Assembly: GCA_964655125.1 (NCBI GenBank)
Contig: CAZZLT010000046.1
Coordinates: 14,480-78,479 of the forward strand
Direction: 5' to 3'
Source of the DNA: an uncultured Desulfurococcaceae archaeon
GTDB lineage: Archaea > Thermoproteota > Thermoprotei_A > Sulfolobales > NBVN01
Length of the DNA: 64,000 nucleotides
Shown: in pieces, positions 1 to 64,000 of the stretch
How positions within the stretch are numbered: the first letter of the stretch is position 1
How the letters are laid out: the number at the start of each line of letters is the position of its first letter
Made by a program: the position numbers and the translations under genes
The notes under the pieces: model-generated
The model's database searches: none
What the model was told of the DNA's origin: nothing
The model's input: only the letters and a program-made list of their open reading frames with translations

Positions 1-2
1 TA

Positions 3-227
3 AGTAGTGAGTCTTTAAGTAGGCTTAAATCATTAGTTAACGATTTAAGAGGTTTAGGTAAGGACTTAAGCGTATCTACTGAAGTACTAGCTAGTTACTT
101 AATGCTTTCTAGAGATGTGTATCCAAGACCTGAAGACCCTATTAAGGAATTAATAAGTAGGAAGTCATATATTAGTTATGAAGATGTTCAGAGCATATTA
201 AAAATCTATAGTAGGTATGTAACTTAA
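3..227 (+). CDS. 3' end of an unidentified gene (partial, runs off the window start)
   Basis: Frame open from base 3 to TAA at 225-227 (74 codons, ...LKSLVNDLRGLGKDLSVSTEVLASYL...YSRYVT*). Codon usage matches the host. No recognisable domain. Overlaps the thrC stop by 4 nt. Confidence 0.35.
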   Translation, partial: SSESLSRLKSLVNDLRGLGKDLSVSTEVLASYLMLSRDVYPRPEDPIKELISRKSYISYEDVQSILKIYSRYVT

Positions 228-1440
228 TCACTCATCACTAACTTCTTAATAGTTTTTATAGCTGCTTCAGCATCAGCTACTACCACACGATCTACCTCAT
301 AGTTTAACATTACGTCAGGGTCCTTCAACGCATGTCCAGTAGCAATAGCTACTACTACCTCATCACCTCTAATAACACCTAAATCTACAGCTTTCTTAAC
401 ACCAGCTATAGATGCTGCACTAGCTGGTTCAACACCTAAACCCTCCAACCTAGCTAGGTCTTTCTGAGCGTTTAAGATCTCTAAATCACTAACACTTAAC
501 GCATACCCTCTACTCTCATTAAGTACTCTTAAAGCTCTCTCCCAATGGACTGGACTACCGATCCTGATTGCTGAGGCTATAGTCTCTACCTTACTCTCAG
601 GTACGTAGCTACCGTTGTGGAAGGCCTTAACTATAGGTGATGCCCCCTCCGCCTGTACAGCTAATACCTTAGGTAACTTCCTAATCAATCCTAAAACCTT
701 CAACTCCTTAAGCCCCTTCCATAGGGATGTTATATTACCTGCGTTACCTACAGGTAATACTATCCAGTCAGGAACTCCTAACTCATCAACAATTTCATAA
801 CCTACTGTCTTCTGACCCTCAATCCTCCAAGGATTAACTGAGTTGAGGGGGTATACGTTGGGGTCGTTAGCTAACTCCATAATCACCTTCATAGCTGTGT
901 CGAAACCACCTTCAACTTCAATTACTGTAGCACCGTAGAGTAAACCCTGACCCATCTTACCCTTAGCAATACCGTTCTTAGGAACTACTAGGATAGGTTT
1001 AAGCCCTGCCCTCCTAGCATATGCAGCCATACTAGATGATGTATTACCTGTTGATGCGCAGACAACAGCTTTAACACCTAAGTACTTAGCTATAGTGATC
1101 GCTACAGTCATACCCCTATCCTTAAAACTACCTGTTGGGTTAGCACCTTCGAACTTAACGTAAAGGTTAGTAAGTCTTAAAGGCCTACCTAGATTAGCAA
1201 CACGTATTAGAGGCGTCCCACCCTCATAAAGTGTTACTATCTCAGCATCCTTAGGTACAGGTATTAACTCTCTATACCTCCACACGTGGAATTTCCTACC
1301 TCTGAATAATTCCCAACTGACCTCAACATCTAGAGACCTTAACTCAACCCTGAGAAGACCTCCACAATCACAGAAGACTCTACGACTTAATAACTCGTAC
1401 TCTCTACCACACCTCTCACAAACTAATAGGTTTGGAACAT
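224..1440 (-). CDS. thrC: Threonine synthase (PLP-dependent) with N-terminal zinc-ribbon domain. Start unresolved: the open frame runs to 1471 and the first canonical in-frame start is GTG at 1285.
   Basis: FKDRGMTVAITIAKYLG PLP-lysine motif and GNAGN loop. The frame upstream of the listed ORF encodes LLVCERCGREY...FCDCGG (CxxC..CxC). SD GGTGG lies 5 nt before ATG 1440..1438, which is +1 out of frame. Confidence 0.9.
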
Positions 1441-1532
1441 CTAAACCACCGTAAATCCTATACTCAAGGACTTAAATACTTATCGTTTACTTAGTAAAGA
1501 CTATAAATTATTAGTTGTAATGTGTTTATTAG

Positions 1533-2837
1533 GTGGGTCTCACGGTTAGGGTTAAGACCTCTTTAGATAGTGGTAAAGGTGTTAAAAGTATTTATGATGA
1601 GGTCTACGGCTACATACCTGTATCTGAGGTTGAGCTTAAGGTAATTGAGACACCAACTGTTCAGAGGTTAAGGAGGATTAAACAGTTAGCTCTCGCTTGG
1701 TATGTATACCCTGGAGCACTACATACTAGGTTCTCACATTCTTTAGGAGTTATGCATGTAATAGGTATTCTAGTTAGGAAATTCATTGATGAAGGTTACG
1801 TAAGACGTGATGATTATGAGTTATTAAGGATTGCTGGGGTATTACATGACATAGGTCATACACCGTTCAGCCACGCTATTGAGTCGTACATGACTCAAGC
1901 CTTCAGGATTAGACATGAGGAATTAACTACATACATAATAGAGACTGACCCATACTTAAATGAGGTCTTCTCAGAGTATGGTATAAATCCTAAGGAGGTA
2001 GCATCAGTGATTAGGGGGAATCATAAGGAACCACTGTATAACATGTTATTATCTAGTGATTTAGATGCTGACCGTATAGACTACCTACTTAGGGACTCAC
2101 TACATACTGGTGTAGCTTACGGTATGATAGATATTGACAGGATATTACATACAATAACTGTGGATAAAGATGGTGAGTTAGCAGTCCCTTCAAAGTCTAT
2201 ACAGGCTGTTGAGAACTTCTACTTAGCTAGGATGCATATGTACAGAGCTGTTTACCACCATAAGACTATAGCAGCATTTCAAGTTATGATGAGGGCTATA
2301 TACGAGATGATACTGAGTGAGTTAGGTGATTATCTAGAACCATTCACTACTTTACCGAAGATCCTATCAAGTATTAGGAAGGGTGAGTTCTACTTATGGG
2401 ATGATAACCTCATAGCAGGTACTCTAAACCTAGTGTTGGTTAGGGGTTTAGGTAGTGACGTACTTAGAGAGTTAATCAGGTTACTACTGAATAGAGTTGG
2501 TTATAAAGCAGTATACGACGTTGTTAAACTCTCTCAAGAACCACTATCTACGGATAGAGATGAAGTAGTTAAGATGTTAAACGATGTTGTTAAGGATTTA
2601 AGTGGTTATGTAGGGTTTAAGGAGTATATGACTATACCCTATATGGAGGAGTTAAACTTAGTTGATGAGGATCTATGTGTTAAGGTATTAGATAAGAACA
2701 CCTCTGTAAGGATTACTGAGTATAACTCCTCAATAATTAACACAATACCGAGATTCATAGGTATAATCAGATTATACGTACATCCAAACATATATGATAA
2801 GGCTAGGGAAGTACTACTGAGTAAAGGTATTATATGA
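1533..2837 (+). CDS. HD-domain phosphohydrolase (SAMHD1/dGTPase-like, COG1078-type)
   Basis: HTRFSHSLGV, VLHDIGHTPFSH and DADRIDYLLRDS motifs. GTG start sits inside a GGTG context. Confidence 0.85.
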   Translation: MGLTVRVKTSLDSGKGVKSIYDEVYGYIPVSEVELKVIETPTVQRLRRIKQLALAWYVYPGALHTRFSHSLGVMHVIGILVRKFIDEGYVRRDDYELLRIAGVLHDIGHTPFSHAIESYMTQAFRIRHEELTTYIIETDPYLNEVFSEYGINPKEVASVIRGNHKEPLYNMLLSSDLDADRIDYLLRDSLHTGVAYGMIDIDRILHTITVDKDGELAVPSKSIQAVENFYLARMHMYRAVYHHKTIAAFQVMMRAIYEMILSELGDYLEPFTTLPKILSSIRKGEFYLWDDNLIAGTLNLVLVRGLGSDVLRELIRLLLNRVGYKAVYDVVKLSQEPLSTDRDEVVKMLNDVVKDLSGYVGFKEYMTIPYMEELNLVDEDLCVKVLDKNTSVRITEYNSSIINTIPRFIGIIRLYVHPNIYDKAREVLLSKGII

Positions 2838-3327
2838 GGGTTAGTAAGTGTTTTTCAGTGTTTAAGTCTTTAGCAGAGGTATTCTTAATCATTAAGTACG
2901 CATCCTCACCGTCTGGGTAGTAGTTCTTCAACACCTTAACTACTTCATAACCTAATGACTTATACATGTTAATAGCTACGTAGTTACTAACAGCTACCTC
3001 CAACTTAAACTTAGTGATACCGTCATTACGTAGTTTAGATTCTATAGAATTCATCAATAACCTACCAATACCTAAACCCCTATAGTTAGGGTCTACAGCT
3101 ATTGAGACTATATGTCCTGAGGAGTCCTTATCAATAACAGCTACTACATAACCGATAACCTCCCCACAATACTCACAAACTAGGAAGTACTCAGGATATA
3201 GGTTTAATAATGTAGTGAGTACGAGTATTGAGTACGGGTACTTAAAAGACCTACCCTCAATCTCAACTATACGTCTAAGGTCCTCATTCTTAGCCCTCCT
3301 AACAACAACACCACAAGTACTACTCAA
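2830..3327 (-). CDS. GNAT N-acetyltransferase (RimI/Ard1-like)
   Basis: Acetyl-CoA binding motif VDPNYRGLGIGRLLM. 165 aa. TTG start 7 nt after GAGGTG. Confidence 0.85.
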   Translation of the reverse strand: MSSTCGVVVRRAKNEDLRRIVEIEGRSFKYPYSILVLTTLLNLYPEYFLVCEYCGEVIGYVVAVIDKDSSGHIVSIAVDPNYRGLGIGRLLMNSIESKLRNDGITKFKLEVAVSNYVAINMYKSLGYEVVKVLKNYYPDGEDAYLMIKNTSAKDLNTEKHLLTLI

Positions 3328-3470
3328 ACATAAACACCTCTAAAACCCTAATCATGTGGATTACTTCCACTACAGTAAAGGTATTAAAAATATAAAGTCC
3401 TACATACCCCGACTCCAGTATTAAAGACTTATTACAGCTACTTAAGAAGTAATTACCTGGGTTAGATACT

Positions 3471-3809
3471 ATGGATTTTAAGAGTAAGGAAATAGCTATT
3501 TATCAAGAACCTCGTAACGGTATTAGGAGGTGGATCTATATCGTTGGTGAGAAGGTGATGTTAATGATGGTTGAGTTAGACCCTAACGTAGGAATCCCTC
3601 AACATACACATCCTCAAGAACAGATAAGCTTTATATTAAGTGGTAAGGCTGAGGTCAGGACTTCAGAAGGTACTTACGTATTTAATGAAGGAACAGCATA
3701 CCACTTCAAACCTAACGAACCTCATGAAACCCGTAATCCAGGACCTGAGAAATTAATTGTGTTAGAGGTCTTCGCACCACCACGTGAGGACTTACTGAAG
3801 GGGAGGTAA
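3471..3809 (+). CDS. Cupin-domain protein
   Basis: GIPQHTHPQEQISFILSG ... PNEPHETRN two-motif cupin signature. 112 aa. Confidence 0.8.
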   Translation: MDFKSKEIAIYQEPRNGIRRWIYIVGEKVMLMMVELDPNVGIPQHTHPQEQISFILSGKAEVRTSEGTYVFNEGTAYHFKPNEPHETRNPGPEKLIVLEVFAPPREDLLKGR

Positions 3810-3826
3810 AACAGTTTAAAATATTA

Positions 3827-3834
3827 TTCTTTTT
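3827..3834. terminator. T-rich tract between convergent genes (archaeal-type terminator candidate)
   Basis: ttcttttt sits in the 28-nt gap between the 3809 and 3838 gene ends. Confidence 0.3.
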
Positions 3835-3837
3835 AGG

Positions 3838-4317
3838 TTATACTTGTTCAGGTTCTAAAGGTGAGAAATCTATTTCAGCATCATACTTTCTAACTATCTT
3901 AACACCCTTTAACTCCATAATAACTACATCTGATGTTACTAGTATTGGGTTTCCACCCTTAACTAAGTGTCCTCCATGTACGTGGCCCCACTGATCACAT
4001 ACTGCTCCGTGAATATGTGTTAACCTACTACCCTTCTCATCCTTACCAACAACACCTGAACCACCTAAGAATGATAGTGGTCCTACAATCTCTTTAGGTG
4101 GGCTATAACTAGCACCGATTTTAACGTTAGGGTTAGGTATGAAGTACATTACTGTTGCCTTAGCTAGTGTCCCAGTACCTACATCAACATAAGCATAATC
4201 AATACCTAAATCATCACAAACCTTCTCAATACCTTCAATAATATCAGTACCTGGTTGAAGTCTAACAACTACAACCCTACTGATAGAACCAACAGCAGAC
4301 TTAAACCTAACAACCAA
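3838..4317 (-). CDS. PPC/DUF296-family protein (PD1-like DNA-binding fold)
   Basis: RVVVVRLQPGTDIIEGIEKV ... THIHGAV..WGHVHGGHLVKG ... VVIMEL pattern typical of DUF296. TTG start 5 nt after GGTGG. Confidence 0.65.
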   Translation of the reverse strand: MVVRFKSAVGSISRVVVVRLQPGTDIIEGIEKVCDDLGIDYAYVDVGTGTLAKATVMYFIPNPNVKIGASYSPPKEIVGPLSFLGGSGVVGKDEKGSRLTHIHGAVCDQWGHVHGGHLVKGGNPILVTSDVVIMELKGVKIVRKYDAEIDFSPLEPEQV

Positions 4318-4564
4318 TTAAACCACCATTAAATCATAGAGTTAGAAACTTAAAACCTTATAGGTAGATATATTGACTAGTAACTTTAAAAGATTACCTC
4401 ATGTATATCTATGCAAGTATGTCTGGTATTTCATTATAGTGTTTATTTTAATTAACTTAAAATTAAAGGTACTCATAGTCGTTCATCAGTAAAGCAAATT
4501 TATTGTTTTTGAAGGAATAAGTTTATTTCATATATAGGGTTTTAAAGAGAATCTAAAAAGATTT

Positions 4565-4592
4565 GTAAGATCTATTAAGTAAGATCTATTAA
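4565..4592. promoter_or_regulatory. Tandem 14-bp direct repeat GTAAGATCTATTAA x2 upstream of AOR (operator candidate)
   Basis: Exact copies at 4565-4578 and 4579-4592, each containing the palindrome AGATCT. They lie about 75-100 nt upstream of the AOR start, inside a 330-nt AT-rich intergenic region. Confidence 0.4.
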
Positions 4593-4665
4593 TATTCAAT
4601 AATTTTAAATCTTCAGAGTTAAAGATTTAAACCTTTATTAAGTACTTACTTTGGTGTTATATATA

Positions 4666-6549
4666 GTGTTTAAGGGTTATGCTGGTCAAATACTTAAAAT
4701 TAATTTATCAACTAAGGATGTGGTGAAGGAGGCTCTTACAGAAGGTTTAATTAAGGATTACTTAGGTGGTTTAGGTCTTGCAGCTAAGTTATACTACGAT
4801 TTAGTACCACCACGTATAGATCCTTACGACCCAGCTAACGTAGTTATATTTACTGCAGGACCTGTACAAGGCACCCTCATACCTGGTTCAGGTAGGGGTT
4901 TGTTTATCTCGAAATCACCACTAACTAATAGGTTCTTTAATTCTAATCTTGGAGGCTTCATAAGTAGTGAGTTGAAGAGGGCTGGTTATGATGTTGTAGT
5001 TATATCTGGGAGGGCTGAGAAACCAGTCTACATAGTTATTGATGATGATAGGGTTGAGGTTAGAGATGCTTCGTATTTATGGGGTAAGACTACCTACGAA
5101 ACTCAGAAGATTATTACTGAAGACCTCGGTGATCCTAAATTCCAAGTAGCTTGTATAGGTCCTGCAGGTGAGAACTTAGTTAGATTCTCAGCTATAATAC
5201 ATCCAACACCACCTGAATGTCATGCAGCTGGTCGTGGTGGTATTGCCTCAGTAATGGCTTCAAAGAATCTTAAAGCTATAGCTGTACGTGGGAGTAAGGA
5301 GGTTGAAGTAGCTGATAAGGATAGTATGATCTCTTTCTTTAAGGAGATAGCTGAGAAGTGTAGGAAGCATCCATTCTTACCGACTTACGGAACTCTAGGT
5401 GTTTTAGGGACTATTAATAGGTTAGGTGGTCTCGGAACTAGGAATTGGCAGACTGAGGTATTTGAAGGTGCTGATAAGATTCGTGGGGAGACTGTAATAC
5501 CTAAGTATAAGATTGCTGATAAGGCATGTGCTTCATGTCCTATGGGTTGTGTTAAAGTAACTAAGGTTACTGAGGGTAAGTGGGTTGGTACTGTAGTTAA
5601 GGGTCCTGAGTATGAGACTCTATATTCTTTAGGTTCTATGGTTGGTGTTGATGATTTCGGAGCTATTGCTAAAGCCTCTAGATTATGTGATGAATATGGA
5701 TTAGATACTATATCTACAGGTGTTGTTATAGCATTCGCTATGGAGGCTTATGAGAAGGGTATAATAACTAAGGAGGAGGCTGAAGGTCTAGAGCTTAGGT
5801 TTGGTGATGGTGATGCTGTAGTTGAGATGGTGGAGAGGATTGCTTTTAGGAAGGGTTGGTTAGGTAACTTACTTGCTGAAGGTGTTGCTAGAGCTTCTCA
5901 AGTAATTGGATGTGGTTCTCAGTACTTCGCAATGCATTTTAAAGGTTTAGAACTAGCTGGACACTCACCAAGAGCTGTTAAAGCATGGACTCTAGGCTAT
6001 TCAGTAGGTTGGAGAGGTGGTTCACACCATGATGCAAGACCACATGATATAGAGTATGCTAACCCAGTCGAGGTTAGAGCCTTCAGTACTGAAGGTAAGG
6101 CTGAGATAATATATGACACAACTTTAAGAGTTATGATTGAGGAAAGCTTAATAACTTGTAGATTTTTTGGAGGTTACTACGGTGTGAGAACACCTGGTGA
6201 GACACATGCTAAGATCCTTAAGATGGTTACAGGTATTGAGTGGAGTGTTGAAGAACTCATTAGGATAGCTAAGAGGATTAGGACTTTAATTAGGTGTTTA
6301 GAGGTTAGAGACGGTTTTGACGTTAGGACAGACCTAAACGCACCACCACCAAGGATACTTTACGAACCAATACCTGAAGGAACTTCAAAAGGTGCTTATA
6401 CAAGTCCTAAGGAGTTTAAAGCCATGATTAAGAAATTCTATGATTTAATTGGTTGGGATTTAAAAACAGGTATTCCTAAATCAGAGAATCTGAAGGAATT
6501 AGGTCTTGACTTCGTAATCGAGGATTTTAAGAAATTAAAACTACTTTAA
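4666..6549 (+). CDS. aor: Aldehyde:ferredoxin oxidoreductase family (tungstopterin enzyme)
   Basis: N-terminus FKGYAGQILKINLST matches the family MYGYAGKILRVNL pattern. Also CASCPMGC Fe-S ligands and EYETLYSLGS. The ORF is open from 4651; GTG 4666 fits the family N-terminus and follows GGTG. Confidence 0.9.
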   Translation: MFKGYAGQILKINLSTKDVVKEALTEGLIKDYLGGLGLAAKLYYDLVPPRIDPYDPANVVIFTAGPVQGTLIPGSGRGLFISKSPLTNRFFNSNLGGFISSELKRAGYDVVVISGRAEKPVYIVIDDDRVEVRDASYLWGKTTYETQKIITEDLGDPKFQVACIGPAGENLVRFSAIIHPTPPECHAAGRGGIASVMASKNLKAIAVRGSKEVEVADKDSMISFFKEIAEKCRKHPFLPTYGTLGVLGTINRLGGLGTRNWQTEVFEGADKIRGETVIPKYKIADKACASCPMGCVKVTKVTEGKWVGTVVKGPEYETLYSLGSMVGVDDFGAIAKASRLCDEYGLDTISTGVVIAFAMEAYEKGIITKEEAEGLELRFGDGDAVVEMVERIAFRKGWLGNLLAEGVARASQVIGCGSQYFAMHFKGLELAGHSPRAVKAWTLGYSVGWRGGSHHDARPHDIEYANPVEVRAFSTEGKAEIIYDTTLRVMIEESLITCRFFGGYYGVRTPGETHAKILKMVTGIEWSVEELIRIAKRIRTLIRCLEVRDGFDVRTDLNAPPPRILYEPIPEGTSKGAYTSPKEFKAMIKKFYDLIGWDLKTGIPKSENLKELGLDFVIEDFKKLKLL

Positions 6550-6561
6550 CTTCTAACCTTA

Positions 6562-6566
6562 TTTTT
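6562..6566 (+). terminator. T5 tract just after the AOR stop
   Basis: atttttatg lies 13 nt downstream of the stop codon. Confidence 0.25.
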
Positions 6567-6608
6567 ATGTTAATAACTTATTAAGTCTAGGTTGAATATC
6601 TCTCGGTG

Positions 6609-7336
6609 ATGTTACGGTCTTCATAGATCAGAGTAAATGTATTGGTTGTGGTATATGTATTCCTTACTGTCCTAGGAATGCTATTAAGTTAAGTCCTGAG
6701 ACTAGGAAGGCGTATATAGTTACATCAGAATGTGTTGAGTGTGGTACGTGTGTTAGGGTTGTACTATGTCCTAGGGATGCTATTGTAGGTGTTGTTGAGG
6801 GCTATACTAGGGAGGTTAGAGGACATTTCAGTGACCCAATCGCTCAACACCCAAGTACTGGTATTCCTGGTAGGGGTACTGAGGAGATGAAGACTAACGA
6901 CGTTACAGGTAGGTTTAGGAGGGGTGAGGTCGGCTTCGCATTAGATATCGGTAGACCCTTAGTAGGTGTTACCTTCGCTGAAGTTGGTAGGTTCATTAAA
7001 GTACTTAACGAGGTTGGTGTTGAGTGGGAGAAGGCTAACCCAATACTATACCTACTTAAGGATTTGAAGGAAGGTAAATTCCCTGACGAGTTAATGAATG
7101 AGAAAATACATTCAGCAGTCCTAGAGTTTAAAGTACCTATAGGTAAGGTTAAGGATGTTATTGAGAAACTTAAGTACTTAGCTGAGACTACAGATACTGT
7201 ATTTAGTGTTGGTGTTATCTCTAGAGTTGAACCGGACTTCACAATACCTGTAGTTAATATCTTAAAGGAGTTAGGTCTTGAAGTAAGTCCTTGGGCTAAG
7301 ACAAACGTAGGTTTAGGGAGGCCATTAATAGAGTAG
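6609..7336 (+). CDS. 2x[4Fe-4S] ferredoxin-domain protein with an uncharacterised C-terminal domain (module copy 1, protein A1). Start unresolved: the frame is open from 6596.
   Basis: The frame upstream of the listed 6887 ORF encodes VTVFIDQSKCIGCGICIPYCP...CVECGTCVRVVLCP. It is collinear with its paralog at 62902..63654 (MVYLYINPNKCVACTHCVPFCP...) and shares GRGTEEMKTNDVTGRF. There is no in-frame ATG/GTG/TTG before 6887. Confidence 0.75.
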
Positions 7337-7344
7337 GTGTGATT

Positions 7345-7974
7345 ATGACTCACACACACCATAGAGTAGGATCTATAGAGTCTTTAAAGAAGGACTTCGT
7401 AGTTCTAGTGATGGCCTCAAGACTTATAAAGTATGAGGATGAAGTAGGTAAGTTTAGGAAGGTTATGGAGATATTAAGGAAGTATAATCCGGTCAACCTA
7501 GGTAATATGGTTGTAGGTAATAAGTATTGGAGGGATGAAGAAGATATAAGGAGTAAGTTTAGAGAGTACGGTAATATAGTTCATGGAGTATACACAAGTG
7601 TTGAGCAGGTTAAGGAAGTTCTTGAAGAACTTAAAGAAGTTGATCTAGGGTTATCAGTAGTTGTTACAGGTGTTTATGAGGAGGTATTCAAAATACTTAA
7701 GGAAGTTGGATTAAAACCACATACTATAAACTTATCATTAGGTGTTTGGGGTAGGACTGAAAAACTACCACCTAAGGAGGTATTAGAGATTACTACGATG
7801 TGTGGTCACTGTATGGTATCACCATCGTTAGTTATGAAGATGATTAGTGAGATTAAGAAGGGGAGACTCTCACCAGCAAGTGCTGCTGTAGAACTTGCTA
7901 GACCATGCGTATGCGGTGTATTTAATGTTAAGAGAGCTGAGGAATTACTAAGAAAGTTAATTAGTAAGTACTGA
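7345..7974 (+). CDS. Uncharacterised Cys/His-motif protein (module copy 1, protein B1)
   Basis: MTHTHHR N-terminus, MCGH and CxCGxFN motifs. Paralog of 62273..62902. ATG lies 5 nt after GGTG (the listed ORF begins 6 nt earlier at GTG). Confidence 0.7.
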   Translation: MTHTHHRVGSIESLKKDFVVLVMASRLIKYEDEVGKFRKVMEILRKYNPVNLGNMVVGNKYWRDEEDIRSKFREYGNIVHGVYTSVEQVKEVLEELKEVDLGLSVVVTGVYEEVFKILKEVGLKPHTINLSLGVWGRTEKLPPKEVLEITTMCGHCMVSPSLVMKMISEIKKGRLSPASAAVELARPCVCGVFNVKRAEELLRKLISKY

Positions 7975-8169
7975 TAAACTACAGTATTAAACCTGAAATC
8001 ACGATCGCAACCACTCATCACTAATCATCATGAAATTCATTAAATTTTACTGATGAATATACTAACTAATTAAGAGATAATTAAGTATGAAATTAAGGTA
8101 AATCCTAGGATGTCTTAACCTATTAGAAAAGTTTTTATTACAACTCCCTTTACTATATTTGGTGTTTAG

Positions 8170-9048
8170 TTGGCTGTCTATAGAGTTGATATCTCTGTTT
8201 TAAATGATGATTATTCAGGTTTTACTAAATTACTATCATCACATGGATTATCACTTCATATTAGGATTTACTCAGATAACGGTATTGATAATTTATTATT
8301 GGATGTAGGTCCTAGTAATCGTATAATTAAGTATAATTCAGAGTTGTTGGGGTTGGATTTAAGAGATGTTAAAGCTGTGGTTTTAAGTCATAGACATTAT
8401 GACCATACAGGTGGTTTGAAGTATGTGTTAAGAGTTAATAATAGTGTTGGGAGGAGATTAACTGTTATAGCACATCCATGGATTTTTAAACCATCAATAA
8501 CTTTAAGTAGTGATAAGCAGGAGTTTGATAAGGGTATACCATACTCTTATGAGGAGTTAATCAATTTAAAACCTAATTTAATACTTACTAAGAGTCCTCT
8601 ACACGTATTTGATTCTACATACTACTTAGGTGAAATCGGTAATTACCTTGACTTATCGAAGTATAAGGAGGGGTTCTACACAGTATTAGATGATGGTGAG
8701 TTAGTACCTGATAACTTACCTGATGATACTGGATTAGGTATTAAGGTGGAGGGGTTAGGGTTGGTAGTACTTAGCGGTTGTAGTCATAGTGGGATCGTTA
8801 ATATTGTTAAGCAAGCATCTGAGATATTCAAGGAGAATGTCTACGCTATTGTAGGAGGTCTTCATATGTTGAAGTATAGTGAAGAGGATATACGAGAAAG
8901 TATTAAGTTGCTGGAGGATTTAGGAGTTACAAATTTATATGTAGGACATTGTACAGGGTTTAAGGCTGAGAAGATATTAAGTGAGGAATTTAGAGATAAC
9001 TTCTATAAGATACATACAGGATTTAAAATTACTTTAAAAAGTAGGTAG
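8170..9048 (+). CDS. Metallo-beta-lactamase-fold protein (COG1237-like)
   Basis: SHRHYDHTGGL zinc motif, GCSHSG, VGHCTG. 292 aa. Confidence 0.75.
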   Translation: MAVYRVDISVLNDDYSGFTKLLSSHGLSLHIRIYSDNGIDNLLLDVGPSNRIIKYNSELLGLDLRDVKAVVLSHRHYDHTGGLKYVLRVNNSVGRRLTVIAHPWIFKPSITLSSDKQEFDKGIPYSYEELINLKPNLILTKSPLHVFDSTYYLGEIGNYLDLSKYKEGFYTVLDDGELVPDNLPDDTGLGIKVEGLGLVVLSGCSHSGIVNIVKQASEIFKENVYAIVGGLHMLKYSEEDIRESIKLLEDLGVTNLYVGHCTGFKAEKILSEEFRDNFYKIHTGFKITLKSR

Positions 9049-9082
9049 TATATCACTGATATTACTGAGGTATTAGGTAGTA

Positions 9083-9673
9083 TTGTTTGACATAAACCTA
9101 CTGTTGAGTTTATCAGTACAGCTCTACGCGATTATGGATCCTATAGCCGCTATACCGCAGTTTATGAGGGTTCTTGAAGATGTTGAAGAAAGTGATATTA
9201 AGAAGATAGTTAATAAGACTGGTATAGCTATATTCTCTCTACTAACCATCTTTACATTATTCGGTAATTACATACTGAATTTATTCGGTATATCAATCTC
9301 CTCATTAAGAGTGGCTGGAGGTGTAATATTAATGGGTGTTGCTTTAGATACGTTAATAACAGGACATAAACCATCTAAGGTTGAAGTAGGTGAGTACGTA
9401 ATAGTACCTCTAGCAACTCCATTAATTGTAGGTCCTGGAACTATGACATTACTTATAGTATCTACTGGTGTTTACGGGGTGTTAACTACATTGATAGCTG
9501 CCTATATAGCATTCATAGCAGTTTACATAACACTACTCTTATCCCCTATAATATTAAGACTTACAGGACCTACATTTGTAAATGGTTTAGGAAGGTTTAT
9601 GTCTCTAATAATAGCGTCATTCGCTGTTGAAATGTTAGTAAGTGGTGTTAGAGAATTACTACTAATTCATTAA
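9083..9673 (+). CDS. MarC-family (UPF0056) integral membrane protein
   Basis: YAIMDPIAAIPQF N-terminal motif. About six hydrophobic segments. 196 aa. Confidence 0.8.
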   Translation: MFDINLLLSLSVQLYAIMDPIAAIPQFMRVLEDVEESDIKKIVNKTGIAIFSLLTIFTLFGNYILNLFGISISSLRVAGGVILMGVALDTLITGHKPSKVEVGEYVIVPLATPLIVGPGTMTLLIVSTGVYGVLTTLIAAYIAFIAVYITLLLSPIILRLTGPTFVNGLGRFMSLIIASFAVEMLVSGVRELLLIH

Positions 9674-9835
9674 CAATCATAATATATGGTCAATATTAAA
9701 TTAAGAGTTTAAACCGTAGTAGTTCTGATATTAGGTTAAATACATGTATATTCTATAATCAGAACTCAATGATATAATATTTGTAGGATTTGATGAGAAG
9801 AGTGTAAACGCTGAGATTTAAATACTTAAGTTATA

Positions 9836-10129
9836 TCAAGTATTATGAGTGAGTGGACGTCCTCTTAACCCCTTAACATTATGTATATGTACGTGTTCTC
9901 CAACACTTATATGCTTAGTAGCTATCCCTATAACTTCCCCATACTTTATTACGTATTCACCTTCTCTAATATCTCTTACTGAGAACTTATGCCCGAAGGG
10001 TATATCATCTAACAATTTTATCTTGATATTATTACCTTGGACTACTAGTTCAACTTCATCACCACTTCTTAAGTTTGTTAACGCTATAGCTACATTATCC
10101 TTCTCATTTAGGAGTAATGCCTTCCTCAT
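9836..10129 (-). CDS. SAF-domain protein resembling the N-terminal domain of UxaA/altronate-galactarate dehydratase (stand-alone)
   Basis: KDNVAIAL...GDEV...IPFGHKFSVRDIREGEYVIKYGEVIG...GEHVHIHN. ATG overlaps the upstream gene stop as ATGA. Confidence 0.7.
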   Translation of the reverse strand: MRKALLLNEKDNVAIALTNLRSGDEVELVVQGNNIKIKLLDDIPFGHKFSVRDIREGEYVIKYGEVIGIATKHISVGEHVHIHNVKGLRGRPLTHNT

Positions 10130-10932
10130 AATCCCCACCTGAATAACTTCTCAATAAGTTCTATATCTTCTTTACTTAACCTCCAACCAAGAGCTCCTCT
10201 AAACTCATCAACTCTTTCAACCTTCTCAGTTTTAGGGATTGCTACTACGTAAGGTCTTGAGATTAAGAAGTTTAGAGCTACTTGGACTGTAGTCCTACCG
10301 TATTTAGAACCTATTTTAAGGAGTTCTTTATCATTAACTACTAAACCCCTCTCTAACGGTGAGTATGCTTGAATTGTTATACCTTCTCGAATAACGTATG
10401 GTAGTAGATCCCTCTCTACAGACCTATCATAGACACTATACTTAACTTGATTTACAACGATATCATACTTACTTGTAGCTTCTATAGCTCCCCTCAACTC
10501 AGTTAAGGTAAAGTTTGAAACACCTATATACCTACATAACCCCTCATCAGCTAAAGCCTCAAGAACTCTAACCTGTCTCTCAATACTTACTCTCCTATTA
10601 GGCCAGTGAATAAGTATTAGATCAATAGTACTTAAACCTAACCTACGTAAGCTAGCTCTAGCAGCCTTGATAGCCTCACTCCTATCAACAAACCTCTCAG
10701 GTAGTAGCTTAGTAGTTATGAAGAAATCACCTTTAAATTCCTTAACCACCTTACCAACTAATTCTTCAGCTTTACCACCATCATACATTTCAGCAGTATC
10801 TACGAGGGTTAAACCTATACTTAAAGCATGTTTTAAAGCGTTTTCAGCGTCTCTGTAATTACGGATACCCCAAGTACCAATACCTATAGCAGGTACTGAT
10901 TCTCCAGACCTACCAAGCGGTTTTCTATCCAT
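10126..10932 (-). CDS. Aldo/keto reductase
   Basis: GIGTWG, VDTAEMYDGGKAEE, LILIHWP and AYSPL motifs. Confidence 0.9.
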   Translation of the reverse strand: MDRKPLGRSGESVPAIGIGTWGIRNYRDAENALKHALSIGLTLVDTAEMYDGGKAEELVGKVVKEFKGDFFITTKLLPERFVDRSEAIKAARASLRRLGLSTIDLILIHWPNRRVSIERQVRVLEALADEGLCRYIGVSNFTLTELRGAIEATSKYDIVVNQVKYSVYDRSVERDLLPYVIREGITIQAYSPLERGLVVNDKELLKIGSKYGRTTVQVALNFLISRPYVVAIPKTEKVERVDEFRGALGWRLSKEDIELIEKLFRWGL

Positions 10933-11045
10933 AAAATCTATAGGTATTGACGTACTAACACCACTATAAGTATAACATTAACAACTTAAATCTCAAACTC
11001 TAAACCATACTGAATCACTAGTTAATGAGAAGTACTGTGTATGGT

Positions 11046-12149
11046 CTACCATAGCGAGTGCTTAGGTTCTATACGGACTCCATACTCTTCTAAACGTTTA
11101 TAGAGTTCTTGAAGAGCTTCCTCATCAGATCTAGTTAGGGTTGGTGGGTATTTAAAGTAGGGTGCTGATGCCCAACTAGGTGCTCCGTAGATCCCTAATT
11201 CGTTTAAGACCTTAGCCAGTCTTATAACATCTACTAATATTGCTGAAGCCATAGCCTTATCATCAACTACTAACTTCACATCTAGTGTTACTGGTAGTCC
11301 CATAAACCCTAAAGCTTTAATGTATATGTATGATACCTTAGTATTCGCTAAGAACGGTATGTACCCGTTAGGTCCTGCAAAAACCTTATTAAATGCTTCG
11401 TATGGATTTAACTGAGTAGATGCTACAGCCATAGTCTTACTGATCTTCTTACTATGTAGTCTTGATTGCTCTAACATGTTTTTAAAGTCTGTATTACCAC
11501 CTACGTTAAGTTGGTAAGACTCTACAATCTCACCACCCCTCATAGCTATTAACCTAGCTAAAGCTCTATGAACTATAGTTGCACCTAACTGACCCTTAAT
11601 ATCATCACCTAGTAATGTCGCTTTATTACTTATGAACAACTCCTGGTAGTTAGGGTCACTTGCTATGAATTCAGGGATACAGTTTATGAAGGAGACTCCA
11701 GCCCTAGCAGCTACATCAGCGTAGAATCTAGTTGCTTGAGAACTCCCTACTGGGAGTAAGTTAATCAGTATATCTACGTCATTATCTCTTAACTCACGGA
11801 CTAACTCATCAGCTGTTGGTTCCGGATCATTAGATGGTGTGAAGTCTTCAACCATATGCTCAGCAACACCATCTAATATCTTACCCATCCTCACCTTAAC
11901 ACCTGTTGAGCTGATATCAACTAGTTTAGGTACTAGGTTAGGTGGTTGGAATATAGCTTCAGCTAAGTCCCTACCAACCTTATACTTAGACACATCAACA
12001 GCGTATACTACCTCTATATCACTAACACTATACCTACCGATAAAGGTATGTATTAACCCCTTAACACTCCCGCTATATCTGTAGTAATGGATTGATTGGA
12101 TAAGCATTGAGGCGATATTCCCGACACCAACTACACCAACCTTAATCAT
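11046..12149 (-). CDS. myo-Inositol-1-phosphate synthase family (archaeal short form)
   Basis: Rossmann N-terminus MIKVGVVGVGNIAS, GDDIKGQLGATIVHRAL, NVGGNTDFKNM. Confidence 0.8.
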   Translation of the reverse strand: MIKVGVVGVGNIASMLIQSIHYYRYSGSVKGLIHTFIGRYSVSDIEVVYAVDVSKYKVGRDLAEAIFQPPNLVPKLVDISSTGVKVRMGKILDGVAEHMVEDFTPSNDPEPTADELVRELRDNDVDILINLLPVGSSQATRFYADVAARAGVSFINCIPEFIASDPNYQELFISNKATLLGDDIKGQLGATIVHRALARLIAMRGGEIVESYQLNVGGNTDFKNMLEQSRLHSKKISKTMAVASTQLNPYEAFNKVFAGPNGYIPFLANTKVSYIYIKALGFMGLPVTLDVKLVVDDKAMASAILVDVIRLAKVLNELGIYGAPSWASAPYFKYPPTLTRSDEEALQELYKRLEEYGVRIEPKHSLW

Positions 12150-12241
12150 ACCAACTACCTCTAAATACTTATATTTACAGATATAAATATTTACGTCTAT
12201 AAATATAAGTTATAACTTCATTAACTTATTAGGTGGTGTAA

Positions 12242-12571
12242 CTGGAAAGTACTAAAGCTTATGAGAGATTAAAGAGGAAGTTAACCATAGAGAATTTATG
12301 GTTATACATAATTAAGATTCTAAAGGATGAGGGGGAGTTAAGAGCTTACGATATTAAGAAGTACTTAACAACGTATTTCAATTTAAGACCTGCTACTATA
12401 ACTGTGTACTCAGTAATATATAGGATGGTTAGGGAGGGGTTAATAGTAGATGTTAAGATGGTTGACGGCACCCGTTACAGAGTTACTGAGAAAGGGTTAG
12501 AAACCTTTAAACAAGGACTTAACTATATCAATGAATTACTTAAGATATTAAGTGATAGCCGTAGTGAGTAG
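12242..12571 (+). CDS. PadR-like winged-helix transcription regulator (not in the ORF track; start codon non-canonical or unresolved)
   Basis: Open frame LESTKAYERLKRKLTIENLWLYIIKILKDEGELRAYDIKKYL...TVYSVIYRMVREGLIV...YRVTEKG. The first canonical in-frame start would remove helix 1. CTG 12242 lies 3-5 nt after AGGTGGTG. Confidence 0.65.
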   Translation: MESTKAYERLKRKLTIENLWLYIIKILKDEGELRAYDIKKYLTTYFNLRPATITVYSVIYRMVREGLIVDVKMVDGTRYRVTEKGLETFKQGLNYINELLKILSDSRSE

Positions 12572-12579
12572 GTGTTAAC

Positions 12580-13005
12580 GTGGGTAATGAATTTAGGGTG
12601 TATATGAAGGAAATCGAGGTTAGTAGTAAGAGGAGGTATGAGGTAATAAGGATTACAGAACTAGTTGAGGAGGTTGTGAAGGAGTCAGGTATTAAGGATG
12701 GTTTAGTATTAGTTTACGTACCACACGCAACAGCTACTATAATAGTGAATGAGTATGAACCGAGGTTATGTGAGGATTATATTGAGTGGGTGAGGAGGTA
12801 TATACCACCAAATGCTGGTTGGAGACATGATGAAATAGATGATAACGCCCACGCACACATCACATCAGCTATAGTAGGTCCTGGGAGAGTCATACCAGTA
12901 CGTAACAGTAGGTTACTCTTAGGTACTTGGCAAGAGATTATGTTGGTAGAACTTGACGGTCCTAGACCTTCGAGGAAAGTAGTTATTGAGGTTATGGGTA
13001 AGTAA
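12580..13005 (+). CDS. YjbQ/UPF0047-family protein
   Basis: VPHATATIIVNEYEP and DDNAHAHITSAIVGPG motifs. GTG start 5 nt after GGTG. Confidence 0.8.
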   Translation: MGNEFRVYMKEIEVSSKRRYEVIRITELVEEVVKESGIKDGLVLVYVPHATATIIVNEYEPRLCEDYIEWVRRYIPPNAGWRHDEIDDNAHAHITSAIVGPGRVIPVRNSRLLLGTWQEIMLVELDGPRPSRKVVIEVMGK

Positions 13006-13020
13006 ATTAACTATTAGTTA

Positions 13021-14508
13021 CTACCTCTCCATAAATGATAATATGTTATTAAGTACTTGTCTAAGGTATTCGATATACTTACTAATGATTTCGTTATCGC
13101 TAGTACCTAAGTCACAGCATAGTACATCCTCATCACCAGCTACTATAACACCAACCCTAGAACCCCTCCTTAAATTATTAATGACTAATGCATGAGGTGC
13201 TAATACAGTAGTTAAATCCTTATTCAAATCTCTATAACTACCTATAGCTACTGGTTTAACTAATTTCTTAGATATTAGTTTAAACACTTTACTTAACTTA
13301 CTTAGGTCATGTACAGTTAAGATCTTACTAACAACATCATCTAACTCTGGTGGTAGGGAATTTTTAAGGTATTCGTAATATTCCTTAAATTCAAGTCCTT
13401 CTAAACTGTAGTTATTAACTACGTTAACAATCCATGTAACTAACCTATCTATAAGTAATTCATTATTATAGTAAGTATCTAGGTCTGTATGATATACGTC
13501 ATCTATATCCCTTAGATTATGGAGGGTTACTGTAGGGATACCTAAAGAACTAAATGAGAGACCATCACTGTATGGGTGGTCAAACCCTTCATAGGAGTAC
13601 TTAATAGTTGAGTATTTAATGAAGAACTTACCAATCTCTGGACCTGTAGCATTAACTCTGATAGGCTCCATACATGCTGTATCTAGGTTTACAACGAATC
13701 TCAAACTACTTAAGTCTACATTCCTCACAAATTCTCTAGAACCATAAGACCAATACCAAGGACTTAAGTTAGGACTACCGAACTCCTCAGCTGTAAAGCT
13801 TACTAACCTTAACGTATACTTAACACTCGACTTACTCAATACATCAGCAAGTTTAAGTAGTGTGTAGAGTCCTACTATATTATCTCTATAACCTGTAAAC
13901 CATCTATCATGATGTGCTGAGACTAAGACCTCACCCTCCCCACCACCTACAACTACTTCAACATTATATCCGGTACCTCCTCTAATGTCAGTCTTACACC
14001 TAAGCTCAACATACTTACCAATTAACTCCCTCATCCTAATACCGTCTTCAAATCTCATATGAACTGCAGGTATTGGAGGGAATTTACCACTACTGAAGGA
14101 ATAACTCCAAACACCACTTACTACAATCCTCCTAAACCTCCCCGGATAACTATCATAGAATATAACTGCTTCAGCACCTGCCTCAACAGCTAAGTTATAG
14201 AGTACCCAGACATTATCCGGGAACTCAGTAGTACTTAGGAGTAGTACCTTACCGTAGGACTCCTCAATCTTATCCGTTAACTTACCACGTACTTCAGAAG
14301 TAGTTATCGGTGGTAAACACCTACATATATAATCATTAACATCACATCTGATATCCTCCCACGTAATCACGTTAATAGGGTGTAACTTAACATCTAATCC
14401 TAACTCTATAAAGTAATCCCTTAATTTCCTAACTACGAGTAACTCCTTCTCAGAACCTGCTACGACGTCATTAACACTTACTAACTCCTTTAATAACTCC
14501 TCCAACAT
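13021..14508 (-). CDS. M28-family metallopeptidase (aminopeptidase-like, with a PA-type insert)
   Basis: SAHHDRWFTGYRDNIVG and FTAEEFGS metal-ligand motifs. 495 aa. Confidence 0.7.
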   Translation of the reverse strand: MLEELLKELVSVNDVVAGSEKELLVVRKLRDYFIELGLDVKLHPINVITWEDIRCDVNDYICRCLPPITTSEVRGKLTDKIEESYGKVLLLSTTEFPDNVWVLYNLAVEAGAEAVIFYDSYPGRFRRIVVSGVWSYSFSSGKFPPIPAVHMRFEDGIRMRELIGKYVELRCKTDIRGGTGYNVEVVVGGGEGEVLVSAHHDRWFTGYRDNIVGLYTLLKLADVLSKSSVKYTLRLVSFTAEEFGSPNLSPWYWSYGSREFVRNVDLSSLRFVVNLDTACMEPIRVNATGPEIGKFFIKYSTIKYSYEGFDHPYSDGLSFSSLGIPTVTLHNLRDIDDVYHTDLDTYYNNELLIDRLVTWIVNVVNNYSLEGLEFKEYYEYLKNSLPPELDDVVSKILTVHDLSKLSKVFKLISKKLVKPVAIGSYRDLNKDLTTVLAPHALVINNLRRGSRVGVIVAGDEDVLCCDLGTSDNEIISKYIEYLRQVLNNILSFMER

Positions 14509-14640
14509 ACTCGAACACTGTTAGAATTTACGTATTAAAGTAAATAACTAGTAACCCCACTTACTCTATATAGTGGTTAGATCTACTAACATTTAAATAC
14601 GTAGCCGTAAGTGTATTCAGGATATTCATGTGGTGTTAGT

Positions 14641-15846
14641 ATGGGTAGTACTTACCCCCTAACCGGTATTAAGGTCTTAGACTTCACATCAGCTATGGCT
14701 GGACCCTTCGCTACTATGTTATTAGCTGATTTAGGTGCTGAAGTTATTAAGATAGAACCTCCTACAGGTGATCATGCTCGTGATTGGGGACCTCCATTCT
14801 ATACCGACAAATATAGTGCTTACTTCGCATCTGTTAATAGGGGTAAGAAGAGTGTTGTTATTAACTTAAGAGATCCTAGGGGTAAGGAGGTAATATATAA
14901 GTTAGTTAGTAAGTCTCGAGTTGTTATAGAGTCCTTCAGACCTGGTGTAACGACTAGGTTAGGTATAGATTATGAATCACTATCTAAGATAAACCCAAAC
15001 ATCATATACTGTTCAATCTCTGGTTTCGGTCAGTACGGTCCTTATAAGGATTTACCTGGTTATGACTTAATAGCGTTAGCTATGAGTGGTTTAATGGATT
15101 TAACAGGTGAACCTGATAGACCCCCAGTTAAGTTCGGGGTTCCAATATCAGATATAATTACCGGTATGTACGCAGTAATCGCTATATTATCAGCACTTTA
15201 CTTAGGTATTGGATGTCATATAGATTTATCACTACTTGATAGTTCCATCTCCATACTTACACATCAAGCAGGGTATTACTTCGTAACTAATGAAGACCCT
15301 AAGAGATTAGGTAGTGCTCACTCCAGTATAGCTCCGTACCAAGCATTTAAGGCTAGAGATGGTTATATAGTAGTTGCTGTAGGTAATGACAGTATCTGGA
15401 GGGATTTCTGTATAGCTATTGGAAAACCAGAACTAATTAATGATGAGAGATTCTACACAAATAGTGAGAGGGTAAGACATAGAGAAGAATTAGTTAAGAT
15501 TCTTGAGGAATTACTTAGTAAGGAAGGTGTTGATTACTGGGTCAGTAAGTTAAGAAGTGCCGGAATCCCTGTAGCACCTGTATACAGAGTTAGTCAAGCA
15601 CTTAAAGACCCACACGTAATAAGTAGGGATATGGTTGTTGAAGTCCAGCATAGAGTTTTAGGTACTATTAAAATGATTGCAAATCCTATCAAGTACCTAA
15701 CTAGTAATGTAAGAGTTGGAATGTATAGACCACCGCCATTACTAGGTGAACATACTGTTGAAGTACTTAAGGAGTTAGGATATAGTGATGATGAAGTAAA
15801 GAGTTTAATAAGGAATGGAGTAGTAGCTACTCATGAAGAATACTAA
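14641..15846 (+). CDS. Family III CoA-transferase (CaiB/BaiF type)
   Basis: LTGIKVLDFTSAMAGPFATMLLADLGAEVIKIEPP motif. ATG 14641 lies 5 nt after GGTG (the listed ORF starts 30 nt earlier). Confidence 0.85.
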   Translation: MGSTYPLTGIKVLDFTSAMAGPFATMLLADLGAEVIKIEPPTGDHARDWGPPFYTDKYSAYFASVNRGKKSVVINLRDPRGKEVIYKLVSKSRVVIESFRPGVTTRLGIDYESLSKINPNIIYCSISGFGQYGPYKDLPGYDLIALAMSGLMDLTGEPDRPPVKFGVPISDIITGMYAVIAILSALYLGIGCHIDLSLLDSSISILTHQAGYYFVTNEDPKRLGSAHSSIAPYQAFKARDGYIVVAVGNDSIWRDFCIAIGKPELINDERFYTNSERVRHREELVKILEELLSKEGVDYWVSKLRSAGIPVAPVYRVSQALKDPHVISRDMVVEVQHRVLGTIKMIANPIKYLTSNVRVGMYRPPPLLGEHTVEVLKELGYSDDEVKSLIRNGVVATHEEY

Positions 15847-15881
15847 ACATACCTTAAAACTGATAATCAATACAGAATTAA

Positions 15882-16118
15882 TTAAACCCTACGTATGAAT
15901 ACCTTCACATAACCTAAGTCCTCCTCAACTGAAGCTACCTTAAATCCATGCCTATCTATTAAAACCTCTAACACCTTAACAGGTATATCCTCAGGATTAA
16001 TCAGAATTACAGCTTCTGAACCATTAAACTCCTTTAAAACTCTATTTAACTTAGTTACTGGATGACCACCACAACCAGGTTCTTTAAACCTTAAATCGAT
16101 TACAACCACTTTAAACAC
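15882..16118 (-). CDS. Small TusA/SirA-fold-like protein (tentative)
   Basis: 78 aa with beta-alpha-beta layout and a GCGGHP loop where TusA has CPxP. Weak call. Confidence 0.35.
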   Translation of the reverse strand: MFKVVVIDLRFKEPGCGGHPVTKLNRVLKEFNGSEAVILINPEDIPVKVLEVLIDRHGFKVASVEEDLGYVKVFIRRV

Positions 16119-16221
16119 CTCTACTAAGGTCTTACCTAATTACTTAATAAGTTCTCAGCTAATAAGTAATGTAAAGATAACTGAGTTATCTTAAACTTAT
16201 AAATCGTACCTAAAGGTTAGA

Positions 16222-17010
16222 GTGGTGTTTGATACGTCCTTTGAAGGTAAGATTTCCAAAATAATACTTGAGTACACAATGCGTGACTGGATTGATAATA
16301 TAACTAGCTGTGATGTAGTTATTGTAGGTGCTGGTCCTTCAGGTCTAACAGCTGCTAGATACTTAGCTAGGAGCGGGTATAGAGTTGTAGTATTTGAGAG
16401 GAGGTTGAGTTTTGGTGGTGGTATAGGTGGTGGCGGTATGCTAATGCATAAGATAGTAGTTGAGGGTTTAGCTAAGCCTATACTTGATGAGTTCAATATC
16501 AGATCTGTTAAGGTAGGTGATCACTACGTTGTTGATGCTTCAGAATTCATGGCTAAACTAGCTGTTGGAGCTATAGATGCTGGTGCTAGGATAATACATG
16601 GTATTCACGTAGATGATCTTATCTTCAGAGACAATCCGCTTAAGGTTGTAGGTGTTGTTATACAGTGGAGTGCTGTAGTTCTATCAGGACTACATGTTGA
16701 TCCATTATTTGTTGAGTCTAAAGCAGTTATAGATGCTACAGGTCATGATGCTGAGGTTGTCTCGATAGCTGTGAAGAAGATCCCAAACATTAACTTAGAG
16801 ATTAGAGGTGAGAAATCAGCATATACTGAGCTGAGTGAGAAGTTAGTAGTTGAGAAAACAGGTGTGTTAATCCCTGGACTATACGTAACTGGTATGGCAG
16901 TAGCTACAGTTTACGGATTACCTAGAATGGGTCCTGTATTCGGAGGTATGCTACTCTCAGGTAAGAAAGTTGCTGAGGAAGTTATTAAAGACTTCATTCA
17001 AGGGTCTTGA
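16222..17010 (+). CDS. thi4: Thiazole synthase Thi4 family
   Basis: [53 protein letters not shown]. Confidence 0.9.
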
Positions 17011-17015
17011 GTTTA

Positions 17016-17147
17016 ATGTATTGTCAGGTATGCAAGCGTAGATTAGCTATGTATGTGTGTAGGAGGTGTTATAGGAGGGTATGTGATAAATGTATCCGCA
17101 TTCATGGATTATGTGTAAGGTGTTCTAATGAGTTGCTGAAGTTGTGA
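17016..17147 (+). CDS. 43-aa protein with four CxxC pairs (zinc-ribbon/treble-clef-like; not in the ORF track)
   Basis: ATG 17016 to TGA 17145-17147. MYCQVCKRRLAMYVCRRCYRRVCDKCIRIHGLCVRCSNELLKL. Cys at 3/6, 15/18, 23/26 and 33/36. Starts 6 nt after the thi4 stop. Confidence 0.45.
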   Translation: MYCQVCKRRLAMYVCRRCYRRVCDKCIRIHGLCVRCSNELLKL

Positions 17148-17213
17148 GTAGTTGTTTTGATTAATTGTTTACGAGTAAGTAAAAATTAAGATAAGGATTT
17201 TACAGACATATTA

Positions 17214-17519
17214 TTATGTAGTTTTAGTTGATGGTTTACCCTCCTCAACTGTAGTGGTTTTCTGAGTTTCACTCTCTAATTTCTTAAGTTCTTCCTCAAT
17301 CTCCTTCTCAATCTCCTCTATAGGTTTGGGTGGAGGTGTTGAAGCTAATGTATAACCTATCCAGGCTAGGATACCGAATACACCAGCTACCGCTACGAAA
17401 CCGGTTAGTTTAAGGATGAGTAAAGAGTATTCACTTAAGAAGACTAACCACCCATATATTAGGATTACCACAATGGAAGCTACCATCATCCCAAAACCTA
17501 AGGCCTGATCCTTACTCAC
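17214..17519 (-). CDS. Small membrane protein (2 TM) with a charged Glu/Lys-rich tail
   Basis: Two hydrophobic helices followed by PPPKPIEEIEKEIEEELKKLESE. No family recognised. Confidence 0.5.
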   Translation of the reverse strand: MSKDQALGFGMMVASIVVILIYGWLVFLSEYSLLILKLTGFVAVAGVFGILAWIGYTLASTPPPKPIEEIEKEIEEELKKLESETQKTTTVEEGKPSTKTT

Positions 17520-17592
17520 TACATCACCTAGATATTATTGTAGGGAAGTACTATTTTAAGTCTTAATACTGAGTTAATCTTAGGGAGTACTT

Positions 17593-18069
17593 ATGAAGTA
17601 CTGTGCATTCGATGTCGATGGTGTGTTACTAGATGTTAGTGAGAGGTTTAGGATTGCTAAAGAACTCGTAGAGAGTGGTAGGGAGAGGGATTTCTGGAGG
17701 GTATTCTTCAGTGAGGAACTTTTATTACTGGATAAACCTAGAATTACCTCAGTAGAGTTGATAAACTCTAGAGTAGGTAGGTATGGTCTAATAATAATTA
17801 CTGGTAGACCTGCTAACCTATACAGGATAACGTTAGAACAGATTATTCAGAACTTTAAGTTAAGACCTACTAAGATATTTATGAGGAGAGTTAATGATTA
17901 TAGACCATCTACTATCGTTAAGTTAGAACTTATTGAGAAGACATTAAATGAAGGTTATGAATTAGTTGAATACCATGATGATGACTTAGAAGTACTGAAG
18001 ACTATTAAGAGGTTATACCCTGGAATAACGTTATACTTCCATCAAGGAGATTCATACTATATACTCTAA
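17593..18069 (+). CDS. HAD-superfamily hydrolase-like protein (short)
   Basis: FDVDGVLLD motif I, IITGRP motif II, YHDDD motif IV. Confidence 0.6.
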   Translation: MKYCAFDVDGVLLDVSERFRIAKELVESGRERDFWRVFFSEELLLLDKPRITSVELINSRVGRYGLIIITGRPANLYRITLEQIIQNFKLRPTKIFMRRVNDYRPSTIVKLELIEKTLNEGYELVEYHDDDLEVLKTIKRLYPGITLYFHQGDSYYIL

Positions 18070-18093
18070 CATATAACCTCCACCACATTTAAG

Positions 18094-18645
18094 TTAAAGA
18101 CCTAAAACATCGTGGATTTCCTTCAACGCCTTTAAGGATATCTCAGTAAATTCCTCTAGACTTAGTCCTAGCTTCTCACAATACATTATTCTAGACCTAT
18201 CAACACCTCTAGCGAAATCCTTCTGTTTAAACTTCTTAAGTACTGAATCAACACGTACTTCATCTAACTTCTTACTAGGCATTACTAAAGCAGTCGCTAT
18301 TATCAACCCTGAAACATGGTCTGATGCTTTTAAAGCGTACGTCATATCTAGATCTGATGTATGTCCTGTTAATTCGTTATGAGATGCTATAGCTTCTAAC
18401 GCCTCATTAGGGAGGAAGTCCTTAAGTATTTCAAGAGCTACTATACCATGTTTACTTAAGTCCTTACCGACTAATTCGTAATCTATATCATGTAGTAAGC
18501 CGGTAAGACCCCATAATTCTTCATCCTTACCTAACCTCCTAGCTAATGCCCTCATTATAGCTTCAACAGCTAAGCAATGCTTAAAATTCTTCTCATTCTT
18601 AATATATCTCCTTAATAACTCTAAAGCTTCATCCCTCCTAAGCAT
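18094..18645 (-). CDS. HD-domain (HDIG-type) protein
   Basis: HCLAVEAIMRALA and LLHDIDYE motifs. 183 aa. Confidence 0.8.
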   Translation of the reverse strand: MLRRDEALELLRRYIKNEKNFKHCLAVEAIMRALARRLGKDEELWGLTGLLHDIDYELVGKDLSKHGIVALEILKDFLPNEALEAIASHNELTGHTSDLDMTYALKASDHVSGLIIATALVMPSKKLDEVRVDSVLKKFKQKDFARGVDRSRIMYCEKLGLSLEEFTEISLKALKEIHDVLGL

Positions 18646-18741
18646 TACGTAAACACCAGATTAGATTAATTCTTAATCTTATAAAGATGTTACCTACGTT
18701 AGGACTCAGATTTTTAAGTTATATAGTTATTGATGTTCTAG

Positions 18742-19488
18742 GTGGATATACTGTTTAAAGTTAAAGTATTAAATGAGATTAAAGCTAATGATAAAGTACT
18801 AATCGTAGGTCTCCCAGGTATGGGTGGTGTAGCGTACACTACAGCTAATCATATCGTGAACTCCATGGGCGGTAAGTTAGTAGCTGAATTCTACACATAT
18901 AGTTACCCACCACAGATAAACATCAGTGATGGGAGGGCTTACTTATTTAAAGCTTACCTCTATGAGACGAAGCCAGCCTTAGTTCTAACAGCTAATGCCC
19001 AACCAGCAACTCCTGAAGCTCAGAACGAATTCTGTGATAATGTTATCGGACTCCTCAGTAAGAAGGGGTTGAGGAAAATCATAGCTACTGCAGCTTATGT
19101 AACAAGTCATGTCAGTCCTCTAAGGAATATCTACGTAGCTGGGAATGACGACTCACTAATTAATGAGTTTGTTAAGTTAAATGCTCAGGTATTAAAAGGT
19201 GGTGTTGTCTCAGGTATTAATGGAGCTATAGTTGGATGGGCTTCCTACTACGACATACCAGCTGTTGTATTACTTGCTGAGACTTGGGAAGCTATAGTTC
19301 AAGTTGATGAATTCGATTATAGAGCTTCAAAACATTTACTAACTATCGTTAGTAAGTACTTAAATAGTGAGGTGGATACTAGCGTTTTAGACACATTAGC
19401 AGAACAAGTTGAGAGTAAGGTCATGGAGTTAATTACGAGGTCACTTAAGCAATTCGAGGTTAAGAAACCTTCTAAAGATGTTATGTAG
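18742..19488 (+). CDS. PAC2-family (proteasome assembly chaperone-like) protein
   Basis: LIVGLPGMGGVAYTTANHIV N-terminal motif. 248 aa. Confidence 0.7.
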   Translation: MDILFKVKVLNEIKANDKVLIVGLPGMGGVAYTTANHIVNSMGGKLVAEFYTYSYPPQINISDGRAYLFKAYLYETKPALVLTANAQPATPEAQNEFCDNVIGLLSKKGLRKIIATAAYVTSHVSPLRNIYVAGNDDSLINEFVKLNAQVLKGGVVSGINGAIVGWASYYDIPAVVLLAETWEAIVQVDEFDYRASKHLLTIVSKYLNSEVDTSVLDTLAEQVESKVMELITRSLKQFEVKKPSKDVM

Positions 19489-19499
19489 GGTATTTTAAG

Positions 19500-20213
19500 G
19501 TGCACGTAAAGACCATAATATTCGATTTAGACGGTACGTTAGTAGATAGTAATGAAGCTCACGCCATCTCTTGGGTTCAAGCTTATAAGTTAGTTGGTTA
19601 TGGTGATATCCCTATAGAGATTGTCCTTAAGTACATAGGTATTAGGGGGGACTTAATAACTGAGAGAGTACTTGGTAGGGAAGCTCTTAAGGACTATAAA
19701 AGGATAAGATTCTATAAGGATAAAGTATTCCTTAAATTACTGAGAGAGGGTTACATAACACTCTTCCCGGAGGTGTATGATGTATTAAAAGTGTTAAGGA
19801 GTTATGGGGTTAAACTATGTGTAGCTACTTCAACATCCATACCTCTACTAATAACAATGTTAGAATACTTCAACATAATGAACTACTTTGATGTATTAGT
19901 AGCTGGGGAGGAAGTCCGTAGGAGTAAACCTGAACCAGACCTCTATCTAGAAGCTTTAAAACGTGCTAAGACTGAGGGTAAGGATGCTTTAATAGTAGGT
20001 GATAGTGAGTATGATGTAATACCGGCTAAAGCTGTAGGTGCTACTACGGTATTGGTGATGAGGGATAATTCAAAGAAGGAGTTGAGTGTTAATCCTGACT
20101 ACGTAGTTAAGGATCTTATAGACTTAGTTAAGGATGTGCTTAAGCTAAAATTTAATTACTCATACCTTAAAGCTTCTACAGGACTAAGTTTTGACGCTCT
20201 CCATGATGGGTAA
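19500..20213 (+). CDS. HAD hydrolase, beta-phosphoglucomutase/phosphatase-like subfamily
   Basis: IIFDLDGTLVDS, VATSTS, KPEPD and VGDSEYD motifs. The 3' end overlaps the convergent permease gene by 58 nt. Confidence 0.85.
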   Translation: MHVKTIIFDLDGTLVDSNEAHAISWVQAYKLVGYGDIPIEIVLKYIGIRGDLITERVLGREALKDYKRIRFYKDKVFLKLLREGYITLFPEVYDVLKVLRSYGVKLCVATSTSIPLLITMLEYFNIMNYFDVLVAGEEVRRSKPEPDLYLEALKRAKTEGKDALIVGDSEYDVIPAKAVGATTVLVMRDNSKKELSVNPDYVVKDLIDLVKDVLKLKFNYSYLKASTGLSFDALHDG

Positions 20214-21367
20214 ATAGATGCTAATGCTGTAGTTGTGAGGGATAAAGCTATAGCTATCAAAGTGTATTGAGGGTCTAACACCGGTGTATAACTAGTAAAC
20301 GGGCTTGCCTGCGGTCCCGGACCCGGATTCCTAGGACCTATAGTTAAACTGAATATATGTGTAAGTGCTTGTGATAATACTACACCTAATCCGAAACCTG
20401 ATAACCCTCCTATAAGACCTATCAACGACCCCTGAATTAAGTATAGTAGTAGGACTGTAAAATCACTCATTCCTAAAGCTTTAAGTAACCCTATCTCCCT
20501 AACTCTCTCAAGGACTGATATCATCATTATGTTAAATGTACCTAAACCAGCAGCTATAAATGATGTACTAGCGATACTAACTAATAGTAGGTTCATCTGA
20601 TTTAATATAGTAGTGAATGTGTTTATTACTGACTGAACGGTTGTTATCCTAGCTCTAGCACCTAATAACGTCCTTATACTATCAGCTACATCACTAACTA
20701 CATTAACGTCTGAAGCCTTCACTATAACTACTGAATACCCTTGAGCTCCACTAACCATCCTAAAGTAATCTAACGGTATGTATATACTGTCGTCAGGTGA
20801 TGAGAGGAGGAAGGAGGATCCGTAATAATTAAGAATACCTACTACACTAAATATGTATGTTCTAGTACCAACCCTCACAGCTATTGTCTGACCAACATCA
20901 ACGACTTCATTACCGCTTGATTGGTCGTAAGCTATGTTATAACCTACTAAAGCTATAGGTAATGGTGAGTCAGTAAATAAATCACCTTTAAGTAGATCTA
21001 CATTACCACCTAATAATTCCTTAAGTTCTGAAGCTCTAACACCTACTAATGTAGCCCTAATATTTAACCCCTCAACATTACTGATTAACGTCCTCATAGG
21101 TATGACTATTGAAACTCCTGATAACTCAGATATCCTGTAAACATCTACATCACTTAACAATCTAGTACCAGCTGATGAAACTATTATCGTTGTAGGTCCG
21201 AGTCTCTCGAAATTAGCTATGAAGCTAACGTATATCCCTCGAGCATGTGATGATAACGCTATTATAACCATAACACCGACAGCAACAGCTAAGATGGTGA
21301 GTACTGTCCTAAGCCTCCTCTGAGTTAGTTGTTTCCACGCAAGTTTAACTACATCGTAGATATTCAT
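20156..21367 (-). CDS. ABC transporter permease, FtsX/MacB-type
   Basis: N-terminal TM, large extracytoplasmic domain, C-terminal FtsX module (REIGLLKALGMSDFTV). 403 aa. Confidence 0.85.
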   Translation of the reverse strand: MNIYDVVKLAWKQLTQRRLRTVLTILAVAVGVMVIIALSSHARGIYVSFIANFERLGPTTIIVSSAGTRLLSDVDVYRISELSGVSIVIPMRTLISNVEGLNIRATLVGVRASELKELLGGNVDLLKGDLFTDSPLPIALVGYNIAYDQSSGNEVVDVGQTIAVRVGTRTYIFSVVGILNYYGSSFLLSSPDDSIYIPLDYFRMVSGAQGYSVVIVKASDVNVVSDVADSIRTLLGARARITTVQSVINTFTTILNQMNLLLVSIASTSFIAAGLGTFNIMMISVLERVREIGLLKALGMSDFTVLLLYLIQGSLIGLIGGLSGFGLGVVLSQALTHIFSLTIGPRNPGPGPQASPFTSYTPVLDPQYTLIAIALSLTTTALASIYPSWRASKLSPVEALRYE

Positions 21368-21379
21368 TACCTACTCCAC

Positions 21380-24331
21380 CTACCTCCTCAATTTCTTAAT
21401 AACTACTAAGGTAATCAACGCAATCACTACTAAACCACCGACTATGAGAATGTAGTTACTGATACCCTCACTCGTAGATCTTGACGGGGTTGTTAGTGTG
21501 GTAGCTGCTGGGGTCCCGACCCTAATCACTACTTCGAAAGTAGTGTTTTGAGGAGTTCTTAAGTTATCGAGGTATGAGATAGTTATAGGTAATCTTAAAA
21601 CTCTTTCAGAAGTATTCATAAGTTGTAGAGTTATTGTAGCTGCAGTCGTACTTCCTACATCAATATTACCTAGATATATAGTTCTCTCCTCAGTAGTAGG
21701 TCTAAGTGGTAAACCAGTTATTAATGGGTATATAAATGCTGAGTATGCTGGAGTTACCCCAACATTAATTAATGTTAGAGTTACTGAGAATGTCTGACCA
21801 GGTACTACCGTAGTAGGCATTACTACATAATCAGTAACTCTAATATCAGCTTTACCTCTAAGTAGGAGTGTGAAGCTCTTATCCTCATTCTTTAAAGTAC
21901 CTAATACCTTATCTACGTAGTTGAGATTGATGGTTATGTATGATGTATATTGATTAGTTAATGCTACATAGACCGGTAATTTAATAACTACTACTTCACC
22001 AGGGCTTAATCTCCCTATATAACCATCACTACTACCTATGATATTTATAGCTGGACCAACTAATAATCTATAGTTAATCCCCTCAATCACTTCATTACCT
22101 ACGTTCCTTAAAGTTATACTAACGTTATTTATAAACCCTATAAGTAATTCATTAGCACTTATACTTGCTTCCACATTACTTACTAATGTTCTAGGCTCTA
22201 CAGATACCATCACTGTATATGTATCACTATATAGTTGGTTTAAAACGTCGTAGTACGTAGCTGAGAATGTTATAGGGACTGAAGTATATGTAGTTACATA
22301 ACTAGACCTAACATTCACGTTAACATGTTTAGAATCTCCAGGGCTTACATCACCGATATAGAACTTACTTGATGAGTTAATTAAGGTGATTGTAGTTCCT
22401 TGAACACTTACACTTACTACTAAGTCCTTAACATCTGATTCCCCAGTATTTGAAATATTTATCGATAGAATACCAACACTACTAGATAGTATGTTTGTAG
22501 GTGTTAAGCTAATGTTTAAGGATATCCTAGTAGGTAATACTTTAATTACCTCATTATAAGTTTCAGTCCTTAAAATACCTAAAGAATCTAAATACCTGAC
22601 GTTAATAGTTAATGTATATGTACCTGGTTTATTAGTAACTACGTAAGGTATCTCTACGATACGTTCATCACCAGACTTTAAACTCCCTATCAACACCTCA
22701 TTACTACCACTCAAGACTAGAGGGGTACCACTACTAACTATACTGAGTACAACATTATTAACAACGTCATTACTTAATACCTTAATACTTAATGAATCTG
22801 TAGATAAAGCCTTAAACACTTTAGGCTCTAAATATACTATTAACCTCTTCTGAGTTTCAGGAGGTTTAATCATTATTATGAAGTCGTACGTGTTACTGAA
22901 GTAATTACCTAGAGCATCAGAGTAACTTACTTGATAACTAACCTTTACGTAGGTAGCTGAATCTACGTATGGGGTCCTAACGATAAAGCCTATATAAGTT
23001 GTTGTGAGCGGGTTTAGAATTCCTAACCTTACTTGAGGTTCACTTAATAATAATATGTTTGAGGGTAGGATTACCTGTATAGTTAAGTTACTTAAGTAAT
23101 TACTACCTCCGTTATAAAGCCTTAAAGTTAGGTTACTGATATCACCACCTCTAACCTCCTTAGTGATTAAGTCTAGAGTTAAGGGTGAGTCCCTAATAGG
23201 TTTTACAACTACCGGTAGGTTGAAAGACCTACTACTACTTAATCCATACATATCGTTATAATCAATACTTACTGTAATGAATGTATTAACGTATGAGGTT
23301 GTAGGTGTTGAAGATATAGTTAATGGAATTACTATATCCTCATTAGGTCTTACCTCATCAATTACGTAGAGGGTGTTACCGTAGATCTGTAGTGGTTGCT
23401 GCGTTGTTAACCTAACTACTACATCTCTAGCAATACCTCCACTATTAAGTATTGTTAAGTTAGTTGATAATGAAGAACCACTTAATAATTCATTAGAACT
23501 TAAGTAAGCATTAAGTATTGGTTTGTCGTACTGTTCTACATAGATATTATTCTTAGATGTTGAGGTATACGTAATTCCTAAGGGGCCGTAATACGTTACT
23601 GTCGTTGTAAGTATTAACGTTGTATTAGATAGTGTTGGTGGTATGAATAGTTCTACAGGTACCTTCACCTCATTATCCACCTCATTAACTGGTGGGATAT
23701 CACCTACTTCTAACTTAGTTATGTTTATGTATATCTGAGGTTGAGTTAATAGCTCAAAAACTACGTTCTTAGCACTTGCTGTACCGTTATTAACTAATCC
23801 GATAGTTATTACCTGCCTCCCAGGACTTACAGATTTATCATAACTATAGATTCTAATGTTAGGTCTTCCATTGACTGGAATACTTACGTATAACTCAGTA
23901 GTATACACCCTACTGTAGTATAAGACTTCAACAACGTATTCTAGAGTTAACTTAGCTCTATACGTCCCTAAAACCGCGTTATCACTTACTCTAACCTTAA
24001 ACTGAAGTTCAATAACAGATCCTGCAGGTATTGAAGAACCTCCAGCTCTGTAATACGTTATGACTTTAGAATCCCCAGTAACTGATGTTAAACCTTTAGG
24101 TAGTTCTAAAGTAGCTGTTATAGTAGATGATGATATGGTGTTCATAGTTCTTAAAGTTATTGATAACTGACCTATATCTCCAGGCCCTACTTCAGTAGGA
24201 CTCGTTAGAGATCCCCAAGTAACTGATAACACTTCAAGTTCTACTGTTTGAGCATTAAGTACATGTAATGGTATTATGTTAAACAATACTAACATAACTA
24301 CTAATACTGTGCCTACACTACCTACACTCAT
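21380..24331 (-). CDS. Large (983 aa) surface protein with repeated CARDB/S-layer-like Ig-fold modules, an N-terminal signal and a C-terminal TM anchor
   Basis: Signal-like N-terminus VLVVMLVLFNIIPLHVLNA. About 8-9 repeats of the pattern ..L.L.N.G...v.nv.v.... Thr-rich stalk then ILIVGGLVVIALITLVVIKKLRR. The ATGA junction overlaps the ATPase gene. Confidence 0.7.
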   Translation of the reverse strand: MSVGSVGTVLVVMLVLFNIIPLHVLNAQTVELEVLSVTWGSLTSPTEVGPGDIGQLSITLRTMNTISSSTITATLELPKGLTSVTGDSKVITYYRAGGSSIPAGSVIELQFKVRVSDNAVLGTYRAKLTLEYVVEVLYYSRVYTTELYVSIPVNGRPNIRIYSYDKSVSPGRQVITIGLVNNGTASAKNVVFELLTQPQIYINITKLEVGDIPPVNEVDNEVKVPVELFIPPTLSNTTLILTTTVTYYGPLGITYTSTSKNNIYVEQYDKPILNAYLSSNELLSGSSLSTNLTILNSGGIARDVVVRLTTQQPLQIYGNTLYVIDEVRPNEDIVIPLTISSTPTTSYVNTFITVSIDYNDMYGLSSSRSFNLPVVVKPIRDSPLTLDLITKEVRGGDISNLTLRLYNGGSNYLSNLTIQVILPSNILLLSEPQVRLGILNPLTTTYIGFIVRTPYVDSATYVKVSYQVSYSDALGNYFSNTYDFIIMIKPPETQKRLIVYLEPKVFKALSTDSLSIKVLSNDVVNNVVLSIVSSGTPLVLSGSNEVLIGSLKSGDERIVEIPYVVTNKPGTYTLTINVRYLDSLGILRTETYNEVIKVLPTRISLNISLTPTNILSSSVGILSINISNTGESDVKDLVVSVSVQGTTITLINSSSKFYIGDVSPGDSKHVNVNVRSSYVTTYTSVPITFSATYYDVLNQLYSDTYTVMVSVEPRTLVSNVEASISANELLIGFINNVSITLRNVGNEVIEGINYRLLVGPAINIIGSSDGYIGRLSPGEVVVIKLPVYVALTNQYTSYITINLNYVDKVLGTLKNEDKSFTLLLRGKADIRVTDYVVMPTTVVPGQTFSVTLTLINVGVTPAYSAFIYPLITGLPLRPTTEERTIYLGNIDVGSTTAATITLQLMNTSERVLRLPITISYLDNLRTPQNTTFEVVIRVGTPAATTLTTPSRSTSEGISNYILIVGGLVVIALITLVVIKKLRR

Positions 24332-25020
24332 TGATTAACCACCTCCACCACATTCCCATCCCTCATCTTAACAACTACGTCAACATATTTTGTTAACTCA
24401 ACATTATGTGTAACCATGATTACTGTCTTACCATGCTCATCAACTAATTTCCTAAATGTCTCAACAACTACTTGAGCATTCTTAGAATCTAAATTACCTG
24501 TAGGTTCGTCAGCAAGTATTAAGTTAGGCATATTAACTAAAGCCCTAGCTATCGCTACCCTCTGCTGCTCACCACCACTAAGTTCTAGAGGTCTCTTACT
24601 ACTCAAGCTCCTAAGACCAAATACGTCTAAAGCCTTAAGTACTAAGTCCCTACGTTCCCTAAAGCTAATACCCTTAATAGCTAGTGGTAATTCAATATTC
24701 TCGAAAACCGTTAAATAACTTAGTAAGTTATATAACTGAAATACAAAACCTACATACTTATTCCTATATTCAGCTAGTTTCCTACCATTAAGTCTAGTTA
24801 TGTCAATACCATCAACTATTACAGACCCCTTCGTAGGTTTATCAAGACCTCCAATAATGTTTAATAATGTTGTCTTACCACTACCGGAAGGTCCTACAAT
24901 AGCTGTGAACGTATTACGTCTAATAGTTAAGTTAACACCTCTTAAAGCAGGCCACTCAACTTTACCAGTCCTATAAATCTTCCAAACATCATTAAGTACT
25001 ACATGAAATTCATCATTCAT
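24328..25020 (-). CDS. ABC transporter ATP-binding protein (MacB/LolD-like)
   Basis: Walker [10 protein letters not shown], signature LSGGEQQR, Walker B LILADEPT. Confidence 0.92.
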
Positions 25021-25060
25021 TACAACACCTCCTCAGGAAATAGTATTATAAGGAATATAA

Positions 25061-25084
25061 GGGTATTTCTGAAACTTCTGAAAC
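25061..25084 (-). promoter_or_regulatory. Promoter-proximal motif GTTTCAGAAGTTTCAGAAATACCC immediately upstream of a TATA-like box of the ABC operon
   Basis: Tandem TTCTGAAAC x2 on the + strand. Same architecture as 25761-25797. Confidence 0.4.
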
Positions 25085-25178
25085 TCTCGTTCCGTAACCT
25101 TAGAGGTCTGGATGGATAATAGGAGTGAAATGAGTGGAGTATTAATTGGAGATGAAAAAGAATTTATTTTGAATCTAT

Positions 25179-25718
25179 TTACTTACTAATACATGGGCAT
25201 TTACAAACACAGGTTGTCGGTCCCCAAATACTAACTACTTCAGGCTTCTCTAAATCTACTAATACGTGGACTACACCTCCACCTTCCTTATGTAGGGTTA
25301 CCCAAGCCCCTACAGTCTTCAATAATATATTGCCGTCGTCCTGTATTACTAGCTTAATTATAGGTCTTATAGCTGTGATGTTATAACCCTCATTTAATAG
25401 TTTTGAGGTGTTCTCATTACCCTGCAGTATACTTACGACTCTATCTTTAAATCCTTCACTAACCTCTATAAACTTCTTATTAAGCCATAGACCCCATCCT
25501 GGAGGTAACTTATGTATGTTGTTAAACATCTTCTGCATCATTAATCCCCTCCCGTTACTGACACCGTCGTCATCAGCGGTTTGCTGTCCTCCATATACAA
25601 GGCCTAGACCTTTAGGATTAGGTTTAGCATATGCTACCATACCTGCTAGACCTAACACAACTATAGCTAATACTAGAGTAGCTACCATATATACCCTAAC
25701 ATTTAAATTCTTACTCAT
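25179..25718 (-). CDS. Secreted or membrane-anchored protein with a Cys-rich C-terminus (unknown family)
   Basis: N-terminal hydrophobic segment VATLVLAIVVLGLAGMVAYA. C-terminus GPTTCVCKCPCISK. 179 aa. Confidence 0.6.
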   Translation of the reverse strand: MSKNLNVRVYMVATLVLAIVVLGLAGMVAYAKPNPKGLGLVYGGQQTADDDGVSNGRGLMMQKMFNNIHKLPPGWGLWLNKKFIEVSEGFKDRVVSILQGNENTSKLLNEGYNITAIRPIIKLVIQDDGNILLKTVGAWVTLHKEGGGVVHVLVDLEKPEVVSIWGPTTCVCKCPCISK

Positions 25719-25760
25719 TTACATCACCTTCACTTACTGAATAGTTAAAGAGTTATAAGA

Positions 25761-25797
25761 GGGATACCGTGAAACGATTAGGATAAACTAGTGAAAC
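25761..25797 (-). promoter_or_regulatory. Promoter-proximal motif GTTTCAC-N15-GTTTCACGGTATCCC upstream of a TATA-like box of the 179-aa gene
   Basis: GTGAAAC at 25769-25775 and 25791-25797 (+ strand). GGGATA and TATA spacing mirror 25061-25084. Confidence 0.4.
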
Positions 25798-25851
25798 TCC
25801 TTAAGGAACTCTTTTAACTAATTAAGGTGTTAGTCTATTAGGTGGTAGTAA

Positions 25852-26319
25852 TTGATAATACCTCCTCAGTACTTAATAAATTTAGGTTATAGTACAGAAA
25901 TACTTGACTGTAGTGGTGTGAAACTAACATTAGATGAGGTATTTACTACTGAGTCTGAAGGATGTATTGATGTTGATTCTAAGGTAATACCACATTATAG
26001 GAGGTTAGAACATGATGGTAATGGGTTTTACTACTTACCTCAAGGTTCATACGTAATTAGGTATAGGGAGTATGTTAAGATCCCTGAGGACGCTATAGCT
26101 TTAGCAATCCCTAGATCATCATTAATTAGATCTGGTTCTACACTATTTACAGCTGTTTGGGACCCCGGATATGAGGGTAGGGGTTACGGGTTATTAATAG
26201 TGTATAATAGTCGTGGTATTAGAGTAAGGAGAGGTGCTCAAATAGCTCAACTAGTATTTATAAAGATGATGGAGAAGAGTATGAAGGTGTATAGAGGTAC
26301 TTATTTCGGGGAACGTTAG
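25852..26319 (+). CDS. dCTP deaminase/dUTPase-superfamily protein
   Basis: IPRSSLIRSG, WDPGYEG and AQLVF motifs. TTG start 6 nt after GGTGG. Confidence 0.8.
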   Translation: MIIPPQYLINLGYSTEILDCSGVKLTLDEVFTTESEGCIDVDSKVIPHYRRLEHDGNGFYYLPQGSYVIRYREYVKIPEDAIALAIPRSSLIRSGSTLFTAVWDPGYEGRGYGLLIVYNSRGIRVRRGAQIAQLVFIKMMEKSMKVYRGTYFGER

Positions 26320-26334
26320 TAAGGTTTTATGAAG

Positions 26335-26961
26335 TTAATCACGTCTACTCTTACTAGCCTCACTTAATATCTCAATTAACCTCTTAATCACCTCAGTAAT
26401 ATCAACTTCTTCCTCCTTTTTAGGTAGTTCTACTTTCTCACCTCTTAAGAACTTCTCCACCCTCACACTAAACTCCTCAACAATCTTAACTAATTCGTTA
26501 GAGTCTAACCTCCCTTCATACTTTTCTCTATAAACTACTCTCCCATCCCTAAAGTAGAGGAGGTATGTAGTTGGTGATGCATGTATGTCATACTCTTTAA
26601 AGGAGTTACTCGCAGCTTCAGAGTTACATCTCCGTGAAAACCATTCGCAGAGGACTACTATGAAGTAGTGATTAGTTAGTTTCTTAGCTACTTCCCCTAC
26701 ATACTTAAACCAAATACTATCGTAAGCTCTACAAGCACTACATTTAGCGTTATCGAAATATATTATGTAGTAACCATCAATAGGTGGTTTAAACGCCTTA
26801 CCACCAACTAGAGTTAAGATCCACTCACCCTTAACCCTATCATATATGTATACTCCATGAGGTGATTCATTACTAACTACTTTAAACCTACTTAAACTAC
26901 TTAAATCCATTCCACTACCTACTAACGCCTTAATCAATACTTCATCATCCACATACACCAC
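26335..26961 (-). CDS. Thioredoxin-fold-like protein (CxxC)
   Basis: FDNAKCSACRAYD CxxC context followed by a thioredoxin-like beta-alpha pattern. Tentative. Confidence 0.45.
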   Translation of the reverse strand: MVYVDDEVLIKALVGSGMDLSSLSRFKVVSNESPHGVYIYDRVKGEWILTLVGGKAFKPPIDGYYIIYFDNAKCSACRAYDSIWFKYVGEVAKKLTNHYFIVVLCEWFSRRCNSEAASNSFKEYDIHASPTTYLLYFRDGRVVYREKYEGRLDSNELVKIVEEFSVRVEKFLRGEKVELPKKEEEVDITEVIKRLIEILSEASKSRRD

Positions 26962-27007
26962 CTAATTAGTCTTGAAATCCTATTAAGCTAATTAAGTTTA
27001 AATAACG

Positions 27008-27637
27008 TCATCCCCTACATAAAGGTTTTAGGTAGTATTCTTTAGCTAGATTAACTGTTGTTAATGAGATATCACTAACAACTACATTCGTTAACTCCTG
27101 AAAGACCTTAACTAAATCCTCATCAGACATATCCAATAACTTACACCCGTACTCTTTATACATTAATGAGTATATAACTTCATGTATAGTCCATGGGTAG
27201 ATAATCCATGCCCAAGACTCTAACCTACCCACGTAGTAGTCCGGTATATACTTCGATGTTGGTTTAATATGAAGTACTGCAGTCTTAACTTCCTCAGGGT
27301 TGAAGGTCTTAATACGTCTAACTACAGCATCTAGTGTTGAACCACTATCTACAACATCATCAACTATTAAGACCTTCTTACTCTTAATCGGTAGTTCTAC
27401 CTCCTGTATAATAACTTTATCAGAGATCTTACCGGCAACACCCCATAAACTAGCTTTAATACTATACACCTCATCAACATTAATAACATCACTTAAGATC
27501 CTAGCTGGGATTAAACCACCTCTAGATATAGCTACTATAGAGTTAGGTAAGTACTTACTCATTAGGAGTTTCTCAGCTAACTCAAATGTTAATTTAATAG
27601 CCTCACCCCACGAAATATATACGTACTTCATACTCAA
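27008..27637 (-). CDS. Purine phosphoribosyltransferase (type I PRTase)
   Basis: PRPP-binding motif VLIVDDVVDSGSTL. 209 aa. Confidence 0.85.
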   Translation of the reverse strand: MSMKYVYISWGEAIKLTFELAEKLLMSKYLPNSIVAISRGGLIPARILSDVINVDEVYSIKASLWGVAGKISDKVIIQEVELPIKSKKVLIVDDVVDSGSTLDAVVRRIKTFNPEEVKTAVLHIKPTSKYIPDYYVGRLESWAWIIYPWTIHEVIYSLMYKEYGCKLLDMSDEDLVKVFQELTNVVVSDISLTTVNLAKEYYLKPLCRG

Positions 27638-27699
27638 GACCTACCCCTAACAACTTATACCTTACGTACATTTACTTAAGTTTGTATTTAAGTAGTGAC

Positions 27700-28308
27700 T
27701 TAAATTATCTTAACTACCTCATTAATGTTCCTCCTAGGTCTAACTCTAGGTTGTTCTGAAGGATAACCTAGAGCTACTATAGCTTGAAGTTCACAACCCT
27801 CAGGTGGTTTTAAGAGTTCATCGAATTTATCCTTCATCAGTAGAGGTACTCCTAACCATACACTACCTAGACCTAGGGCGTGAGCTGCTAGTATGATGTT
27901 CTCTACAGCTGCTGAAACACTTTGGATTATGTATACCTTCTCAACCTCTGAGTACTGTACCTTATGAGTACTTCGTCTAAAGTCTGCATAGGCAGCTATA
28001 TACACTGGTGCTAAGTACATCCCACTAACTATCCTCTGAACCCACTTACTAACCTTCTCAGGTGGTAATGGTTCCTTAAGTGCTGATGTAGCGTATAGTT
28101 CATGTGCTTTGAGGAGTAGTTTATGGACCTCCCTCCTTAGTGATTCATCCCTAACAACTATGAAGTACCACGGCTCACTACCTCCAGCGTTCGGAGCTCT
28201 TACACCACACTCTAAGATCTTTAATATCACTTGATCTGGTATTGGATCCTGCTTAAACATCCTTACACTACACCTACTTAATATCACCTTAATGAACTCC
28301 TCACCCAC
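27700..28308 (-). CDS. Nitroreductase-family protein
   Basis: RCSVRMFKQDPIP, APNAGGSEPW and ALGLGSVWLG motifs. Confidence 0.85.
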   Translation of the reverse strand: MGEEFIKVILSRCSVRMFKQDPIPDQVILKILECGVRAPNAGGSEPWYFIVVRDESLRREVHKLLLKAHELYATSALKEPLPPEKVSKWVQRIVSGMYLAPVYIAAYADFRRSTHKVQYSEVEKVYIIQSVSAAVENIILAAHALGLGSVWLGVPLLMKDKFDELLKPPEGCELQAIVALGYPSEQPRVRPRRNINEVVKII

Positions 28309-28391
28309 TAACCAACCCTTAAGATTAAATGTTGACGTAATTTAAAACAGTTTAAAAACTCTAGTTAACTATTTCATAAGGTGTTAATTGA

Positions 28392-29615
28392 GTGTTAACT
28401 CCTACTATGAATGCTAAGGAAATACTACAGTATTTAGGTGGTGAGGCAGCTTTTGCTTACCTTGCTAAGGCTAAGGAGTTAGAGAGGAAGGGAATGAAGA
28501 TATTTAATTTCGGTATAGGACAACCTGATATACCTACATTTGAACACATCATTAATGCTGCTAAGGAAGCACTTAATGCTAGATTCACTGGTTATACAGA
28601 AACTGCAGGAATTTATGAGTTGAGGGAGGCTATAGCTGAATACTTAAATAATAGGTATGGTTCTGATGTAACGTATTCCGAAGTTATTGTAACTCCAGGA
28701 GCTAAGACAGCTCTCTTCTTAGCACTCTCAGCTTACTTAAGGGAAGGGGATGAGGTCTTAGTACCTGAACCTTCATTCCCAGCATATCCGGAAGTTACTA
28801 AGTTCTTAGGAGCTAAACCTATCTTCATACCGCTTAAGTGGTTAGGACGTGAGAAGGGGTTTAAATTAGATCTTGAAGCTATTGAGAATGCGATTACATC
28901 TAAGACTAAGATGATAGTCGTAAATAATCCTCATAATCCTACAGGTGCTGTGTTTAGTAGTGATGAGGTTGAGTGGGTTATGGACTTAGCTAGGAGGAAG
29001 GGGATCATAGTATTAGCTGATGAGATCTACGACCACTTCATCTACGATGACGTGAGGTTTAAGTCATTCTTATCATTTCCAGACTGGCGTGATTACGTAC
29101 TATACGTTAATGGGTTCTCAAAGACTTTCTCAATGACTGGATGGAGGTTAGGGTACTTAATAGCTAGGAAGGAAGTTATACCTAGACTGACAGTACTAGC
29201 TGTGAATATCTATAGCTGTGCAACTAGCTTTGTACAGAAGGCTGCTGTAGTAGCACTTAAGGAATCTGAAGAGAGTGTTAATAAGATGATTGAGGTCTTT
29301 AGGAGGAGGAGAGACTTAATATGTAGTAGGTTAAGTGAGGTGAAGGGGTTTGAGGTATGGCCTAGCAGAGGTGCTTTCTACGTATTCCCTAACGTAAGTA
29401 AAATACTTAACGAACTTAATATAACTGTTGAGGAGTTCGTAAACGGACTACTCATTAATAAGGGTGTGGTAGTCCTCCCAGGTACTGCATTCCCAGAAAC
29501 ATACGGTAGGAACTTCATAAGATTTAGCTTTGCAGTAGACTTCACATCAATTGAAGAAGGTGTTAAGAAGATTAGAGAGTATGTAGAAGAGATAATGTGT
29601 GGAGTTAAACGTTAG
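28392..29615 (+). CDS. Class I/II PLP aminotransferase (aspartate aminotransferase-like)
   Basis: GQPDIPT, NNPHNPTG and NGFSKTFSMTGWRLGY (PLP lysine) motifs. Confidence 0.9.
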   Translation: MLTPTMNAKEILQYLGGEAAFAYLAKAKELERKGMKIFNFGIGQPDIPTFEHIINAAKEALNARFTGYTETAGIYELREAIAEYLNNRYGSDVTYSEVIVTPGAKTALFLALSAYLREGDEVLVPEPSFPAYPEVTKFLGAKPIFIPLKWLGREKGFKLDLEAIENAITSKTKMIVVNNPHNPTGAVFSSDEVEWVMDLARRKGIIVLADEIYDHFIYDDVRFKSFLSFPDWRDYVLYVNGFSKTFSMTGWRLGYLIARKEVIPRLTVLAVNIYSCATSFVQKAAVVALKESEESVNKMIEVFRRRRDLICSRLSEVKGFEVWPSRGAFYVFPNVSKILNELNITVEEFVNGLLINKGVVVLPGTAFPETYGRNFIRFSFAVDFTSIEEGVKKIREYVEEIMCGVKR

Positions 29616-29658
29616 AGTTAATAAACATAACATATTTAAATTCATTATAAATATTAAT

Positions 29659-29711
29659 ATTGATGAGGATATCTACCGCTGATGATTGATGAGTAGAGAA
29701 TCCCCAACTGA
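29659..29711 (+). ncRNA. C/D-box sRNA candidate (2'-O-methylation guide)
   Basis: C box TTGATGA 29660-66, 12-nt guide GGATATCTACCG, D' CTGA 29679-82, 3-nt spacer, C' TTGATGA 29686-92, 15-nt guide GTAGAGAATCCCCAA, D CTGA 29708-11. TTTAAA box at 29635-40, about 20-25 nt upstream. The 15-nt second spacer is longer than the usual 12. Confidence 0.55.
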
Positions 29712-29729
29712 TCATTATATTCATTAACC

Positions 29730-29903
29730 TCAACTAATTGTTAACTTCTTAATATTGATTCTCTGACTTCGATATTCGTTAGAGTTTACGAGCTTTATGA
29801 TAGCTAATCTAATAACTTCAGATCTTGACATCCTATGCTCTATAGCATACCTATCAATTGCTTGTAATAACCTATCATCTAATTTAAATGTTATAATCCT
29901 CAT
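29730..29903 (-). CDS. Ribbon-helix-helix (CopG/Arc/MetJ-type) small DNA-binding protein (not in the ORF track)
   Basis: ATG 29903 to TGA 29730. MRIITFKLDDRLLQAIDRYAIEHRMSRSEVIRLAIIKLV... matches the beta-strand, helix, helix RHH pattern. 57 aa. Confidence 0.6.
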   Translation of the reverse strand: MRIITFKLDDRLLQAIDRYAIEHRMSRSEVIRLAIIKLVNSNEYRSQRINIKKLTIS

Positions 29904-30048
29904 GCCGTATACCGATTGAGATGATGTTTAGAGTTTATATATGTAGGTATGTATTGAGAGTACTTAGAGGGTTCAGTGAAACTAATACTTCTTAATATTT
30001 AAGACCTACTTAAACATTTATCGTAGTTCCACCAGATCATTATGATGG

Positions 30049-30576
30049 GTGAGGATGTCGGTAGGGATTGAGTTAAGAGTTATTAGTGATGGTGAGTTAA
30101 CCATTGACTTAACTCTATTCTACTTACTTCTTAAGGTAGGCGGTGTTTTAAGAGGTCAGTATATCTACGTGGAGAGTCGTGGGAAATCAGTTAATGAATT
30201 ATTAAGTAGTTTAGAAGGTCTTAAAGTCTCTAAAGTACCTACAGTTGGTTTCTGCCCTGCAGAAGAGCCTAGGAGGTTAGAAGGTGTTGATGCGTTGAAG
30301 GACTTCTGTTTAGAACTGTATGAGTATTTAGAGGGTAGGTGTGTAGCCTGTGTTGTTAAGGTCTACTCATTAATATATAATGAATGGTTAGTTAGTGAAG
30401 AGAAGTTAATGAAGATCTTTGAATTAAGTATTAAGTTTAACTTACCATTATACTTTAATAACGGTAGTATAGTGATTACTACTTGTCCTAGTACTTATGA
30501 GGAGGTACAGAGACTCCCTCCGAACGCATATGTAGACAGCTTAAGAATACTTACGGAGGTAGTTAAGTATCTCTAA
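30049..30576 (+). CDS. Hypothetical protein (175 aa, no recognisable domain)
   Basis: Host-like codon usage. Ends 12 nt before the displaced tRNA fragment. Confidence 0.5.
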   Translation: MRMSVGIELRVISDGELTIDLTLFYLLLKVGGVLRGQYIYVESRGKSVNELLSSLEGLKVSKVPTVGFCPAEEPRRLEGVDALKDFCLELYEYLEGRCVACVVKVYSLIYNEWLVSEEKLMKIFELSIKFNLPLYFNNGSIVITTCPSTYEEVQRLPPNAYVDSLRILTEVVKYL

Positions 30577-30588
30577 AATACTTATTAG

Positions 30589-30628
30589 TGGTGGGGCCGC
30601 GGGGATTTGAACCCCGGACCACAGGGGC
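30589..30628 (-). repeat. attL: displaced 3' half of tRNA-Pro (40 bp, identical to 32250-32289)
   Basis: tggtggggccgcggggatttgaaccccggaccacaggggc occurs at both positions. Sequence diverges immediately beyond it. Confidence 0.9.
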
Positions 30629-30635
30629 TCCAGTC

Positions 30636-30749
30636 ATATGCCAGAGATTACTTGGTAGGTATATAGCCGATATGCCACATAAGCACACATGATATTCAAG
30701 TGATACTATCAAACCGGTTATTAATCGAAGCACGATATGCCACGATATG
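30636..30749. repeat. Repeated ATATGCCA / CGATATGCCAC motifs in the non-coding left arm of the element
   Basis: ATATGCCA at 30636-43, 30670-77 and 30735-42. The 11-mer CGATATGCCAC at 30668-78 and 30733-43, followed by a partial CGATATG at 30743-49. Confidence 0.4.
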
Positions 30750-30906
30750 ATAATTCATAGTACACATTATTAATGCTGGTTTATGGCAAGCTATTTAACT
30801 GAAGAGTCTTTACCCTTGCATTTACTATGCAAAGTTTCCATTCTAAAGACCTCTACCTAACCTGCATATGCTTATTCCTCCATAATCAATCTTTGGAACT
30901 AAAACT

Positions 30907-31692
30907 TTACTTGGTTCCCGGCTTACATATCTCATATGCTCTCATGACATTGCGGATTCTTTCTTCTGTCATAGGCTTTTCATAGACTTCTATGCATTCC
31001 TTGATATTTAGCGTCTGAGGACAAATGACAAAATGATCTCCCTCATACTTTATGAGGACTCTATGACAGTAGGTCTCTAACTCCATGCTTCCATTAGATA
31101 AATGCTCCATAATTATATAGTCAGGTTCGTTTAAGTAGAGAAGTGTAGCTTTTATCACCATATCCACTCTATCTACAGCGCATACTAGACATGGAGGTGC
31201 TAGCTGTGGTCTAAGGACAGGTCTTAGATAATTGACATAGAATTCACGAGGAGTTAACACTCTAATCCAATGCCTTACAAGTTGCCAGAACTTGAAGTCT
31301 CTCTTATTCCAAGTAATGATAGCAACTTGTTTAAAGCTTCTCTTAAGGTATAGAGCTGTTGCAACGTATAACGAGTCTACTTCGTCCTCAACATACCTTA
31401 TGGATACTTCAATAAACTGGGATAGTTCTCTTGACTCCACCTCGCGAAGATACTCTAATACGCTTTTTAGGGCTATAGAAATTTCGTTTTCTGATCTTCC
31501 GGCTTTTTGAGTAATAACTGATATATACTCAAGCACCTCTTTTCGTAGGATTTCAGGATAATACGAAGGATAGATTGTGGGTGTTAGTGTAACAACAAAG
31601 CGGTTTAAACCGCTTTCCTTTATTAGGGAGGCTATTATAACATTCGTATCAAATACTACCGCTAGCTTTCTCCTCTCTTCAGCTTCTCCCAA
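30907..31692 (-). CDS. PIN-domain protein (PIN_3-like toxin fold) fused to an uncharacterised ~110-aa Cys-containing C-terminal domain
   Basis: KLAVVFDTNVIIASLI, YVEDEVDSLYVATAL and IITWNKRDF acidic-residue pattern of PIN. C-terminal part contains PPCLVCAVDRV...YCHRV...FVICP...ECIE...EICKP. TTG start overlaps the upstream gene by 31 nt. Confidence 0.8.
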   Translation of the reverse strand: MGEAEERRKLAVVFDTNVIIASLIKESGLNRFVVTLTPTIYPSYYPEILRKEVLEYISVITQKAGRSENEISIALKSVLEYLREVESRELSQFIEVSIRYVEDEVDSLYVATALYLKRSFKQVAIITWNKRDFKFWQLVRHWIRVLTPREFYVNYLRPVLRPQLAPPCLVCAVDRVDMVIKATLLYLNEPDYIIMEHLSNGSMELETYCHRVLIKYEGDHFVICPQTLNIKECIEVYEKPMTEERIRNVMRAYEICKPGTK

Positions 31693-31889
31693 GCCTTCCT
31701 GGTCACCTCTTTACCGAGTTCAAGAGCATCCCTCATACTTAGCTTGGACTCCATAGCAACGATCTCAAGAATTAGAAGCTTCTTAGCAGCTTCGGTAAGT
31801 TCTTTAGGGTCTACACCTCTGGCCTTAGCTAGCTCTACCACCTCTTTAGGTAGCGGTACCTCAACAACTGTAACTTCAGATTCTTTCAC
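31662..31889 (-). CDS. Antitoxin-like small protein (UPF0175/VapB-like, tentative)
   Basis: 75 aa, immediately upstream of and overlapping the PIN gene. VEVPLPKEVVELAKARG...LLILEIV...LSMRDALELG resembles the UPF0175 layout. Confidence 0.5.
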   Translation of the reverse strand: MKESEVTVVEVPLPKEVVELAKARGVDPKELTEAAKKLLILEIVAMESKLSMRDALELGKEVTRKAWEKLKRGES

Positions 31890-32249
31890 AGTTCTCGCCT
31901 CCTGCTAGCCATGCTATACATGGTTTTTGTGTTACAACTTTTATGTCTTTATGAAATTACATCATACCATTAGCTTTACTAAATGCTTATTCCTAAGCTT
32001 AAACACGACTACTACCTGCGGACAGCACGACCCATCGCATTACTTGAAGAGTTTGAATAGAGACGTAGATAAGAAAATCTCGCTATACAGCGTTCACGAG
32101 CCTGGTATTGATCATCAATAATCGTATCTCGATGATTATTACGTCAAGCAGTATTCACAGCTAATACACCAGTCTAGAAATGGTGATGTACCAAATCAAC
32201 TTATACTGGTTAGAAGTGTTGAAGACCAAGTGAAGTATGTTCAATTTAA

Positions 32250-32289
32250 TGGTGGGGCCGCGGGGATTTGAACCCCGGACCACAGGGGC
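32250..32289 (-). repeat. attR: 3' half of the intact tRNA-Pro (40-bp direct repeat partner)
   Basis: Identical to 30589-30628. Confidence 0.9.
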
Positions 32290-32326
32290 CCAAGCCCTGC
32301 GTTCTACCAAGCTAAACTACGGCCCC
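32250..32326 (-). tRNA. tRNA-Pro (anticodon UGG), 77 nt with encoded CCA
   Basis: Manual cloverleaf: GGGGCCG-TA-GTTT-AGCTTGGTA-GAAC-G-CAGGG-CTTGGGC-CCCTG-TGGTC-CGGGG-TTCAAAT-CCCCG-CGGCCCC-A-CCA. Confidence 0.93.
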
Positions 32327-32423
32327 CAAACCAAGATAAATTAAGTATAAATGATTTTTAACTTTAATTCTAGTTTTTAAGGAGTAAACATTTAGTAATT
32401 TATAGGTAAGAGGTTTCAGGATA

Positions 32424-34679
32424 ATGAAGGACTTAATCACTGGGTTGAGGGTCTTTCTAGAGAGGCTTAAAGAGCCTTTCGTCGGACGTGATGAGGAAGC
32501 TAAAGTCGTCGTACTTACGTTACTATCTAGAGAACACTGTACCTTTATCGGGGAACCTGGGTGCGTAACTGGTGATACTATCATTAGTGATGCTGAGGGT
32601 AGGCTTTACTATATTGACGACTTAGCTAATAGTAGAACACCTGGTATATACCCTATTAACTTCCCAGTATATCCGTTAGCTAGAGCAACTGAATTACATA
32701 TATATGATGTCCCAAGTCTAATAGAAATTACTTCAGATTTAGGCTACTCTATTAAGGCAACATATAATCACCCAGTATTAACTGATAGGGGTTGGGTTGA
32801 GGTTAGGAATTTAAGACCTGGTGATAGGATACTGACGTTAGCTAAACTCCCATCACCTAAATCACTGGTTAATACTCCTGAACTTAAGGATTATGTTGAG
32901 GAAGGTCTTAATAATGTAGTGTTAGTTAATGATGTTTTAGCTGAGTTACTCGGGTTCTTCATGGTTTACGGTTCTTTAGGTAGTGATTACGTTGACTTCA
33001 CATTAGATAGATTTAGTAGTTTGGTATTAGGTTTAGAGATTCGTAGATTAGTAAGGGAGGTATTAGGTAGTGATGTATGTAGAGATATAGTGTTTAATGA
33101 AAAGGATCTAGTTTTAGTGAGGTGTTTCTCCAAATACTTAAGTAAATTACTTACGATATTAGTGTTTAATGATGTTCAGAGGAGTAGGATCCCTAGGTGT
33201 GTGTTGGAGTCACCTAAGAATGTATCTGCAGGATTCTTAAGAGCTTTATTTGAGGTCTATAGTGAGTTAAGATTTGATAGTCATGGTTTTATACAACTTA
33301 AGAATTTAGATTTAAGTTTAATTAAAGGTATTCAAATACTCTTACTAAGACATGGGATAACATCGAGAATAATTAGTAGTGGAGAGGGATACTTCCTAGA
33401 AATCTCAGGGTATGAGAACTTACTAAAATTCTATGATGAGGTAGGTTTCATCAGTACTGAGAAGATGGAAAAACTTAAGAATATTATTAAATTGTATAAG
33501 GAGTTAATTAATGATGATGAAGGTAGGACTTCAGGTAGGGATTACATATTTGATTTAGTGAGGGATGTACGAGTAATTAGTAATTATGTTAGAGTTTATG
33601 ATTTCTACATACCGTATACTCATATGTTCTTCACGAACGGCATACTATCACATAATACTGCTAAGTCTGCATTAGTTAGGAGGGCTGCTGAACTCCTTAA
33701 CGCTAGGTTCTTCAAGTACTTACTAACTAAGTTTACAGAACCAGCAGAGATCTTCGGACCTCTAGATATTAAGGCGTTACATGATGGGAAGTATGTAAGG
33801 ATAACACGTGGGAAGCTTCCTGAAGCTGATATAGCATTCCTAGATGAGATCTTTAAGGCTAACTCAGCAATCTTAAACGCTTTAAACACATTACTACAGG
33901 AGAGGATATTATATGATGGTTATAACGAGATTAGAGTTCCCTTATGGAGTCTATTCGGAGCTAGTAATGAGGTTCCTGACGACCCTGAGATAGAGGCTTT
34001 CTACGATAGGTTTACCCTAAGACATTTTGTAAGACCTGTTAGTGAGGACTTATGGCGTGATTTACTTGATAAGTCTTGGAGGTTTGAGATAATATATAGC
34101 TTAGATAGTGATTCTTATGTGGAGGGTAAAGTATTAGATATTAGTCAGTTAAGAGAACTTTATCAGATGGTGTTAAATGTAGATTTAAGTAGTGTTAAGA
34201 GTAAGCTGGTTAAGTTACTTGCCGTACTTGAGAGTAGGGGTATACATATAACTGATAGACGTAAGGGTAAGGTATTGAAGGTTATTGCTGCACATTCGTT
34301 AATTAATGGTAGGAACGTTGCTACTGAGGATGACTTAATAGCTGTTAAGTACGTCGTTGCTAGAGATCTTGAAGAGTTAGAGAAGGTTAATACTATACTA
34401 TCTGAGGAGTTGAAAACACCTTATAGGTACTTACGAGAACTTAACGAGATTAAAGCTAATGTTAAGGAAATCCTTAATTACGTATCTTCATTACGTAATG
34501 TTGAGTCGAGATTTGTAGAGATGAGGTTTAGAGAGATTTATAGGGATTTAGAGATAACTAAGGAGAGGATTATAAGTTTAGTAATTGAGAGTGGTAATAA
34601 AGATGTTGAGAAGTTAGGTAATGAAGTAATAGGTTTAATTGATTCAGTTATAGAATTAATAAGAGGAAGAATAACGTAA
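32424..34679 (+). CDS. RavA/MoxR-like AAA+ ATPase interrupted by an intein in the Walker A loop (386-aa extein plus 365-aa intein)
   Basis: Extein junction GEPG|C...HN|TAKS restores Walker A GEPGTAKS. FFKYLLTKFTEPAEIFGPLDI...ADIAFLDEIFKANSAILNALNTLLQER closely follows the RavA core pattern. Confidence 0.88.
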   Translation: MKDLITGLRVFLERLKEPFVGRDEEAKVVVLTLLSREHCTFIGEPGCVTGDTIISDAEGRLYYIDDLANSRTPGIYPINFPVYPLARATELHIYDVPSLIEITSDLGYSIKATYNHPVLTDRGWVEVRNLRPGDRILTLAKLPSPKSLVNTPELKDYVEEGLNNVVLVNDVLAELLGFFMVYGSLGSDYVDFTLDRFSSLVLGLEIRRLVREVLGSDVCRDIVFNEKDLVLVRCFSKYLSKLLTILVFNDVQRSRIPRCVLESPKNVSAGFLRALFEVYSELRFDSHGFIQLKNLDLSLIKGIQILLLRHGITSRIISSGEGYFLEISGYENLLKFYDEVGFISTEKMEKLKNIIKLYKELINDDEGRTSGRDYIFDLVRDVRVISNYVRVYDFYIPYTHMFFTNGILSHNTAKSALVRRAAELLNARFFKYLLTKFTEPAEIFGPLDIKALHDGKYVRITRGKLPEADIAFLDEIFKANSAILNALNTLLQERILYDGYNEIRVPLWSLFGASNEVPDDPEIEAFYDRFTLRHFVRPVSEDLWRDLLDKSWRFEIIYSLDSDSYVEGKVLDISQLRELYQMVLNVDLSSVKSKLVKLLAVLESRGIHITDRRKGKVLKVIAAHSLINGRNVATEDDLIAVKYVVARDLEELEKVNTILSEELKTPYRYLRELNEIKANVKEILNYVSSLRNVESRFVEMRFREIYRDLEITKERIISLVIESGNKDVEKLGNEVIGLIDSVIELIRGRIT
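32562..33656 (+). mobile_element. Intein (365 aa) with a LAGLIDADG-type homing endonuclease domain
   Basis: Block A CVTGDTII, block B TYNHPVLT, LAGLIDADG-like LLGFFMVYGSLG and FLRALFEVYSE, block F/G VYDFYIPYTHMFFTNGILSHN followed by +1 Thr. Confidence 0.85.
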
Positions 34680-35956
34680 TGCCTGGAGTTCTTAAAGGTA
34701 TAAGGTATGAGGATCCGTTAGTTATCTATCGTGGAGAAAAAGTTTTAGAAATAGCTCGTAGACTCAGTAAGGGGGTTGTTAAAGCAGATTTAGACTTAGC
34801 TATAGATACTTACTACTCTATGTACTTACCACTACCTATACTAACTCCTTACCATAACATCCCTCAGAATAAGGTTAAGAACTACCTCTTAATTAACGAA
34901 TTAATTAAGAGTAATGATTTTAGAGATATTAAGAGATATACATTAGTTAACTCATTCGTAAGTACTTTATTATCAGCTAGCTTCCTACAACACCTACATG
35001 AGGAGTTAACATTTAGTAAAGGTGTTGAAGGTAATGAACCGTTAAACCCTGAAGATACTGATGATAATACTTTAAAGAAAGCTGTTAATAACGCCTTAAA
35101 ACATGTGAAGGAGGAGGGTGAGGCATTAAGAAATATTGAGAAGATGTTAAGTGATGGTATTGAAGCTGGTAAGGGGACTGTCTTAGACTTAGAGGAAAGT
35201 GCTGAGGATGTGTTGAGGATGGCTAGATCAGCTGATGTGAAGAGATTGTTAGAGGTTATTTCATGGGTTCCGAAAATTGTTGAGAGGTTTAAGAGGAGGA
35301 CTACTAAGTCCTCTAAGGGTGAGTTACAAGGGTATGAACTAGGTTCAGATGTTGAGAGGTTAGTACCTACAGAACTTATATACCCTAAGATATACCTCAA
35401 CATGAAGATTTCTGAGGGGAAATTACTCCTATACGATAAGTTACTACCTGAGAGTCAGGGCCCACTATACGTACTAGTTGATAAGTCAGGTAGTATGGAG
35501 GGTGATAAGATTAAGTGGGCTAAGGCAACAGCTATAGCATTGTTCATGAGGTCTAGGAAAGAACGTAGAGATTACTACATACGATTCTTTGATGGTTCCC
35601 CCCATCAACTAGTAAGGATTTCTAAAAGATTAAGAGGTAATGAAGTCCTTTCATTTATTGATTACCTAGCTAGAGTTAAGAGTGGTGGGGGTACTGATAT
35701 AACTAAAGCTTTAGTAACAGCATGTGATGATATAAAATTCGGTAGTAGTAAAGGTATATCAGATATTATATTAATAACTGATGGTGAGGATAGGATATCT
35801 GAGCATTTAGTACGGAGGAAACTTAAAGTTGTTGGAGTGAGGTTAGTGACGGTCATGATAATGGGTGAGAATAAAGATCTAAGAAACTTAAGTAATAAGT
35901 ACTTAAGAGTAATTAAACTTTCTCAAAAGGAGATAATTAAGGTTACTGAAGCTTAA
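34679..35956 (+). CDS. von Willebrand factor A (VWA) domain protein, ViaA-like partner of the ATPase
   Basis: MIDAS DKSGSMEG, GGGTDITKA, LITDGED. Start overlaps the ATPase stop (TAATG). Confidence 0.85.
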   Translation: MPGVLKGIRYEDPLVIYRGEKVLEIARRLSKGVVKADLDLAIDTYYSMYLPLPILTPYHNIPQNKVKNYLLINELIKSNDFRDIKRYTLVNSFVSTLLSASFLQHLHEELTFSKGVEGNEPLNPEDTDDNTLKKAVNNALKHVKEEGEALRNIEKMLSDGIEAGKGTVLDLEESAEDVLRMARSADVKRLLEVISWVPKIVERFKRRTTKSSKGELQGYELGSDVERLVPTELIYPKIYLNMKISEGKLLLYDKLLPESQGPLYVLVDKSGSMEGDKIKWAKATAIALFMRSRKERRDYYIRFFDGSPHQLVRISKRLRGNEVLSFIDYLARVKSGGGTDITKALVTACDDIKFGSSKGISDIILITDGEDRISEHLVRRKLKVVGVRLVTVMIMGENKDLRNLSNKYLRVIKLSQKEIIKVTEA

Positions 35957-36004
35957 TACTTTAAACACACTTAATATTTAATGTTAGTATTAAGGTGTTG
36001 TTAA

Positions 36005-36853
36005 GTGTTATTCGCTGATGCACACCTACATTCAAATCCTTTAAGAGGTATTGGTGTAAAGAGTATAGTTAAGAATTTTAAAGCTGTTGGTGGTTGGTTC
36101 TTAGCTATAGTTTCACTACCTCCATCACATTACGGATTAGGTAGTAGTTATGATGATTATGTAAGGAGTATTGAGATACTGATACGTGAGTGTAGGACAG
36201 CTAAGGAGGAGGTTAAAACTAAGTGTTTAGCAGGTATTCACCCAGCTGATTTAGAGAAACTTGTTAATAGTCAATCATTAAAATATGATGAGGTAATTAA
36301 CTTAGCTTTAAAAATACTCAACTATATAAGTAAACTGATTAAGTCAGGTGTATTAGATGGTATTGGTGAGGTAGGTAGACCTCACTATAAGACAACTCCT
36401 GAGGGGTACGTAGTTAATGAGTTAATATTACATCATGCTTTAAGACTAGCTAAAGACTTACATTCTATAGTACACCTACATCTTGAGCAGGGAGGAATAC
36501 TAACAGTATTAAGTATGACTGATCTACTAGAGAGTATATCACTAAGTAAAGACTTAGTACTCCTTCACCATATGGATATAAAAACAGCTATGAATGCTGA
36601 AGAAGTTGGTCTGAGGTATACCTTATGCGGTAAGTTACAATTACTGAGGGAGGGGTTTAAGAAGTTAAAACCTACATATATGATTGAGAGTGATTTTATA
36701 GATGACCCTAGACGTCCTGGAGTAGCTGCATATCCTTGGGAAATAGTAGAGAATCAATTACTCCTACTTAAGGAGGGGTTAGTAAGTGAGGATTACCTCT
36801 TTAGATTAAATGTTGATAATATAGTTAAGTTTTACGGTGTTGAACCTCCGTAA
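36005..36853 (+). CDS. TatD-related metal-dependent hydrolase
   Basis: N-terminal FADAHLH (HxH), later VHLHLEQ and LHHMD. GTG start after AAGGTG. Confidence 0.7.
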   Translation: MLFADAHLHSNPLRGIGVKSIVKNFKAVGGWFLAIVSLPPSHYGLGSSYDDYVRSIEILIRECRTAKEEVKTKCLAGIHPADLEKLVNSQSLKYDEVINLALKILNYISKLIKSGVLDGIGEVGRPHYKTTPEGYVVNELILHHALRLAKDLHSIVHLHLEQGGILTVLSMTDLLESISLSKDLVLLHHMDIKTAMNAEEVGLRYTLCGKLQLLREGFKKLKPTYMIESDFIDDPRRPGVAAYPWEIVENQLLLLKEGLVSEDYLFRLNVDNIVKFYGVEPP

Positions 36854-36871
36854 GGTAATACTTAATTACTA

Positions 36872-37669
36872 CTAATTCCTAGAAATCATATCTGGTGTAT
36901 AGTAGAACACTATCTTACCATCTAAGTAGTCTCTTACGACAGTCTTAGCTGCTTCATGAATTAATGGTTCACGATCCCTCTTTGAAATCCAACCCCTCTT
37001 AAGTGCTAGTACCTCTAAGATTTTATACGGGTCTACATCAGTAATACCATAGGCATCCTTAAACGCAGTCTTATTATACTTTAAGATTTTACTGATTAAT
37101 CTAGTAGCTACGTTAACAACATTCTCAATCTCATCGAGAGGTTTAGCCCTAATAACTAATTCTACATCATCACCTTCAGGAGGTACTAAACCTGGTGTAT
37201 CTATTAAGTATATACCACCGCTAATTCTATAAAGTCTTGACTTCTTAGTATACCCGGGACTCCCAGGTGTAGTTGAAGTACTTGCTGAGTGTCTACCCTT
37301 TAACGTATTTATCAATGTTGACTTACCTACCTTCGGATACCCAACTACAGCTATAACTAAGGGTTTCTTACTTAGTTTTAACTTATTAATCTCAGACCTT
37401 AAAACCCTAGTACCGAGTCTATCCCTAGCTGATATGTAGACAGCATTAAGTCCTAACTCGTTAAAGTATTTCTTCCAACTCTCAGCTACGTTCCTAGGAA
37501 CTAAATCAGACTTATTGATAACTACTATTAATGATTTATTAAGTTCTGAAACTATACCCTCCAACTTAGTACTTCTAGTATTGATAGGATCTCTAATATC
37601 AACTACCTCTAAAACGATATCTGATGTCAATACTAACTCTCTAATTAAGTTCCAACTAGCTAATCTCAC
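36872..37669 (-). CDS. Circularly permuted GTPase (YlqF/YawG family, ribosome-biogenesis type)
   Basis: G4 NKSDL precedes G1 GYPKVGKSTLIN and G3 DTPG. Confidence 0.8.
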   Translation of the reverse strand: MRLASWNLIRELVLTSDIVLEVVDIRDPINTRSTKLEGIVSELNKSLIVVINKSDLVPRNVAESWKKYFNELGLNAVYISARDRLGTRVLRSEINKLKLSKKPLVIAVVGYPKVGKSTLINTLKGRHSASTSTTPGSPGYTKKSRLYRISGGIYLIDTPGLVPPEGDDVELVIRAKPLDEIENVVNVATRLISKILKYNKTAFKDAYGITDVDPYKILEVLALKRGWISKRDREPLIHEAAKTVVRDYLDGKIVFYYTPDMISRN

Positions 37670-37735
37670 GTTACACCTTCTTGAAATATCTAAACACTAC
37701 GTTAATAAGGATTTATAAACTACCTCATAATTAAT

Positions 37736-38179
37736 TTAATCTTTAATAACCTCAAGTACTAATGAGGGACAGACCTTCTTAACCCCGGTTAAGCTAGCAA
37801 TCTCTCTATTAATTCTAGCCATTTCATCACTATCCTTAGCCCATATTACAGCAATAATTGAGTGATCACCACTAGTTAATGATAGATACTTTACGTAGTC
37901 CTTACTCCTAAGCTCATTAATTACATCGTAGAGATACTGAGGCTCAACATCAATTCCAGCTATTGAGACAGCATTATAATTTAATTTTTTAGGGTCTAGA
38001 ACTACAGTATATTTCTTAATAACACCTAAGCTCTCTAACCTCTTCACACGCTTAATAATCGCTACATCACTAATACCTACTTCCTTAGCTATATCTACAT
38101 AAGATGTCCTAGCATTCCTAACTAGTATCTCAATTATCTTAAGATCCTTCTCATCTAATAACTCTGGTAATGTACCCAC
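37736..38179 (-). CDS. Lrp/AsnC-family transcription regulator
   Basis: LDEKDLKIIEILVRNARTSYVDIAKEVGISDVAIIKRVKRLE HTH plus a C-terminal RAM domain. Confidence 0.9.
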   Translation of the reverse strand: MGTLPELLDEKDLKIIEILVRNARTSYVDIAKEVGISDVAIIKRVKRLESLGVIKKYTVVLDPKKLNYNAVSIAGIDVEPQYLYDVINELRSKDYVKYLSLTSGDHSIIAVIWAKDSDEMARINREIASLTGVKKVCPSLVLEVIKD

Positions 38180-38210
38180 CTTAACATCCCCATCTTAATA
38201 TGCAGTTAAT

Positions 38211-38585
38211 TCATTTAACTACTATAGTCTTTGTTGTTTCCCATAGCCCATGTAATGTACAGTACTCTACAGCATGTAATGTACCACTCTTACTTAACCT
38301 CACAGTAAATTCTATATCTGGTTCTGAATTCAACGGGGTTAAGTCAACATATGCTATTAAGATAGGGTTGAAGGCTCTACCCTCCTCACTAAAGTATAAT
38401 TCAATTCTCCTAATATAGTGTTCAGGTGTGTTAGGATGAGGACCTACAGTAACACGTACTTTAAAAGATTCGTTAACCTTAACATTATCAGGTGCTACTA
38501 TCTTAGGTAGGTGATATTCAGCTTTAGCTATAACTTCTGAGGTAATACTTTCCTTAGTATATATCAATTCTCCTAACTTCCCCAT
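38211..38585 (-). CDS. sor: Superoxide reductase (neelaredoxin-type, 1Fe-SOR)
   Basis: EYHLPKI, HPNTPEHYIRRIELY and YCTLHGLWE ligand motifs. ATG 38585 lies 6 nt after GGAGGT. The listed ORF has a 29-aa hydrophobic extension that I consider spurious. Confidence 0.8.
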   Translation of the reverse strand: MGKLGELIYTKESITSEVIAKAEYHLPKIVAPDNVKVNESFKVRVTVGPHPNTPEHYIRRIELYFSEEGRAFNPILIAYVDLTPLNSEPDIEFTVRLSKSGTLHAVEYCTLHGLWETTKTIVVK

Positions 38586-38807
38586 AGACATACCTCCTAT
38601 GTTATAAGTAAGAACTCTAATAAACCTAACTAATATTATCAACATTAGAATTATGCTATATGATAAAATCATCTAGTTTTTCTAAATATAGTGTTGGGAT
38701 AGACTAATAATGATGTCACCCCTTACTAACAGTATTATCGTTTCCTATAAGGTGAATACATTAAACCTACATTATTAGTTTTTAAGCTTTACCTATACTT
38801 AAATCAT

Positions 38808-39278
38808 GTGATTACTGTGGGTAGTGTTTCACGAGAGTACCCTAAGTATGCTTTAGTAGCTGTTGGGGCTGTACTAATTAAGGATAATAATATATTATTA
38901 GTTAAGAGAGGGTACCCACCTGGTAAGGGTAAGTGGTCTATCCCAGGAGGTGTTATAGAGGCTGGTGAAGATATATACTCAGCTGCTGTTAGAGAACTTA
39001 ATGAGGAAGCTGGTATTAATGCCGAACCCTTAGGAGTTATATGGATTTATAACAACATTGTTAGAGATGAGTCCGGTAAAGTTCAATATCACTACGTAAT
39101 ACTTGATATACTTTTTGATTCAAATAGTATGAAGGGTGTGTTAAGAGCTGGTGGGGATGCAGTAGATATTGCTTGGGTACCTATAGATGAAGCTATGAGT
39201 AGAAGTGATGTATCAAGTACTGTTAAGAAACTTATTGAGAGGATTAAGAGGTTAGGTCTAACATATCTACAGATATAG
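38808..39278 (+). CDS. NUDIX hydrolase
   Basis: Nudix box GGVIEAGEDIYSAAVRELNEEAGI. Confidence 0.85.
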   Translation: MITVGSVSREYPKYALVAVGAVLIKDNNILLVKRGYPPGKGKWSIPGGVIEAGEDIYSAAVRELNEEAGINAEPLGVIWIYNNIVRDESGKVQYHYVILDILFDSNSMKGVLRAGGDAVDIAWVPIDEAMSRSDVSSTVKKLIERIKRLGLTYLQI

Positions 39279-39362
39279 AATTAATACTTAACTAATTTAT
39301 TAACAGTTCGTAATGGAGGAATTAACTCTAAAGTATATTACCTAACGCTCTACTCAGATTAG

Positions 39363-41042
39363 GTGATTAGATTGAGAAGTGATGTTATTAAAGTTGGGAT
39401 TGAGAGAGCTCCTCACAGGTCATTACTTAAGGCTTTAGGTCTTACAGATGATGAGTTAAACAAACCACTTATAGGGGTAGCTAATTCTTGGAATGAATTA
39501 ATACCTGGCCACGCACATCTAAGAGATATAGCTGAGGCTGTGAAGGCTGGTGTTAGGATGGCTGGTGGAGTACCTCTAGAGTTCAACACTATCGGGTTAT
39601 GTGATGGGATAATTATGGGTCATGAGGGGATGAAGTACTCACTACCATCTAGGGAGTTAGTAGCTGATACCGTAGAAGTTGTAGTTAATTCCTACCACCT
39701 AGATGGTTTAGTACTTATCAGCTCATGTGATAAGATAGTACCAGGTATGTTGATGGCTATGGGTAGAATAGATATCCCAGCTATATTCGTACATGGAGGT
39801 CCTATGCTAGCTGGTAGGTATAGAGGTTCTGAAATAGACTTACATGATGTCTTCGAAGCTGTAGGTGCTGTGAAGAAGGGTAAGATATCAATCACTGATT
39901 TGAAAGTTATTGAGGATACTGCATGTCCAGGGTTTGGTTCCTGTGCTGGTATGTTTACAGCTAATACTATGGGTGCTTTAAGTGAGGCTTTAGGTGTTAC
40001 ATTACCTGGTGGTGGTACAGCCCCTGCAGTCTCAGCTGAGAGGTTAAGAATAGCTAAGTATGCAGGTATGAAGATAGTTGAATTAGTTCATAAGGATGTA
40101 AGACCGTCAAAAATCCTTACCCGAGAAGCGTTTTTAGATGCTATAGCTGTTGATATGGCATTAGGTGGTTCAACTAATAGTGTACTACATTTAATGGCTA
40201 TAGCTAAGGAAGCTAGGGTTAAGTTAACGTTAGATGATTTCGATGAATTAAGTGAGAAAACACCAACTCTATGTAAGTTAAGCCCTGCTGGAAATCTACA
40301 TGTTCAGGACTTACATGAAGCTGGTGGGGTCCTAGCTATCATGAAGGAGTTAAGTAAGAAGGGACTAATACATAAGGATAGATTAACAGTTAGTCTTAAA
40401 ACTATTGGTGAGTTGTTAGAGGGTGTTGAAGTTTATAGGAGGGATGTGATCAGACCTATTGAAGACCCTTGGTCATCTAGGGGTGGTTTAATGATCCTTA
40501 AAGGGAGTTTAGCACCTCTCGGTGCGGTCATTAAGTTATCAGCTGTAGCGTCTGAGGTAAGGTACTTTAGAGGTGTTGCGAAGGTATTCAACTGTGAGGA
40601 GGAGGCTGTTAACGCTATACTTAACGGGAGGGTAGGTAAGGGCGATGTAGTTGTAATAAGGTATGAAGGTCCTAAAGGAGGTCCTGGAATGAGGGAAATG
40701 CTGACAGCTACTTCAGTCCTAGCCGGTATGGGGTTAGATAAGGATGTTGCATTAATAACTGATGGTAGGTTCTCTGGAGCTTCTAGAGGTCTGGTAATAG
40801 GTCATGTATCACCTGAAGCTGCTGAGGGTGGACCTATAGCATACGTAGAGGATGGGGATTACATAAGCATAGACCTAACAACAAAGAAGTTAGAGTTAGA
40901 GGTACCTGACAATGTTCTAGAGGAGAGAAAGAGGAAGTACGTCCAACCGCCTAAGAAGTATAGGAGAGGTTATCTAAGTAGGTATGCTGACGTAGTAACA
41001 TCAGCTAATACAGGGGCAGTTTTTAAAGAATTAATAATGTAG
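39363..41042 (+). CDS. ilvD: Dihydroxy-acid dehydratase
   Basis: [32 protein letters not shown]. 559 aa. Confidence 0.95.
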
Positions 41043-41075
41043 AAGTTAGTAGAGAAAGTTAAATATTTATTTGTG

Positions 41076-42412
<1,337 letters not shown>

Positions 42413-42435
<23 letters not shown>

Positions 42436-44134
42436 AGACTATCACCTCCTTAAGACTCCCACCAGGAGGTAACGTAGGTAATGCGTACTCATCCCTCATT
42501 ATAGGGACTCTAATAACTGATGTTATCCCCTCACTTAACGCTACTTTAAGAGCCTTCCTTAAATCGTTATAATCACTAACATCAAATCCTAAAGCTCCGA
42601 AGCCCTCAGCAAGTTTTACGTAGTCAGGGGATGAGCCGAAATCAACACCTACTACCCTACCCTTAAAGAATAATTGCTGAACTTGTCTAACAAGACCTAA
42701 CGACCTATTATCGAAGACCACTACAATTACAGGGATGTTGTAATCTATAGTTGTTGCTAGGTTATTCATGGTCATTAGGAACGACCCGTCACCATCTATA
42801 TCTACGACTACTTTATCAGGTCTAGCTACTTTAGCACCTATAGCTGCTGGTAGACCGAAACCCATAGTACCGATACCTCCAGATGTTAGGAAGGTTCTTG
42901 GTTCAAGAACATCCCAGAAATTCATTGCTATCATTTGATGCTGTCCTACACCAGTAGTGACTATAGCATCTCTAGGCAGTACATCCCTGATGGTCTTTAA
43001 GACTTTCCAAGGCTTTAAACCGTAGCCATCATCACGATAGTAATACCTTGAGTAATAGTTTTTAAGCTCCTTAACCCTTGAAATCCACTCTACCCTACCT
43101 ACCTTCCTACCTAATTCTAAGGCAGCATCTATCAACATCTTTAAAACTTCTTTAGCATCACCGTAGATTTTAACATCTACCCTTACAGGTAACTTCATCA
43201 CATCTGTAGGGTCTATATTCACAACTATGAGTTTCTTATCACTATTAACTAAGTCGTTAAATGATGGTAAAGTCCTATCACTTAACCTAGCCCCAACAAC
43301 TAAGATAGCATCAGATTCTAAGAACGCCATATTAGCTTCAACTCTCCCGTAATAACCCATAACCCCCAGATATAGTGGGTAGTCATGAGGTATTGCTGCC
43401 TTACCTAATAACGTAGACACTATAGGACATACTAGTAACTCAGATAACTTAAGTACTTCATCACTAGCATTAGACCAGAACACCCCAGCACCTACAAGTA
43501 TTATAGGTTTTTCAGCTTCTGATAATATCTTAACAGCTCTCATAACATCGTTAGGATTAATAACTGATTTAAATACTTTATAACCCATAACCACAGGTTT
43601 CTCAGGCCATTCAACAGTATTTACATTAGTACTTAGTAAATCCCTCGGGATATCCACTACAACAGGTCCTGGCTTACCTGTAAGTGCTATGTAGAACGCA
43701 TTCTTTATCCATAACGGTATCTCAGAAACTTCCTTAATCTCAACTACGTACTTAGTTATATGCTGCATCACACCGACTACATCAGCTTCTTGGAAGGACT
43801 TCCTACCCATAGAAGCCCTCGGAACTTGACCAGTTATAGCTATTACCGGACTGTTATCCCAATAAGCTGTAGCTAACCCTGTAACTAAGTTTAGAGCTCC
43901 AGGCCCTGAAGTAGCTGTACATACTCCTGGTGAACCACTTACTCTAGCGTAACCATCTGCAGCGTGTACAGCTCCTTGTTCATGCTTCATAAGTATATGT
44001 TTTATCTCCTCCTCCCTTAGATACTCTATAAGTTCATCATAGATTGGCATATTAGAGAGTCCGGGAATCCCAAATATTGCTTTAACACCTTCTCTCCTAA
44101 GAGCCTCTACTACTAGCTTAGCACCTGAAGGCAT
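42413..44134 (-). CDS. ilvB: Acetolactate synthase large subunit (TPP enzyme)
   Basis: GIPG, HEQGAVHAADGYAR and GDGSF...NN TPP motif. ATG 44134 lies 6 nt after AGGTG. Confidence 0.93.
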
Positions 44135-44256
44135 GATGAACACCTAAACAGCTTTTATAGAATTTATGTACTCTTAATCGAGTACCTCCACTACCTCCTA
44201 AGTTATTAAGGCATAACTTATTTAGGGTTAATGAATTTGGAGTACTTCCAACCTCA

Positions 44257-45428
44257 TCACCTCACTGATATCTCAGGAGGTATTTTTAAGTCTTTATGCT
44301 TACAATCATATTCACTACTCACTATAGATTTTATAATCCTCACTAACTCATCATAACCTATGTTAAGTCCTTGATCACCTAACTCTTTAACCCTAGCTAA
44401 CACTTTACTAACTATATCATCACTAGGTTCAACCCCTAACTGCTTTAATACGTACATTACCGCATGCTTCCCACTATGTTTACCGAGTACGATCCTCCTC
44501 TTAGCACCTACTACTGAGGGGTCTATAGGTTCGTATGTTAGTGGATTAGTCAGTACCCCATGTACATGTATTCCAGACTCGTGTGAGAACGCATTAATAC
44601 CTACTATTGGTTTATTAGGATTAATAGGTATTCTAAATAGTTCAGAGACTAATATTGCAGTACTAAGTATGTGTTCAAACCTTATGTTAGTCTTAAGCCC
44701 GAGTACGAATGCTATTGAAGTAACTACCTCCTCTAATGCTGCATTACCAGCCCTCTCACCAACTCCTAATACAGTAACATGTACTTGATCTGCTCCGGCC
44801 TCAATAGCTGTAACACTATTAGCTACAGCCATACCGAAATCGTTATGACAGTGAACACTTAATATGTAATTACCTCTAACGTTATCTCTAATATGTTTGA
44901 CTAAGCCATACATCCTTGTAGGTATCATAACACCTACTGTATCAGCTATATCAACTCTATCAGCTCCAGCATTAACTACTTCCTGGAATACCCTGGTCAG
45001 GAATACTAAATCACTTCTAGTAGAGTCCTCAGCACTGAACTCTATAGTTAGTCCGTGTGATTTAGCGTACTCGATAGCATCTACAGCCTTCTCTACAACC
45101 TCCTCACGACTCATACGTAATTTATACTTCATATGGATATCCGATGTAGCTATAAACAGATGTATAGCTTTACAATCAGCATCTATAACCCTATCAATAT
45201 CATCCTTAGTAGTCCTTGCTAAGGCTATAACTTCAGAACTCCTTACCTCCTTACTAATCATCTTAACAGCTAAGAACTCCCCACTACTCGTTATAGGGAA
45301 TCCAGCCTCTATAGAATCAACACCTAACTCCTCTAAAGCTAAAGCAATCCTTAACTTATCCTCAGGTCTTAAAGCAACACCAGGTGTTTGTTCACCGTCT
45401 CTTAATGTAGTATCTAAGATACGTACAT
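44257..45428 (-). CDS. leuA: 2-Isopropylmalate/citramalate/homocitrate synthase family enzyme (short form, no LeuA regulatory domain). Start unresolved: the frame is open to 45528.
   Basis: The in-frame upstream region encodes VRILDTTLRDGEQTPGVALRPEDKLRIALALEELGVDSIEAGFP (catalytic DRE-TIM N-terminus), which is absent from the listed ORF starting at 45261. Also HCHNDFGMAVAN and HESGIH. No in-frame ATG/GTG/TTG between 45261 and 45528. Confidence 0.9.
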
Positions 45429-45536
45429 GTTTTGGATTTAAATTACGTTTTAAACTGAATTCGGGACTAGCAATAGGGATCCCGAAGAAATAGGAGGTTG
45501 GGGAATAAAAACTTTTCCGTTTAAGTCTTCAGTGAA

Positions 45537-46028
45537 TTACTTCTTTAAAGTTCTTAAGTATTCTATAAGACCTCCAGCACTTAATATCCTTAACACTATA
45601 TCAGGTAATTCCCTACATTTCATCCTAACATCCATACCCTGAATCACAACCTCACTAGATTCTAAATCCACAACTACGTAATCCCCATCATTAACTACGT
45701 TACTAATACCTTGACAGACTAGTACTGGGAGTCCGTTATTAATAGCGTTTCTATAGAATATCCTTGAGAAGGACTCAGCTAATACAGCCTTAACACCAGC
45801 TGCTTTTAAAGCTATAGCTGCTTGTTCTCTAGATGAGCCGGTACCGAATAACTTACCAGCAACTAATATGATACCCTCAGCTGCCTTCTTACTGAACTCA
45901 GGGTCTAAAGGCTCTAACACATGTTGTGCTAGGTATTGAGGGTCAGTATACTTTAAATACTTTGCAGGTATTATGAGGTCAGTATCTATCTTATCCCCTA
46001 ACTTAATAACCCTACCCTCAACCTTCAT
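45537..46028 (-). CDS. leuD: 3-Isopropylmalate (aconitase-family) dehydratase small subunit
   Basis: [11 protein letters not shown] and [14 protein letters not shown] motifs. ATGA overlap with leuC. Confidence 0.9.
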
Positions 46029-47275
46029 AACACATCACCAGGTTCTGAGAGCTTACCGGTTATAGCTGATGCTGCCGCTACTGCAGGACCTACTAAGTAC
46101 GTCTTAGATGTTGGACTCCCCATCCTACCGATGAAGTTTCTATTCGATGTAGATATAACTACCTCCTCAGGACCTGCAACTCCGAAATGCCCACCAATAC
46201 ATGGACCGCAAGTCCCGAAAGTCACTACACACCCAGCATTAACTAATGTCTGAATATACCCTAACTCTAAAGCCTTAATGAAGACCTTCCTAGATGCAGG
46301 TATAACTACACACCTACTCTTAACTTTCTTCCCATCCATGATCTTAGCAGCTATCTCTAAATCACTTAACCTACCGTTAGTACACGAACCTATGAATACT
46401 AAATCTACATCTAATCCACTAACCTCACTAACACTCTTAACATTATCTACGTTAGGGGGTACTGCTACAAGTAAGTCTACATTACCTAACTCAACTGTAT
46501 ACTCATCTACATACTCAGCATTAGGGTCTGGTAAGACCTTACTACACTCATAACCTCTCTCAACCTTTACATAGCTTACAGTTTCATCATCAGGTATGAA
46601 GAGTACTGCATCAGCATTAAATTCTACACCCATATTAGCTACAGTTGCTCTATAATCTGTAGGGAATGATTGCGGGTTCTCTACGAAGAACTCTACAGAC
46701 ATACCGTTAAAGTAGTCAGATTTAAACTCCTTAAGTATCTCTAAAGCTACATCCTTACCAGTAACCCACTTCTTAAGAGAACCTTTAAGAACAACCTTAA
46801 ATGGTTTAGGGACTGTAACCCAAGTCTTACCAGTAACTACTACAGCTGCGACGTCAGTAGCCCCCATACCCTGAGCAAAAGCTCCTAAAGCCCCCGCAGT
46901 TGATGTATGACTATCAGCACAGATAACTACTTGACCAGGGAGTACGTAATTCTCTAGTAGTATCTGGTGGAGTATCCCAGAACCTACATCATGGAAATTA
47001 ACTATCTTATGCCTTCTAACGAACTCCCTCACAAATTTCTGAATCTCAGCACTCCTAACATCTGGTGGTGGTACTAAGTGATCGAATGCTAAGACTAAGC
47101 TCTTAGGATTATATATGACTTCACCTCCTATCCTCTCCATAACCTCAATCACGTGAAACCCTGTTAAGTCATGGAAACCTACTAAATCCACAGAAATCTC
47201 AACAATATCGTTAGGTACTACCCTCCTACCAGACACTCTACTTAATATCTTCTCAGTCAATGTCTGACCAGTCAT
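46025..47275 (-). CDS. leuC: 3-Isopropylmalate (aconitase-family) dehydratase large subunit
   Basis: [21 protein letters not shown] and NRNFIGRMG Fe-S cluster motifs. Confidence 0.92.
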
Positions 47276-47432
47276 ACTTTATACCTCATAAACATCTAAT
47301 AATAACTTTAAATATTTGCTTAAGTTAGTTGAATAACCTCTATATTTAAGTTATCAAACGATAAAACTTATATACTCAACACATATAGATAAACCTACGG
47401 TGTAGGCGATGGCACTCCAAAACTGAATACGT

Positions 47433-48181
47433 ATGAAGTCAATCAAATAAAACTCCTTTCAGAATATGTTAGAACCACTGTAATAGATCTTCATCGTGTT
47501 GAGAAGAACCTCCATATGGGTTCTACATTAAGTTGTATAGAGATACTGACTGTATTAATTACTAAGTACGTGAGGAGGGGCTCAGATAAATTAAATAGGG
47601 ATTGGTTAATCTTAAGTAAGGGTCATGCAGCACCAGCATTATACACATTATTAGCTGAGGTAGGTATTATACCTAAGGAGGAGTTAGTTAAGATCCAATC
47701 TATTAACTCTATACTTCAAGGACATCCAGACATATCCATCCCTGGAGTTGATATGTCTACAGGTAGTTTAGGGCAGGGTCTAAGTTTTGCTGTAGGTATT
47801 GCTACGTGGATTAAATTCAAAGGTGGTTATGGGAGGGTTTACGTAGTTATGGGTGATGGTGAACAGGATGAAGGTGAGGTTTGGGAAGCTATGACGAACG
47901 CAGTTCATAGAGGTTTAGATAACTTACTAGTGATTATTGATGTTAATGATTATCAATTAGATGGGAGGACTGCTGAGGTTAAACCTAAACATTACATGCC
48001 CTTGATTTGGAGAGTAGTTGGTTGGGAGGTGTTCATATGTGATGGTCATGATGTAGTCAGTCTAATTAACTCAATAGATAATGCTCTAGGTTGTAGGAGG
48101 CCATCAGTAATCTTCGCTAGAACTGTTAGGGGTAGAGGGCTTAAACCTATAGAAGGTACTGAGTTACAGAGGGTTGAGTGA
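47433..48181 (+). CDS. Transketolase, N-terminal (TPP-binding) subunit. Start unresolved: the frame is open from 47393.
   Basis: The listed ORF starts at the Met of ...NLHMGSTLS, removing the conserved His of the GH.G..LS motif. In-frame upstream sequence [27 protein letters not shown] has no canonical start. [13 protein letters not shown] motif present. Confidence 0.85.
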
Positions 48182-49134
48182 TGATCGAATCCGTACGTGA
48201 TGCTGTAGGTATGGTATTAAGTGAGTTAGGTAGTGAGTTAGATGATTTAGTCGTAGTAACTGCAGATGTTGGTAGAGCTACTAGAGCGTATATGTTTAGT
48301 AGGAGATACCCGAGTAGATACTTTAACGTAGGTATAGCTGAACAACATCTAGTGAATTTCGCTGCAGGTCTTGCAGCTGCTGGTGCTAGACCAGTAGTAT
48401 GTGCGTTCTCTATGTTCCTCATGAGGGCTTGGGAACAGATTAGAAATACTGTAGGTAGGATGAACTTAAATGTTAAGATAGTAGGTACTCATGCAGGATT
48501 TAGTGATTATGCTGATGGTTCTAGTCATCAATCATTAGAGGATATAGCGTTGATGAGGACTATACATAACATGTCAGTTGTAGTTCCTGCTGATGTGAAG
48601 GATGTACTGAGGAGTCTACCAGCTATAGTTAAGGATGTTAGGGGGCCTGTATACTATAGAGTTGGACGTGACTACACTCCATCAATAACTGATAATTACG
48701 ACTATGAATACGAGTTCGGGAGAGCATACGTTCTTGAAGAAGGTTATGATATAGCTATAATATCTGCAGGTCCTGTCCTACTGGAGTCACTCATAGCTGC
48801 TAAGGAACTTAAGAAGTTAGGTGTTAGTACTACTGTAGTAAACTTAATTAATATTAAACCAATTGATGAGGTGCTTTTAGAGAGTATTGCTAGGAGGTGT
48901 GGTCGGATCATAACTGTGGAGGAGCATACGATATATGGTGGTATAGGTTCTGCTGTAGCTGAGGTAGTTATTCAGAAGTATCCAGTCCCTATGAAATTTA
49001 TTGGTGTGGTAGGTTATGGGAGGTCTGCTAAAAACGTTAAAGAGCTTTGGGACTACTACGGATTAAGAAGTGAAGTAATTGTTAAGACTGTATTAGAATT
49101 ATTGAAGTTAGATGTAGATAGTGATAGGACCTAA
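48178..49134 (+). CDS. Transketolase, C-terminal (pyrimidine-binding) subunit
   Basis: [38 protein letters not shown] overlap with the N-terminal subunit gene. Confidence 0.9.
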
Positions 49135-49238
49135 CCGTTAACTGAAGTATGTTTTAGATGTTGTATAGGTTGGTTATAATGTAGAATTTATTGAATGTTT
49201 AACTCTCCTGAAATCATATAGTATTTAGGTTGTAACTC

Positions 49239-50120
49239 TTGGTTAAGGTATTACTCGTAAGTGGTTTACTAACTCATGACTCAGGTAAGACTTGGTTTTC
49301 AGTAGGTCTGGCAAAGTATTTAGTAAGGAGTGGTTTTAGAGTTAGTATGTATAAACCTGTTGCTGCTCATAATGCATGGACTCAATACTTCACAATTGTT
49401 AAGAGTAGGGAACTTAAGTTATTAGTAGGTTCTGATGTGTTAACATATTTAAATTCAGAGTTAGTAGATGTTAATGATTTACCGATAGTCAACCCTGTAG
49501 ATTTATTATTAGCTCCTCCAGATATCATTAACTACCTTAGGAGGGGTAGGGAGTACGTATATGAATACCTTAACGACCTCACAAATCAATTCATTCAGGT
49601 AGTAATTGCTAGGGTTACATCATGTATTACGAAAACCTACGAACACCTCAGAATAGATTCTAACTTAAGTAATGTAGTGAGTTCTTTAAGAGAGGATTTA
49701 ATAGAATTATCAAGGTGTTTGAGGGCTAGGAGTGTAGATATTAAAGAATTAATTAACTTATTAACTAGTCAGGCTATAGAGTCTAACTTAAGTAATTGTT
49801 TGAAGATACTCTCAGATAGTAAGGATGTAGTGGTAGTGGAGTCCTTCAATGACGCTATAACCCCATACACATCATTACTAGATGCTGTAGATCTCATAGC
49901 GTTAGTATCTTATGGACGTGTATTACTGATTAACGATGTAGGGAGTGTTAAGGAGTTAATTAGTAAGGGGTTTGTAGATCGTGGTTATGAAATACTTAGA
50001 TCGTCGAATATACTTAAGGAGTTAAAGCCTTCATTTACTTTCGAGATTAAACCTTCCCTAAATATTAAACGGTATGATGATGTTTTTAGAGTTATAGTTA
50101 ATGAGTTAATTAGTATTTAA
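49239..50120 (+). CDS. BioD/CobQ-like P-loop NTPase-fold protein (function unknown)
   Basis: VLLVSGLLTHDSGKTWFSVGLAKYLVRSGFRVSMYKPV resembles the dethiobiotin synthetase-type P-loop. The rest is unrecognised. Confidence 0.45.
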   Translation: MVKVLLVSGLLTHDSGKTWFSVGLAKYLVRSGFRVSMYKPVAAHNAWTQYFTIVKSRELKLLVGSDVLTYLNSELVDVNDLPIVNPVDLLLAPPDIINYLRRGREYVYEYLNDLTNQFIQVVIARVTSCITKTYEHLRIDSNLSNVVSSLREDLIELSRCLRARSVDIKELINLLTSQAIESNLSNCLKILSDSKDVVVVESFNDAITPYTSLLDAVDLIALVSYGRVLLINDVGSVKELISKGFVDRGYEILRSSNILKELKPSFTFEIKPSLNIKRYDDVFRVIVNELISI

Positions 50121-50169
50121 TTTATGATAACATTATTAGGGATGTTGTAAATGATTTATTGGAGTTCCT

Positions 50170-50883
50170 ATGGTTAGTGAGTATTTAAGGGATATCATAG
50201 CTAAGAGGGTTGCTGGAGATATAGTGATGAGTGATAACTACGGTAGTGCTTTAAGGAAGTGGAGGGAGGTCTTTAAAGTATCACAAGTAGATCTTGCGAG
50301 GGTTATGGGGGTCTCAGCAAGCGTTATTAGTGATTATGAGAAGAATCGTAGGGTCCCAGGATCTCGCTTCGTTAAGAAGTTCGTAGATGCCTTACTAACA
50401 TTAGATGGTGAGAGGGGTTGGTTAGTAGTTAAGGAGTTAGCTAAGAGTTTGAATATCCTCTACAGTAATGCTATATTAGATGTTAGGGAGTTGAACTCAC
50501 CAGCTAGTTTAGATAAGATATTAGATTTAGTTGAGGGTATCGTAGTTAATTCTTACATAACCTCAGAAGGGATTTACGGTTATACAGTAATAGACAGTAT
50601 TGAAGCTATTGAGAGTTTAAGCGGTAATGAGTTTTGGCAGATTATGGGTTTGAATACTAGGAGAGCGTTAGTATTCACTAAAGTAAGTACTGGTAGGTCT
50701 CCTTTAATAGCTATTAGGGTAGCCCCGACCAAACCTGCTGTAGTAGTTCTTCACGGACCTAAGAGGGTTGACCCACTAGCTATTAAATTAGCTGATAAGG
50801 AGGGGATACCACTAATACTTTCATTAATTGATGATATCAGTACATTAATTAAGAACTTAAAGATGTTATCAGGTTATCCTTAA
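50170..50883 (+). CDS. XRE-type HTH transcription regulator with a conserved archaeal C-terminal domain (COG1709-like)
   Basis: KVSQVDLARVMGVSASVISDYEKNRR helix-turn-helix. Confidence 0.75.
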   Translation: MVSEYLRDIIAKRVAGDIVMSDNYGSALRKWREVFKVSQVDLARVMGVSASVISDYEKNRRVPGSRFVKKFVDALLTLDGERGWLVVKELAKSLNILYSNAILDVRELNSPASLDKILDLVEGIVVNSYITSEGIYGYTVIDSIEAIESLSGNEFWQIMGLNTRRALVFTKVSTGRSPLIAIRVAPTKPAVVVLHGPKRVDPLAIKLADKEGIPLILSLIDDISTLIKNLKMLSGYP

Positions 50884-51254
50884 CTACCCTTCTTCTTCCT
50901 CTCCTCAATAATTACTAAAGCCTTAGCTATATCACCATCAGCCTCCCTTAAAACGTTGATTGCTGTCTCCCTATCAACACCTCCATGCTGGACTACAAAG
51001 TTTATATCGTCTTCACTAAAACTTACTTGTGAAACTTCAATACCTTCCTTCTTCTCAATGACTTTCTCACTCTTACCAATAATCTGATATACTTTCTGAC
51101 CTTGTGATACGAATACTATTACATGTGGTTCCTCTATAATTATCTCTGAATTATCCGTTTCAAGAATTACTAATTTCACATTACTTAACTCCTCAACATT
51201 AATACCTAACTTCTTAAGTGTTCTTTTGAGTTCTCTAGGACTTAAAGGAATCAT
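50880..51254 (-). CDS. nac: Nascent polypeptide-associated complex protein (archaeal NAC)
   Basis: NAC beta-barrel region plus C-terminal UBA-like DINFVVQHGGVDRETAINVLREADGDIAKAL. Confidence 0.8.
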   Translation of the reverse strand: MIPLSPRELKRTLKKLGINVEELSNVKLVILETDNSEIIIEEPHVIVFVSQGQKVYQIIGKSEKVIEKKEGIEVSQVSFSEDDINFVVQHGGVDRETAINVLREADGDIAKALVIIEERKKKGS

Positions 51255-51320
51255 TTAAATCCCTCTTAATATTTATAAATAAGGAAATATAAGTGTATAC
51301 AAACTGATGCGGTTTAAGGT

Positions 51321-52598
51321 ATGGGTGATTTAGAGGTTAAGGTATTAGGTGGTGGACGTGAGGTAGGTAGGTCTGCTATAGCTGTAGGCTATAGTAGTAA
51401 GTACTTATTATTAGATTACGGTATAAATTTTTCTGAGGATGATATACCGCAATTCCCTCAACATATAAGACCTTCATTAATTGAAGGTATTGTGTTATCT
51501 CATGCACATCTAGACCATATAGGTGCTGCACCACTAATATACTCCTCATATAGAGTCCCTACAATTACTACAAGATTAACTAAGTCTTTAATAGGTATAA
51601 TGATAGAGGACTTCCTAAAGATCTCAGGTTATTACATACCTTACGAGTATAATGAGTTAAACACATTACTAGATAATACTCTAGAGTTAGATTTGAATGA
51701 GGGTTTAGAGATAGGTGGTTTCCAAATAAAGTTATTAAATGCTGGTCATATACCCGGTAGCGCCATGATCTTAGTTGATATCAACGGTTATAAGATACTA
51801 TATACAGGTGATGTTAATACTGTAGAGACGAAGTTAGTGAAGCCTGTTCATGTAGATGGTGTTGAAGCTGATATATTAATTACTGAAGCAACTTATGGAG
51901 ATACTCAACACCCACCTAGAGATTATGTGGAGAGGGAGTTAATAAACTCTATAATCGATACTGTAGATAGTGGTGGTAACGTATTAATACCTGTCTTCAG
52001 CTTAGGTAGAGCTCAGGAAATCCTATGTGTTCTATACCAATATATCCCAGGACTAACTGTTTACTACGACGGTATGGTTAGACGTATTAGTGAGGTTATC
52101 TCAAGTTATCCTGAGTACATAAACAGGTATGACTTACTGGTTAAAGCACTTAAAGAGTTTAACATGGTTAGAAGTTCTTCTGAGAGGAAGAAGATTATTA
52201 AAGAGAAGGGTGTAGTTATAGTAGCTTCTGCTGGGATGCTTAAAGGAGGTCCTTCACAGTACTACGCTAAGCAATTATCGAGTAATTCCAGAAACGCTAT
52301 ATTCCTAGTTAGTTATCAGGCGAGGGGTTCTCCAGGTAGGAAGTTGTTAGAGTTTGGAGTTCTTGAGGATAAAAGTTCTTTAGTTAAGGCTAAAATCCGT
52401 TGGTTTGATTTCTCAAGTCATGCAGATTCTGAAGGACTTCTAAGGATAGTGAGGAGTTTAAGAAGTGTTAAATACGTAATAGTAGTACATTCTGAGGAAG
52501 GTGTAGGTAAGGAATTCGTAAGTAGGGTAAGTGACCTAGATAGTAGTTTAAAGGTTTACTACCCAGCTAACGGTGATACCGTATATATCAACATTTAA
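51321..52598 (+). CDS. beta-CASP ribonuclease (MBL fold, aCPSF2-like)
   Basis: LSHAHLDHIGA, GHIPGS, TEATYG and SSHAD motifs. Confidence 0.85.
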   Translation: MGDLEVKVLGGGREVGRSAIAVGYSSKYLLLDYGINFSEDDIPQFPQHIRPSLIEGIVLSHAHLDHIGAAPLIYSSYRVPTITTRLTKSLIGIMIEDFLKISGYYIPYEYNELNTLLDNTLELDLNEGLEIGGFQIKLLNAGHIPGSAMILVDINGYKILYTGDVNTVETKLVKPVHVDGVEADILITEATYGDTQHPPRDYVERELINSIIDTVDSGGNVLIPVFSLGRAQEILCVLYQYIPGLTVYYDGMVRRISEVISSYPEYINRYDLLVKALKEFNMVRSSSERKKIIKEKGVVIVASAGMLKGGPSQYYAKQLSSNSRNAIFLVSYQARGSPGRKLLEFGVLEDKSSLVKAKIRWFDFSSHADSEGLLRIVRSLRSVKYVIVVHSEEGVGKEFVSRVSDLDSSLKVYYPANGDTVYINI

Positions 52599-53251
52599 TA
52601 CCTCCCCCTCAAAACCCTCCTTACGTACAGATTATTACTTACTTCATACCCTATAGTTGAGCTAGGACCGTGACCAGGGTATACCACTACATCATATTCA
52701 AACCTAGTTACTAACATTTTCAAACTACTAGCTAACTTATCCCAAGAACCTCCAGGTAAGTCTGTCCTACCAACACTCTCTTTAAAGAGTGTATCACCAG
52801 TAAATAACGCTTTAGATGAGGGTATATAGAGAGTTATAGATCCAGGTGTATGCCCAGGTGTATGTATTATCTGAATTTCATTACCACCTAATCTTAAGGT
52901 CTCACCACCTTTAAGTAGTATATCAGGTCTAACATCATTAAATGATATGTCTATCCCCCACTCCAAAGCCCACTCAACACTTTCCTTTAAAACCTCAACA
53001 TCGAGTTCGTGAAGCATAAACTTACAACCAACTAATTCTCTTAATCCCTTAACACCACATACATGGTCTGCATGTCCGTGAGTTGCTATAACACCTACTA
53101 TCTCCAAATCAGAATTAATTAAATCACTAATCTTATTGAGGATTTCATCTGTAGCAGGATCTATTACTAAAGCCTCTAAAACATCGTCATCATATACTAC
53201 ATAAGCATTCGTACTGAGAGGACCTACAACATAGTTTAATATTCTTAACAT
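52595..53251 (-). CDS. MBL-fold hydrolase (glyoxalase II-like)
   Basis: THGHADHV, TPGHTPGS, GDTLF and GHG motifs. ATG 53251 gives the family-typical N-terminus MLRILNYVVGPLSTNAYVV. Confidence 0.85.
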   Translation of the reverse strand: MLRILNYVVGPLSTNAYVVYDDDVLEALVIDPATDEILNKISDLINSDLEIVGVIATHGHADHVCGVKGLRELVGCKFMLHELDVEVLKESVEWALEWGIDISFNDVRPDILLKGGETLRLGGNEIQIIHTPGHTPGSITLYIPSSKALFTGDTLFKESVGRTDLPGGSWDKLASSLKMLVTRFEYDVVVYPGHGPSSTIGYEVSNNLYVRRVLRGRY

Positions 53252-53350
53252 CTTAAACCCCAAACATCACAATCCCATTAAAATTATTAAATTTCTAATG
53301 TACTGAATCCCAATAAATTAAACTCTTACTAAGTAACTCTACTTAACAAC

Positions 53351-54832
53351 TTAGGTAGTAGTCCTTCTTATCCTTCCTATCTTTAAGAACGGGAGTATCC
53401 AGGTAAATACTGTTAGTAATGCTAGTCCTATAGCTATAGGTCTTGAAACAAATATTATCGGGTTTAAATCAGCTTTGATCAGACTTGTAATGAAGTTAAA
53501 CTCTACCATAGGGCCTAATATAATTGCTAATACTACTGATGGTATCGGTATTCCTAACCTACCCATAAAATACCCTAGAATTCCTAATACTAACATAACC
53601 CAAACATCAAATATACTATTATTTACTGCGTAAGAACCTACTACACAGAATACAGCTATTATAGGGACTAAGATATTCCTAGGAACTCTTAATATGTTAG
53701 TAGATAACTTAATCGCTAAATACCCTACTACTACCATCAATATATTAGCTAAGATGAATACTATGAATAAAGCAGTTACTAAAGTCCCATGCCTCTCAAA
53801 TAACATAGGTCCAGGTCTTAAACCATGAGCCATTAAAGCTCCTAGAGCTATAGCTGTAATTGAATCACCAGGTATCCCGAATACCAATGTAGGTATCCAC
53901 GCACCACTAATAGCTGCATTATTAGCTGTAGTAGCACCTACTACACCCTCTAACGTCCCCTTACCAAATTCCTCAGGTTTCTTACTAACCCTCTTAGTAA
54001 CTCCGTATGAGACCCAAGCAGCTATATCAGCTCCAGCACCTGGTAAAGCACCTACGAATGTTCCTATAAGAGCGGATCTAGTAATTGTTGTCTTAAACTT
54101 CTTTAAAGCTACTACTGCCTGTTCAAAGACTTTCTCACCTCTTAATAACTGTACTGTAAATCTTTCATGAGGTCTTGATATCTGCTTAAGTAATTCTGGT
54201 ATTGCGAAGAGTCCTATCATTGCAGGTATGAAGCTAATACCGTTAAGTAACTCAATACTACCGAAGGTAAATCTAACATAACCGTATACTGGTTCAATAC
54301 CTATAGACGCTATTAAGAATCCTATAATCACACCTAAAACTCCTTTAATAGGTTCTTCAGCTGATATTATTATAGCCATTGAGAGACCCCATAATGTTAA
54401 CCAGAAGTACTCTACCGTTGAGAAATTAGATGTGAATTCAGCTAACGCTGGTGCTGAGAACATTAGTATGAGTGAACCTATTAAACCACCTAAAGCACTA
54501 CATACTAAGTCAGCACCTAAAGTAGATGCTGGCTTCCTCCTACCTAATTGATAAGCATCAATTGTTTGAGCTGCTGAAGCTGGAGTTCCAGGGATCTTAA
54601 GGAGGACTGCAGGTATATCACCTGAGAATATAGCGACTGTAGCCATAGCTACTATCATAGATATACCTGCTAATGGATCCATAAAATATGTGAAGGGTAC
54701 TAAGAGTGCTGTAGCCATAGTAGCTGTTAACCCAGGCATAGCACCTATGAAGACCCCGAAGAACTCAGCAATAATTACAGCGAGGATTATGTGTGGTTGT
54801 AGAACTAATTGTAGAGCGTCGTAGACGTTCAT
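53351..54832 (-). CDS. tctA: Tripartite tricarboxylate transporter large permease TctA
   Basis: 493 aa, about 12 TM segments. GAMPGLTATMATALL and GALPGAGADIAAW repeats. Confidence 0.9.
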   Translation of the reverse strand: MNVYDALQLVLQPHIILAVIIAEFFGVFIGAMPGLTATMATALLVPFTYFMDPLAGISMIVAMATVAIFSGDIPAVLLKIPGTPASAAQTIDAYQLGRRKPASTLGADLVCSALGGLIGSLILMFSAPALAEFTSNFSTVEYFWLTLWGLSMAIIISAEEPIKGVLGVIIGFLIASIGIEPVYGYVRFTFGSIELLNGISFIPAMIGLFAIPELLKQISRPHERFTVQLLRGEKVFEQAVVALKKFKTTITRSALIGTFVGALPGAGADIAAWVSYGVTKRVSKKPEEFGKGTLEGVVGATTANNAAISGAWIPTLVFGIPGDSITAIALGALMAHGLRPGPMLFERHGTLVTALFIVFILANILMVVVGYLAIKLSTNILRVPRNILVPIIAVFCVVGSYAVNNSIFDVWVMLVLGILGYFMGRLGIPIPSVVLAIILGPMVEFNFITSLIKADLNPIIFVSRPIAIGLALLTVFTWILPFLKIGRIRRTTT

Positions 54833-54836
54833 GATA

Positions 54837-55328
54837 TCACCTAAACACTATAGACCCTAAAATAGGTTCTGGAACTACTACTTTAAGTATACCTATGAAG
54901 AGTATATAGATGAAGAAAATCATTGCAGAGCTTATACCTAAAGCCTTAAACGTAGACACACCATAAACTACCTGAACTAACAGCATATATATTAAAGATG
55001 TTAGTAAGAACCCTAAATAAGGTATTAATGCTATGTAGATGACAGTCATAACTATAAACTTAATAGCATTTAAAACCTCTTTATCCTTAAACATCCTGAT
55101 AAAAGTATCAACTTTTAAAATTGAGGTGAATTCTTTACTACTCTTTAAACGTTTAATGGATTTAAGTATTAGAATAACCCCGCAAATTATAGAGATTATT
55201 GAGAGAATTGATGGAAAGAAAGACGGTCCTGGATACCCCCTAGTAATCAATAAAGGCATATCCTTACTTAAAAGTGTGAAGAATAAACCGATAATTAAGG
55301 CAGTAATACCTACTATGAAATCCTTCAT
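54837..55328 (-). CDS. tctB: Tripartite tricarboxylate transporter small subunit TctB
   Basis: 163 aa, 4 TM segments. Position between TctA and TctC. Confidence 0.7.
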   Translation of the reverse strand: MKDFIVGITALIIGLFFTLLSKDMPLLITRGYPGPSFFPSILSIISIICGVILILKSIKRLKSSKEFTSILKVDTFIRMFKDKEVLNAIKFIVMTVIYIALIPYLGFLLTSLIYMLLVQVVYGVSTFKALGISSAMIFFIYILFIGILKVVVPEPILGSIVFR

Positions 55329-55397
55329 ACTTTAACCCCTCTACAGAATAAAAGATCATTAAAAATAAAAAGTTTTAATTAATTATAATTGGGGTCA

Positions 55398-56396
55398 CTA
55401 TGCGTAACCAGCAGCTTTCAACAACTCACCAATTACCTTGAAGTCTTCTTCTAAGAACTTAGCGAATTCATCAGGAGGTAGGTAGGCCATTCCAAAACCG
55501 TTTTTCTCCATAAACTCCTTCCACTGAGGTGAATCGATAACTTTCTTTAAAGCGTCATGTAGGATCTTAACGATATCGTCTGGAGTGCCCTTAGGTACTG
55601 CAAGACCTCTCCACGCACCGAATTTCCAGTCAATACCTAACTCTTTAAGTGTTGGTACATCAGGGAATGCAGGGTTTCTCTTATCATCCATAACTGCTAA
55701 CGCCTTAACCTTACCAGCTTCGATTAACGGCCCTGCCTCAGGTAAACTACATGTGCAGATATCCACACCACCAGCTATTAGGTCCTGAAGACATGGTGCT
55801 GCACCGGTACTAGGTACCCACGGTAATGCGTTAGGATCTACTCCTGCAGTCTTAAGCCATCCTATCCTAGCTAAGTCCCACACACCTCCCTTAGCTGTCC
55901 CAGAAGCTTTCAACTTTCCTGGATTAGCTTTAATGTAGTTAGTTAGTTCTATAGCATCCTTCCACGGAGCATCAGCTCTAACTATGATTGCTGCAGCATC
56001 CCAATTATAACGCATTATAGGTTTGAAGTCCTTATAACTTACGTTAGCTAACCCCATCCACACAAATGTAGATAGCTCGAAGGTTATCACACCGATAGTA
56101 TGTCCGTCTGGAGGTGCTGTAGCCATAGCTAAATGACCTATAGTACCTCCACCACCAACTTTATTCTCAACAATCGTCTTCCAACCAGTCATATTCTCTA
56201 GTAACGCTGCAAGCATCCTAGCAGTCCTATCAGTACCACCACCAGCAGCCCATGAAACTATGAATGTGATAGGTTTTGTCGGGAACTTAGGAGGTGCTGT
56301 AACTGTTGTGTAGTAGTAGAGACCTCCAACAACTACAGCTATTATTAATATAACTATAATTAATGATGTTGTTTTAGAAATACCTGAAGTAAACAC
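55398..56396 (-). CDS. tctC: Tripartite tricarboxylate transporter substrate-binding protein TctC (Bug family), membrane-anchored
   Basis: N-terminal TM anchor. AAGGGTDRTARML and VENKVGGGGTIG motifs. Confidence 0.85.
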   Translation of the reverse strand: MFTSGISKTTSLIIVILIIAVVVGGLYYYTTVTAPPKFPTKPITFIVSWAAGGGTDRTARMLAALLENMTGWKTIVENKVGGGGTIGHLAMATAPPDGHTIGVITFELSTFVWMGLANVSYKDFKPIMRYNWDAAAIIVRADAPWKDAIELTNYIKANPGKLKASGTAKGGVWDLARIGWLKTAGVDPNALPWVPSTGAAPCLQDLIAGGVDICTCSLPEAGPLIEAGKVKALAVMDDKRNPAFPDVPTLKELGIDWKFGAWRGLAVPKGTPDDIVKILHDALKKVIDSPQWKEFMEKNGFGMAYLPPDEFAKFLEEDFKVIGELLKAAGYA

Positions 56397-56506
56397 TCTG
56401 AAATCACCGTAAATTTTACGTTATAAATATTTTTAAGTTTTCATTAACGAATATAAGTTAATGTATAGTTTATTAGAGTTTGAGTTATATTATAACTTGA
56501 TGACGT

Positions 56507-57760
56507 ATGCGTGATGAGGGATTCGTAATACCTTACGGTGATGGGGTTATCTCAATAAGTGTTCGAGGAGCTGTTTTGAAGAAGCCGAGGTATGTAGGTA
56601 GTGTAGGTGTTGAAGATGAGTTAAACATTATTGATAGTTCTTTAGAGAGTCCTATAAATACTCCATACTTGAGTGAGTTAGTTAGTAGTTCTTCGAGGGT
56701 GGCTTTACTAGTTAGTGATATCACTAGACCATGTCCTTCAAGTAAGATAGTCCCGATAATTCTTAAGAAGCTGCTTTCGTATGGTGTTAAGAAGGATAAT
56801 ATCTTGATAGTATTTGCTACAGGTATTCACAGACCTCATACAATGGATGAGTGGGTTAAGTTATTAGGTGTTGATGTTGTGAGGAGTTTTAAGGTATTAG
56901 ACCATAACGCCTTCGATAAAAATAACTTAACATATGTTGGTAGGACTTCTAGGGGTACCCCAGTAGAGGTTAATTCCTTAGTGTTTAACTCTGATTTAAT
57001 GATTGGGGTTGCTAATGTAGATCCTCACTACTTTGCTGGTTATAGCGGTGGTGGTAAGAGTGTATTACCTGGTGTTTCATCTTATGTGAGTATTAGGGAG
57101 AATCATAAGATGATGTTATTACCTGGTGCTGAATTAGCTCGACTTGATGGTAATCCTGTTAGGGAGGATATTGAGGAGGCAGCATCTCTCGTAGGTCTTG
57201 AGTATATAGTTAATGTAGTTTTAAGTGAGTCTAAGGAGGTTCTAGGGTGTTTCTCAGGACACTTCATTAAAGCTCATAGAGAAGCTGTTAAATTCTTTAA
57301 TGAGATTTACGGGGTTGAGATTGGTAGGAGGTATGATGTAGTAGTTACTTCTCCAGGAGGTTTCCCTAAAGATATAAACTTATATCAAGCACATAAAGCT
57401 TTAGAAGTAGCTTTTAAGTGTGTTAGACCTGGTGGTGTTATCATATTACTTGCTGAGTGTAGGGAGGGGGTTGGTGATAAGAAGACTGAGGAACTACTAT
57501 ACTCAGGTCTAACTCCTGAGGAGGTAGTTAGTTTCGTTAGAGAGAACTTCGACTTAGGTTATCATAAAGCTTATGCAATAGCTAGAATAGCTACTAAGTC
57601 AAACATACTTATAGTATCGAAGAACATCAAGGATTCAAAACTCTACAAGAGATTCAACAACTTTGAGGAAGCATTAAAATATGCTTATGAGTTAATCGGT
57701 AGTGGTGATTCTTTAATCCTACCCTACGCTTCATCTATGATTCCGAAGGACTTAATATAA
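56507..57760 (+). CDS. larA: LarA-like nickel-pincer-cofactor-dependent racemase/epimerase (DUF2088)
   Basis: VSDITRP, ATGIHRPH and DPHYFAGYSGGGKSVLPG (cofactor lysine context) motifs. Confidence 0.85.
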   Translation: MRDEGFVIPYGDGVISISVRGAVLKKPRYVGSVGVEDELNIIDSSLESPINTPYLSELVSSSSRVALLVSDITRPCPSSKIVPIILKKLLSYGVKKDNILIVFATGIHRPHTMDEWVKLLGVDVVRSFKVLDHNAFDKNNLTYVGRTSRGTPVEVNSLVFNSDLMIGVANVDPHYFAGYSGGGKSVLPGVSSYVSIRENHKMMLLPGAELARLDGNPVREDIEEAASLVGLEYIVNVVLSESKEVLGCFSGHFIKAHREAVKFFNEIYGVEIGRRYDVVVTSPGGFPKDINLYQAHKALEVAFKCVRPGGVIILLAECREGVGDKKTEELLYSGLTPEEVVSFVRENFDLGYHKAYAIARIATKSNILIVSKNIKDSKLYKRFNNFEEALKYAYELIGSGDSLILPYASSMIPKDLI

Positions 57761-58801
57761 CTTCTTAATTATGTTTAAAGACTTATCAGTCTTAGCTATA
57801 GATACTTCCCTTCTAGTCTCTAACTCAGTAATTGCTCTAATAGCATCTACATTTTCTGGAATGACGTTAGATTCATTAGGTGTTGCCCACATTAGATATA
57901 CTTCCCTACCATCAGATGATACTGAGATACTATCACCCCATACAGGTATTTCGTAGAGGTCTCCTCTAGACCTACCTAAATCCCTAGCAAGTTCAAATAT
58001 TGAGTTAAGTCCTTCAATACCGTCAGACCCCCTAACTAATACAACCCTAGGTTCCTCATTAAGAACGTTAACAACATCATCAAGTTTTACAGTATTATTC
58101 AATTCAATCATAGCCATATGTAGGTGGTATAAGTTATGACTTCCTTTAGCAGCCATAGTAACTATATCTAAGTCATGTATTACTGTCTTAGCATCTGGTC
58201 CGTGATGTGACGGTACTTGAAGTTCAGGTACTACTGTATTCATAATACCTGTATGACTAGATTCCCAAACATCAACAGCTCTCCTGATGATCACTACCCT
58301 AGCTTTCTTAACCTTAAACTTCTCATGAATACCACCAACAACTCTACATATAGCCGTAGTATTACAACTAACAACCCTAACAAACTGCTTACCTAATGCT
58401 TCCTCATAATTCCTCTGTGCTACGAATGATGTACCTGCAACCTCATGCTTCTCACCCCCCTGAAATACTGCTTTAACCCCGTACTTCTCATACAATATCC
58501 TATTCTTAGCACCTACCTTAGCTGGTGTACAGTCGATAACTACATCAACACCTCCACTTCTTAAGAGTTCTTCTAAAGTCCCGGAAACCGGTATACCACC
58601 CCTCCGCATATCATCTAATTTATCCGGTAGTGAGGAGTATATGTTAAATCCTTTAGTTACTGCGATTTTAACCCTCCAATCAGCTACTATATCTGAGATA
58701 CCTACTAATCTCATATCATCTTGCTTAAGTACTGCATCAGCTACTCTCTTACCGATAACCCCATAACCATTTACAATAACCTTAACTAGGGGTTTACCCA
58801 T
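57752..58801 (-). CDS. gap: Glyceraldehyde-3-phosphate dehydrogenase, archaeal type
   Basis: VIVNGYGVIGKRVADAV, active site VVSCNTTAI. 349 aa. Confidence 0.9.
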   Translation of the reverse strand: MGKPLVKVIVNGYGVIGKRVADAVLKQDDMRLVGISDIVADWRVKIAVTKGFNIYSSLPDKLDDMRRGGIPVSGTLEELLRSGGVDVVIDCTPAKVGAKNRILYEKYGVKAVFQGGEKHEVAGTSFVAQRNYEEALGKQFVRVVSCNTTAICRVVGGIHEKFKVKKARVVIIRRAVDVWESSHTGIMNTVVPELQVPSHHGPDAKTVIHDLDIVTMAAKGSHNLYHLHMAMIELNNTVKLDDVVNVLNEEPRVVLVRGSDGIEGLNSIFELARDLGRSRGDLYEIPVWGDSISVSSDGREVYLMWATPNESNVIPENVDAIRAITELETRREVSIAKTDKSLNIIKKLY

Positions 58802-58842
58802 CAGAACACCTAAGTATAATTAAGTATCTACGGTTTAAATAC

Positions 58843-59604
58843 TTAAGAATTATTAATCATACCCTCATACTCTCTTAAGTATTTATTAGCTAAATCCATA
58901 TCCCCCTTAAGCTTATAAGCATCAGCTAACTCTTTAAGTACTTCAGGAGTTCTCCTACAACGTAACGCGTTCTCGTAATTCTTAATAGCGTTCTCTAAAT
59001 CACTTACTAATACGTAAAGTCTGGCTAACCCTAAATAACCCTCATAACTATTCACATCTAAACTCACAGCTCTCATAAATAAACTGTAAGCATTCTTAAA
59101 CGCTCTCTCAGACTGTTCCTTAAATGAGAAACCACTCTTCTCCTCATACTCCTTAAGGATTTTCAAGTAGTTAAGGTATACATTACCTCTAATAACGTAT
59201 GACTCAGGATTTAGAGGGTCTAACAATCCTAGAATCTCACTAAGTATGAATACGTTAGTTAAGGGGTGTTCTACAACCCCAACATTATCTAAGTACTCTA
59301 TAATCACCCTATAATTCTCTAACCATGACTTAAGCACCTTCTTAAAACATCTTACTAAACCATCATATGACTTCAGTAAGTATTCAATAACTTCTTCAGG
59401 TTTTAAACTTAGTAAATCATCACTTAAGTTAATTAGTAATAGGTTAAGTATTGAGTAACGTCCTACACTATCAGCTCCCATAGCTTCCTTAAAAATACTT
59501 AAGACCTCCTTTACTAAACCCTTATCACTACTACCTTTAGAAACTACTTCATTCAATCTTATGAAGAATTTAGATAGTAACTCCTCAACACTCAATTTAA
59601 ACAC
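58843..59604 (-). CDS. TPR-repeat protein
   Basis: C-terminal repeats AFKNAYSLFMRAVSL..YEGYLGLARLYV...AIKNYENALR. The start may be TTG 59595, which lies 6 nt after GGTG. Confidence 0.6.
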   Translation of the reverse strand: MFKLSVEELLSKFFIRLNEVVSKGSSDKGLVKEVLSIFKEAMGADSVGRYSILNLLLINLSDDLLSLKPEEVIEYLLKSYDGLVRCFKKVLKSWLENYRVIIEYLDNVGVVEHPLTNVFILSEILGLLDPLNPESYVIRGNVYLNYLKILKEYEEKSGFSFKEQSERAFKNAYSLFMRAVSLDVNSYEGYLGLARLYVLVSDLENAIKNYENALRCRRTPEVLKELADAYKLKGDMDLANKYLREYEGMINNS

Positions 59605-60816
59605 CTACTTACTACTGACTACCTTACTTTTAGGTGGTTTTAATATTAGTGGTGAGCTTAGTAGTGCTGCGATAATACATGATATTGCAACAATCATTAA
59701 CGGTAGTCTATACGTACCGTAAACTTCTACTAAATATGCTGTGAGCCAACCGGCAAGTAAACCTGCCCAAGCCTTAGCAGTATATGTGATACCGTAGTTC
59801 ACTGTAACATACTTACTCCCATAGTAATCACCTATAATTGACGGGTAGAACGTATATGGTGCACCACCAAATAATGATATTATGGTCGCTAATACTACGA
59901 ATAACTCCGGTATTACCCCAATATACGATAGCATTAGTAGTGATATACCTAATGATGTGTAGAATAAGACCATAGTCTTCTCCCTACCAACACGATCTGA
60001 TATGAGTCCAGCTAAGATCCTACTAAATCCATTAGCTAGCGGGTAAGATATTAAGACTATATTTAAATATTCTTGTGAAATACTGAATTCTGAAGCTATC
60101 ATCTTTAGTTGCGCTCCAAATATCAACACTACTGTAGGGGTTATGATGAATGTTAAATATATGATATACCATTGCCAAGTCATTAACATCTCCTTAGGAC
60201 TGTAATCAATACCTTTACTTGAGGTCTTACCTACACTTCTAACAGTAATATCCTTAGGGTAACTCATCATTAGTGAGAGTAGTGTTAGTAATGAAATCAT
60301 TAATAAACCTATGTATAGAAATGTCATTCTAAATCCGTGACTATTAATTAATGTTTGGATTGGTATGTTAAGTATTGATGCTCCTGCACCAAAACCGAAG
60401 GTAACTATACCGGTGGCAAGACCTCTACGTTCGGGAAACCACTTAACAGCTGTTGCAGTTGCTATACCATATAATGTACCTACTCCTAGAGAACCTAAAC
60501 CATATGTTATATAGAGTTCGATAGGGTTTGAAATTGTTGATGAGAGAATGAAGCCTAAACCAGTAATTATTGAAGCTATCATAGCTACTTTCCTAGGACC
60601 GTAACTATCTGCTAAGAAGCCTGAGAACGGCTGTATAAATGTTGATGCATATGTGAATACTGTAAAAGCTATTGATACTGTAATAAGACTCCACATCAAC
60701 TCCCTACTTACAGCATACGCAAATAAAGACCATGAGTACTGATAAATACTTATTACCATCATAATCGCTGTTGAGGCTATGATTATAGCCCACCTACTCA
60801 AACCCGTATCATCCAC
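59605..60816 (-). CDS. MFS transporter (oxalate/formate antiporter-like)
   Basis: 12 TM segments. GFLADSYGPRKV loop 2-3 motif. Confidence 0.85.
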   Translation of the reverse strand: MDDTGLSRWAIIIASTAIMMVISIYQYSWSLFAYAVSRELMWSLITVSIAFTVFTYASTFIQPFSGFLADSYGPRKVAMIASIITGLGFILSSTISNPIELYITYGLGSLGVGTLYGIATATAVKWFPERRGLATGIVTFGFGAGASILNIPIQTLINSHGFRMTFLYIGLLMISLLTLLSLMMSYPKDITVRSVGKTSSKGIDYSPKEMLMTWQWYIIYLTFIITPTVVLIFGAQLKMIASEFSISQEYLNIVLISYPLANGFSRILAGLISDRVGREKTMVLFYTSLGISLLMLSYIGVIPELFVVLATIISLFGGAPYTFYPSIIGDYYGSKYVTVNYGITYTAKAWAGLLAGWLTAYLVEVYGTYRLPLMIVAISCIIAALLSSPLILKPPKSKVVSSK

Positions 60817-60960
60817 CAGAGAACGATTATATAAGGTAATTTATATTTTAAGTACTATCTTAAACAATACTAGTAATCATAATTACTGCTTAAGCATATT
60901 AAGTGAGTTTAATGATTATATAGAAGTAATTAAGCGAAAAATACATCCTTTGTTTTATGT

Positions 60961-62139
60961 TTAAGGCATGTAACCCTTATCTTTATAGTACTTAGCAGCA
61001 CCTGGGTGGATATCCCATAGACCTCCTAACTTCCAATTCTCCTTAGGGTCGAATTCTTCGAAGTATTTAGCTGCAGCTACTATATAGTCTTTATGCTCAT
61101 CTAGTAATCTAGCTACTTGATATACGAAGTCTTCTGGTAGTGTAGCTCTACATAAGAACACTGGATAGTCAACTAATGATGGGTAATCCTCCTTAACCCA
61201 TCTGTAAGAACCTTTAGGTATGTATGCTTTTCTAAAACCGAATGTCTTAGTCATGAATTCGAAATCCTCATCTGTTAGGTAGAATGGTTCTAACTCCATA
61301 GTAGTATCTGCTTCAACCATAGCACTATAACCAATACCTCCAAACGCTACATATACTTGAATCTTACCCTCTCTCATCATCTGAACAATATCTGTGTGAG
61401 ACCCTAGGAATACAGTACCACCAGCCTTCCTAATATCATCATATGTAACCCCATATTTAGATAATAGAGTCCTAGTAGTGAATTCTTCAGCAGTACCCCT
61501 AATATTAGTACCTATAGCTACTCTCTGACCAGCTTTAACCATCTCAGCTAGTTCTTTAAAGTTACTTGCTGGGAACCCCTTAAGTTTTACAGCGTGGAAG
61601 TACTGTGTGTATAGACCTCCTGCTAATAACTTAACATTAGTGAAGTTAATTACCTCACCCCAATAATCCTTAGCTAATGTAGGGTCTTTAGCAACTGCTG
61701 ATTGCCAAGCATAAGCCATACCTATATCAACTTCGTTCTTAGATACAGCAAGTATGTTAGGTCCTGAACCACCTGGCTGAACAGTTGATGCTACCTTTAA
61801 ATGCTTAGTAATCAGATCTCCTAAACCAGCACCTATAGGATACCAAGCACCTCCAATACCACCAACCTTAATGATTACTTCTTTAGGCCAGTGTGGTGGT
61901 GGGGTTGGTGGTGGCGGAGTTATTGTAGGTGTTGGAGTTATAGTTATTGTTTCTGTTATAGTTACTTTCTCAGTCTTAGTTACTGTAGTAGTTACTACTG
62001 AAGGAGCTACTGTCTCTGTTATAGTTACGGTCCTAGGTACAGTAGCTGCAGAACCTGCGAAATAACCAACAACACCAGCAACAACTATTAGAACAACCAG
62101 TACAGCTACTAAGACTGATGAAATTTTCTGAACACTCAT
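60961..62139 (-). CDS. TAXI-family TRAP-type solute-binding protein with an N-terminal TM anchor and a Thr/Pro-rich stalk
   Basis: VGGIGGAWYPIGAGLGDLI and LLAGGLYTQYFH pattern of COG2358-type receptors. Stalk TVTITETVAPSVVTTTVTKTEKVTITETITITPTPTITPPPPTPPP. Confidence 0.8.
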   Translation of the reverse strand: MSVQKISSVLVAVLVVLIVVAGVVGYFAGSAATVPRTVTITETVAPSVVTTTVTKTEKVTITETITITPTPTITPPPPTPPPHWPKEVIIKVGGIGGAWYPIGAGLGDLITKHLKVASTVQPGGSGPNILAVSKNEVDIGMAYAWQSAVAKDPTLAKDYWGEVINFTNVKLLAGGLYTQYFHAVKLKGFPASNFKELAEMVKAGQRVAIGTNIRGTAEEFTTRTLLSKYGVTYDDIRKAGGTVFLGSHTDIVQMMREGKIQVYVAFGGIGYSAMVEADTTMELEPFYLTDEDFEFMTKTFGFRKAYIPKGSYRWVKEDYPSLVDYPVFLCRATLPEDFVYQVARLLDEHKDYIVAAAKYFEEFDPKENWKLGGLWDIHPGAAKYYKDKGYMP

Positions 62140-62272
62140 AACAACTACCTCTATTACTATCAGTATAAGTAGTTTATAAATCTTTAATACGGAGTACTCT
62201 TAATAAGTATAACCAAATAATTAATTACGTAGAAAATGTTGGTTACGGAGAGATTATTAGGTTAAAAATAAG

Positions 62273-62902
62273 TTAGATTTTCTGGATTAATTGTTTTACT
62301 AGTTTAACAGCTCTTACTGGGTTGAATATACCGCAACTACAGCATGCAGCCATTACTTCAGCAGCTTCCTCAGCTGTTATCCTACCTCTCTTAACGTCTT
62401 GAGCTAACTTCATTACTAGGTGTCTAGATACGAATTGATGTCCACACATAGTACATATCTTAAGTACTTCCTCATACTTAGGTAGTAATTCAGTCTTACC
62501 CCAAATACCTAAGGATATATTAACAGTATGTGGTCTAGTTATTTTCTTAACCTCATCATATAATCCACTAATAACTACTGACATACCTAGGTCAGCTGCC
62601 TTTAAATCATCTATAACTTTCTTAACAGTCTCTATATCTGTGAATACTCCGTGGAATATAGATCTATCATGTACTCCCTCAAGTAACTTCTCAACAGGTT
62701 TAATCCTAAACCCAGCCCTATACATACTTCCTTGAGTCATATCACCAGTGTTTACCGGGTTATACTTATTGATTATCTTTAAAGCCTCAGCTAACTTAGG
62801 TGCTGCACCTTTATCATTAAACCCTCTAGCCGACATCACTAGTACTATGAAGTCCTCCTTCAACTCTTCGTAAGTTCCCATCCTATGTAGTGTGTGAGTC
62901 AT
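62273..62902 (-). CDS. Uncharacterised Cys/His-motif protein (module copy 2, protein B2)
   Basis: MTHTLHR N-terminus, CTMCGH, CSCGIFN. ATG overlaps the A2 stop (TAATG) and lies 5 nt after GGTGG. Confidence 0.7.
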   Translation of the reverse strand: MTHTLHRMGTYEELKEDFIVLVMSARGFNDKGAAPKLAEALKIINKYNPVNTGDMTQGSMYRAGFRIKPVEKLLEGVHDRSIFHGVFTDIETVKKVIDDLKAADLGMSVVISGLYDEVKKITRPHTVNISLGIWGKTELLPKYEEVLKICTMCGHQFVSRHLVMKLAQDVKRGRITAEEAAEVMAACCSCGIFNPVRAVKLVKQLIQKI

Positions 62903-63654
62903 TACTCCCACCCAATAAACGGCTTACCTAAACCTATGTTTATCTTCATATTAGGTCTAGGTTCTATACCTACTTGCCTAAGTACTTCAAAAGCTTCTGG
63001 CTCACCATCAGGTTTTACACGACTTACTATCCCTACAGAGATTACAGTATTTAATTCCTTACTAACCTCCTTAACTATCTCTAATACCTTAGGAGCTAAT
63101 TCCTTAGATGTCTTAGCCTCAACTACTGCTGATAGTAGGTATACATTACGTAGTTTAGGATCTCTAACCTCACCAGTCTTAGGATCTATCAATAACTTAG
63201 TAACTGGGTTCTCAATTTCGAATGTGACGTAGGGGGCTATAGCCTTACATACCTTCTCAATATCTGATACTCTCACACCTACCCCAGTAGGTCTACCCAT
63301 ATCTAATGAGAACCCAACCTCACCAAACTTAAACCTACCAGTAACGTCGTTAGTCTTCATCTCCTCAGTACCTCTACCAGCCATCCCGGTCTCAGGCCAT
63401 ACAGCAGTTGCTGATGCAAAGAAGAACTTCAACCTACGTTCAAATGACATCTTCTCAGGTGGTGTAGGTTCTATAGCGTCTTTAGGACATCTAGCAACTC
63501 TATAACATATCCAACACTCAACACATCTATCCTCATCAACTCTAGCGAAGGTCTTACCACCCTCACTCACTATATGTATAGCACCTGTCGGGCAGAACGG
63601 TACGCAGTGTGTACATGCAACACACTTATTAGGGTTTATGTACAGATACACCAC
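62902..63654 (-). CDS. 2x[4Fe-4S] ferredoxin-domain protein with an uncharacterised C-terminal domain (module copy 2, protein A2)
   Basis: CVACTHCVPFCP and CVECWICYRVARCP. GRGTEEMKTNDVTGRF is shared with A1. Confidence 0.8.
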   Translation of the reverse strand: MVYLYINPNKCVACTHCVPFCPTGAIHIVSEGGKTFARVDEDRCVECWICYRVARCPKDAIEPTPPEKMSFERRLKFFFASATAVWPETGMAGRGTEEMKTNDVTGRFKFGEVGFSLDMGRPTGVGVRVSDIEKVCKAIAPYVTFEIENPVTKLLIDPKTGEVRDPKLRNVYLLSAVVEAKTSKELAPKVLEIVKEVSKELNTVISVGIVSRVKPDGEPEAFEVLRQVGIEPRPNMKINIGLGKPFIGWE

Positions 63655-63759
63655 CTCTCACACTAATTACCCCTAGAATTAAAAACTTTATGGCTTAAAA
63701 TACAGTAGTAGTTAGTTTTATCTTTATTTAAATCAGTATGTAATATAGGTAAGACGTAG

Positions 63760-64000
63760 TTGAGGGTTGAGGAACACTTATGTGTTAAGTGTAGAGGTGG
63801 TAAAGGACTATGTAGACTTACATACTGTCCAGTCATAGTTAGTAATATAGTTAAGGACTTAAGTTTACGTATAGGTAGTGAGGTCTACGGTTCTTCACCT
63901 CCTTCAGTATTTGTAGGTAGGTATGGTTATCCGTACGTTAGGGTAGGGCCTGCTACACCTCCAGAGTTAGGAGATACATACTTATATGATACACCAGAAC
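63760..64000 (+). CDS. Nre-like (DUF650-type, archaeal DNA-repair-associated) protein, 5' part (runs off the window end)
   Basis: TTG 63760 follows an in-frame TAG. LCVKCRGGKGLCRLTYCPVI...YGSSPPSVFVGRYGYPYVRVGPATPP matches my memory of the Nre N-terminal CxxCxG..LCG...CP / PPxVFVG..YP pattern. Confidence 0.55.
   Translation, partial: MRVEEHLCVKCRGGKGLCRLTYCPVIVSNIVKDLSLRIGSEVYGSSPPSVFVGRYGYPYVRVGPATPPELGDTYLYDTPE

Follow-up and report, generated by a model that had tools for sequence, protein, structure and literature searches.

Conserved archaeal genes without canonical start codons, and a candidate start-linked frame change at thrC

Near-cognate start codons are an established feature of prokaryotic translation: infC of E. 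coli begins with AUU, and translation table 11 allows CUG, AUA, AUC and AUU. ACG is no accepted start in this table, and we know of no documented archaeal ACG start. Overlapping stop and start codons (ATGA, TAATG) couple termination to reinitiation in both bacteria and archaea, and archaea possess initiation factors of eukaryotic type. Ambiguous initiation takes place at AUGUG and GUGUG sequences in E. coli, where the overlapping codon is a canonical GUG start (PMC9841429). In mammalian cells, start-codon-associated ribosomal frameshifting (SCARF) has been described as low-level, stress-induced noise (bioRxiv 10.1101/2023.02.15.528768). Meanwhile, classical programmed -1 frameshifting is known from the fucA1 gene of Saccharolobus solfataricus (PMC8211752).

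The window analysed here is a stretch of 64,000 nucleotides whose source lineage belongs to the uncultured hot-spring Thermoproteota ('Sulfolobales archaeon' MAGs, related to Ignisphaera). Five of its approximately 64 genes carry conserved N-terminal coding sequence 5′ of the first in-frame ATG, GTG or TTG, namely thrC, leuA, a ferredoxin-domain gene (fdx), the transketolase-N gene (tkt) and a PadR gene. In descending order, the five ORFs hold 97, 89, 62, 54 and 41 start-less codons, as against 20 or fewer in all other real genes of the window. This makes them the most extreme real genes by this count, and bears out the claim of an earlier sequence-only reading that the missing canonical starts are not due to chance. 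The Pfam domains HMGL-like, Fer4, Transketolase_N and PadR all set in 5′ of the first canonical start. The start codons of ordinary genes (ATG, GTG or TTG) are retained in relatives. No internal stops or frameshifts were found in the five genes. Values of dN/dS of 0.07-0.28 for the thrC zinc ribbon, where synonymous sites are saturated, and of 0.10-0.19 for fdx, tkt, leuA and PadR point to purifying selection on all five genes and argue that their upstream sequence is translated. The five genes are intact and selected, and their canonical starts were lost or never present. On balance, we lean towards the view that they are translated from non-canonical initiation sites, by more than one mechanism. 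An Rfam scan of the window matched only a tRNA-Pro, and none of the known RNA families at the 5′ ends of these genes.

The features of the thrC locus are the following:
224..1438, minus strand: thrC coding frame (VPNLLVCERCG... up to the stop), read from the third base of the out-of-frame ATG
1283..1285, minus strand: first canonical in-frame start, a GTG (Val before WRYRELIP), from which gene callers begin a 353-aa protein
1423..1440, minus strand: five-codon frame MFQTY, whose TAG stop overlaps the in-frame TTA GTT just before the first Cys
1438..1440, minus strand: out-of-frame ATG, its G being base 1 of the in-frame GTT; the sole conserved initiation-like codon
1446..1450, minus strand: GGTGG Shine-Dalgarno (SD)-like motif, 5 nt 5′ of the ATG
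1472..1479, minus strand: TATA-like box TATTTAAG, 30 nt 5′ of the ATG; putative promoter

The product combines a zinc-ribbon N-domain with a PLP-dependent catalytic domain (PALP match). Its N-terminus, VPNLLVCERCGREYELLSRRVFCDCGG..., forms a CxxC...CxC ribbon that is common to archaeal ThrC homologues, and an AF2 model is ordered from Pro13-Asn14, with NLLVC as its first strand. On the minus strand, no stop interrupts the frame between 1471 and GTG 1285, and these 62 codons contain no ATG, GTG or TTG. The arrangement GGTGG-tttag-ATG matches in motif and spacing the GGTGG-tttaa-TTG of a normal gene (3838..4317), and the whole promoter geometry (TATA-like box, 30 nt, ATG, GGTGG at -10..-6) equals that of this gene. 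In normal genes, 4 to 8 nt separate the SD from the start. The sequence-only reading had described the open frame, the ribbon, the ATG one nucleotide out of frame with its short MFQTY frame, and the spacing shared with the gene at 4317, and each of these descriptions proved exact.

An artefact of sequencing or assembly could in principle lie behind these observations, or else mutations that inactivated the genes recently; ThrC would then consist of nothing but the 353-aa core that starts at GTG 1285. The bacterial ThrC structures 2zsj, 2d1f and 1uim are without the zinc ribbon and align from WRYRELIP, so such a core enzyme could be active, and the ATG-to-ACG changes at fdx and tkt are strain-specific. 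However, the thrC start is identical in at least five independent assemblies (L003-L007; ENA, Logan), with no sequence difference among ENA megahit, Logan and JGI assemblies of different samples, and the fdx start is identical in the ENA assemblies L003 and L004. Among the options of the sequence-only reading was a site-specific artefact, a missing G that would appear as a plain ATGG in orthologues. This option is refuted, as relatives at 70-97% identity keep the offset instead (L001, L002, L008-L010, L171, L172, L176). Its remark that the long genes of the window show no internal frameshift was upheld across those genes. The low ribbon dN/dS and the intactness of the other genes speak against pseudogenes. 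An internal start at GTG 1285 was rejected: this codon is GTG, GTA, ATG, TTA or CTA in relatives, and therefore no start is conserved there. We regard this reading as largely refuted already and extremely improbable, and we are highly confident that non-canonical initiation is real and that an artefact is excluded.

The sequence-only reading had further proposed that the ATG geometry of thrC recurs at leuA (45428), fdx (6609), tkt (47433) and PadR (12261). An NAT-G junction is indeed present at all four. As a shared pattern, however, it does not exceed chance. In 61 genes of the window, an AT-G spans the codon boundary at 3.9% of codons, the probability of at least one per 10 codons is 0.33, and 57% of the ATGs in the boundary-spanning frame run into a stop after no more than 5 codons (median 4). 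The caution that some of these ATG coincidences could be chance was thus well placed. The window has 17 instances of GGTG followed after 4-9 nt by an ATG in the offset geometry, most of them within genes. The SD+ATG motif gave 56 matches in the -1 and 5 in the +1 geometry, again mostly within genes; these numbers are uninformative as enrichment, because codon composition alone yields them, and it also makes SD-like GGTG plus ATG common inside genes. The out-of-frame ATGs by the fdx, PadR and leuA starts and tkt 47433 trace to the SD or to codon pairs, and comparison with relatives shows those at fdx, PadR and tkt 47433 to be incidental. They are best read as chance NAT-G codon pairs, and the proposed geometry as mostly coincidence; a single mechanism for all five loci is not supported.

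At fdx and PadR, the in-frame sequence offers a different start:
6609..6611, plus strand: incidental out-of-frame ATG at fdx, part of GGTG-ATG and within the SD
6614..6616, plus strand: in-frame ACG, probable fdx start (gene 6614..7336), preceded by GGTGA (6605..6609) and 4 nt
12242..12244, plus strand: in-frame CTG, probable PadR start (gene 12242..12571), the first codon after an in-frame TAA

All fdx homologues begin with MV(F/L)I... exactly at the ACG codon. This codon is ATG in P0241/L175, a 94% relative, and in more than 10 homologues, and ACG in the window, L003 and L004. The GGTGA-TGTT spacer of L175 is the same as in the window, and GGTGATGTT is also found in L175, whose normal ATG start comes 2 nt further on. 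Hence fdx very probably starts at ACG 6614. In the PadR gene, the CTG follows GGTGG (12232..12236) after 5 nt, and both are conserved in L175. The codons 3′ of the CTG differ from those of L175 by synonymous changes (GCT to GCC, TAT to TAC), with Sd 11.5 versus Nd 4.5 over the first 54 codons, and one in-frame synonymous TAT-to-TAC change turns the out-of-frame ATG into ACG in the relative. CTG 12242 is thus the probable PadR start.

The candidates at leuA and tkt are the following:
45426..45428, minus strand: non-conserved out-of-frame leuA ATG, which is ACG in L091 through an in-frame synonymous CAT-to-CAC change
45457..45459, minus strand: in-frame leuA TTC, aligned with the TTG start of L174 and the called ATA start of L173
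45472..45474, minus strand: in-frame leuA ATT, candidate start, 29 nt 3′ of a TATA-like TTTTTATT (45504..45511)
47409..47411, plus strand: conserved out-of-frame tkt ATG, 6 nt after GGTG 47399..47402, its G being base 1 of GGC
47429..47431, plus strand: in-frame tkt ACG, alternative start, which is ATG in the 94% relative L091

The leuA ATT GCT is conserved in the window, L091, L173 and L174, and its only SD-like signal is GGGA at -9..-6. A leuA start at ATT 45474, or at TTC 45459 in the position of the relative's TTG, is to us an evenly balanced proposition. The Transketolase_N domain begins about 5 codons 3′ of ACG 47429, and no GGTG SD lies within 10 nt of this codon. That tkt starts at this ACG, in replacement of ATG, is about as likely true as false. 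Tkt ATG 47433 corresponds to a Tyr-Glu codon pair. The geometry of ATG 47409 recurs in four relatives, including L091, L173 and L174, with the ORF frame open from its G. In L173, one nucleotide is inserted upstream of this ATG, and the in-frame codon two positions before it is a TAA. ATG 47409 was not among the loci listed by the sequence-only reading. A GTDB genome scan with LeuC retrieved only relatives of at most 70% identity, without adjacent leuA and tkt genes. Taken together, the option of non-canonical initiation codons raised by that reading is the best explanation for fdx and PadR, and probably for tkt and leuA, and we infer that ACG, CTG and ATT are used as start codons.

The situation differs at thrC, where eight relatives (70-100% identity) were compared. 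The out-of-frame site is ATG in the window, L001, L002, L008/L009, L010 and L172, ACG in L171 and ATA in L176, so that, barring these last two, it is the only promoter- and SD-positioned initiation codon. GGTG(G/A) followed after 5-6 nt by A(T/C)(G/A) is conserved in all eight, and the ORF always begins at the third base; from that base on, its frame is uninterrupted in every relative, as it would be at a SCARF-like site. A TATA-like box occupies the equivalent place in L008, L010 and L172, at a distance of 30 nt, and in L171, at 34 nt. L001 carries one additional T that displaces the upstream frame and leaves the relation of ATG and ORF unchanged. An in-frame stop lies one codon upstream of the site in L008, L171 and L176, and between the in-frame stop and Pro-Asn no near-cognate codon is found in L008, L010, L171 or L176. 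Against a role of the ATG, it arises as a by-product of Tyr/Asp-Ala/Val codons, is replaced by ACG or ATA in two relatives, and recurs in the outgroup L177, for which a start further upstream is called.

Several other ways to start thrC were considered and rejected. The in-frame ATT 1456..1454 lies only 14 nt 3′ of the TATA-like box, is off frame in L001 and is cut off by in-frame stops in L008, L010, L171 and L176. The GTG within GGTGG is in frame in L001 only and falls in the other two frames elsewhere. An upstream exon joined by removal of a BHB intron was dismissed, as a divergent HD gene begins at a distance of only 92 nt and the promoter allows a leader of only ~7-10 nt. Control by leader-peptide attenuation was set aside, with just one Thr codon in the upstream frame of thrC and none for Leu in that of leuA. 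The thrC gene is left without a usable in-frame start codon, and its out-of-frame start signal is explained by no known mechanism.

The most likely place of ribosome assembly is ATG 1440..1438, which is conserved and well placed with respect to promoter and SD. From there, an initiation-linked change of frame is possible, and we put it forward tentatively. Classical programmed -1 frameshifting was rejected: no slippery heptamer X XXY YYZ is present in ATG TTC CAA ACC TAT TAG or its variants (CCC CAA ACC, CTC CAA ACC), at most two of three pairs would be kept on re-pairing after a -1 slip, and MFE folds of the eight relatives share no structure that could serve as a stimulatory hairpin or pseudoknot 5-9 nt 3′ of the site. 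Nor does a second canonical start begin at the G of the offset AUG, the codons there being GTT, GCC and ACT in thrC, GGC, GCC and GCA in tkt, and GTA in leuA. In the displacement that we envisage, the initiator tRNA would pair with the AUG (or ACG/AUA) set by the SD, whose third base would then open the codon read by the first elongator tRNA. The conserved tkt ATG 47409 may work in the same way. To our knowledge, an efficient initiation-linked -1 shift has no precedent in archaea or bacteria (review PMC8211752).

The short frame behind the ATG invites a different interpretation, in which thrC, and possibly tkt, is translated by reinitiation coupled to a uORF. The SD-positioned ATG would open a uORF of 5-8 codons (MFQTY, MPQTN, MALQN or MQFQNIR before the stop), and ribosomes would restart on a main-frame codon just before the first Cys, at TTA-GTT in the window and TTG, ATT or ATA in relatives, to give M-C-E-R-C... 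with VPNLL untranslated. The uORF stop (after MPQTN, MFQTI or MPQTY in relatives) overlaps TTR plus (G/A)TN in all eight thrC relatives; this overlap with an NTR codon is, however, geometrically automatic. The restart codon is a canonical TTG in L171 (TTGA overlap), ATT in L001, L171, L172 and L176, and ATA in L010, whereas the window, L002 and L008 have only TTA GTT, neither a near-cognate of AUG. The L176 protein is called by PGAP from the ATT before the first Cys, and some ThrC homologues begin 1-3 residues before this Cys (MLKCIEC, MSC). CCAAAC, 3′ of the ATG, is invariant at synonymous sites, which implies some constraint that is not protein-coding. Against this stands the pattern of substitution. 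The two codons around the ATG change synonymously or conservatively when read in the ORF frame (TAT/TAC, GCC/GTT/ACT) and radically in the ATG frame, where residues 2 (P/F/L) and 5 (Y/N/I) of the uORF vary. In addition, the in-frame PN/YAPN is shared with outgroups in which it is clearly protein (YAPN at 59% identity), reinitiation would forfeit the first strand of the AF2 model, and the uORF would start with ACG or ATA in two relatives. We therefore consider reinitiation rather unlikely and favour the initiation-linked -1 frame change over it.

Initiation might also be directed by position, with the SD or the short 5′ end setting an in-frame non-cognate codon in the P site (GAT/TAT or GTT/GCC in thrC, GAT or GGC/GCC in tkt) and the ATG left unused. 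The spacers of GAT (4 nt) and GTT (7 nt) both fall within the normal range, the lineage evidently tolerates weak starts (ACG, CTG, ATT, ATA), and the TAT-to-TAC change in L171 is synonymous in frame. Yet GAU, UAU, GUU and GCC each have two or three mismatches to AUG, and an AUG within 1-2 nt of each candidate should win P-site selection. As far as we know, pairing of the initiator tRNA with codons of this type has not been described, and we hold such initiation to be quite improbable.

C-to-U editing creates AUG from ACG in plant organelles, and a correction at the RNA level, by editing or by insertion of a nucleotide into the mRNA, can be conceived here as well. Where strains differ in the start codon, they do so by a T/C change (ATG/ACG at fdx and tkt, ATT/ACT at tkt), and one extra G would solve thrC, as the sequence-only reading had pointed out. 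Nonetheless, ATGTTCC offers no homopolymer for transcriptional slippage, PadR has CTG and not ACG, and no conserved context of an editing site was seen. We know of no mRNA editing or nucleotide insertion in archaea, and we give this explanation hardly any credence.

These findings have implications for the annotation of this lineage. Gene callers truncate ThrC to 353 aa (versus ~405), IPMS to 334 (versus ~390) and the ferredoxin protein to 149 (versus 241), and the same truncated calls recur in public databases for relatives. Consequently, DTTLRDGEQ, the first CxxCxxCxxxCP and the zinc ribbon are missing from deposited proteins, and recognising ACG, CTG and ATT starts in the lineage would mend these annotations. 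The replacement of ATG by ACG, CTG and ATT/ATA, mostly in genes of amino-acid biosynthesis, suggests relaxed or tuned start selection in a eukaryote-like initiation system. Meanwhile, thrC, a conserved and selected ORF whose only AUG is out of frame, is a testable candidate for a start-linked frame change, so far described only as translational noise in mammalian cells.

Compared with known near-cognate starts, fdx, tkt and PadR are alike in having an in-frame codon one base from AUG, backed by an SD in two cases (GGTGA + 4 nt at fdx, GGTGG + 5 nt at PadR), and related MAGs have ATT and ATA starts called by PGAP. They are unlike them in their rate, with five affected genes in one window, and thrC lacks any in-frame near-cognate codon in four relatives. 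As in termination-reinitiation coupling, a short SD-led frame at thrC ends on the codons preceding the zinc ribbon, with a TTGA overlap in L171; in the lineage of the window, however, ribosomes would have to restart on TTA or GTT, and the skipped region is conserved as protein. The fucA1 gene belongs to an archaeon of the same class and likewise encodes an enzyme that needs two frames joined by a -1 shift, whereas thrC has neither the heptamer nor a stimulatory structure and the shift would occur at codon 1-2 and not mid-gene. The +2/-1 offset is that of AUGUG/GUGUG initiation, the G of the AUG being in both the first base of the productive frame; the overlapping codon is a canonical start in E. 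coli, unlike the GUU, GCC, ACU, GGC or GCA found here. [quoted passage not shown] In contrast to SCARF, an essential enzyme would be made from the shifted frame of thrC alone, a state fixed across divergence at the family level, and the case made here is sequence-based. That thrC and tkt in this archaeal clade depend for their expression on a frame displacement at the start codon that is obligatory and fixed in evolution strikes us as unlikely; if true, it would be a programmed counterpart of mammalian SCARF and would possibly set a low or regulated expression of amino-acid biosynthesis genes.

Ranking the window's stop-to-stop open reading frames by the codons preceding the first canonical start (ATG, GTG or TTG) singled out five genes: thrC, leuA, a ferredoxin-domain gene (fdx), a transketolase-N gene (tkt) and a PadR gene. 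Their counts of start-less codons were, in descending order, 97, 89, 62, 54 and 41, against at most 20 in other real genes. In leuA (HMGL-like, from VRILDTT), fdx (Fer4), tkt (transketolase-N) and PadR, a Pfam domain begins 5′ of the first canonical start. The zinc-ribbon codons of thrC (n=51) displayed a pN of 0.07-0.38 with saturated synonymous sites, for a dN/dS of 0.07-0.28, and the other four genes displayed 0.10-0.19 against relatives about 94% identical. In the 54 codons upstream of the first canonical start of PadR, differences were 11.5 synonymous versus 4.5 non-synonymous. Meanwhile, the window's ordinary genes retained their ATG, GTG or TTG starts in relatives. The ranking and the low dN/dS indicate that canonical starts are truly missing at these loci, as a previous sequence-only reading had claimed. 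The assembly artefact that it had listed as an option failed, since independent assemblies agree. The whole thrC start region is the same as the window's in five different ENA/Logan assemblies (L003-L007) and in a 97% relative from JGI (L002), and the ACG at the fdx start also occurs in L003 and L004. A shortened 353-aa ThrC call is present on 12 contigs. As judged from sequence, the five loci are neither artefacts nor pseudogenes.

NCBI annotations of related "Sulfolobales archaeon" MAGs use ATT starts for tkt and thrC and ATA for leuA, which suggests that non-canonical starts at these genes are clade-wide and previously unremarked.

Calls with ATT or ATA starts in NCBI-annotated MAGs
L173:3238-4005
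L173:6001-7161
L174:3241-4008
L176:1501-2700

N-terminally shortened calls were also found among database homologues of 59-85% identity, in the ferredoxin family (P0256, P0252, P0257; e.g. a 149-aa ferredoxin protein), ThrC (P0015, P0047, P0051, P0071, P0076, P0077, P0102; e.g. 338-349 aa) and IPMS (P0129, P0229; e.g. one beginning MDTTLRDGEQ). The absence of canonical starts may extend past the loci read at the DNA level.

The earlier reading had unified the five loci by an ATG one nucleotide out of frame. Its descriptions of the sites at leuA, fdx, tkt and PadR were accurate on inspection; the shared geometry is mostly coincidence. Across 61 window genes, 3.9% of codons have AT-G spanning their boundary, which gives P=0.33 that a run of 10 codons holds one or more, and the frame of such an ATG closes within 5 codons 57% of the time (median 4). 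The window holds 17 instances of GGTG followed after 4-9 nt by an ATG in this geometry, most of them within genes. Over the clade loci, SD-like (Shine-Dalgarno-like) GGTG plus ATG occurs 56 times in this geometry versus 5 at the other offset, an excess due to GGT-Gnn and nAT-Gnn codon usage. Given these background rates, the recurrence of NAT-GNN with a frame that soon closes is not evidence in itself.

Every homologue of the fdx family (~240 aa), from the 94% relative L175 through bacterial members, opens with MV(F/L)I(D/N)..C.GCG. The window reads GGTGA-TGTT-ACG GTC TTC ATA GAT and L175 reads GGTGA-TGTT-ATG GTC TTC ATA GAT. The shared N-terminus and the aligned ATG thus point to ACG 6614..6616 as the probable fdx start codon, and the ATG at 6609 listed in the earlier reading is the SD tail, also present in L175. 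In PadR, GGTGG lies 5 nt before the CTG of TAA-CTG GAA AGT ACT AAA GCT TAT GAG AGA; L175 keeps SD and CTG and continues GAA ACA ACT AAA GCC TAC GAG AGA. Two in-frame synonymous changes turn the proposed ATG into ACG there, suggesting that these codons are translated in frame and that the predicted start is CTG 12242, directly after the stop.

The 91% relative L091 carries ACG in place of the leuA ATG, owing to an in-frame synonymous CAT to CAC change. N-termini are longer in relatives of 75-79% identity (MSSKPELNSVKYVRILD, MNSGFGLNSTKYVRILD). They start at TTG in L174 and at ATA in L173 (call by PGAP, the gene caller), and both codons align with 45459..45457, a TTC in the window and in L091. 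All four share an in-frame ATT (45474..45472), which lies 29 nt past a TATA-like TTTTTATT; thrC and the normal gene at 4317 show this same distance. With moderate confidence, we consider this ATT the most plausible leuA start. An inverted repeat upstream of leuA, CGGGAT-(11 nt)-GTCCCG (45462..45484, minus strand), holds the candidate ATT in its loop; in L091 it reads GGGAC...GTCCC, a T.G pair becoming C-G, and the 75% relatives show no recognisable copy.

In tkt, the ATG at 47433 is a mere Tyr-Glu codon pair (TAT GAA; TAT GAG in L091). Two candidate start sites are predicted, and we prefer neither:
47429, in-frame ACG two codons 5′ of that ATG; ATG in L091 (94% relative here)
47399..47411, GGTG-TAGGCG-ATG, the G of ATG being base 1 of in-frame GGC
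The ACG lies at the usual distance from the Pfam domain but lacks an SD. The upstream ATG, its SD and its offset are kept in L091 and two 75% relatives (L173, L174), and a 1-nt insertion 5′ of it in L173 yields an in-frame TAA two codons 5′ of the ATG. The residue following it is G/A/A/A in the coding frame, with a synonymous GCC/GCA difference, and A/P/Q/Q in the ATG frame. PGAP starts tkt in L173 and L174 at an in-frame ATT; the window has ACT at this codon. The region also contains an invariant (T)CCAAAA (CCAAAA at 47417..47422), resembling a CCAAAC in thrC. Three to four loci would have near-cognate in-frame starts (ACG, CTG, ATT), one of the options listed in the earlier reading.

Two relatives differed in other respects. 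L002 (JGI Ga0212122_1000081) carries an insertion between its PCC and AFOR genes (4976-6957) with transketolase fragments among its gene calls (91 aa of Transketolase_C, 82 aa of Transket_pyr, 94 aa unassigned) and ~1 kb without a called gene, which looks like an extra transketolase copy in decay. An Mrp-type antiporter subunit (Proton_antipo_N/M), a single 672-695-aa gene in L002:16332-18350 and L003:16321-18408, is split in the 93% relative (L001:8256-10274) into 505 aa and a 99-aa ORF with 47 start-less codons, probably by a frameshift in that contig.

The strongest case is thrC, as the earlier reading had judged, with SD, spacing and frame offset constant across relatives. Its minus-strand frame is open from 1471 to a stop at 224, and GTG 1285, the first canonical start, follows 62 start-less codons encoding VPNLLVCERCGREYELLSRRVFCDCGG...; ThrC homologues share the CxxC...CxC ribbon. 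GGTGG-tttag-ATG (1450..1438) lies one nucleotide out of frame, the G of its ATG being base 1 of in-frame GTT, and opens a frame reading MFQTY and a stop. We compared this region in eight relatives at the DNA level.

Start region of thrC (identity in brackets)
Window and L002: GGTGG-TTTAG-ATG TTC CAA ACC TAT TAG
L172 (71%): GGTGA-TTTAG-ATG TTC...
L001 (93%): GGTGG-TTTTAG-ATG CCC...
L008 (76%): GGTGA-TTAAT-ATG CCC...; ORF frame TAA TAT GCC CCA AAC
L010 (70%): GGTGG-TTGGT-ATG CCC...; ORF frame TAG GTA TCC GGT GGT TGG TAT GCC
L171 (72%): GGTGG-TTAAT-ACG CCC...; ORF frame TAA TAC GCC
L176 (72%): GGTGG-TTAAT-ATA CTC...; ORF frame TAA TAT ACT

In three lineages, an in-frame stop is followed by one sense codon and then by the codon whose first base is base 3 of the initiation codon. 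The extra T of L001 alters the upstream frame, so the ORF is non-coding 5′ of the ATG. A TATA-like box precedes the ATG by 30 nt (34 nt in L171), and GGTGG coincides with the predicted 5′ terminus. The normal gene 3838..4317 has a similar layout (TATA, 31 nt, TTG; GGTGG at -10..-6), indicating that the ATG stands where this genome places start codons. Among the eight relatives, four lineages have no near-cognate codon 5′ of Pro-Asn. Position could itself direct initiation at a non-cognate in-frame codon, which we consider quite unlikely. The divergent HD-domain gene, with 23 nt from a TATA-like box to its GTG, looks leaderless, and the genome seems to employ both leaderless and SD-at-5′-end architectures. 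The two divergent start codons are 92 nt apart (1441..1532). In an outgroup MAG (GCA_038730885.1, L177:1-1420), thrC is called from a TTG just 15 nt past the TATA-like TTTATATA, a pair of out-of-frame ATGs (GAT-GAA, TAT-GCG) follow that box by 25 and 31 nt, and further upstream sequence is masked (N).

Several observations favor translation of the stretch between ATG and first Cys in the ORF frame. Substitutions there are synonymous or conservative (TAT/TAC; GCC/GTT/ACT = A/V/T) and radical in the ATG frame (P/F/L; Y/N/I). YAPN is common to thrC and an outgroup at 59% identity (MCCDEYAPNRLVC), and PN to Zestosphaera and Acidilobaceae homologues with ordinary starts. AlphaFold assigns pLDDT <50 to 12 upstream residues and order from Pro13-Asn14, with NLLVC as first strand. 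Against it, CCAAAC (the Pro-Asn codons CCA AAC that follow the ATG, 1429..1434, minus strand) is invariant in the eight relatives and the 59% outgroup at synonymous sites that are otherwise saturated, and Tyr-Ala codons give the outgroup this out-of-frame ATG as a by-product. Furthermore, in five relatives the first Cys is preceded by ATT or ATA, or by a TTG one codon further upstream, and PGAP starts L176 thrC at that ATT. Reinitiation right before the first Cys, coupled to a uORF, is a rival that we hold to be rather unlikely. In several relatives, CCAAAC is complementary to part of the SD region (GGTTT/AAACC, TGGTT/AACCA); pairing would leave the ATG in a small loop.

Bacterial ThrC structures without the ribbon would fit an internal-only start, but relatives have GTA, TTA or CTA at 1285, making such a start unlikely; together with RNA-level correction and artefact, it is improbable even jointly. 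We tentatively rank first that the ribosome would initiate on the thrC ATG and then undergo an immediate -1/+2 displacement. These likelihoods are approximate and apply within thrC, confidence in the whole finding being scaled lower, and we see a minority chance of a mechanistically new process at thrC and tkt.

These findings make the lineage interesting for its relaxed or unusual choice of start codons: ACG stands for ATG at two genes in one strain, conserved positions carry CTG and ATT/ATA, and thrC is start-less family-wide. Neither a slippery heptamer nor a conserved RNA structure was found at the thrC start among the relatives compared, and the archaeal recoding literature (PMC8211752) holds no comparable case. 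At E. coli AUGUG sites (PMC9841429) the G-started frame has a canonical start, whereas that of thrC does not. The nearest described phenomenon is the start-codon-associated frameshifting of mammalian cells, ascribed to slippage as initiation passes into elongation (bioRxiv 10.1101/2023.02.15.528768).
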